From contig CANRBL010000006.1 in the NCBI GenBank assembly GCA_947628835.1, positions 1-50,627 on the forward strand: a stretch of DNA of 50,627 nucleotides. The letters run 5' to 3'. The DNA is from an uncultured Clostridia bacterium. GTDB lineage: Bacteria; Bacillota; Clostridia; TANB77; CAG-508. The notes below the pieces were generated by a model. It was not told where the DNA came from. It saw nothing but the letters and a program-made list of their open reading frames with translations, and ran no database searches. The position numbers and the translations under genes are program-made. Numbering within the stretch: position 1 is the stretch's first letter; each line of letters begins with the position of its first letter. Of this stretch, positions 1 to 50,627 are shown one piece after another.

Positions 1-9251: not shown

Positions 9252-9722
9252 ATGAGGAATAGAATAAAAGTAAATAAAAAGTCAGAAAAAGGAGTTAGTT
9301 TGTCTGCATTAATGATATATATAATTGCAATGTTAATTGTAATGTCAATTATATCTGTTATAACATCATCATTTTACAATAACATAAATATAATTACAAA
9401 TGAAACTAATTCGCAGAAAGAATATAGTAGATTTAATATGTTTTTTACAAAAGAAGTAAATACAGAAGATACAAAAATTGCTAAAATTGATGAACTAAAC
9501 AGTAGTTATATAATATTTACAAATAAAGAAGAAAAACATCAATATACATTTAAAAATAATGCTATATATATGAATAAAATAAAAATATGTGATAATGTTA
9601 AAGATTGTAAATTTCAAATGTCAAATGAAGATTCTAATATAAAAAATATAACAATACTTTTAAAAATAGGAGAAGATTTTACTAAAACATTAAATTATTC
9701 ATGTTCTGGAAATTTTATGTAA
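9252..9722 (+). CDS. Minor pilin-like protein
   Basis: RBS agggag. The basic leader ...KKSEKG/VSLSALMIYIIAMLIVMSIISV has Ala at +5. Confidence 0.5.
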   Translation: MRNRIKVNKKSEKGVSLSALMIYIIAMLIVMSIISVITSSFYNNINIITNETNSQKEYSRFNMFFTKEVNTEDTKIAKIDELNSSYIIFTNKEEKHQYTFKNNAIYMNKIKICDNVKDCKFQMSNEDSNIKNITILLKIGEDFTKTLNYSCSGNFM

Positions 9723-9808
9723 ATATATAAAAATAAACAAAAATAATAAAATTTATTGTATAATATATATGTACTTATATTTAATTTGTATAGAAAGGAT
9801 TGATACAT

Positions 9809-11446
9809 ATGGAAACAAAAAAAGCAATACCAATGGGAGTTGAATTAGTAAAAAGGGGAATAGTAACACAAGAAGATATAGAAAGAGCATTAGATTATCA
9901 AAGGTTTCATCCAGATAAAAGAATAGGTGATATATTACATTTATTAGAGGTTTGTGATCCTAGTGATTTAATAAAAGCAATAGGAGATATAATTGGAGAA
10001 GAAGGAATATACTTAAAAGCTAATAGCATAAAAGTTCATTTAACAGATTACATATCATTAGAGATGGCAAAAAAACATAAAGCTATTCCATTTGAATTAG
10101 AAACTGGAAAAATAAAAGTTTGTTTTGCAGATACTGCTAAAGGTACAAATAAAGAAAGTATAAAAATGCTAATGTTAAATAAAGGTTTAATAATGGAATC
10201 TTATATTACTTTTGAAAGTGATATAGATAGATTTTTAGCAACAATGGAAAGTACCCAAGTAAACATGTTTAAAGCTGAAGGACAAGCAAATACAATAACA
10301 GGTCTTGTGGATAATTTAATAAGAGGTGGATTTGAAAAAAGAGCTAGTGATATCCATTTTGAACCATTAGAAAATATGTTAAGAGTAAGGTATAGAATAG
10401 ATGGAGAATTGTATACTATAGCAGAAATAGAAAAAGAAAAACAAATGCAAATAATAGGAAGATTAAAAGCAATATCTAATATGCATCAAGAAAAGCAAGA
10501 ATCACAAGATGGTAGAATTTTGATATATGAAGATTATAATATTCGTGTATCATCTCAAAAAAATATATATGGTGAAAAATTTGTTTTAAGGTTGTTAAAA
10601 AAAGATGCAAAGATAAGAAATATACATGAATTGGGCTTGACAAAAACTGATAAAGAAATAAATAAAAGTATTAATAAGAAAAATAGTATTGCTATTGTAG
10701 CAGCACCAACAGGAGAAGGAAAGACAACAACATTATATAGTATAATAGATCATTTAAATAGGCCAGAAGTAAATATTACAACAATAGAAGATCCAGTGGA
10801 AATAAGGATAGGTGGATTAAATCAAATAGAAATAGATGCAAAGACTTCATTTTCAGATTCATTAAGAACGGTATTAAGACAAGATCCAGATATTATATTG
10901 GTAGGTGAAGTTCGTGATAAAGAAACAGCAGAAATTGCAATTCAAGCAGGTCAAACTGGTCACTATGTTTTATCTACAATACATACAATAGATGCAGTAG
11001 AGGTAATAACGAGATTAAGAAAAATGGGAATTTCAGATTATGATATAGCTAGTACTTTGGCAACAACAATTTCACAAAGATTAGTTAGAAGATTATGTCC
11101 ACATTGTAGAAAAGAAAGAGCATTTACAAAAGATGAAAAATTAGTAATGTTGGATATAGCCAAAAAATATAATACTGAAATTAATATTGGTACTGCAAAA
11201 ACTTATACTGCAGTTGGTTGTGAACATTGTAATAATGTTGGATATTTAGAAAGAATAGGAATTTTTGAAATACTAGAAATTACGGATGAGATAAAAGAAT
11301 TAATAATGAATGGAGCATCTAGTATAGAGATAAGAAAATTAGCTTTGACACAAAACTATGAACCACTTGTAATAGATGGAATAAGAAAAGTAATAGATGG
11401 AATTACAACATTGGAGGAATTAAATAAGAAGTTGTTATTTATGTAG
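9809..11446 (+). CDS. pilB: Type IV pilus assembly ATPase PilB (GspE family)
   Basis: RBS gaaagga 9 nt before ATG 9809. Walker A APTGEGKTTT, Walker B DPDIILVGEVRD, His box GHYVLSTIHT, tetra-Cys motif CPHC...CEHC. Confidence 0.9.
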   Translation: METKKAIPMGVELVKRGIVTQEDIERALDYQRFHPDKRIGDILHLLEVCDPSDLIKAIGDIIGEEGIYLKANSIKVHLTDYISLEMAKKHKAIPFELETGKIKVCFADTAKGTNKESIKMLMLNKGLIMESYITFESDIDRFLATMESTQVNMFKAEGQANTITGLVDNLIRGGFEKRASDIHFEPLENMLRVRYRIDGELYTIAEIEKEKQMQIIGRLKAISNMHQEKQESQDGRILIYEDYNIRVSSQKNIYGEKFVLRLLKKDAKIRNIHELGLTKTDKEINKSINKKNSIAIVAAPTGEGKTTTLYSIIDHLNRPEVNITTIEDPVEIRIGGLNQIEIDAKTSFSDSLRTVLRQDPDIILVGEVRDKETAEIAIQAGQTGHYVLSTIHTIDAVEVITRLRKMGISDYDIASTLATTISQRLVRRLCPHCRKERAFTKDEKLVMLDIAKKYNTEINIGTAKTYTAVGCEHCNNVGYLERIGIFEILEITDEIKELIMNGASSIEIRKLALTQNYEPLVIDGIRKVIDGITTLEELNKKLLFM

Positions 11447-11528
11447 ATAATAAAATAATGTAATATAAAAAATTATGTTATTGTTATAGTAAAAGGAATT
11501 AACATATAATGAATGGAGGAAATTTATC

Positions 11529-12623
11529 ATGATAAATATGGATAAGATATTAGATGAGGCAATTGAAAGAGATGCTTCAGATATTCACTTAGTATGTGAT
11601 AATAAACCATTGCTTAGAATAGCAAGAGATTTGGTTGAAATAGAAGAGATGGATATTTTAACACCAGAGGATATGAGTCAAATGTATGATTATTTAGTAA
11701 TGGGAAATTTAGATAAAGATGAAGTATTTAATAAGACTAGAAAATTAGATACCTCATATGAATATAAAGGATTTCGTTTAAGAGTAAATATATCTTTATC
11801 TGATGATATTCCACTTTGTACATTAAGAATAATAAAAAATGATTTACCTAGCTATGAATCTTTAGGAGTTCCAGATATAGTTAGAAGAATGACATACCAA
11901 CCACAGGGATTAATTTTAGTAACAGGAAAAACTAATTCAGGAAAAAGTACTACATTAAATGCATTAGTAAATTATATTAATGAAAATCAAAATAAGAAAA
12001 TTTTGACATTGGAAAACCCAGTAGAATATAAACATCATTCTAAAAAATCTTTAATAGTCCAAAAAGAAATTGGACAAGGTAGAGATAGTTTAACATTTAG
12101 TGATGGAGTAAAAAATTCTTTAAGAGAAGATTGTGATATTTTAGTAATAGGAGAGATTCGTGATAAGGTTACAATGGAAGCTGCTATAGAGATGGCAGAA
12201 TCTGGACACCTTGTTATAGGAACATTACATACAAAGTCGTGTGCAGAAACAATTGATAGAATGATAAACTTTTATGAAGTAAGAGATCAAGCTAGTATAA
12301 AGTACTTATTGTCAGCTTTATTAAAATTGGTTGTTTCTCAGAGATTATTGAAAGGGACAGATGGTAAACTTGTACTTGTACCAGAAGTTATGGTTGTAGA
12401 TAATGTAGTTGCAGGTGTTATTAGAAAAGAAAAAATTAGTGTATCAGAAATAGAAGATGCAATTCAAAGTGGTTCAGATAAAGGTAGTATAGGTTTAATA
12501 AATTCAATTGCAAAAGTGTTTGTTGAAGATAAAATTAGTTTGGAGCAAGCAAAATCACAGATAGAGGAGAAAAATTTAGAAACATTAAATAGAACTATTA
12601 TGCAATTAAGAATAAAGAAATAG
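11529..12623 (+). CDS. pilT: Pilus retraction ATPase PilT
   Basis: ASDIHL N-terminus, Walker A GKTNSGKSTT, Walker B CDILVIGEIRD, His box GHLVIGTLHT. The ~360 aa size is typical of PilT. Confidence 0.88.
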   Translation: MINMDKILDEAIERDASDIHLVCDNKPLLRIARDLVEIEEMDILTPEDMSQMYDYLVMGNLDKDEVFNKTRKLDTSYEYKGFRLRVNISLSDDIPLCTLRIIKNDLPSYESLGVPDIVRRMTYQPQGLILVTGKTNSGKSTTLNALVNYINENQNKKILTLENPVEYKHHSKKSLIVQKEIGQGRDSLTFSDGVKNSLREDCDILVIGEIRDKVTMEAAIEMAESGHLVIGTLHTKSCAETIDRMINFYEVRDQASIKYLLSALLKLVVSQRLLKGTDGKLVLVPEVMVVDNVVAGVIRKEKISVSEIEDAIQSGSDKGSIGLINSIAKVFVEDKISLEQAKSQIEEKNLETLNRTIMQLRIKK

Positions 12624-12692
12624 AGTTATTAGTTAGCCTAATAAAGCATAATAATATTTATTGACTAGTAATGAAATAGAAAGGAGTTCATA

Positions 12693-14054
12693 ATGCCAGT
12701 ATATCATTATAGAGCAATTGCAAAAAATGGAACAGTAATTCGAAATAGAATAGAAGAATCAAGCAAATTAAAACTTATTAGAAAATTAAAATCTAATGGA
12801 TATATTCCTATTTTGGTTGAACAAGTTTCATATAAAGCTAAACAAGTACAAAAGAAAAAAAGAAATATAGATGATTTACATGAAATAATGAAAAATGCCA
12901 ATACTACAAAAATAGGTAAAGATAAAAGAAGAACAATGACTCTAAAGGAAAAAATAAATCTTTCACTTGCAAAAACACAAAAAATTACAACTAAAGATTT
13001 AACTATATTTACACAAAATTTTTATTTGTTAAAAAAAGCAAATTTTAATAATATACACGCATTAAGTACATTAATAGAAGGTACTGAAAATTACATTTTT
13101 AGGGGTATATTAGAAGACATTTTAGCAGGTCTTGAAGCAGGTGAAAATATGTATGTAACTATGGAATATTATTCAAATGTATTTCCATACATATATGTTA
13201 ACATGATAAAAGTAGGAGAATTATCTGGTTCACTTACTACATCTTTAGGACAAGCTGTTGAGTATTTGGAAGATACAGAAAGATTAAATAAAAAATTAAG
13301 AGAAATATTAGTGCCAAATATTGTACAATTTGTATTGTTGCTTTTAATGTTAATTGTTGGAACTATAGTTGCAATTCCAGCAATACAAGATGTTTTTGAG
13401 GAATTGGGTACAAAGGAAACATTACCGCCAGTTACACTTTGGTTCCAAGGTGTTATAAATACATTTATGGCTTATTGGTATATTCCAGTAATTATACTTG
13501 TAGCTATTGCAGGTGTTATTATATCGTATATTAGAACACCTAAAGGTAGATATAATTTTGATTATTTTAAATATACAGCACCAGTTTTTGGAGGTCTTAT
13601 ATTTTCTTTAGATTTTTCAAGATTGATGAAGGCTATGTTATTAAATTTGAATAACGGAATGAGAATTCAAGATGCTTTGACAGTAAGTAAAAATGTTGTT
13701 AAAAATAATGTAATGATATCAATTGTAGAAACATCAATAAATAATATATTGGTTGGTTCTTCATGGATAGAACCATTTGAACAATCAAAATTAGCATCAC
13801 CAATGTCTACTGAAATGTTAAAAATAGGTATGCAGACAGATTTAACAGAAATGATGGGAAAATTAGTTGAATATATGGAAGTTGAAATAAACAATCAGCT
13901 TGCAAAAATAATGAAGGCATTGCCACAAATTGTTTATGCTATTGTTGGTGTAGTATTGATTTTCTTCGTACTTGTAGTACTAGTTCCTTGTATTCAAGTA
14001 TATATGGGAAGTTTCTTATTCTCTTCTTATGGATTAGATGAAACCGATTTATAA
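12693..14054 (+). CDS. pilC: Type IV pilus platform protein PilC (GspF family)
   Basis: RBS aaaggag. Starts MPVYHYRAI..NG. Two GspF-like repeats with three TM segments. Confidence 0.85.
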   Translation: MPVYHYRAIAKNGTVIRNRIEESSKLKLIRKLKSNGYIPILVEQVSYKAKQVQKKKRNIDDLHEIMKNANTTKIGKDKRRTMTLKEKINLSLAKTQKITTKDLTIFTQNFYLLKKANFNNIHALSTLIEGTENYIFRGILEDILAGLEAGENMYVTMEYYSNVFPYIYVNMIKVGELSGSLTTSLGQAVEYLEDTERLNKKLREILVPNIVQFVLLLLMLIVGTIVAIPAIQDVFEELGTKETLPPVTLWFQGVINTFMAYWYIPVIILVAIAGVIISYIRTPKGRYNFDYFKYTAPVFGGLIFSLDFSRLMKAMLLNLNNGMRIQDALTVSKNVVKNNVMISIVETSINNILVGSSWIEPFEQSKLASPMSTEMLKIGMQTDLTEMMGKLVEYMEVEINNQLAKIMKALPQIVYAIVGVVLIFFVLVVLVPCIQVYMGSFLFSSYGLDETDL

Positions 14055-14062
14055 AAATAAAG

Positions 14063-14104
14063 GCAAGTAAATATACGAATTGTGATTATTTACTTGCTTT
14101 TTTG
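14063..14104 (+). terminator. Rho-independent terminator of the pilus operon
   Basis: Stem gcaagtaaat / atttacttgc followed by ttttttg. Confidence 0.75.
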
Positions 14105-14147
14105 TATAATAGGAAATATTGTGAAATTTTAATTTTGTGATTTTAAA

Positions 14148-14327
14148 TGAAATAAAATATTATTTTTTCAAAAATGCTCGTTCAAATAATTTTCACAGAA
14201 TTTCTAAAAAATTTTATGGCACCCTTCCACTTCGCTTCGCTACGTGAACTCTTTCCATAAAATTTTTAAGAATTTCTAGCTTAATTATTTTCAATGCGCT
14301 TTTTTCAAAAATATATATTTTATTTCA
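14148..14327 (+). repeat. Family-B palindromic element (copy 1), ~180 bp
   Basis: Near-identical to 26725-26899. Imperfect inverted arms gaaataaaatattattttttcaaaaa... / ...tttttcaaaaatatatattttatttc surround the core attttatggcacccttccac-ttcgcttcgctac-gtgaactctttccataaaat (14211-14263). Confidence 0.85.
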
Positions 14328-14414
14328 TAGGAAATTTATATATATTTTTTTAGTACAGGATAATAATGTTGTATATTTAGATAATTTATAATGATAAAAT
14401 AGGGGGAATTTGTT

Positions 14415-15299
14415 TTGAAAGTTGGAATTGATTTAGGTGGAAGCCATATAGCTATTGGTTTAGTAGATAATGGAAAGATTGTACAAAAAGATGAAAAAGT
14501 TTTTAATAAATTGAATATTATAAATAAAAAAGATTTTATAGAAAATTACATTAAAGAATATGTAAATGCTAATAGAAATAGGATAGAGAGTATTGGTATT
14601 GCTATTCCTGGAACTATAGTAGATAATATTGTGAAAAAATCTGTTAATTTAGGATTTGAAGATTATGATATTATATCATCACTAAAAGAAGATTTTAATA
14701 TGGAGATAAAAATTAAAAATGATGCTAAATGTGCAGGTATTGCAGAATTTGAATTTGGTTCAATTAAAGGATATAAAAATGCTGTATTTATTACGCTTGG
14801 AACAGGTATTGGTGGAGCAGTTTTTTGTAATGGAAAATTAGTTGAGGGAAATTGTTTTTCTGGTACTGAAATTGGTCATATGATTATAGAAAAAAATGGC
14901 AATTTGTGTAAATGTGGAAAAAATGGTTGCTTTGAAACTTATGCTTCAATGAGGGTGTTAAAAACTAATTTAAAAAAATCATTAGATTTAAATGATGATG
15001 TTCATGGTGAAGAATTATTGCAAATTGTTAAAAATGATATGGGTAATGAAAAAATTTCTGGCGTAATCGATAAATATATAGATTATCTTTGTGTTGGAAT
15101 TTCAAATTTAATTAATATATTTGAGCCTGACGTTATTGCAATTGGTGGTAGTTTTATTCATTTTAGTGAAATTTTATTACCTAAAATAAAGTATACATTA
15201 TTAAATAGTGAACTTTTATTTAATAAAAGAAATGATATAAATATAAAAGTTGCAGAGTTAGGTAATGATGCTGGTATTATAGGTAGTAGTATTTTATAA
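14415..15299 (+). CDS. glcK: ROK-family glucokinase
   Basis: TTG start after RBS aggggg. MKVGIDLGGSHIAIGLV, ROK signature with Zn motif GHMIIEKNGNLCKCGKNGCFETYAS. Confidence 0.8.
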   Translation: MKVGIDLGGSHIAIGLVDNGKIVQKDEKVFNKLNIINKKDFIENYIKEYVNANRNRIESIGIAIPGTIVDNIVKKSVNLGFEDYDIISSLKEDFNMEIKIKNDAKCAGIAEFEFGSIKGYKNAVFITLGTGIGGAVFCNGKLVEGNCFSGTEIGHMIIEKNGNLCKCGKNGCFETYASMRVLKTNLKKSLDLNDDVHGEELLQIVKNDMGNEKISGVIDKYIDYLCVGISNLINIFEPDVIAIGGSFIHFSEILLPKIKYTLLNSELLFNKRNDINIKVAELGNDAGIIGSSIL

Positions 15300-15368
15300 A
15301 GTGTAACAAATAAAATTTATTAGACGGAAGTTCACTATGTGAATTTTTTGTCAGAACAAATAAAATAG

Positions 15369-15470
15369 GCGAGCTTTAGATTTTTTTAATTTGTATTTGA
15401 TAGATTTCTTAGCCGTATGAGTGTAAGCAAATTACGGATAAGTTATGCGTTAAAAAAATCTTAGGCTCGC
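15369..15470. repeat. ~100-bp imperfect palindrome downstream of two converging genes
   Basis: Outer arms gcgagctttagattttttt / aaaaaaatcttaggctcgc. Inner arms cttagccgta / tacggataag. Confidence 0.6.
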
Positions 15471-15509
15471 GTTGTTCCTTAAAATAATGATTTGTATTAG
15501 TTTTTGATA

Positions 15510-15833
15510 TTATATTTTATAGTTATATTTCAACATATTAAGTTCAGTAATTTTATCATTTAACTTTTTCTTTAAATTAGTAAGTTGCCTTTCATACATA
15601 GATTCTAAATTAAAAATTTGTTCATCTGTCATATCATCAAATGTTATAGTATTGTTTTCAAATTGTTTTTGTAGTTCTATAAGTTCATAGTCTTCTTTTT
15701 TATCTATTTGTATATAATTTAGAAATGATGATTTAGTAGAATTTTTAATATTTTCATCTTTTTTATTCATTGAAATTAATTCATTTTTACTATCATAATT
15801 GAAAATTTTTTTTAAGAAATTAGATTTTTTCAT
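15510..15833 (-). CDS. Hypothetical protein (107 aa), orphan
   Basis: ORF 18 nt downstream of the 344-aa gene on the minus strand. No motif recognised. Confidence 0.55.
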   Translation of the reverse strand: MKKSNFLKKIFNYDSKNELISMNKKDENIKNSTKSSFLNYIQIDKKEDYELIELQKQFENNTITFDDMTDEQIFNLESMYERQLTNLKKKLNDKITELNMLKYNYKI

Positions 15834-15851
15834 AATTTTACCTCATTAAAT

Positions 15852-16886
15852 TTATCTTTGTTGTGAGTCTTGTTCTTCTTGCATATTATCTGAATTTTTT
15901 ATGTAGTATGGATTTGAATTTTTTATATTATCTATATCAAAATTAAGTTGTTTAATTCTTTCTTCTAAGGCTTGTATTTCTTTTTCATATTCAGAAATTT
16001 TTATTTCGGCTTCTTTGCGATTAGGATTAGGGGACACATTAAAAAATTTATTTGTGAATTCAGTATTTAATTTACCTATACCATATTTTTGAATTTGCTT
16101 TAATATTAGCATTGCTAACTCACTATTTTGCAATATTTCTTTGTGTATTAATTCTTCGGATTTTACATCATGTGGGCAGACTGCAGATGAGAAGTCTAAA
16201 TAAAATGCCAAAAATACATGTTCATCAAAACTATTATGCATAATGTTTTCTAATAAATCATTCATAGAATTGATATTATTTTTTTCAAAAAAATCTTTAA
16301 CTCTATTATTATAACATTGTTTTAAATACAATTCATTTATAGGTAATTCGGCTTTTTCCAATATAGGTTTTAGAAATATTGTGTAATTTTCAATATTATC
16401 CCAACCAATTAATTCTGAGCGTAAAAATTTATATTGTTGTTCCCTTTCCTTATATGTAGTAAAAAATTGCTGTGAATTTTTTTTGGCCCAACCATTATGC
16501 ATATATGATAAAATATCTAAAATAAGGTTATAATATTGTGTCGAATTGGTAGTATAATGTCCAGCATTCCATAATTTATCTGATATTAATTTTTTGTAAA
16601 TTTGATCATTTGCAGAACCATTAAAAATAGAGTCTTTTAATTGTGATATTTCGTTAGAAGTATAAAGACCAAGAGATAAATCCAAAAGTGATTGACTTAT
16701 AGATTTTATAGCATATCTTGTTAAAAATTCAGCATTTACAATATTTTCGATTTCATTGTAGTCAGATTCTTCAATAAATTTTTGGGCTTCTTCTTTAGAG
16801 TATCCATGTATTTTGATTAATAATTCTTTTGCTATTTTATAATATGGTATGTTTTCTTTTGTTTGGTTGTCTGTAATCATATCCAT
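15852..16886 (-). CDS. Hypothetical protein (344 aa) with a C-terminal coiled coil, orphan
   Basis: RBS aaaggaag on the minus strand. Coiled coil EAEIKISEYEKEIQALEERIKQLNFDIDNIK. No catalytic motif recognised. Confidence 0.65.
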   Translation of the reverse strand: MDMITDNQTKENIPYYKIAKELLIKIHGYSKEEAQKFIEESDYNEIENIVNAEFLTRYAIKSISQSLLDLSLGLYTSNEISQLKDSIFNGSANDQIYKKLISDKLWNAGHYTTNSTQYYNLILDILSYMHNGWAKKNSQQFFTTYKEREQQYKFLRSELIGWDNIENYTIFLKPILEKAELPINELYLKQCYNNRVKDFFEKNNINSMNDLLENIMHNSFDEHVFLAFYLDFSSAVCPHDVKSEELIHKEILQNSELAMLILKQIQKYGIGKLNTEFTNKFFNVSPNPNRKEAEIKISEYEKEIQALEERIKQLNFDIDNIKNSNPYYIKNSDNMQEEQDSQQR

Positions 16887-16967
16887 AGATAATCTTCCTT
16901 TCTTTTATGTTATCAATAGAAAGTCGTACTAATATTCTTTTGGGACTTTCCGATTTTTTGTAAGGTA

Positions 16968-16996
16968 ATAATACCATATTCGACATTTGATTTCAA
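16968..16996 (-). promoter_or_regulatory. Sigma-A-type promoter of the minus-strand islet with a Spo0A-box-like heptamer in the spacer
   Basis: On the minus strand: ttgaaa (16996-16991), 17-nt spacer, tattat (16973-16968). The spacer contains tgtcgaa (+ strand ttcgaca, 16979-16985). The -35 lies inside the repeat fragment 16991-17037. Confidence 0.45.
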
Positions 16997-17037
16997 TGCT
17001 TTTAAAACATTTTTATATAAAACCATTAACCTGTAAC
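16991..17037 (+). repeat. End fragment of a family-A element
   Basis: tttcaatgcttttaaaacatttttatataaaaccattaacctgtaac. With the start of the next copy it forms a perfect 19-bp hairpin (aaaaccattaacctgtaac ctttttt gttacaggttaatggtttt). Confidence 0.75.
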
Positions 17038-17044
17038 CTTTTTT

Positions 17045-17389
17045 GTTACAGGTTAATGGTTTTAAAAGGATAAATTTCTAAAAGCATAGAAATATAAAAT
17101 TTTCATTACATTCCTCGGCTCATTACAAAGCTTAAGAAATTCTAACTTATTTTATGGCACCCTTTCACTCAACGCGAACTATTTCCATAAAATTGCGTAG
17201 AATTTCTAAAGCTTTTCCAAGTTCTAGACAATTGCGTGCAATTGTCGTAGAAATTGGTTATGCGAAAATTAGATTTTCTTATGGCAAAGCCATATAGAAA
17301 ATCTTAATTTCGTTTTTCCAATCACATTCGTCATTTCATTCAAATTCTTATATTTCTATGCTTTTTATATAAAACTATTAACTTGTAAC
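17045..17389 (+). repeat. Family-A modular palindromic element carrying a nested insertion (MITE-like)
   Basis: Starts gttacaggttaatggtttt and ends aaaactattaacttgtaac. Collinear with 21901-22155 except for extra DNA at 17221-17321. Confidence 0.85.
17221..17321 (+). mobile_element. Nested ~93-bp hairpin-module insertion with an 8-bp duplication
   Basis: ttttccaa at 17213-17220 is repeated at 17314-17321. Uninterrupted copies read aaagcttttccaatca. The insert holds two hairpins: ctagacaattgc/gcaattgtcgtag, and cgaaaattagattttcttatggc/gccatatagaaaatcttaatttcg. Confidence 0.7.
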
Positions 17390-17395
17390 AAAAAA

Positions 17396-17427
17396 AGAAA
17401 CATTTTGTAAAAAAATGTTTCTTTTTT
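17396..17427 (+). terminator. Terminator-like hairpin just upstream of carA (insulator or attenuator)
   Basis: agaaacatttt gtaa aaaatgtttct followed by ttttt, with an A-run on the 5' side (bidirectional shape). Confidence 0.5.
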
Positions 17428-17475
17428 GGATTGTTTGTGGTAAGATATTATGCAGAAAAAAATAGGGAGGTAAAA

Positions 17476-18555
17476 ATGGTCGGCTATTTAGTATTAGAAA
17501 ATGGACAAATATTTGAAGGAGAAAAAATAGGATATGATAGCAAAGAAACAATATGTGAGATAGTATTTAACACATCTATGACGGGATATTTAGAGATATT
17601 TTCAGACCCATCATATGCAGGGCAAGGAATTGTAATGACATATCCATTAATAGGAAATTATGGATTAACATTAGAAGATATGGAATCAAAAAAGCCATGG
17701 GTAGAAGCTGTATTTGTTCATGAATTAGCAGAAGTAGAAAGTAACTTCAGGTCAAAATTACATGTAGAAAAATTTTTAAAATATAATAAAGTACCTGGAT
17801 TGCAAGGAGTAAACACAAGAAAGCTAACAAAAGTATTAAGAGAAAATGGAACAATGAGAGGAATGTTGACAGATAGTATATCAAACATAGAAGAAATACT
17901 AGAAAAAATAAAGAAACACGAGATTAAAAATTTAGTAGAAAAAGTTACATCTAATGAAATAACACAAATAGGAGAAGGAAAAATAAACATAGCATTATTA
18001 GACTTTGGCTCAAAACAAAATATTATAGAATCATTAATAAAAAGAAACTGCAAAATAACAATATATCCACAAGATACAAAAGCACAAACAATATTAGATG
18101 GTAAATTTGATGCAATAGTTCTTTCTAATGGACCAGGAAATCCAGAAGATTGCAAAACAGCTATTGAAAATATAAAAGAATTATATAAATCAAATATACC
18201 AATACTTGGAATATGTTTAGGTCATCAATTAATGGGAATTGCAACAGGAGCCAAAACATATAAGTTAAAATATGGTCATAGAGGTCCAAATCATCCTGTA
18301 AAAGATATACAAAAAGATAGAATATATATAACTGCACAAAATCATGGATACGCAATAGATGAAAATAGCGTAAATCCAGAGATAGCAGAAGTATCACATA
18401 CAAATTTAAATGATAATACTGTAGAAGGATTAAAATATAAAAATAAGGAGATATATACAGTGCAATTCCATCCAGAAGCATGTCCAGGACCAGAAGATAA
18501 CAATTATATATTTGATGATTTTTTAAAAATTGTAGAAAATAGAAAAAAATGCTAA
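17476..18555 (+). CDS. carA: Carbamoyl-phosphate synthase small (glutaminase) subunit
   Basis: RBS agggagg 6 nt before ATG 17476 (MVGYLVLENGQIFEGE). Glutamine amidotransferase triad motifs GICLGHQL and VQFHPE. Confidence 0.95.
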   Translation: MVGYLVLENGQIFEGEKIGYDSKETICEIVFNTSMTGYLEIFSDPSYAGQGIVMTYPLIGNYGLTLEDMESKKPWVEAVFVHELAEVESNFRSKLHVEKFLKYNKVPGLQGVNTRKLTKVLRENGTMRGMLTDSISNIEEILEKIKKHEIKNLVEKVTSNEITQIGEGKINIALLDFGSKQNIIESLIKRNCKITIYPQDTKAQTILDGKFDAIVLSNGPGNPEDCKTAIENIKELYKSNIPILGICLGHQLMGIATGAKTYKLKYGHRGPNHPVKDIQKDRIYITAQNHGYAIDENSVNPEIAEVSHTNLNDNTVEGLKYKNKEIYTVQFHPEACPGPEDNNYIFDDFLKIVENRKKC

Positions 18556-18684
18556 TGTGATGTTACTAATTAATAAAAGTTAAACTTTGAAATTTTACAT
18601 ACATTTAAACAGTATAATTACTAAATTGAACTAAGTTTTATAAAAGAATGATATAGTAAAAATTAGGAAAGGAATGAGATTTAA

Positions 18685-21600
18685 ATGCCTAGAAATAATA
18701 ATATAAAGAAGGTATTAGTTATAGGGTCAGGACCTATTATAATTGGGCAAGCAGCAGAATTTGATTATGCAGGTACACAAGCATGTGAAGAATTAAAAAA
18801 AGAAGGAATTGAAGTTGTACTTGTAAATTCAAATCCTGCTACAATAATGACTGATAAACATATGGCAGATAAAATATATATAGAACCATTAACAGTAACA
18901 ACAGTACAGAAGATAATAGATATAGAAAAGCCTGATAGCATACTTCCAAATTTAGGAGGTCAAACAGGTTTAAATATAGCAATGGAATTGTATGAATCAG
19001 GATTTTTAAATTCTAGAAATGTACGTTTATTAGGAACATCATCAGAAGGAATAAAAAATGCAGAAGATAGGCAAGCTTTTAAAGATATGATGGAATCTAT
19101 AAACGAACCATGTATAGCAAGTAAGGTAGTAACTACTGTTGATGATGCCAAAGAATTTGCAAATCAAATTGGTTTACCTGTTATAGTAAGACCTGCATAT
19201 ACGTTAGGTGGAACAGGTGGAGGAATTGCTTATACAACAGAAGAGTTATCAGAAATTTGTGAAAGTGGATTAAGACTATCAAGAGTTCATCAAGTATTAA
19301 TAGAAAAATGTATTTCTGGTTGGAAAGAAATTGAATATGAAGTAATGCGTGATGGAAAAGGAAATTGTATAACCATATGTAATATGGAAAATATAGATCC
19401 AGTTGGAGTTCATACAGGAGATAGTATAGTAGTTGCACCATCTCAAACATTGGCTGATAAAGAATATCAAATGCTTAGAACATCTGCAATAAAAATAATA
19501 TCTGCATTAAAGATAGAAGGTGGTTGTAATGTACAATTTGCATTAAATCCAAATAGTTTTGAGTATGCAGTAATAGAAGTAAATCCTAGAGTAAGTCGTT
19601 CTTCAGCATTAGCATCAAAAGCTACAGGATATCCAATAGCAAAAGTGTCAACTAAAATTGCAATTGGATATGGATTAGATGAAATAAAAAATGAGGTAAC
19701 AGGAAAAACATATGCATGTTTTGAACCAGTTCTTGATTATGTAATTGTAAAAATACCAAAATGGCCGTTTAATAAATTTAAAGCCGCAACACGAGATTTA
19801 GGAACTCAAATGAAGGCAACAGGTGAAGTAATGGCTATAGCACCAAGTATTGAATCTGCATTGTTAAAGGCAATACGTTCATTAGAAGAAAATTTAGATT
19901 CTATGGAAATGCCAAAAATAAAAGAATATTCAACAGAAAAAATTTTAGAGAGTTTAAAAAAGGTAGATAATGAAAGAATATGGGTTATAGCAGAAGCTTT
20001 AAGAAGAGGAATAACAATAGATGAAATACATAATATTACAACAATTGATAAATTTTTTATAAGTAAAATAGATAGAATAATAAGAATGGAAGAACAATTA
20101 AAGACCCAAAATGTAGATAGTACATTATTATTAAATGCTAAAAAAATGGGATTTACAGATAAAGTAATTTCAAGATTATCTAATATTCCAGAAGAAAAAA
20201 TAAAACAAATGAGAATAGAAAACAATATTGTTGCAAATTTCAAATTAGTTGATACATGTGCTGCAGAAATTGAAGCAAAAACACCATATTATTATTCAAG
20301 TTATGATGAGGAAAATGAAAGCATACCTAATAAAGATAAAAAGAAAATTGTAGTATTAGGTTCTGGCCCAATTAGAATAGGTCAAGGTATAGAATTTGAT
20401 TATTGTAGCGTACATAGTGTGTTGGCACTTAAAAAATTAGGATATGAAACGATAATTGTGAATAATAATCCTGAAACTGTTAGTACAGATTTTGATATTG
20501 CAGATAAGTTGTACTTTGAGCCATTAACTCCAGAAGATGTTGAAAATATAATAAATGTAGAAAAACCATATGGGGTAATTGTACAATTTGGAGGGCAAAC
20601 TGCAATTAAATTGACAAAAGCTATAACTCAAATGGGAGTAAGAATTTTAGGTACTACTGAAGAAGATATGGATAGAGCAGAAGATAGAGAAAAATTTGAT
20701 GAAGCTTTAGAAAGATGTGGTATATTACGTCCAAAAGGAGATACTGTATTTACAGTAGATGAAGCAAAAGAAGTTGCAAATCGATTAGAATATCCTGTTT
20801 TAGTAAGACCATCTTATGTATTAGGTGGACAAGGAATGGCTATTGCGTATGATGATGTTGAAATTGAAGAATTTATAAATGATATAAATAAAATAGCACA
20901 AGAACACCCTATATTAGTAGATAAGTATATGTTGGGGAAAGAATTAGAAGTTGATGCAATATGTGATGGGGAAGATGTTTTAATTCCTGGAATAATGGAG
21001 CATTTAGAGAGAGCTGGAATACATTCAGGAGATAGTATTTCTGTATATCCAACACAAACAATAAGTAAAGAACATCAAGATATTATAATAGATTATACAA
21101 AGAAAATAGCAAAAGAGTTGAATATAATTGGTGTATTGAATATTCAATTTATTATAAGTAAAGAAAAAGTTTATATAATAGAAGTAAATCCAAGGTCAAG
21201 TAGAACGGTACCATATATTAGTAAAGTAACAGGATTACCTGTAATAGATATAGCAACACGAGTTATATTAGGAGAAAAATTAAAAGATTTAGAATATGGA
21301 ACAGGTGTGTATAAGAAAAGTGATTATATAGCTGTAAAAATGCCAATATTTTCTTTTGAAAAAATTAAAAATGCTGATACAAGTTTGGGTCCAGAAATGA
21401 AATCAACAGGTGAAGTTTTAGGTGTTTCTAAAGTATTGTCAGAGGCAATATTAAAGGCTTTTATTGCAAGTGGAACGAAAATTCAAAATAAAGGTAAAGT
21501 TTTAATAACTGTAAGAGATAAAGACAAAGAAGAAGTTTCTGTTCTTGCAAATGAACTAGAGCAAATTGGATTTGAAATATATGCTACCTCAGGAACTGCA

Positions 21601-21885
21601 AAATTTTTAAAGGAAAAAGGCTTAAATGTGAAAGCTGTTCCTAAAATTTGGGAGGGGACAGATAGTATAATAGATTTAATTCAATCAGGAAAACTAAGCT
21701 TTATCATAAATACTCCAACTAAAGGAAAAGAATCAAATAGGGACGGATTTAAAATAAGAAGAATGGCTGTTGAGTGTAAAGTGCCTTGTTTTACAGCTTT
21801 AGATACTGTACAAGCTTTATATGAGGCTATAAAAAATGGTGTTAAAGAACAAGATTTAACTCCTGTAGATATAACTGTAATCTAA
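18685..21885 (+). CDS. carB: Carbamoyl-phosphate synthase large subunit
   Basis: 1066 aa with duplicated ATP-grasp halves ([17 protein letters not shown] and [15 protein letters not shown]) and an MGS-like C-terminal domain. Confidence 0.97.
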
Positions 21886-21900
21886 AATATAAAAAATATA

Positions 21901-22155
21901 GTTACAGGTTAATGGTTTTAAAAGGATAAATTTCTAAAAACATAGAAATATAAGATTTTCATTACATTCCTCGGTTCATTACAAAGCTTAAGAAATTCTA
22001 ACTTATTTTATGGCACCCTTTCACTCAACGCGAACTATTTCCATAAAATTGCGTAGAATTTCTAAAGCTTTTCCAATCATATTCGTCATTTTATTCAAAT
22101 TCTTATATTTCTATGCTTTTATAACTATTTTTATATAAAACCATTAACCAGTAAC
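21901..22155 (+). repeat. Family-A modular palindromic element, cleanest full copy (255 bp)
   Basis: TIRs gttacaggttaatggtttt / aaaaccattaaccagtaac. Central core ttatggcaccctttcactcaacgcgaactatttccataa. Flanked by aaaatata on both sides (21893-21900 and 22156-22163). Confidence 0.9.
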
Positions 22156-22184
22156 AAAATATAATATAAAATATAAAAAAATGC

Positions 22185-22213
22185 TTGCAAACGATAAAAA
22201 AATGTGTTAAAAT
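22185..22213 (+). promoter_or_regulatory. Sigma-A-type promoter of the rpsF-ssb-rpsR operon
   Basis: ttgcaa, 17-nt spacer ending in tgt (extended -10), taaaat. Confidence 0.55.
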
Positions 22214-22297
22214 AGCAATGTTCAAAACAAATATAAAAATATTTGTTTCTCTACTTAATGAAAAATTAAGTTATATATCCAAAGGGAGGTGAAAATA

Positions 22298-22582
22298 ATG
22301 AATAAATACGAAAGTATTATCATTATTAATCCAGAAGTTGATGAAGCAAAGGTAAAAGCTTTAGAAGAACAATTTAGTGGATTAATAAATGAAAATGGAA
22401 AACTAGAATCTGTAGAAAATATGGGTAAAAAGAAATTAGCTTATGAAATAAAAAAATTCAAAGAAGCTACATATGTATTATTCAATTTTGAAGCAAAACC
22501 AGATTCAATAAAAGAAATAGAGAGAATCTATAGAATTACAGATGAAATTATAAAATTTATAATTATTAAAAAAGAAAATTAA
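22298..22582 (+). CDS. rpsF: 30S ribosomal protein S6
   Basis: RBS agggagg. MNKYESIIIINPEVDE...GKKKLAYEI. Conserved rpsF-ssb-rpsR synteny. Confidence 0.95.
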   Translation: MNKYESIIIINPEVDEAKVKALEEQFSGLINENGKLESVENMGKKKLAYEIKKFKEATYVLFNFEAKPDSIKEIERIYRITDEIIKFIIIKKEN

Positions 22583-22633
22583 AAATTAAATAAAGAAGGG
22601 GCCTTTATTTAGAGTAAGAAAGGTGGAATTAAT

Positions 22634-23062
22634 ATGAACAAAGTTATTTTAATGGGAAGATTAACAAGAGATCCAGAAGTTAGATATACACAAACAAACA
22701 ATACTTTAGTTGCTTCATTCTCTTTAGCAGTTAATAGAAGGTTTGTAAGACAAGGAGAAGAAAGGCAAGCAGATTTTATAAACATTGTTGCATGGAGTAA
22801 AACAGGAGAATTTTGTAGCAAATACTTTAAGAAAGGTCAACAAGTAGGAGTAATAGGTAGAATTCAAACAAGAACTTGGGATGATGACCAAGGTGTTAAA
22901 CACTACGTAACAGAAGTAGTAGCAGAAGAGGTATATTTTGCTGACAGTAAAAGAGAAGGAGAAGTTGGAAGTAGTGCTTTTGAAAATACTTTTGGTACTA
23001 CAATGCCTGGTGGAATGGATACAGGATTTGAAGCATCTTCAAGTGATGATTTACCATTCTAA
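22634..23062 (+). CDS. ssb: Single-stranded DNA-binding protein
   Basis: OB-fold N-terminus MNKVILMGRLTRDPEVRYT and acidic tail SSDDLPF. Confidence 0.95.
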   Translation: MNKVILMGRLTRDPEVRYTQTNNTLVASFSLAVNRRFVRQGEERQADFINIVAWSKTGEFCSKYFKKGQQVGVIGRIQTRTWDDDQGVKHYVTEVVAEEVYFADSKREGEVGSSAFENTFGTTMPGGMDTGFEASSSDDLPF

Positions 23063-23083
23063 TTTAGAGAGGGGGAATTAAGA

Positions 23084-23365
23084 GTGTCAGATAAAAAACA
23101 AAATAAGAGAAATAATAATAAAAATTATGATGATGATTATAATCCAAGGTTTAGAAAACAAAGAAAAAAAGTTTGCGTATTATGTAGCGACAAAAATTTT
23201 GTTTTAGATTATAAGAATCCAGAACAATTAAAGAAATTCATCAATGAAAGAGGTAAAATCTTACCAAGAAGAAATACTGGAACATGTGCAAAACATCAAA
23301 GAGATATAACAATTGCTGTAAAAAGAGCAAGACATATAGCAGTATTACCATATGCGCAAGATTAA
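23084..23365 (+). CDS. rpsR: 30S ribosomal protein S18
   Basis: GTG start after gaggggg. KKVCVLC...[34 protein letters not shown]-type sequence. Confidence 0.93.
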
Positions 23366-23395
23366 TATTTGAAAAATCTTTAAAAGAGTAGCAAG

Positions 23396-23433
23396 AAAAA
23401 AGACTAGGAGTTATGTGTTGTCCTAGTCTTTTA
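23396..23433 (+). terminator. Rho-independent terminator after rpsR
   Basis: aagactagga / tcctagtctt stem followed by tt(a)t. Confidence 0.7.
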
Positions 23434-23469
23434 TGATAAAATGCAACAAAAGTGAAAGGAAAAAGTAAA

Positions 23470-24723
23470 ATGTATGAAAAATTAGGAATAAGTAAAAAAA
23501 CAATAGAATTAGCAGAAGAAACAGAGAAAGAAATAAAAAATATATTTGAAAAAATAGACAGAAATTGTCAAATAAATAGTTTAAAGGTAATAAATGCATT
23601 TCAAAAACACAATTTATCAGAAATGCATTTTAATACATCAACAGGATATGGAATAGGAGAAGCAGGAAGAGACAAAATAGAAGATATATATTCAGAAATT
23701 ATGCAAGCAGAAGATAGTTTAGTGCGAACACAATTAATTTCAGGAACACATGCATTAGCGGTAACATTATTTGCACTATTAAGACCACAAGAAACAATGA
23801 TAAGTATAACAGGTGCACCATATGATACATTACAAACAGTAATAGGAATAGGTAAAGAGCAGAGTAAAAGTTCATTAAAATCATTTGATATAAAATATGA
23901 GGAAATAGATTTATTAAATAATGATTTTGATACAGAAAAAATAATAAAACGATTATCAAAGCAAGATGTAAAATTAGTAGAAATACAGAGGTCAAGAGGA
24001 TATTCAACGAGAAAAAGCTTGACAATAGATAAAATAGAAAAAATTATTAAAGAAATAAGAAAAGTAAACAAAGAAGTAATAATAATGGTTGACAACTGTT
24101 ATGGAGAATTTGTTGAAGAAAAAGAACCTTTAGAGGTAGGAGCAGATATAATAGTAGGTTCATTAATGAAAAATTTAGGAGGAGGAATTGCTACAAGTGG
24201 AGCATATATATCAGGGAAGAAAGAATTAATAACATTATGTGCAGAGAGGCTAACTTCACCAGGAATTGGAAAAGAAATTGGGCCATCATTAAATCAAAAT
24301 ATGTTATTATTAAAAGGTTTATATTTTGCTCCAAGTGTTGTAGCTTCTGCATTAAAAACGGCAGTGTTTGCAAGTAGAATGTTAGAAAAATTAGGGTATG
24401 ATGTAGATCCGAAATATGATGAAAAAAGAGCAGATATAGTGCAAACAGTTAACTTTGGAAAAGAAGATAAATTAATAAAATATTGTCAAGGAATACAACA
24501 AGGTTCGCCTATAGATGCAAATGCAATGCCAGAACCAAGTGATATGGGAGGTTATGATGATAAAGTTATAATGGCAGCAGGTACATTTACTCAAGGTTCT
24601 ACAATTGAACTTAGCTGTGATGGACCAATAAGACCGCCATATATTGCGTATATGCAAGGTGGACTAACATATGAATATGGAAAATATGGAATTATAAAAG
24701 CAATAGATAAAATTCAAGAATAA
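23470..24723 (+). CDS. YnbB / aluminium-resistance family PLP-dependent (methionine gamma-lyase-like) protein
   Basis: MYEKLGISKK..., FNTSTGYGIGEAGRDKIEDIY and QLISGTHAL match my recollection of this family. ATG 23470 preferred over the longer track ORF. Confidence 0.75.
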   Translation: MYEKLGISKKTIELAEETEKEIKNIFEKIDRNCQINSLKVINAFQKHNLSEMHFNTSTGYGIGEAGRDKIEDIYSEIMQAEDSLVRTQLISGTHALAVTLFALLRPQETMISITGAPYDTLQTVIGIGKEQSKSSLKSFDIKYEEIDLLNNDFDTEKIIKRLSKQDVKLVEIQRSRGYSTRKSLTIDKIEKIIKEIRKVNKEVIIMVDNCYGEFVEEKEPLEVGADIIVGSLMKNLGGGIATSGAYISGKKELITLCAERLTSPGIGKEIGPSLNQNMLLLKGLYFAPSVVASALKTAVFASRMLEKLGYDVDPKYDEKRADIVQTVNFGKEDKLIKYCQGIQQGSPIDANAMPEPSDMGGYDDKVIMAAGTFTQGSTIELSCDGPIRPPYIAYMQGGLTYEYGKYGIIKAIDKIQE

Positions 24724-24785
24724 TTATATAATTACTTTTTTGATGTGAATTATATAATATTAATATGTGGAAGGAATTTACTAAT

Positions 24786-26039
24786 ATGAGAGTTGTAGTA
24801 ATAGGTGGAGGTCCAGCTGGAATGATGTCAGCGATTTCATCTGCCGAAAATGGAAATGAAGTAATATTGTTAGAAAAAATGCAATCATTGGGTAGAAAAT
24901 TATTAATCACTGGAAAAGGTAGATGTAATATTACAAGTTCTTTAAATATACAAGAATTTATAAAAAACACACCTGGCAATGGAAAATTTTTATATAGTGT
25001 GTATGAAAATTATGATAATACGCATATAATTAAATTTTTAAATGAACAAGGTTTAGAAGTAAAGGAAGAGAGAGGCAACAGAATTTTTCCAGTTACAGAT
25101 AAATCTGTAGATGTTTTAAAATGTTTTTCTAAAAAGTTAAAAGAACTTAATGTAAAAATATATTTAAATACAAGAGTTGAAGAAATTCTAATAGATATAG
25201 AAAAAAAGATTGTAACAGGTGTTAAATTGGAAAATGAAGAAATTATAAAAGCAGATAAAGTTATACTTGCAACAGGCGGAAAAAGTTATCCATTAACTGG
25301 TTCAACAGGAGATGGATACAAAATGGCGAAAAAACTAGGACATACAATAACGGATTTAAAACCTTCTTTAGTACCACTTACAGTGTATGAAAAAGATGAA
25401 TGTAAAGAATTGCAAGGCTTAAGTTTAAGAAATGTGAAAATAAATATAGTTGATACTAGCAAAAATAAAATAATATATGAAGATTTTGGAGAAATGATAT
25501 TTACACACTTTGGAATTTCTGGACCAATTATTTTAAGTAGTTCAGCTCATTTAGTAAGATATAAAGAAATAGAAAAATGTATGAAAAATAAACAAATTAG
25601 AATTGATATAGATTTAAAACCAGCATTGACAGTAGAAAAATTAGACCAGAGAATATTGAGAGATTTTGAGTTATTTAAAAATAAAGAATTAAAAAATAGT
25701 TTAGATAAATTATTACCACAAAAGTTGATTGATTTTGTAATACAAAAGTCTGGAATAAATAAGTATAAAAGAGTCAATGAAATTAGCAGAGAAGAAAGAA
25801 AAAGATTGTGTAATATAGTAAAAAAATTGCAGTTTTTTATAAGTGGTTTTAGACCAATTGATGAAGCTATTATTACAAGTGGTGGAGTTCAAGTAAAAGA
25901 AATAAATCCTAAAACTATGGAATCTAAATTAATAAAAGGATTATATTTTGCAGGTGAAATTATAGATGTAGATAGTTATACTGGCGGATTTAATTTGCAA
26001 ATAGCATATTCTACAGGTTATGTAGCAGGAAAAAATTGA
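24786..26039 (+). CDS. HI0933/YhiN-family FAD-dependent flavoprotein
   Basis: MRVVVIGGGPAGMMSAI Rossmann motif, LITGKGRCNITS, GGFNLQ near the C-terminus. Confidence 0.85.
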   Translation: MRVVVIGGGPAGMMSAISSAENGNEVILLEKMQSLGRKLLITGKGRCNITSSLNIQEFIKNTPGNGKFLYSVYENYDNTHIIKFLNEQGLEVKEERGNRIFPVTDKSVDVLKCFSKKLKELNVKIYLNTRVEEILIDIEKKIVTGVKLENEEIIKADKVILATGGKSYPLTGSTGDGYKMAKKLGHTITDLKPSLVPLTVYEKDECKELQGLSLRNVKINIVDTSKNKIIYEDFGEMIFTHFGISGPIILSSSAHLVRYKEIEKCMKNKQIRIDIDLKPALTVEKLDQRILRDFELFKNKELKNSLDKLLPQKLIDFVIQKSGINKYKRVNEISREERKRLCNIVKKLQFFISGFRPIDEAIITSGGVQVKEINPKTMESKLIKGLYFAGEIIDVDSYTGGFNLQIAYSTGYVAGKN

Positions 26040-26049
26040 GAGGTTGTTT

Positions 26050-26682
26050 ATGAATGAATTTATAACAATAATGAATAATTATGTTGCAGAAGTAACAGAA
26101 AAAAAATCAAAATTTATAGCTAATGTTTTTCATATAGAAAGTAAGGAAGAAGCGGAAGAAAAAATAAAAGAAATTAAAAAAGTGTATTATGATGCAAGAC
26201 ATAATTGTATAGCGTATAGAGTATTAGAGAATGAAACGATTATAGAAAGGCAAAGTGATGATGGAGAACCATCAGGTACTGCTGGTGCACCAATGTTAAA
26301 TATAATAAAAAAACAAGGTCTGTGTAATATATTAGTTATTGTTACAAGATATTTTGGTGGTATTTTATTAGGAACCGGTGGTCTAGTTAGGTGCTATTCT
26401 GATGCATGTATGAAGTCAATAGAAATTGCTGAAAAGGTAAAACAGTGTATAGGAATAGAAATAAATGTGGAAGTTGATTATAGTAATATTGAGAATTTTA
26501 AATATTATTGTAAAAAAAATCAAATTTTTATATCTGAAATTAATTATTCAGATATTGCAACTTTTACTATACAAATTCAGGAAGATAAAAAAGAGAATAT
26601 TATAAATGATATTAATGAAAAGAAAATCGAAGTAAAGAATTTTGAAATTTTATCTAAGAAAATTATAACAGTTACAGAATGA
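26050..26682 (+). CDS. yigZ: YigZ / IMPACT-family protein
   Basis: KSKFIANVFHIESKEEAE, ARHNCIAYR, DDGEPSGTAGAPML, VTRYFGGILLGTGGL. Confidence 0.85.
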   Translation: MNEFITIMNNYVAEVTEKKSKFIANVFHIESKEEAEEKIKEIKKVYYDARHNCIAYRVLENETIIERQSDDGEPSGTAGAPMLNIIKKQGLCNILVIVTRYFGGILLGTGGLVRCYSDACMKSIEIAEKVKQCIGIEINVEVDYSNIENFKYYCKKNQIFISEINYSDIATFTIQIQEDKKENIINDINEKKIEVKNFEILSKKIITVTE

Positions 26683-26724
26683 ATTTTTTTATACTCTAGG
26701 AAACTTTAAGTTTGCAAATTTAAG

Positions 26725-26899
26725 TGAAATAAAATATTATTTTTTCAAAAATGCTCGTTCAAATAATTTTCACAGAACTTCTAAAAAAATTTTATGGCAC
26801 CCTTCCACGACAAGCGTGAACTCTTTCCATAAAATTTTTTAGAAGTTCTAGCTCAATTATTTTCAATGCGCTTTTTTCAAAAATATATATTTTATTTCA
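26725..26899 (+). repeat. Family-B palindromic element (copy 2)
   Basis: Collinear with 14148-14327. Core ttttatggcacccttccac-gacaagc-gtgaactctttccataaaat. Confidence 0.85.
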
Positions 26900-27129
26900 A
26901 AAGAAGAAATATGAAATTTTTTAGCTTTTTAGTACAAAGTGAAATAAAAAATATAGTTTTTTTAAAAGCATTGAAACAGTAAGTATTACTGTTAAGCCAC
27001 AAAATATAAATTATTTAGCAATATAAAAATGGAAAAAATTTCCATTTTACTATTGCATTTTTTATAAAGTAATAATATAATACAAATTGTAAAAAATTTA
27101 TAAAAAATATATTTTAGGAGGAAAAAAGC

Positions 27130-27945
27130 GTGAAAGATAAGGTATCAGTATTAATTGCTGACGATAATCAAGATTTTAGTAATACTTTAGCAAAATATTT
27201 AGAAAGACAGGAAGATATGGAGGTTATTGGTATAGCCAAAGATGGAAACGAAGCAATAGACATGATATCAAATGCGTTACCTGATGTAGCAATATTAGAT
27301 GTTATAATGCCTCATTTAGATGGAATAGGAGTTTTAGAAAAAATTAATGAAATAGATTTACCAAAGAAACCTATGTGTATAATGTTATCTGCTGTTGGAC
27401 AGGATAAAATAACTCAAAAAGCAATATCATTGGGTGCAGAATATTATGTTGTTAAACCATTTGACATTGATTTACTTGTTCAAAGAATTAGAGAACTGAA
27501 AAATTACAGACCTAATTCAAATAATAGTTTTATAAGTAGAGAGCAAAAGCCACAGTATATTGAAGTATCAAAAAAATCTGAAAAGGGAGAAGAAAATTTA
27601 GAAGCCTTAGTAACAAATATTATACATGAAGTAGGTGTGCCTGCTCATATTAAAGGCTATCAATATTTAAGAGAAGCTATAATGATGGTTGTGAATGATA
27701 TTGATGTAATTAATCAAATAACGAAAAGTTTATACCCAGATATTGCAACTAAATTTAATACAACTCCATCTCGTGTGGAAAGAGCTATTCGTCATGCTAT
27801 TGAAGTTGCATGGGGAAGAGGTCAAACAGATGTAGTTGAAAGTATTTTTGGTTATACGGTATCAGCTGTAAAAGGAAAGCCAACAAATTCAGAGTTTATA
27901 GCAATGATTGCAGACAAATTGAGATTAGAATTAAAAAGTGCGTAA
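27130..27945 (+). CDS. spo0A: Sporulation master regulator Spo0A
   Basis: GTG start after aggagg. Receiver domain (ADDN...DVIMPHLDG) plus the Spo0A-specific DNA-binding domain ([54 protein letters not shown]). Confidence 0.95.
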
Positions 27946-28000
27946 TAAATTTTTCAAACCATTGTAAGAAAAAAGTACATAAATAAGTTATTAAAGCAAT

Positions 28001-28060
28001 AAAACTCTAATATTTATTAATTAACATAAAAATGTTAATTAAGTAAATATTGGAGTTTTT
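28001..28060 (+). terminator. Long-hairpin terminator after spo0A
   Basis: aaaactctaatatttattaattaacat / atgttaattaagtaaatattggagtttt followed by a T-run. Confidence 0.7.
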
Positions 28061-28151
28061 ATACGCTAGAAAGCTTTAATTTTGCAATTTTATTTCAAAT
28101 GGGTTCTCCAGAAATTTTTAATAATTATGTTAACATATTTTGAAATAATAC

Positions 28152-28180
28152 TTGACAAGAAATATGAAATACGATATAAT
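28152..28180 (+). promoter_or_regulatory. Consensus sigma-A promoter of the small-peptide operon
   Basis: ttgaca, exactly 17 nt, tataat. Confidence 0.65.
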
Positions 28181-28235
28181 GAAACATATTATGTAACTGT
28201 TAACTTCGCTCTAAAAATTTGGAGGAGGTGAGAAC

Positions 28236-28391
28236 ATGAGAAAAGGAGATATTGGTGATGGTCTAATTTTCAGTGGCGCTTTTATATTGATGTATGGAAA
28301 GCATACTGGTCAACTCTCCTATATAGTAGGGGGCGGCATAGGGGTGGCTATCGGAATTGTGCTCCTTGTGATATGCATAAAGGATGAATAA
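28236..28391 (+). CDS. Small hydrophobic membrane peptide (51 aa), not in the supplied ORF track
   Basis: RBS ggaggagg 7 nt upstream. MRKGDIGDGLIFSGAFILMYGKHTGQLSYIVGGGIGVAIGIVLLVICIKDE has two TM helices and an acidic end. Visibly more G+C than its surroundings. Confidence 0.6.
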   Translation: MRKGDIGDGLIFSGAFILMYGKHTGQLSYIVGGGIGVAIGIVLLVICIKDE

Positions 28392-28408
28392 GAAAGGGGG
28401 TTCTCAAA

Positions 28409-28576
28409 ATGGCATGTTTTACTTTTATAGTGGAATTCCTATCTTATTCGTTAGGTGTTTCACTAATAACTACAGGTGTGATTGGTAAAAGCATAAAACT
28501 TGTAGTTATAGGTGTTGTGTGTCTGTTGATTTATCTAGTCGTATCAAAGTTTCGGGATGATAATGAGATAGATTGA
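28409..28576 (+). CDS. Small hydrophobic membrane peptide (55 aa), not in the supplied ORF track
   Basis: RBS aaaggggg. MACFTFIVEFLSYSLGVSLITTGVIGKSIKLVVIGVVCLLIYLVVSKFRDDNEID has two TM helices and an acidic tail. Confidence 0.6.
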   Translation: MACFTFIVEFLSYSLGVSLITTGVIGKSIKLVVIGVVCLLIYLVVSKFRDDNEID

Positions 28577-28592
28577 TTTCAAGAAGCACTCT

Positions 28593-28640
28593 AAACCCTA
28601 AATAGAGAGATTTTTAATCTCTCTATTTAGGGTTTATTTT
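28593..28640 (+). terminator. Rho-independent terminator of the small-peptide operon
   Basis: aaaccctaaatagagaga / tctctctatttagggttt followed by atttt. Confidence 0.8.
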
Positions 28641-28660
28641 GCATTACATTTACATAAAAC

Positions 28661-28689
28661 TTGCAAAATATGGAAATATATTATATAAT
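28661..28689 (+). promoter_or_regulatory. Sigma-A-type promoter of the paralogue pair
   Basis: ttgcaa, 17 nt, tataat. Confidence 0.6.
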
Positions 28690-28763
28690 ATTATGTGAAC
28701 TTTACAAAAAAATAAAAGCAAAAGATATTGAAAATTTCCGATTGATTAAAAAAGGAGGTTAGT

Positions 28764-29876
28764 ATGGATATACATAATGAAGTTTACGAAAAAGCAATTA
28801 TTTTAGCTGTAAAATTAGTTCCATATAAAGAAATAGAGAGGAGAACAGGAGTTTATTGTCCTCAAATACCAAACATATTAAAAAGAGAAAATCATTTTGA
28901 TGAATTGGTTAAGAATCAAACGCAAGTAAGAAAAATGTTAATGATGGGAGAAGATCCTAAAAATATTGCACATCAATTAGAGTTAGATGAAGAAGGAGTA
29001 CAACAATTTGCAGAAAAGGAAGTAAATAAGCAGATAAAAAATCATAAAAAGAAATGTGCGATAGATAGAGATTTGAGTAATAGAGATTTAATAACAAAGG
29101 AAGAGATAATAGAACTTAGTAAATATTATGAAGTGTATCCTCAGCAAATTGAAAAAATTTATAATAGAAAGCATAAAATAGAAAAAAATAAAGAGGGAGA
29201 AATTTGCGAAATGTCAAATAATCAAAAAAGTAATGAAAAAATATCAAAAATAAAAATTATGAGAAATAATTTAAAAAAATTAAAACAAAGAAATAATACT
29301 GTTATAGAAAGTGAATGTGAGTATCCAGAAGATTTAAAAATGGTAGCAATGAATGTAATGAAAGATGATATTGATATAGAACAAGCTAAAAGTATAATAA
29401 AAGGTAGAAAAGTGCAATTCAAAACATATATGAAAGATTATATGCAAGTTTATATAAGAGAGGCTAATAAAAATATTTTAGTAGAAAATTTGAAAAATAT
29501 AATGGGAAATTATCAGGAGGCATTAGATATTGTGCTTCAAATGTGTGTTAATAGGCAAATGTTAAAAACAGCCAATAGTTTAGTACAAGTGTATGAAATT
29601 ATAAATGGAAGCAAAGATAAACAAATGAAAGAATTTTATCAAAAATGGAAAAATAAAATAAAAGTGTCAAATGCACAAATAAAAATTGGGTTAAAAGTAA
29701 AGGAAATATTAAATGATACACAAAAATACGATAATGAGAATGGAGATATTGAATTAGAAAAAATAGAATCTATTATAGATAAATATAAAATAGATAGAAG
29801 TCAAATTATTATTGAAGAAGATAGAAATGGAGTAAATATAACTTTAGAAGATATATTAGATGAAAAAGAAAAGTAA
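28764..29876 (+). CDS. Orphan multi-HTH protein, paralogue 1 (370 aa)
   Basis: RBS aaggagg. Repeated HTH-like units (VPYKEIERRTGVYCPQIPNILKR, PKNIAHQLELDEEGVQQF, IIELSKYYEVYPQQIEKIYNRKH). The C-terminal domain from CEYPEDLK to DRNGVNITLEDIL is shared with the next gene. Confidence 0.7.
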   Translation: MDIHNEVYEKAIILAVKLVPYKEIERRTGVYCPQIPNILKRENHFDELVKNQTQVRKMLMMGEDPKNIAHQLELDEEGVQQFAEKEVNKQIKNHKKKCAIDRDLSNRDLITKEEIIELSKYYEVYPQQIEKIYNRKHKIEKNKEGEICEMSNNQKSNEKISKIKIMRNNLKKLKQRNNTVIESECEYPEDLKMVAMNVMKDDIDIEQAKSIIKGRKVQFKTYMKDYMQVYIREANKNILVENLKNIMGNYQEALDIVLQMCVNRQMLKTANSLVQVYEIINGSKDKQMKEFYQKWKNKIKVSNAQIKIGLKVKEILNDTQKYDNENGDIELEKIESIIDKYKIDRSQIIIEEDRNGVNITLEDILDEKEK

Positions 29877-29889
29877 AAGGAGTAAATTT

Positions 29890-31284
29890 ATGGATGATGA
29901 GGTAATAAGATTAGCATTGATGTTAACGCCTAAGGATGAGATTGCAAAAAAATGTAATATTAATAAGGGAATGATAGTAAGAATATTAAAACGAAATGAA
30001 TGTTTAGAAATATATAATAAAATTATTCAAACTGTGCAAGATATGTTAATAAATGGCATAACAGCAGAAGAAATTGCAAGTAAATTAAATTTGAATATTC
30101 AAGGAATAAAAGAAATTGAAGAAAAAGTGAAAAGTCAAAGTATAGAAAATAATTTAAGAATGGAAATAAGAAAAGCTTTAATATATGGTAAAAATGTGCA
30201 AGAAGTAGCTGAGAAATATCATATACATCCATATCAAATAGAAAAAATAAAACAAAGACATATAAAATTAATTCAAATAATGCAATTAATGCCGTATGAA
30301 TTAATTGATATGTCAGTAGAACAAATAGATGCAACTATTCATCAATGGGCTTGGAGAGATATATTAGAAAAAAAGAAAAAAGTTGTTAAGAAATTGTTAG
30401 AAGAAGGTTATACTGTAGATGATATAGTCAATAATCGTGAATTAAATGTATGCAAAAAAGGTGTAGAAGCTATTAAAGAAGGACGATATGACCAAGTAGC
30501 GATAATAAGACCACTAAGAAGTAAAATAAGCAAAGGTGAAGAAAAAAAGGAAATTGTACAAAACAATGAACAGATAAACACTGAAACATCAGTGCAACAA
30601 TGTGAAAAAGTAGGAAAAAGAGAAAATAGTAAGGATAAAAAGGTAGAAAATAAAACAATATTACAAAGATTTTCAGAATTAAAACAAAGAAAAAATGGTA
30701 ATTTTAGTATAAATGAAAATAAACAATGTGAATATCCAGATGATATAAAAAAAATTGCAATGGATTTGACAAGTAAGCAAATAAATATAGAGGAAACCAA
30801 AAGAAAAATTGGAGAAAGAAAAGTTCAGTTAAAGTTATGTATAATAGATTATATGCAATACTCTCTTAATCCAGAAAAAATGAGAATTTTAGTAGAAAAT
30901 TTAATGAATATAATGGATAGCTCTGATATGGTTTTAGAAACAATTTTACAAATATATTGGAATAGAGGAGATATTGATGTGGCTAAAAAAATATTAGAAG
31001 GAAATTATGTTATTATAGATAAATTTAAATTTTATGAGGAATGGGAACAAAAAGTAACGAAGCAATTAGAAATACAAGAGAAAATTATTGAAATATTGAC
31101 AAATAGAAGAAAATATAATAGTGAAAATGAAAATAATTTAGGAACATTGATATTAAAAATAGTGAAGGAAAATAATGCTGATATAACTAAAGTGGTTATT
31201 GCTAAAGATAGAAATGGAAAAAATATTACTTTGGACGAATTATTAGTTCCATTGGGACTTGTTGAAGAAGAAAAAATGCATTAG
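29890..31284 (+). CDS. Orphan multi-HTH protein, paralogue 2 (about 464 aa)
   Basis: RBS aaggag 8 nt before ATG 29890 (MDDEVIRLALMLTPKDEIAKKCNINKGMIVRILKR). Further HTH-like units (ITAEEIASKLNLNIQGIKEI, VQEVAEKYHIHPYQIEKIKQRH, YTVDDIVNNRELNVCKKGVEAI). C-terminal domain runs CEYPDDIK...DRNGKNITLDELL. Confidence 0.7.
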   Translation: MDDEVIRLALMLTPKDEIAKKCNINKGMIVRILKRNECLEIYNKIIQTVQDMLINGITAEEIASKLNLNIQGIKEIEEKVKSQSIENNLRMEIRKALIYGKNVQEVAEKYHIHPYQIEKIKQRHIKLIQIMQLMPYELIDMSVEQIDATIHQWAWRDILEKKKKVVKKLLEEGYTVDDIVNNRELNVCKKGVEAIKEGRYDQVAIIRPLRSKISKGEEKKEIVQNNEQINTETSVQQCEKVGKRENSKDKKVENKTILQRFSELKQRKNGNFSINENKQCEYPDDIKKIAMDLTSKQINIEETKRKIGERKVQLKLCIIDYMQYSLNPEKMRILVENLMNIMDSSDMVLETILQIYWNRGDIDVAKKILEGNYVIIDKFKFYEEWEQKVTKQLEIQEKIIEILTNRRKYNSENENNLGTLILKIVKENNADITKVVIAKDRNGKNITLDELLVPLGLVEEEKMH

Positions 31285-31347
31285 TTAATTGTGTTCAATT
31301 GCTTAGAAATTCTGTATGTGAATTTTAAATGTAATAAAAATTTCAAC

Positions 31348-31444
31348 GGTCATTTATGGTCATTAAAAAAATCTTTAACAGGTCATAAAAAAAGTGTTGA
31401 TATTTTATGTTAATTAATGTATAATAATAATGCATAAGTGCATT
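31348..31444 (+). promoter_or_regulatory. Promoter with upstream direct repeats and an operator-like palindrome
   Basis: ggtcat at 31348, 31358 and 31381. ttgata (31397-31402), 17 nt, tataat (31420-31425). Palindrome aatgca-taag-tgcatt at 31429-31444. Confidence 0.5.
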
Positions 31445-31508
31445 GTACTATGATTATGAATTTAAATCATAGGCTAAAAGATGTGATGATATAGAAGGAG
31501 GAATGAAT

Positions 31509-32561
31509 ATGAAGAAAAAAAGTATCTTTTTGTCATTAATAATTGTTCTGTTAGGGGCTTTAGTGCTAGTTTGTCGGCAGATGACAGGAGTTTCAGAAGA
31601 AAACGCATCAGAGGAATCAGTCGTTTCAGAAGAAAACGCATCAGAGCAGTCAGCGGTTTCAGAAGAAAATGCAACAAAGGAATCCAAGGTTGCAAAAAAA
31701 TTACCGAGAGATTCGAAAGTTTTCTTGAGTTACACAAAAAATTATAAAGTATATCGAAAGAAAAACACTTTCTTTTTCTGCTATAAAGAGAAGGTGTTGG
31801 ATAAAGTGAAACTAGAAGAAAAAATTATTAGCAATAAGGCCTATACATATGAGCCTTACTGCTATTCATCGGCAGGAAGCCTATATATGATTCAGTCAGT
31901 ACCAAAACCACCTAAACTGGATTTTATAAAGGTTGCCGAAGGAGTAGATATTGTGGGAAACATTGATTACTTTTATGTAAAGGAAGATGATTCATATATT
32001 AAAGGTCTTCCTGTGTGCTATAATGAAAAAGAGAAAATATATTTTTTCATTAAGCCACAATCCAGCAAGGCATATTCAGAATATGCAGAATGGTGGGTTG
32101 AAGAAAAAGGGACACAATATGATAACAGATTTCTCTCAATCGAATTTGACATTAATAATATTTTGGTCAAATTTGATACGCATAATGACAGACTTCATTG
32201 GGAACCATCTTGCTTTTTGTCTTATAAAGGCAAAAAAGTTGAAATAGAGGATTTCCCTAGTAATTGGCTAGAAATTTCCAATAATTTTCTGAACGAAATA
32301 ATTTCTGATACAGATAAAAAGGCATATAAAATTTTATCTGGATATAAGAAATATGTTCCGTATCAGAAATCTGGTCAGCATATGAAAAATATCCAAAATT
32401 TTTTGAATCGGTGGGAGAAAAAAAACACTAAGAAGATTATAAAATTTTACGAAAAGGATCCCTATGAACTCAAAAGCGATTGGGATTTGAAGAACGGCGT
32501 GAGAAAATGGTGTAAAAAGCACCCAAAAGCACTTAAGAAGCTAGTAACCACAATGGGGTAG
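31509..32561 (+). CDS. Secreted or membrane-anchored orphan protein with an 11-aa x3 repeat
   Basis: RBS aggagg 7 nt before ATG 31509. Signal-anchor KKKSIFLSLIIVLLGALVLVC, then VSEENASEESV VSEENASEQSA VSEENATKESK. Visibly higher G+C than neighbouring genes. Confidence 0.7.
   Translation: MKKKSIFLSLIIVLLGALVLVCRQMTGVSEENASEESVVSEENASEQSAVSEENATKESKVAKKLPRDSKVFLSYTKNYKVYRKKNTFFFCYKEKVLDKVKLEEKIISNKAYTYEPYCYSSAGSLYMIQSVPKPPKLDFIKVAEGVDIVGNIDYFYVKEDDSYIKGLPVCYNEKEKIYFFIKPQSSKAYSEYAEWWVEEKGTQYDNRFLSIEFDINNILVKFDTHNDRLHWEPSCFLSYKGKKVEIEDFPSNWLEISNNFLNEIISDTDKKAYKILSGYKKYVPYQKSGQHMKNIQNFLNRWEKKNTKKIIKFYEKDPYELKSDWDLKNGVRKWCKKHPKALKKLVTTMG
31590..31688 (+). repeat. 33-bp x3 in-frame tandem repeat
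   Basis: gtttcagaagaaaacgcatcagaggaatcagtc / gtttcagaagaaaacgcatcagagcagtcagcg / gtttcagaagaaaatgcaacaaaggaatccaag. Confidence 0.9.
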
Positions 32562-32800
32562 TACTTTTTAAATGAATATGAAGAAGATTAAGGAGAGTAA
32601 AAATTTATCACATCTTTGCAAGGAGTCTGCTGTAAAAAGCAGGCTTTTTGTATTATTATCATTATGAATATATCAATTAAATAGGAAGAAACAATCCATA
32701 TCAAGATGGACATAATTTAGTAGTAATTAAAAAGTAAAAAAACAAAAAAATGCTTTAAGTATGTTTTCCAGAAACTTGCAGGCAAATTTATGAAAACTGT

Positions 32801-33055
32801 GTTACAAGTTAATGGTTTTATATAAAAATAGTTATAAAAGCATAGAAATATAAGAATTTGAATGAAATGACGAATGTGATTGGAAAAGCTTTAGAAATTC
32901 TATGCAATTTTATGGAAATAGTTCGCGTTGAGTGAAAGGGTGCCATAAAATAAGTTAGAATTTCTTAAGCTTTGTAATGAGCCGAGGAATGTAATGAAAA
33001 TCTTATATTTCTATGCTTTTAGAAATTTATCCTTTTAAAACCATTAACCTGTAAC
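32801..33055 (-). repeat. Family-A modular palindromic element, full copy in inverted orientation
   Basis: gttacaagttaatggtttt ... aaaaccattaacctgtaac. Reverse complement is collinear with 21901-22155. Confidence 0.9.
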
Positions 33056-33083
33056 TGTTCAATTATTTTAAATAAAACCAATA

Positions 33084-33124
33084 TTGACAAAAATAAATAA
33101 ATTTAATATAATACACTGTGTCGA
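33084..33124 (+). promoter_or_regulatory. Consensus sigma-A promoter of ppaC with a downstream Spo0A-box-like heptamer
   Basis: ttgaca (33084-33089), 17 nt, tataat (33107-33112). tgtcgaa at 33118-33124. Confidence 0.5.
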
Positions 33125-33151
33125 AAAAATAAGGAAAGGAAAGAAATAAAA

Positions 33152-34066
33152 ATGGATAAAATACTAGTATTTGGACACAAAAATCCAGACACAGATACAA
33201 TATGTTCAGCAATAGTAATGGAAGAAATACAAAATAAGATGGGATTAAATGTAGAGGCAGTTAGATTAGGCGAAATAAATAAAGAAACGGAATATGTATT
33301 AAATTATTTTAATGTAAAAGTGCCAAGATTAATTGAAAAAGTAGATGAAGGTCAAGAAGTAATGTTAGTAGATCATAATGAATTTAATCAAAGTGTAGAT
33401 GGAATTGAAAATGCAAAAATAACAATGGTAATAGATCATCACAAAATAAATAATTTCTCTACAAAAGAGCCATTAATGTATTATGCAGAGCCAATAGGTT
33501 GTACAGCGACAGCCATATATAAATTATGCATAGTCAATAATGAAGAAATATCAAAAAAAATGGCAGAATTAATGTTAAGTGCTATAATATCAGACACATT
33601 ATTATTTAAATCACCAACAACAACTCCTTGGGATAAAAAAGCGGCAGAAGAATTGGCAAAAATAGCAGAAATAGATATTGAAAGTTTTGGACTTGAAATG
33701 TTAAAAGCAGGAACAAATTTAGACGAATATTCAGAAGAACAATTAATAAATATTGATGCAAAAAAGTTTGAAAAAAATGGAGTAAATTATATTATTGCAC
33801 AAGTAAATACGGTAAGTATAGAAGATGTTTTAAAAAGACAGCAAGAAATAGAAAAAGCGATAAATAAATGCATAGAAGAAAATAAATTAGATTTATTTAT
33901 ATTTACAATAACAGATATATTAAATTGCAATTCTGAAATTATAGCATTAGGAAATAGAATAGATATAGTAGAAAAAGAATATAAATTAGAAAATAATAGA
34001 GCATATTTAGAAGGAGTTGTTTCAAGAAAGAAACAATTGGCACCAATGATTGAAAAGAATATATAA
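33152..34066 (+). CDS. ppaC: Manganese-dependent inorganic pyrophosphatase (family II, DHH)
   Basis: DHH motifs HKNPDTDTICSAI, MLVDHNE, VIDHHK, SDTLLFKSPTTT. Confidence 0.93.
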   Translation: MDKILVFGHKNPDTDTICSAIVMEEIQNKMGLNVEAVRLGEINKETEYVLNYFNVKVPRLIEKVDEGQEVMLVDHNEFNQSVDGIENAKITMVIDHHKINNFSTKEPLMYYAEPIGCTATAIYKLCIVNNEEISKKMAELMLSAIISDTLLFKSPTTTPWDKKAAEELAKIAEIDIESFGLEMLKAGTNLDEYSEEQLINIDAKKFEKNGVNYIIAQVNTVSIEDVLKRQQEIEKAINKCIEENKLDLFIFTITDILNCNSEIIALGNRIDIVEKEYKLENNRAYLEGVVSRKKQLAPMIEKNI

Positions 34067-34099
34067 ATTGCAATAAAAGAAAGGAATGTTAAATTTTAA

Positions 34100-35749
34100 A
34101 TGAAAAAAATAAAAAAAGCAATTTTATCTATGGGAATGGTAGGAATAATAGGAGTAATGCAATGTGCTACTAATTCTTATGCTACAACAAAAGGTATAGT
34201 AACAGTAGAAACAATAAGATTAAGGAGTGAAGCTTCTACAAGTTCATCAATAATAGAATTGCTATCACAAGATGATGAAGTAGAAATTATTGAAGATTTA
34301 GGTAGTTGGTATAAAGTAAAATATGATGGAAAAACAGGATATCTAAATAAAAAATATGTAAAAACAGAAGAAAACAATGAAAAAGAAGAAAATAAAACTT
34401 CTGAAAGTGAAAAATCAAATACTACAAAAAATGAAGAAACTAATAATGTAACAAATACTTCAAGTAGTAGTGAAACAACAGAAAATACAAGCGTAAATAA
34501 TAATTCTGAAAGTACGAATACAACAACACAAAATGATGTAAATGCAGAAGAAGATAATATTATTCAAAGTGAAAGTACAAATACAGAAATACAAGAACAA
34601 GATACTACTAATAATTACATTGAAAATGATGTAACAAAAGACATTAAAGAAAGAGTATTTTCAAAATCAGAAAATGTAGAACTTATAAATGATGTTAAAG
34701 TAAGAATTTTGCCATTAATAAATTCAAGTAGTATAGATACAATAAAGAAAAATACAACAGTAAAAATATCTGAAGTTATTAATAAATGGTGTTATATTGA
34801 ATCACAAGAAAATACAGGTTGGGTATCATGTACAGAATTGAACAATTCAATAAAATCAGAAAATAATAATGAAAGTGGTGTAGTAGGAGCTGAAAATGAA
34901 AGTACAGAAAATCAAGAAAATGTAGAAAATCGTACAGAAAATTCAGAAAATACAGTATCAGAAGAAGAAGCAACTACAAAAAACACTTCAGAAGAAAATG
35001 TAACAACTGAAAATACAGCAACTGAAAATAAAGTATCAGATACAAGCTCAGATGATAAAAAAGAAACATCTTTAAAAGAAATGAACAAAACTGGATATGT
35101 AAATGTGGGAACTGTTAATGTTAGAACTAAACCAGACATTTCATCTGATGTGGTTGATTGTTTATCACAAAATTCAAAAGTAACTGTATTAGGTGAAATA
35201 GATTCATGGTATAAAATAAAAACGAATTCACTTGAAGGGTATATTGCATCAAAATATATTTCAGATAAAAAGGTAGAAGAAACAACATCAAGAAGTGCAA
35301 CAAAAGCAAGAGAAAGTGAAATTACTGATAGTGAAGAAACTACATCAAATGATGAAGCAAATACTTCTGGAACATCAGGAAGTGGTGTCGTATCTTATGC
35401 TAAACAATATTTAGGATACAAATATGTATCTGGAGGAGCATCACCTTCAAAAGGGTTTGATTGTTCTGGATTTACATCTTATGTATATAAACATTTTGGA
35501 ATATCATTAAATAGAACTTCATCAGCACAATCTTCAAATGGTACAGCAGTATCAAAAGCAAGTTTACAACAAGGAGATTTAGTATTATTTAAAGGAAGTT
35601 CTGGCTCATCAATTGGTCATGTAGGAATTTATATAGGGGGAAATCAATTTATACATGCAGCAACTCCTTCAAAAGGTGTAATTATATCATCTTTATCTGA
35701 AAAATATTATTCAACAAGATACGTAACAGCAAGAAGAATTTTACAATAA
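34100..35749 (+). CDS. Secreted SH3b-repeat NlpC/P60 (C40) cell-wall hydrolase
   Basis: Signal peptide. Three SH3b-like units (WYKVKYDGKTGYLNKKYV, WCYIESQENTGWVSCTEL, WYKIKTNSLEGYIASKYI) separated by N/E/T/S-rich linkers. Catalytic GFDCSGF and GHVGIY. Confidence 0.9.
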   Translation: MKKIKKAILSMGMVGIIGVMQCATNSYATTKGIVTVETIRLRSEASTSSSIIELLSQDDEVEIIEDLGSWYKVKYDGKTGYLNKKYVKTEENNEKEENKTSESEKSNTTKNEETNNVTNTSSSSETTENTSVNNNSESTNTTTQNDVNAEEDNIIQSESTNTEIQEQDTTNNYIENDVTKDIKERVFSKSENVELINDVKVRILPLINSSSIDTIKKNTTVKISEVINKWCYIESQENTGWVSCTELNNSIKSENNNESGVVGAENESTENQENVENRTENSENTVSEEEATTKNTSEENVTTENTATENKVSDTSSDDKKETSLKEMNKTGYVNVGTVNVRTKPDISSDVVDCLSQNSKVTVLGEIDSWYKIKTNSLEGYIASKYISDKKVEETTSRSATKARESEITDSEETTSNDEANTSGTSGSGVVSYAKQYLGYKYVSGGASPSKGFDCSGFTSYVYKHFGISLNRTSSAQSSNGTAVSKASLQQGDLVLFKGSSGSSIGHVGIYIGGNQFIHAATPSKGVIISSLSEKYYSTRYVTARRILQ

Positions 35750-35841
35750 GTAAAGTTATTAGTTTATAATTGATGAAAATAATATAATTTTTATCTAAAC
35801 TAGATATAATGAACTTTAACTAAAATAAAAAAGGAGTAATT

Positions 35842-38380
35842 TTGAAAAGACCAATATTAATAATAACATTAGGATATATATTAGGAATTTTAATGGGGCT
35901 ATACTGTAATAAAAGTATAGTCCCTCTGTATATTATTTTAGTATTTATATATTTTTGTATTCATTTATATCGAAAAAGTATATTTAATGCAGCATTAAAA
36001 AAAGATAATACAATTAATCAAAAAGCAAAAAAATTAAAATTGTTTTCAGTAAAAAGATATTTAAGATATTTAAAATTATTTCTAAAAAGAAGTGTATTAA
36101 TATTATTAATGATAGCTTCGATTATTTCAAATTTTCAAATTCAATACTTAAATAATAAATATAAAACTATATATCAAGAAAAAGACGTACAAATAGTAGC
36201 AACAATTGTGTGTAATAAGAAGGAAAATGAATATACAAATACATATAAGATAAAAGTAGAAAGTTTAAATAAAAATAGAAAATATGAAAAAATATATTTA
36301 TTCTTAAATACTAATAAAAATATAAATTTAGATTATGGTGATAAAATAGAAGTTATAGGAACATATAAAGAACCTGCTTCTCAAAGAAATTATAAAGGAT
36401 TTGATTATAAAGAATATTTGAAAACACAAAAGATATATGGAACAATAAATTCTAAAAATGTAAAGAAAATTAGAGAAAATAATTGTAGTATTATTATGAT
36501 GTTGTCAAATAATATTTTTTTAAATATTAAAAAAAATATAGAAAATTTATTTAAAAATGCGGAATTAAGTGATTTATTTTTAGGTATAATGCTTGGATAT
36601 ACTGAAAATATTGAAGAAGAAACAAAAAATAATTTTAAAAATAGTAGTATATCACATATTCTAGCAGTTTCGGGAATGCATATTTCATATATTATTTTAG
36701 GATTAACTTTAATATTAGAAAAAAGTATAGGAAAAAATAAAAATAGAATATTTATAATTTGTGTTTTAATAATATATATGTTTATAACAGGGTTTACTCC
36801 ATCTGTGGTTCGAGCGGGTTTTATGGCAATAATTACATTATTTTCAAAATTAATACATAGAAAAAATGATATTTGTGTAACAATGTCATTATCAATGCTT
36901 ATTTTATTAATATATAATCCATTTCTTATGAAAAGTACAAGTGTGTTATTATCTTTTGGAGGAACAATTGGAATTATATTGTTAAACCAAAATATAAAAA
37001 ATATGCTTCAAAATATAAAAAGAAAAGAAAAAATAGGTCAATTAAAAGTACAAGTAAAAAATGATAATAAATTAATTATAAAGATAAAAGAAATTTTATC
37101 TGTGTCAATATCTGCACAAATTTTTATATTACCAATTATGATTTTATATTTTAATACAGCAAGTATATCTTTTTTTATAACAAATTTATTTGTAAGTTTT
37201 ATAATAGGAATAATAGTAATAATGGGATTTATACTAATTCTTAGTTCATTTATTAATTTGCAATTAGCATTAATTATTTCATATATTTTAAAAATATTAA
37301 TTCAACTTTTAATATTTATTTCTAAAATTGGAAGTATGCTTCCTTTAAATAAAATTTATATAACAAGACCTAGTATTTTTTCAATAATAATTTATTATAT
37401 GTTAGTAATTTTATGTAATTATATTTATTCAATTCTAAAGTCAAATAAACTGACGGTATTTCAAACAAGAATAAAAAATTTATTAATTATTTTGAAATAT
37501 AAATTTCATAAAATGATTTTAAAAATAACGTTAATTATTATAATTATAAATATTGGAATAGTAATATTACCTCAAAATTTAAGAATGTATTTTATAGATG
37601 TGGGACAAGGTGATTCTACCTTAATAATAACTCCAAAGAATCATACTATTTTAGTAGATGGTGGGGGAAATACCAATACATCATTTGATGTAGGCGAAAA
37701 AACTTTAATACCGTATTTATTAGCTAGAAAAGTCAGAAAAATAGATTATATGATAATATCTCATTTTGACCAAGATCACGTTCGGTGGTTTGATTACAGT
37801 TTTACAGGAACTAAAAGTAAATAATGTTATTATAGGTAAGCAGTTTGAAAAAACGGAAAATTATGAAAAATTTTTGCAAATTGTAAAAGAAAATAAAATA
37901 AATGTCAAGGTTGTTGTTGCTGGTAATAGGATAAATATTGAAGATAATATATTTATTGATATATTGTGGCCTAAAATAGATAAAAAAGTTTCGGAAAATT
38001 CAATAAATAATAATGCTCTAGTTTGTAAATTAAATTTTGATGAATTCAAGGTCCTATTTACAGGGGATATTGAACAAGAAGCAGAAAAAATATTGGTTTC
38101 TAAATATCAATATAATAATATTTTAAAATCTAATATTTTAAAAGTTGCTCATCATGGCTCAAAAACATCTTCTACTAAAGAATTTTTAGAATTGGTAAAA
38201 CCTGAAATTTCGTTAATAGGGGTTGGAGAAAATAATACTTTTGGCCATCCTTCAAATAATACTTTAGAAAATTTAAAAAGCATTGGAAGTGATATTTTTA
38301 GAACTGATTGTAATGGAGAAATAAGTATTTATACAGATGGTAAAAAATATAGTGTAAAAGAAAAAATTAATACTAAATAA
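35842..38380 (+). pseudogene. comEC: ComEC/Rec2 DNA-uptake channel interrupted by a +1 frameshift in the metallo-beta-lactamase motif
   Basis: Polytopic competence domain plus MBL domain (FIDVGQGDST...ISHFDQDH). The frame changes at about 37780-37783: cac gtt c ggt ggt reads HVRW-stop in frame 1, while GGLITVLQ...KVAHHGSKTSS...FGHP continues in the other frame (track ORFs 35842-37824 and 37766-38380). Confidence 0.85.
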
Positions 38381-38615
38381 AGCTTTGTTATTGATTAGCT
38401 GTGATAAAAAATATTGTAATTATGACTAAATTAGGATTTACTTATAACAAAAATATTTGCAGGGTGTTGTAAAGTAAGTAAAAATATGGTAAAATTATTA
38501 TGTAAATGAAATGAGATTAGATAAATTATTTTGAATATGTTTAAATAATCTGACATTAATTACAGAACACTGTTGTTCTAAGGTTTAGTTATAATAAAAA
38601 GGGAGGATAGTAAAT

Positions 38616-39680
38616 ATGAAGTTGGAAAAATTACCTGTTGTATATACTGATGAAAATGATAGACATAGAGAATTTGGAGAAGAAGGTATTAGTGATGTTT
38701 TTAAACAATTTAGTAGAATGGGATTGTTGTCTAGTGGTGAAAAAAGAAATGTGTATAGAAAGGAAGGCAATTGTTTAATAGTATTTACAACAGATGAATT
38801 GAAGGATTTAAAAACATCTTATGCAGGCAGAAATGTTGATGGTCAAAATATTGCATTTGTAGTTCCTACAAGTGATTTACCATTGCTAGCATTATCAAAA
38901 AGAACAGAATTAAGTTTAGAGGATAATACTCCTTTAATAGAGGTGTTGGAAAAAGGTTGGTCATATATTAGTGATAAAAGAAAAGTTTGTATTCCATTTG
39001 AAGAAAAACAAAAAGTGCAAGAAAATAAAATGGAAACTGATTTTGCAAATTTAACTCTTGAGTGTATGAATGAATTGTGGATGAGTGATGAAGGATATAT
39101 TTTTAATATTGTTTCTAATGATAAGAAGTTAAATATACCAGAAACAATTAAGCTTTCATCATTATTTGCGAAAACACAGTATGATTTTCAAATTGAAAGT
39201 GTAGATAATATGATAAGTGCAAGTCCAGTTAAGATGAGTGATGAAGATAATATATGTATAACTTCTACTAATGATATATTACCACGAGGACTTACATTTG
39301 ATATAAAAGATGGATTTTGTTCTAAAAGAAATATTGAAGAATTAGATAGATTTTATAACATATTTTGTTCTATGATATATGATAATCTTACTCATAATTT
39401 AAAAGTATTAGAAAACGAATTAAAAATTGCAATAAAAAAAGCCAAAAAAGCAAAAAATAATGAAGAAATAGATGAGATAATAAATAAGATTATGGATAGT
39501 GAAATTACAATTGACAGATTAAAGGAACAACAAGAAAACATTTCAAAATTTGCTAGGAAATTTGAACAGATTAGTTATAGAAGTAGTTTAAAGGTACAAC
39601 AAGATGTAAGTGAAGAAAAAATGTCAACTGAAGTTGTAACAAAAGAAATACAAAAACCATTAAATGAAATAAATCGATAA
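38616..39680 (+). CDS. Hypothetical protein (354 aa), orphan, C-terminal coiled coil
   Basis: RBS agggagg. No motif recognised. Confidence 0.65.
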   Translation: MKLEKLPVVYTDENDRHREFGEEGISDVFKQFSRMGLLSSGEKRNVYRKEGNCLIVFTTDELKDLKTSYAGRNVDGQNIAFVVPTSDLPLLALSKRTELSLEDNTPLIEVLEKGWSYISDKRKVCIPFEEKQKVQENKMETDFANLTLECMNELWMSDEGYIFNIVSNDKKLNIPETIKLSSLFAKTQYDFQIESVDNMISASPVKMSDEDNICITSTNDILPRGLTFDIKDGFCSKRNIEELDRFYNIFCSMIYDNLTHNLKVLENELKIAIKKAKKAKNNEEIDEIINKIMDSEITIDRLKEQQENISKFARKFEQISYRSSLKVQQDVSEEKMSTEVVTKEIQKPLNEINR

Positions 39681-39902
39681 TATATACATAAAATGATTAT
39701 ATTGTGATACAATTAACAAAAGACTATGAGTACATATTTATGGATAAAAGAAAAATTAATAATTATATTGAATAAATGTTAAATAATTTAAAAATCTTAT
39801 AAAAATGTATTTTTACGACCATTTTTAGCATATAAACATATAAAATTGGTCGGGAAACTTGACTTTTTTTTTAAAATCTAATAATATAATTATGGTGATA
39901 GT

Positions 39903-41132
39903 ATGGAAAAAATATATAAAAGAGAAGATTATTTAAAAAAGATTCGTGGCTTTTATAATGATGATATGATTAAAGTTATATCAGGAATAAGGAGATGTGG
40001 TAAATCTTTCTTTTTAAAATCAATAATTCAAGAATTATTAGAAAATGGAATAAAAGAAAAAGATATTATTTATATAGAATTAGATAAAAAAGGTTATAAA
40101 AATATTAAAAACTCAAAACAATTAGAGAAAGTAATTGATGAAAAAATAGTTGATAATGATTTTAAATATTTATTTATTGATGAAATACAGAATGTTAAGG
40201 GATTTGAAACATTAGTAAACTCATACCGAGAAGAAGGAAATATATCTATTTTTATAACGGGTTCAAACTCATATCTTTTAAGTGGAGAATTAGTTACAAA
40301 ATTAACTGGAAGATATATTGAGATAGAAATGATGACACTATCATTTTATGAATATATTGATATGAAAAGATTTTTAAATAAAAGTGTTAATGAAAATATT
40401 TATTTAGAATTTGAAGAATATATTAGAAATGGTGGTTTTCCAAAATCTCTATATTATGATAATTATGAAGAAAAAATAACCTACACTTCAAGTGTTATCA
40501 ATCAAATTTTTGATAAAGATATAAAAACAAGTAATAGAATTAATGATAGAGCATTATTTGAAACAATAAAGAAATTTATAATAAATAACTTTGGAGCAGT
40601 TATATCTATAAAAAATATATATAATTATTTGAAAAAAGAAGTAAAAATAAATGTTGATAGAAGAACTATAAAAAGATATTTAGATATTTTAGAAAATGCT
40701 AAAATTATTTATTCTTGCGATTTATTTGATATAAAATCAAAATCAGTTTTAAAAGGAGAAAAAAAATATTATTTGGCAGATTTAAGTATCTATTATTCTC
40801 AAAATACAGATAATAGAATAAATTATGGACCAGTTCTTGAAAATGTAATTTACTCATATTTAAAAAGTAAAAATTATAGACTTTCTGTGGGTTATATTGG
40901 AAAGCTAGAATGTGATTTTATTGCAAGAGCAAATTATGATGATTACTATTATATTCAAGTTTCAAAAGATATTAGTAATAAAGATACTGAAGAACGAGAA
41001 TATAGACCGTTTTATATGATTAAAGAATTATATCCAAGATATTTATTTACTATGGATTGGTTACTTCAAAAGAGAGATGGTATAAATCATGTTAATATAG
41101 TTGATTTTATTTATAATAATAAAAATTTATAA
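39903..41132 (+). CDS. AAA_14 / DUF4143-type ATPase (COG1373-like)
   Basis: YLKKIRGFYNDDMIKVISGIRRCGKSFF (Walker A), YLFIDEIQ (Walker B), and a C-terminal region with the ECDFI-type ending typical of this family. Confidence 0.8.
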   Translation: MEKIYKREDYLKKIRGFYNDDMIKVISGIRRCGKSFFLKSIIQELLENGIKEKDIIYIELDKKGYKNIKNSKQLEKVIDEKIVDNDFKYLFIDEIQNVKGFETLVNSYREEGNISIFITGSNSYLLSGELVTKLTGRYIEIEMMTLSFYEYIDMKRFLNKSVNENIYLEFEEYIRNGGFPKSLYYDNYEEKITYTSSVINQIFDKDIKTSNRINDRALFETIKKFIINNFGAVISIKNIYNYLKKEVKINVDRRTIKRYLDILENAKIIYSCDLFDIKSKSVLKGEKKYYLADLSIYYSQNTDNRINYGPVLENVIYSYLKSKNYRLSVGYIGKLECDFIARANYDDYYYIQVSKDISNKDTEEREYRPFYMIKELYPRYLFTMDWLLQKRDGINHVNIVDFIYNNKNL

Positions 41133-41181
41133 AAGTTATGTTATAATTTTAGTAAAGTTAAATTAACAGGAGATAAATCTT

Positions 41182-43674
41182 ATGGAAAATACATTTAAGT
41201 ATATGAAAAATAAACCGCAAGAATTAGATACAATTTTGAAAATGATAGAAAAATTAAATATAGCAAAATTAAATTATTCCATACAAGAATTACAAGCATT
41301 GAATATTTTAGTTGATGAAAAAAGAGATGAAAATAAAAGAATTTTAGTGGAAGCAAGAGATTATTTAAATATATGTGATGAATTATTAAATGCAAGAAAA
41401 TATAGTAGCAGTAAATTAAGAAGACTATATAACAACAGTTTAGAAAAACGCGAAGTAGATGAGAACATAAATATCGATTTATCAGATTTGAAAAGTAAGA
41501 TATATACATTAGCCGATTTATCTTTTAAAGCTAATAAATTAACAAAATGGGTTTGTAAAAGGGCAGAAGATATTATAATAGGAGAGAATAAAGAAAATGA
41601 CAGTTTAAAAAAAGTTATAAAAAGATTAAAATTAATTTATAGAAGTTCCAATTCAGAAAGTACCAAAAGATTACCAGTAGAAGATGAATTATACAAATTA
41701 AGTAAAGAAGTAAATTCTAATGATTATAAAGGTTGGAATGATAATATTGAAGCTGGAATATCTAATGAAAATGTGATAAAGGCTATGTATAATGACTTGT
41801 GTCAAATTTGGAATGTAGAAAATGTATTATATGAAATAAAAAGTCAATTAAATACAGAGTTACTAAAATGTTTAATACAAGATAATTATAATGAGTTTAA
41901 AAATTGGGGATTTCATAAAGATGAAAAAGGTATGTTTGTTTTAGTTTTAGATCATAAGGAAATAGCAGAAAGATATGGATATCATATACCAGATTTAAAT
42001 AGAGTATTAAGTGATGATTTAATAGAGCAAATTAAAAAGCAAAATCTTCAATTTGAATTTTCTTTTACAAATAGTGTAAGAAAAAATAGTTTAGATAGAA
42101 TAAAAGAAAAGATTGATGGAAAGAGCTTTTTACAAGGGTATAAAACTAAATTAATTGATTTATTAAAAGAAGTTAATTTTGACAATTACACAGAAAATGA
42201 ATATGGATTAATGTTAGAATTATATACATTAGGAAAATTTTTATCTGTAGGTACATATAAGAGAATTGCTCAAGAATATCCAGATTTAGAAAAAAAGTGT
42301 CAACAATTAAAAGAACTGGTTTCCCCATCAAAAGATAGTAAACAAGATTTGTCAAATATTAATGTAAAAGAATATCAAACAAAATATGAGAGAGATATTA
42401 AAGAGCAAATAGAAGAAAGGTTAGAAAAAACTAGAAAAATTTATATTCAATATGGTAGCAATCTAGATATAAATGCTTCTATATATGCACTAAGAAAGCA
42501 TATGAGAGATGAATTTGGAATTTCAGATATTCAGATTGTTAAGATAGATGCAGGAGAACAAATAAATGATAAGGGGTTACTAATTGATGCTGGAACGCTA
42601 GAGGGAATAGAAGGTTTTAGTAAAAATTATAAAGGTAGAAAATCAATTAATGCAAATGTATTAAAAGCACAAAAATCTGCTTGTGGGGTGTTAAGTCAAT
42701 ATGGATTTGATATTCCTAGCAAGATTGTTCAATATGCAGATACTGTTATTTCTGACGAGAGAATTTTAATGCCAAGATATGGATTAAATATAATTAGATA
42801 TTTAACAGGAAAAAAATTATTTGATTTTGCAAATGCTAAAAGAGAAGATGGAACTTATTTGATAGAAACGGAATTAACAGATGATGAATTAAAACAATAT
42901 TCTACAATATCTTCTAAGTCTAATACAAATGTTGATTTGCTAAGTTTATGTAAAAAGAGAGAAGAACAAATAAAAAATGATATAAAAGAAATAAAGGATA
43001 ATATACATATTATACATAGTGAAAATGGAGATAAATATGTAGCTGTAATAGATCATATGATAAATTGTGGAGCTATGATTTCATATTCTTTAGGATGTGA
43101 TTATTATGTATCTATTGCAAGTAAGCAAGAAGATTTTGCAACTTCATCTTTAGATTTATATGAAACTGATAAAAATGTTCCTAAAGCAACTTTTACAGTA
43201 AATGCAAACCCAAAAAAGGGAGATGGAAAGTTACCAAAAGAATTATTAGATTATTGTGAACAGCTTAGAGATGAAGGGGAAAATGATGTATTGAAAATGG
43301 TTACAGTAAATGGAAAAAATGATGAAAAACCATTTATAAAACCTACTGGGGATATGGTAGTATTTGGAGGACCGAAAACTCCACATCTTTTTGTTACATT
43401 AAAGGAAGCTTTAGATGATGATATAGATATAAAAGAAGAAATTATGTACGAACTTACAGATAGACTTGAAGCAAAAGTAATGAAAAAGGATGAAAGAGAA
43501 GATGTTATAAAGAAAAGTATAGAACAGTGGAAAAGTATTAATGCTCAAACTCTATCTAAAATGATTTTATCAGATACAGTTCTTACTTTGAATGATGTTG
43601 AAAGTCAAGGTAGAATGATTAATAGTATAATAAAAGAAAAGGAAAGGGAGGAAAATGATATCACTTCAAACTAA
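41182..43674 (+). CDS. Large orphan protein (830 aa), C-terminal half with weak DHH-like motif order
   Basis: RBS aggag. Coiled-coil-rich N-terminal half. Later motifs YGSNLDINASIYAL (42451-42492), GLLIDAG (42574-42594), AVIDHM (43042-43059) and VVFGGPKTPH (43357-43386). Confidence 0.65.
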   Translation: MENTFKYMKNKPQELDTILKMIEKLNIAKLNYSIQELQALNILVDEKRDENKRILVEARDYLNICDELLNARKYSSSKLRRLYNNSLEKREVDENINIDLSDLKSKIYTLADLSFKANKLTKWVCKRAEDIIIGENKENDSLKKVIKRLKLIYRSSNSESTKRLPVEDELYKLSKEVNSNDYKGWNDNIEAGISNENVIKAMYNDLCQIWNVENVLYEIKSQLNTELLKCLIQDNYNEFKNWGFHKDEKGMFVLVLDHKEIAERYGYHIPDLNRVLSDDLIEQIKKQNLQFEFSFTNSVRKNSLDRIKEKIDGKSFLQGYKTKLIDLLKEVNFDNYTENEYGLMLELYTLGKFLSVGTYKRIAQEYPDLEKKCQQLKELVSPSKDSKQDLSNINVKEYQTKYERDIKEQIEERLEKTRKIYIQYGSNLDINASIYALRKHMRDEFGISDIQIVKIDAGEQINDKGLLIDAGTLEGIEGFSKNYKGRKSINANVLKAQKSACGVLSQYGFDIPSKIVQYADTVISDERILMPRYGLNIIRYLTGKKLFDFANAKREDGTYLIETELTDDELKQYSTISSKSNTNVDLLSLCKKREEQIKNDIKEIKDNIHIIHSENGDKYVAVIDHMINCGAMISYSLGCDYYVSIASKQEDFATSSLDLYETDKNVPKATFTVNANPKKGDGKLPKELLDYCEQLRDEGENDVLKMVTVNGKNDEKPFIKPTGDMVVFGGPKTPHLFVTLKEALDDDIDIKEEIMYELTDRLEAKVMKKDEREDVIKKSIEQWKSINAQTLSKMILSDTVLTLNDVESQGRMINSIIKEKEREENDITSN

Positions 43675-44089
43675 AAATACATATTCAGAAATTTTTGAGT
43701 TAATGAAATATATAGATAGAAATGATTTAAATAAAATACCAGAGCAGGTATTAGTCGCAATAAAGGAAAATAGAAATGAAAGCTATGTGCCTAAGATTGA
43801 TTTAGAAAATATAAATAATTCATTAAGTAAAGACACTCTTGCACTGTATATTTGGTTGTATAAAACATATATGGTTAAAAATAAACAAGAAGTGCAAGAA
43901 ATAAATAAAATTTTATATGATAATGAAAATAAAAAAAGTATAGATGTTACATCTAATATTTTTAATAAAAAAATATTAGATGAAAAAGAAGAAGATAAAA
44001 AGGATAAAGAATTAATAGTCTATAAAGAAAGTTTTATAAAAAAATTAATAAATAAATTAAAAAAAATATTTGATAAAAGTAAAAGATAA
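43655..44089 (+). CDS. Hypothetical protein (144 aa), overlaps the end of the 830-aa gene
   Basis: ATG inside agggaggaaaatg, 20-nt overlap with the upstream gene. Lys-rich C-terminus. No motif recognised. Confidence 0.55.
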   Translation: MISLQTKNTYSEIFELMKYIDRNDLNKIPEQVLVAIKENRNESYVPKIDLENINNSLSKDTLALYIWLYKTYMVKNKQEVQEINKILYDNENKKSIDVTSNIFNKKILDEKEEDKKDKELIVYKESFIKKLINKLKKIFDKSKR

Positions 44090-44110
44090 TAGAAGGGAAT
44101 GTGATTAAAA

Positions 44111-45004
44111 GTGGCTATTAATTTAGATTATTATAAAGTATTTTATTATGTTGCTAAATATAAAAAAATCTCATTAGCGGCAGAAAAACTTTATATTTCT
44201 CAGCCAGCAGTAACACAAACAATACGAAAATTAGAAGAACAATTAGGCAGTAATTTATTTGTCAGAAATAAATCGGGAATGCAATTAACGGAAACAGGGA
44301 GAATGCTTTATGATTTTACAAGTCATAGTATAGAAATATTAGATAATGTAGAGAGTAGATTTAGTAAATATGAAAATTTAGAAATAGGAGAAATAAAAAT
44401 TAGAACAGGTAGTAATGTTGCAAAAATGATTTTATATGATGCAATTGAAAAATTTGGAAAAGATTATCCAAATATAAAAGTTGAAATAGCTACTGGAGCT
44501 CCAAACCAGTCTATAGAAATGTTACATACTGGAGAAATAGATATGGTGTTAGTATATTTGCCATATGATGTTGAATATAGTAATTTGCAAATAACAGAGA
44601 TTGGAAAAAAAGAGTATATATTTGCTATGAGTAAAAAGTACGAAAAAGAAAATAATGTTAGTATAAAAAATATTTCAGATTTAAATAATTATTCTTTAAT
44701 TGTACCAAAGAAAAATTCAGCAATTAGAGAAATATTTGATAATAAATATAAAGATATTATAATTTCTCATCACTATGAAGTGGCTCAAGAGCAAATGAAA
44801 AAAGAATTTATTTTAAGAAATATGGGAATAGGATTTATTATAAAAGATGAAATAAAAGAAGAATTGGAAAATGGAAATGTAGTTGAAATAAAATTGCCTA
44901 ATTCTAAAGTTGAAGGGGCATTAGGAGTTATTACGTTAAATAGTAAGATTAATAATTTTGCAACTAATAAATTATTAGAATATATGAAATGGACGAATAC
45001 ATAA
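44111..45004 (+). CDS. LysR-family transcriptional regulator
   Basis: GTG start. HTH ISLAAEKLYISQPAVTQTIRKLEEQLGSNLFVRNKSGMQLTETG plus a LysR substrate-binding domain. Confidence 0.9.
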   Translation: MAINLDYYKVFYYVAKYKKISLAAEKLYISQPAVTQTIRKLEEQLGSNLFVRNKSGMQLTETGRMLYDFTSHSIEILDNVESRFSKYENLEIGEIKIRTGSNVAKMILYDAIEKFGKDYPNIKVEIATGAPNQSIEMLHTGEIDMVLVYLPYDVEYSNLQITEIGKKEYIFAMSKKYEKENNVSIKNISDLNNYSLIVPKKNSAIREIFDNKYKDIIISHHYEVAQEQMKKEFILRNMGIGFIIKDEIKEELENGNVVEIKLPNSKVEGALGVITLNSKINNFATNKLLEYMKWTNT

Positions 45005-45038
45005 TATAAGTTTAGCTTATATTATGTATTCGTTTTTT
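44995..45038 (+). terminator. Rho-independent terminator after the LysR gene
   Basis: gaatacataatataag / cttatattatgtattc stem (16 bp) followed by gtttttt. Confidence 0.8.
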
Positions 45039-45109
45039 GTATTTTACTTATAATTATAAAAATGTTATACTAATTATGTAAAATAAAAAAGAAAGGATTG
45101 AATTTAATT

Positions 45110-46645
45110 ATGAATATTTTAAAAAATAATGTTGGAGATGAAAAAATAAAGAAAACAAAAGATAAGAAAGAGAATGTTAATTATAATGAAAGATATAAAA
45201 AAACGTTTGACAATTATAGAGATGCTTTATACGGAATAGATGGCCTTAGAAGAGATGGAGAAAATTCATTAATAAGAAATGATGTAAGTGTTGAAGATAT
45301 TGAAAATTTAGACTCTAAAGAAGAATTTAATCATGCTGTATTAATGTATGAGGGTAAGGAAGAATTTGATAAAAAATGTTTTTTAGAAATTTTTGAAAAA
45401 TTATATAATCATGAAATAATGGATTTATTATCTCATAATGATTATTATAATTTATGTGATGATAAAGATTTTATTATGGATTTAATGGAGTGTTCAGGGG
45501 CAGTATGTGAAATTGCTTGTTTTGCAACTAAAAAAGTAATTAAACAAATTTTAGAGGATAAAGAACTGTTACAAAGAATCGATAAAAAAGAAATATTAGT
45601 TAATTCTAATTTATGTGGAAATGACATTTTGTCAATATTTATACTTCAATTAATGAATTTTAAAGATTTAACTCAGGACAAAGTTTTTATGACAAATTTA
45701 TTAAAAAATATATCAGATATGGAAGGTATGAATATAGGTAATGCTTCGTTTAATGGAGTTAATTTTATATTAAAAGAAAGATGTGAAGATATATTAAAAG
45801 AACAGGATTTTACTGAAAATGTATTTGATTTTTTAGAAGGAGCAGCTAATAATTCATATTTGGGTGCTAATACATCAATGAGTGAATTAGGTGAAGTAAT
45901 GCTTACAACTCCTGAATTATCTTCAAATAAGGAATTAGCTGATAGATATGTTAATAACTTTAGAGTTTTATATAATATTGATAAAAGTTTAATTGAAAAT
46001 GAAGAATTTATGGAGAAAGCATTGGAATATCAAGGATTATGTCTTTATGGATTTGAGTTACCTTCAAGTTTATATTCAAATACTAATATATTAGAAAATT
46101 ATCTTAAACAAAAGGAAGATTTAGAAGGAATAAATTTTGATGTTAATAATAGTGTATTTGCAGAATTATTTGAAAAAACTTGGGGTGAGAGTGTAGATTA
46201 TTGTATGAGAACGGAAATTGCTAATGCAATAGAGCAAAACAATAGAATTGTTGTAAATGAAGAAAATAGTTCAAAATATGATGATGCAATTGATGTGTTA
46301 CAACAATGGGCAGAAGATAATGATTTAATAAAAATTGGTCATAAGTTAGATGTTGTTAAAGTTCCAAAAGGTGAAATCAAAGAAGGAGATTTAAATATTG
46401 GTAATGGAGAAAATAATAAAAATTGTATAGATGATAGCAAAGTAGGAGAAAGCACTATAATTTTAAATGGAGATACAATAACAGACACATTAAAGAAAAT
46501 AGGAATTGATAATAGATTTTTGGAAAGAATTACTGATTTGGCTAATCAAAAAAAGGAATTAGGAGAAAAAGAAGAATCGGCAAAGGTACTTTTAGAACAA
46601 TATGAGCAATTGCAACCTAATAATACAATTGATATTGTACAATAA
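45110..46645 (+). CDS. Hypothetical protein (about 511 aa), orphan, possibly DUF4116-like repeats
   Basis: Long ORF. ATG 45110 preferred over TTG 45098. Segments such as ENEEFMEKALEYQGLCLYGFELPSSLYSNTNIL recall DUF4116 repeats (weak). Confidence 0.6.
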   Translation: MNILKNNVGDEKIKKTKDKKENVNYNERYKKTFDNYRDALYGIDGLRRDGENSLIRNDVSVEDIENLDSKEEFNHAVLMYEGKEEFDKKCFLEIFEKLYNHEIMDLLSHNDYYNLCDDKDFIMDLMECSGAVCEIACFATKKVIKQILEDKELLQRIDKKEILVNSNLCGNDILSIFILQLMNFKDLTQDKVFMTNLLKNISDMEGMNIGNASFNGVNFILKERCEDILKEQDFTENVFDFLEGAANNSYLGANTSMSELGEVMLTTPELSSNKELADRYVNNFRVLYNIDKSLIENEEFMEKALEYQGLCLYGFELPSSLYSNTNILENYLKQKEDLEGINFDVNNSVFAELFEKTWGESVDYCMRTEIANAIEQNNRIVVNEENSSKYDDAIDVLQQWAEDNDLIKIGHKLDVVKVPKGEIKEGDLNIGNGENNKNCIDDSKVGESTIILNGDTITDTLKKIGIDNRFLERITDLANQKKELGEKEESAKVLLEQYEQLQPNNTIDIVQ

Positions 46646-46673
46646 AAAAGTAAGTTTATTGAGGAGGATTAGT

Positions 46674-46937
46674 ATGTATAATACAGATTTTATAAATTAT
46701 ATAAAAATAATTCCTGATAAAAACAAAGAATATCTTTTAAAAATTCAAAATCAAATAGAAAAAAAAGGAATTAATCAAAAAGATATTTTTGAAATTACAA
46801 AAAATTTATCTGATAATCAAAAAAGAATGCTTGAATATTTATATATTAAACAAATAGAAGAATTGAAAAATAGCACAGAACAGTATAAGAAAAAAATAAT
46901 TAATATAAGAAAAAAATTGAAAACAAAAAGCAATTAA
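46674..46937 (+). CDS. Hypothetical protein (87 aa)
   Basis: RBS gaggagg 6 nt before ATG 46674. The track ORF start at 46602 would overlap the upstream gene. Confidence 0.5.
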   Translation: MYNTDFINYIKIIPDKNKEYLLKIQNQIEKKGINQKDIFEITKNLSDNQKRMLEYLYIKQIEELKNSTEQYKKKIINIRKKLKTKSN

Positions 46938-46967
46938 AAAGGATATAAATAACATATAAAGTAAAAA
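46912..46967 (+). repeat. Direct repeat DR1 (partner at 47504-47574)
   Basis: aaaaaattgaaaacaaaaagcaattaaaaagg...atataaagtaaaaa versus aaaaaattggaaacaaaaagcaattgaaaaatgg...atataaagtaaaaa. Confidence 0.6.
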
Positions 46968-47022
46968 CAACATTATACTTTAAATTTATATAAAGATTAA
47001 TAAAGGAAGGAGAAAAAACTTT

Positions 47023-47322
47023 ATGAAAGTTTATATTGTTGATGAAGAATGGTATTCAGCAGATCAAGGAGAATGCAAAAATACTTCGCGTTCAATACAT
47101 GGAATATATACACTTAGAGAAAAAGCTGTTAAACTTTATTCAGAATTGAGAAAGAAAAATAGAAAGTGGTCATATGGATATGATGAGATTCGTATATTGG
47201 AAGGAGTAGTAAATGGAAAATATGAAGAAAAAAATATAAGCAAAGAAGTTGATAGAGAATTAACAGTATTACAAGGTGAAAAAATTACAAGAGATATTTC
47301 AAAATTAGATGAAGAAAGATAA
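47023..47322 (+). CDS. Hypothetical protein (99 aa)
   Basis: RBS aaggaaggag. No motif recognised. Confidence 0.55.
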   Translation: MKVYIVDEEWYSADQGECKNTSRSIHGIYTLREKAVKLYSELRKKNRKWSYGYDEIRILEGVVNGKYEEKNISKEVDRELTVLQGEKITRDISKLDEER

Positions 47323-47376
47323 AAATAATTTATCAAAATTTATTATGTTTTATAACAATTGAATAGTTATTGGAAA

Positions 47377-47465
47377 GTTACAAGTTAATAGTTTTATATA
47401 AAAATAGTTTTAAAAGCATTGAAATATAAGATTTGCATTGAAATTCTTATATTTCAATGCTTTTT
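47377..47465 (+). repeat. Half-element of family A (terminal module plus one hairpin module)
   Basis: gttacaagttaatagttttatataaaaatagtt followed by hairpin aaaagcattgaaatataaga / tcttatatttcaatgctttt. Confidence 0.75.
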
Positions 47466-47503
47466 AGATTATATAGCGAAGAAACCATTATAATGACTAT
47501 TGG

Positions 47504-47574
47504 AAAAAATTGGAAACAAAAAGCAATTGAAAAATGGTGCTAAAAATGGTATAATATAAGATATAAAGTAAAAA
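47504..47574 (+). repeat. Direct repeat DR2 (partner at 46912-46967)
   Basis: See DR1. Includes the promoter of the ChW gene. Confidence 0.6.
47527..47555 (+). promoter_or_regulatory. Sigma-A-type promoter with extended -10
   Basis: ttgaaa, 17 nt ending in tgg, tataat. Confidence 0.55.
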
Positions 47575-47588
47575 GGAGGGGAAGGCCT

Positions 47589-50627: not shown

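Follow-up and report, generated by a model that had tools for sequence, protein, structure and literature searches.

Small gene-less elements that recur between the operons of uncultured gut Clostridia are very probably MITEs that duplicate 8 bp upon insertion and are targeted to promoters. Their terminal repeats bound unrelated interiors in many genomes, perfect 8-bp duplications flank a good number of them, and a predicted sigma-A promoter follows many of their ends at a fixed distance. What is new here is the exact targeting of MITEs to the upstream side of promoters at a new distance, with 28 to 29 nt separating the end of the element from the -35 hexamer.

Family A elements in the window

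The window, i.e., the whole 50,627-nt stretch of DNA that was analyzed, has a G+C content of ~25% and includes genes for Spo0A, ChW-repeat proteins, a type IV pilus cluster, carAB, and rpsF-ssb-rpsR, a gene content that points to an endospore-forming, Clostridium-like host. A repeat finder located in it six copies or fragments of the family that we term A, all of them intergenic and all where an earlier note on this DNA had placed them (Table 1). The two clean full copies are 97% reverse-complementary over 257 nt (21900-22156 versus 32800-33056), and positions 17045-17220 are 98 to 99% identical to both. Element lengths within the window range from 121 to 255 bp, and none of the copies contains an open reading frame of 50 or more amino acids. 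A frame of 21 codons within the core was set aside as noncoding when the sequences were read by eye, the changes with respect to the human-gut copy L158 being mostly nonsynonymous and accompanied by an indel.

Two details of the earlier description had to be corrected. The supposed half-element at 47377-47465 is in fact a complete member of the family that extends to 47497, and the variable bases of the right repeat, given as (c/a)(t/a), actually read aac(c/t)(a/t)gtaac. The nested insert that had been recognized in the copy at 17045-17389 could be delimited to 93 bp with a direct repeat of its own; it forms two small hairpins, is single-copy within the window, and lacks the family A-type terminal repeat that was looked for in it. 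Immediately to the left, the end fragment at 16991-17037 and the copy that starts at 17045 meet in a repeat-to-repeat junction across the 7 nt at 17038-17044.

Table 1. Elements, internal modules, target duplications, and predicted promoters in the window
Feature	Position	Strand	Details
Edge-cut copy, inverted	1..122	-	Right-type terminus plus left-type inner arm
Predicted promoter by copy 1-122	152..180		TTTACA (152-157), 17-nt spacer, TAAAAT (175-180); -35 lies 29 nt past 122
Family B element	14120..14326	+	Ends unlike family A; M2/M3 core (TTTTATGGCACCCTTCCAC...GTGAACTCTTTCCATAAAA) common to both
Right-end fragment of older copy	16991..17037	+	7-nt spacer CTTTTTT (17038-17044) to next copy
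Full copy with nested 93-bp insert	17045..17389	+	Repeats at 17045-17063 and 17371-17389
Nested 93-bp insert	17221..17313	+	8-bp direct repeat TTTTCCAA at 17213-17220 and 17314-17321
Left 8-bp target-site duplication AAAATATA	21893..21900	.	Right copy at 22156-22163
Full reference copy, 255 bp (probable MITE)	21901..22155	+	Repeat comparison, folding, human-gut comparison
Reference copy, left repeat	21901..21919
Reference copy, module M1	21936..21955		Inverted partner at 22100-22120
Reference copy, module M2	21983..22000		Partner at 22054-22071
Reference copy, TTTTATGG	22006..22013
Reference copy, conserved loop	22014..22040
Reference copy, CCATAAAA	22041..22048
Reference copy, right repeat	22137..22155
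rpsF promoter (predicted)	22185..22213	+	TTGCAA, 17-nt spacer, TG-extended TAAAAT; -35 lies 29 nt past 22155
Second family B element	26700..26899	+	Upstream of spo0A
Full 255-bp copy, inverted orientation (probable MITE)	32801..33055	-	Repeats at 32801-32819 and 33037-33055; 97% match
DHH-family gene promoter (predicted)	33084..33112	+	TTGACA, 17-nt spacer, TATAAT; 12/12 consensus; -35 lies 28 nt past 33055
9-bp duplication TATTGGAAA of 47377-47497	47368..47376		Right copy at 47498-47506
Short complete member, 121 bp	47377..47497	+	Terminal repeats and module M1 only; degenerate right repeat ...AAACCATTATAATGAC
Predicted promoter by 47377-47497	47527..47555		TTGAAA (47527-47532), 17-nt spacer, TATAAT (47550-47555); -35 lies 29 nt past 47497

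Terminal repeats and target duplications in other genomes

A scan of GTTACNNGTTAATGGTTTTA against one genome per prokaryotic species retrieved 76 loci, ~46 of which belong to uncultured Clostridia MAGs from rabbit, rumen, goat, mouse, and other guts; the remaining loci, outside Clostridia, are single chance matches in unrelated taxa. Additional members reside in gut metagenome contigs, including those from human gut. The sequence is a terminal inverted repeat of 19 to 20 bp that pairs with its own complement and ends in ...GTAAC, and at the Clostridia loci this conserved repeat is backed by wholly unrelated interiors. Inward-facing repeats 50 to 450 bp apart were taken to define an element, which, after exclusion of two doubtful pairings, yielded elements of 68 to 301 bp.

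Perfect 8-bp duplications flank 13 elements in other genomes, duplications with one mismatch flank about six more, and 9-bp duplications were found at two elements overall; terminal repeats and 8-bp duplications coincide in ~20 independent elements outside the window. The duplicated sequences vary from site to site (CATTTTTT, AACCATAG, CTATTATA, ATGTTTTT, ATTAACTC, AAATTAAA, TGTGAATT, ACACCTTT, CCTTTTTT, TATTATTT, CTATAAAT, and others). Since 13 other elements duplicate 8 bp perfectly (e.g., TGTGAATT, ACACCTTT, and AACCATAG), the AAAATATA flanks of the copy at 21901-22155, which had been put forward with some reserve as a target duplication, can be accepted as a genuine one. A shared repeat that bounds unrelated interiors and is accompanied by 8-bp duplications argues that the elements are true MITEs rather than artefacts, and the repeats and duplications of the ~20 elements elsewhere extend the earlier view of a nonautonomous, MITE-like family with terminal inverted repeats well beyond this contig. 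The family also corresponds to no named one, as had been supposed; Rfam gave no match at gathering score over the whole window and none at an E value of ≤1 for positions 21850-22250, the 255-bp element matched nothing in plasmid or phage collections, and IMG/VR returned 0 loci with an exact match to the repeat.

Distance from element ends to predicted promoters

Reading of the flanks revealed a recurrent arrangement in which the end of the element is followed, 28 to 29 nt further on, by a near-consensus TTGACA, a 17-nt spacer, and TATAAT. All promoters considered here were predicted from sequence. Under a strict definition (at most 2 mismatches in 12, within 100 nt of the end), strong promoters occurred at 34 of 150 unique ends, each with 100 nt or more of flank on the outer side, versus 2.9% of 43,600 random control positions in the same DNA. 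The -35 hexamer started at 28 or 29 nt in 27 of these 34 promoter-bearing ends versus 4.4% among control promoters; i.e., 27 ends with this spacing were observed where the controls lead to an expectation of 0.19. A looser definition that allowed up to 3 mismatches gave 41 independent ends, distributed over 28 nt (n = 23), 29 nt (n = 17), and 30 nt (n = 1), and the spacer between the hexamers was 17 nt in nearly all. None of the elements examined has a promoter at this distance on both sides.

Within the window, the same spacing holds at four of five sites, and a separate promoter scan recovers the promoters at 22185-22213 and 33084-33112. The earlier note had remarked that every copy sits at an operon boundary; the intergenic location stands, but the reason for it, namely, the 28- to 29-nt spacing to a promoter, had been missed.

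By comparison of sequences, the targeted promoters belong to the host. The duplicated 8-mer sits between the repeat and the promoter, which places the promoter outside the element; a related MAG has an identical promoter without the element (L225 versus L223); and the rpsF promoter is kept in a 98%-identical lineage (L078), in which a degenerate repeat remnant replaces the full element. Presence/absence data come from L225, which lacks the element found in L223, and from the carB-rpsF site, which in the sister lineage (98%) holds a 2.1-kb block of other DNA; neither site is cleanly empty. The window copies likewise yielded no clean empty site.

The 28 to 29 nt that separate the element from the -35 hexamer are not conserved in sequence; the only feature they display is phased A/T tracts of the kind that typify UP elements. 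With the target sequence unconserved, distance to the promoter is what stays fixed. The idea that the targeted promoters are special in being UP-rich was discarded, as control promoters without elements carry the same phased A/T pattern. If the -35 box is taken as -35 to -30, the last base of the element falls at about -64/-65, just beyond the UP-element region. Which end faces the promoter varies: the copies at 21901 and 32801 present opposite ends to it, and in a multicopy rabbit-gut element with two subterminal types, promoters at 28 to 29 nt were found at 4 of the 8 A ends and at 4 of the 6 B ends.

Search for a mobilizing transposase

The earlier statement that no transposase gene is present in the window agrees with our searches, in which Pfam identified no transposase domain in the window open reading frames and tblastn with ISLre2 transposases returned nothing from the window. 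An autonomous partner, for which the earlier note had suggested a search, did not turn up either: GTTACNNGTTAATGGTTTTA-bounded elements enclose no transposase in the 76 genome loci, with 0 viral loci present, or among the at least 120 metagenome loci listed. Repeat pairs 1.5 to 5 kb apart were considered as autonomous elements and dismissed, as L002 and L023 enclose ordinary genes, L116 (427-2440) encloses only a gene for a prepilin-like/FGE-like protein, and L108 and L148 are unrelated or consist of separate small elements.

Open reading frames beside solo repeats, in the genomes and in the listed metagenome loci, were judged by reading their translations; none was transposase-like, and the genes found were housekeeping ones (e.g., recG, prfA, gatB, hisS, and pflB-like). 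For the rabbit-gut A/B element, the contigs end 76 nt inside, and look-ups of the flanking response-regulator gene led to the same broken contig or to relatives without the element. A blast comparison of the ends of this rabbit-gut (Lapin) element with plasmids produced only chance AT-rich matches.

Hairpin structure and internal modules

Folding of the 255-nt element gives a single long imperfect hairpin (-70.5 kcal/mol for the plus strand and -83.1 kcal/mol for the minus strand) with z-scores of -11.9 and -10.9, none of 200 shuffles being as good, which bears out the imperfect palindrome described earlier. From the outside inward, a 255-bp copy consists of the 19-bp repeat, a variable stretch of 16 bp, module M1 (AAAAACATAGAAATATAAGA), a conserved unpaired stretch of 27 nt, module M2 (AAAGCTTAAGAAATTCTA), TTTTATGG, and a G+C-richer loop of 27 nt, after which the mirror image follows. 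A 255-bp element from human gut (L126 and L158) matches the window copies in architecture, and its core is ~90% identical to theirs; 11 of 75 predicted pairs are altered on both sides and still paired. In this comparison of the sequences of two lineages, the changes hint that either selection or arm-to-arm correction keeps the palindrome intact. They also hint at a structural constraint, which the simple picture of a neutral MITE leaves unexplained.

The M2/TTTTATGG core is likewise present in both family B elements, despite their different ends. The first of these, at 14120-14326, has TAGGAAAT on either side, although its left boundary is uncertain, and the second is followed by a remnant of family A M1 at ~26964-26985. 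In another MAG (L041), the M2/TTTTATGG core occurs with GTAACTATTCAG ends, and the end of the element lies 29 nt from TTGACA. Because the core is found with such differing ends, the modular structure is, from its sequence, most plausibly taken as small elements that nested or recombined, of which the 93-bp insert with its own 8-bp duplication provides a direct example of nesting. As for copy 1-122, its chimeric arrangement is real, but the module shuffling to which it had been ascribed is better read as nested insertions plus inversion between inverted modules. The switch of arms falls within the inverted module AAAGCATAGAAATATAAGA (M1), and such a chimera would be the expected product of inversion between two inverted M1 modules.

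Discussion

Beyond the directly observed terminal repeats, duplications, copy number, genome distribution, promoter spacing, and use of both orientations, we infer a transposase family, its docking on RNA polymerase or the promoter, and the neutrality of the insertions, which together would give the following picture. The elements would be gene-less DNA transposons of 68 to 300 bp, served in trans by a DDE transposase that binds the 19- to 20-bp GTTACNNGTTAATGGTTTTA repeats, with the terminal base C on the transferred strand and a staggered cut of 8 bp or, occasionally, 9 bp. The transposition complex would dock on sigma-A promoters and place the element end 28 to 29 nt upstream of the -35 hexamer, which would put the insertion point at about -64/-65 relative to the transcription start and immediately beyond the UP-element region. 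Because the two repeats are nearly identical, both orientations would result. Each copy would come to rest in a harmless spot, after one transcription unit and before the next promoter, which is left intact, and docking upstream of promoters would explain the pattern of operon boundaries. Repeated hits on one promoter would build head-to-tail stacks in which older copies are displaced upstream and decay, whereas nested insertions and inversion between internal inverted modules would generate the modular variants.

The likeliest enzyme would be a prokaryotic Mutator-like transposase of the kind used by TnGBS, ISLre2, and ISKra4, whose docking geometry would be displaced by 12 to 13 bp. We give Mutator-like mobilization slightly better than an even chance; as no autonomous partner was found, the assignment draws on DNA-level features, and the difference between 28 to 29 nt and the published 15 to 17 nt leaves room for a different enzyme family.

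The closest known systems are found among the prokaryotic Mutator-like DDE transposons, namely, TnGBS ICEs together with ISLre2 insertion sequences (p-MULT 3), and the ISKra4 group (p-MULT 4) (Guerillot et al. 2014, PMC3942029, which also cites Brochet et al. 2009). They insert at a fixed position 15 to 17 bp (peak at 16) upstream of the -35 hexamer of sigma-A promoters, have inverted repeats of 18 to 39 bp with a terminal C, produce 8- to 9-bp duplications, and form circular intermediates in which the two repeats are 6 to 10 bp apart (PMC3942029). Symmetric repeats lead to insertion in both orientations, e.g., for ISLbu1 and the ISKra4 group; a promoter-targeting signature has been located between domains N1 and N2 of Mutator-superfamily transposases, and the transposase was proposed, by analogy with Ty3, to touch the RNA polymerase initiation complex (PMC3942029).

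The elements described here share with these transposons the fixed distance upstream of a sigma-A -35 hexamer, the 8- to 9-bp direct repeats, terminal repeats that end in C and at 19 to 20 bp fall inside the range of 18 to 39 bp, near-identical repeats with both orientations, and hosts that are mainly Firmicutes. Repeat-to-repeat spacers may be a further likeness, being 7 nt in genomic DNA here (17038-17044 in the window, L006, and L028) and 6 to 10 bp in the published systems; repeated insertion at one target could also yield such junctions. The differences are the distance from the end to the -35 hexamer, 28 to 29 nt here and 15 to 17 nt there, and the gene-less nature of our 68- to 300-bp elements, for which the cognate transposase was not found. 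The repeat matched none of the ISLre2 ends in this data set or in a portion of the supplementary tables of PMC3942029. In the literature searched, we found no description of MITEs derived from the TnGBS, ISLre2, or ISKra4 families.

Classical bacterial MITEs include Correia/NEMIS of Neisseria, RUP of Streptococcus pneumoniae, Nezha, and those derived from IS630, IS1, and IS5. Like them, the elements studied here are small, AT-rich, noncoding, multicopy, and intergenic, have terminal inverted repeats and a target duplication, form long hairpins, and are prone to nesting. Classical MITEs are directed to short sequence targets such as TA and are not known to keep a fixed register to promoters, whereas here the target sequence is unconserved and the distance to the -35 hexamer is fixed. 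A parallel in strategy is offered by Ty3 and the Dictyostelium elements TRE5/DGLT-A, retroelements of eukaryotes that reach Pol III genes by way of TFIIIB/C; position-specific integration beside a transcription initiation complex, as a safe haven, is common to both, but the enzymes and hosts are unrelated.

Rather doubtful, although worth stating, is a reading in which the elements belong to an undescribed promoter-docking system that operates at -64/-65, one helical turn plus 2 to 3 bp further out than TnGBS/ISLre2, with an enzyme that perhaps represents a new lineage and with the hairpin and core perhaps recruited as insulators or terminators that separate transcription units in genomes of such high A+T content. 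A transposase or accessory protein may then read the complex of sigma-A holoenzyme and promoter.

Position could also reflect function instead of targeted insertion if the elements were host regulatory or structural modules that selection holds at about -65, whether through an activator or nucleoid-protein site in the terminal 19 bp or through a hairpin that acts as a terminator or insulator between operons. The constant position relative to promoters, the high stability of the long hairpin, and the 11 pairs in which both partners differ between the window copies and L126/L158 from human gut would suit such a role, as would a central core that is more conserved than the subterminal region and common to families with other ends, and the fact that carB has no terminator of its own ahead of the element. 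We nevertheless regard this explanation as improbable. Perfect 8-bp duplications directly abut the repeats, the ends are conserved while the interiors are unrelated from one genome to the next, prediction yields no intrinsic terminator-like site within the element, and a peak 2 nt wide and 140-fold over expectation could hardly arise from random insertion followed by selection. Exaptation after targeted insertion may still have occurred.

It is very unlikely that the elements are direct deletion derivatives mobilized by the ISLre2-family insertion sequences that adjoin some of them. ISLre2 elements are published promoter-targeters (PMC3942029), and in L052 an ISLre2-family transposase pseudogene (NCBIfam NF033529; E = 6.6e-49) begins 320 bp inward of a solo repeat, with a second ISLre2 remnant in L051 lying 13 nt from the element end; such co-location is, however, to be expected should both kinds of element target the same promoters. 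An intact ISLre2 relative of 1,851 bp (L091/L092, 2378-4228) has 25-bp ends of its own (GTTAGTGTAAAATTTTAGTTGGCAA and GTATGTGTCAAGTGATAGTTGGCAA) and a 9-bp duplication (TTCCATTGT), L052 carries that same ISLre2 end ~230 bp inward from the MITE-type repeat, and the two types of repeat cannot be aligned beyond the first four bases. The copies in L052 and L051 were rejected as partners on account of these ends and, judged by them, are neighbors of the MITEs. Mobilization by a single-strand Y1 (HUH) transposase with a TTAC-like target, as for IS200/IS605-type palindrome-associated repeats or REP/BIME-like repeats, would agree with an element that is a hairpin over its whole length and has TTAC/GTAA within its ends, TTAC reportedly being the target tetranucleotide of IS608. 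This origin is nonetheless extremely improbable, since IS200/IS605 and REP types have neither terminal inverted repeats nor a target duplication, whereas 19- to 20-bp repeats and 8-bp duplications are the rule here and transposition extends to elements of 68 to 90 bp that have hardly any interior hairpin (L030, L031, and L047). Assembly artefact or contig-specific duplication deserves virtually no credence. Short-read contigs do often break in the elements: those of a 99.7 to 100% identical strain in other ENA samples end inside one (L079 and L082), and 14 contig ends of the rabbit-gut Lapin-010 bin8 MAG lie within elements, as multicopy repeats cause such breaks. The copies occur beyond this contig, with differing flanks, mutations, and duplications across many independent assemblies and studies, which settles the concern, voiced earlier, that they might be artefacts confined to it.

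To our knowledge, one group of transposons, the TnGBS/ISLre2 type, has been described as targeting bacterial promoters, by a mechanism that is unsolved. A second substrate that is abundant, tiny, and set at a different fixed distance provides a natural comparison for finding out what is measured, the candidates being the -35 box, the UP element and alpha-CTD, and bent DNA. In uncultured AT-rich gut Clostridia, whose promoters are difficult to predict, the elements serve as markers of sigma-A promoters that are precise almost to the single base, and they are a candidate basis for safe-haven insertion tools. If it is true that the hairpins act on transcription, they would constitute a widespread layer of operon insulation. 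The elements also explain the frequent contig breaks in MAGs from these organisms.

Family B and the central core

The two family-B copies of the window, which are 91-95% identical to each other, have a central core, TTTTATGGCACCCTTCCAC...GTGAACTCTTTCCATAAAA, in common with family A, and the ends differ between the families. The first copy has TAGGAAAT on either side; TAGGAAAC also precedes the second, so the left boundary of family B is approximate. A leftover piece of the family-A M1 module, one of the paired inverted modules of that element, lies between the second copy and spo0A. The same core recurs outside the window in a MITE at L041 4310-4556, which carries other ends (GTAACTATTCAG / CTGAATAGTTAC) and is followed 29 nt downstream by a TTGACA...TATAAT promoter. 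A similar motif, TGAATAGTTA, directly adjoins the left side of the element at 47377 in the window.

The 93-bp insert within one family-A copy includes a pair of small perfect hairpins (GACAATTGC/GCAATTGTC plus AGATTTTCT...AGAAAATCT), lacks the family-A repeat, and occurs only once in the window; it may be another tiny mobile element. Many elements of other metagenome-assembled genomes contain a G+C-rich hairpin module, GTAGGGGCGA(N4-8)TCGCCC(G), which is a further cassette common to elements that share their terminal repeats.

Coordinates of the elements, junctions, and associated genes
Feature	Location	Details
Family-B copy 1	window 14120-14326	
Family-B copy 2	window 26700-26899	upstream of spo0A
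93-bp insert within family-A copy	window 17221-17313	flanked by 8-bp direct repeat TTTTCCAA
Hairpin cassette in element interior	L009, L015, L035, L038, L040, L048, L212	
Element-element junctions	window 17038-17044; L006 7949-7955; L028 2214-2220	7 nt
ISLre2-family IS	L091/L092 2378-4228	1851 bp; 512-aa transposase
Frameshifted ISLre2-family version	L099-L102 2386-4173	343 + 165 aa
Genes with prepilin-type N-terminus	L116 427-2440; L052 434-2314; L068; L099-L102 4121-5404	
carB-rpsF block	L078 718-2870; also L077, L080, L081	2.1 kb
Type IV pilus/T2SS-like gene cluster	window 4314-14054	
L-numbers denote loci from other metagenome-assembled genomes or metagenome contigs.

Elements joined end to end

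At three sites, neighboring elements are joined end to end with exactly 7 nt between them. At the window and L028 junctions, the sequences bordering the second element on its two sides are mutual reverse complements, not direct repeats. This arrangement may reflect renewed insertion at the same promoter-defined target with a 1-nt shift, or it may represent circle or tandem-dimer junctions.

Within the truncated end fragment, around window position 16991-17000, the M1 module GCATTGAAAT of the element supplies, on the minus strand, a TTGAAA that lies 17 nt from a TATTAT in host DNA. This promoter-like pair, directed at the minus-strand gene 15852-16886, may constitute a hybrid promoter.

Associated genes and insertion sequences

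The intact ISLre2-family insertion sequence has imperfect inverted repeats of ~25 bp and a 9-bp duplication. Its frameshift-split version occupies a single fixed locus between hisS and spoIIP, and the 343-aa product (P0009) has index entries in 448 blocks of the collection. Either the frameshift is conserved, or this is a pseudogene that has become fixed in a widespread species. Genes whose products have a prepilin-type N-terminus (GITLIALV...) recurrently adjoin both the MITEs and ISLre2 copies. The one in L116, whose product ends in an FGE-sulfatase-like motif, is flanked by two family-A-type repeats 2 kb apart, which either delimit one element with cargo or are ends that do not belong together.

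In a 98% identical sister lineage, the MITE between carB and rpsF is replaced by a block with two minus-strand genes, and Pfam searches returned no matches for their 333-aa and 239-aa products. The 239-aa protein is secreted-looking and contains the sequence HELEHH. Ahead of rpsF, some 18-19 nt upstream of its -35, lies a degenerate remnant resembling the repeat, CACATTAATCAGTAA (L078).

Within the window, a family-B element marks the end of the pilus/T2SS-like cluster, which encodes a prepilin peptidase, two T2SSE ATPases, T2SSF, and a PilN-like gene, along with several small ORFs without Pfam matches. The window also contains two sets of coding repeats (47710-48209 and 31585-31700): ChW (clostridial hydrophobic W) repeats occur within a 621-aa protein, and 33-bp tandem repeats encode SEENA-type motifs in a 352-aa protein.
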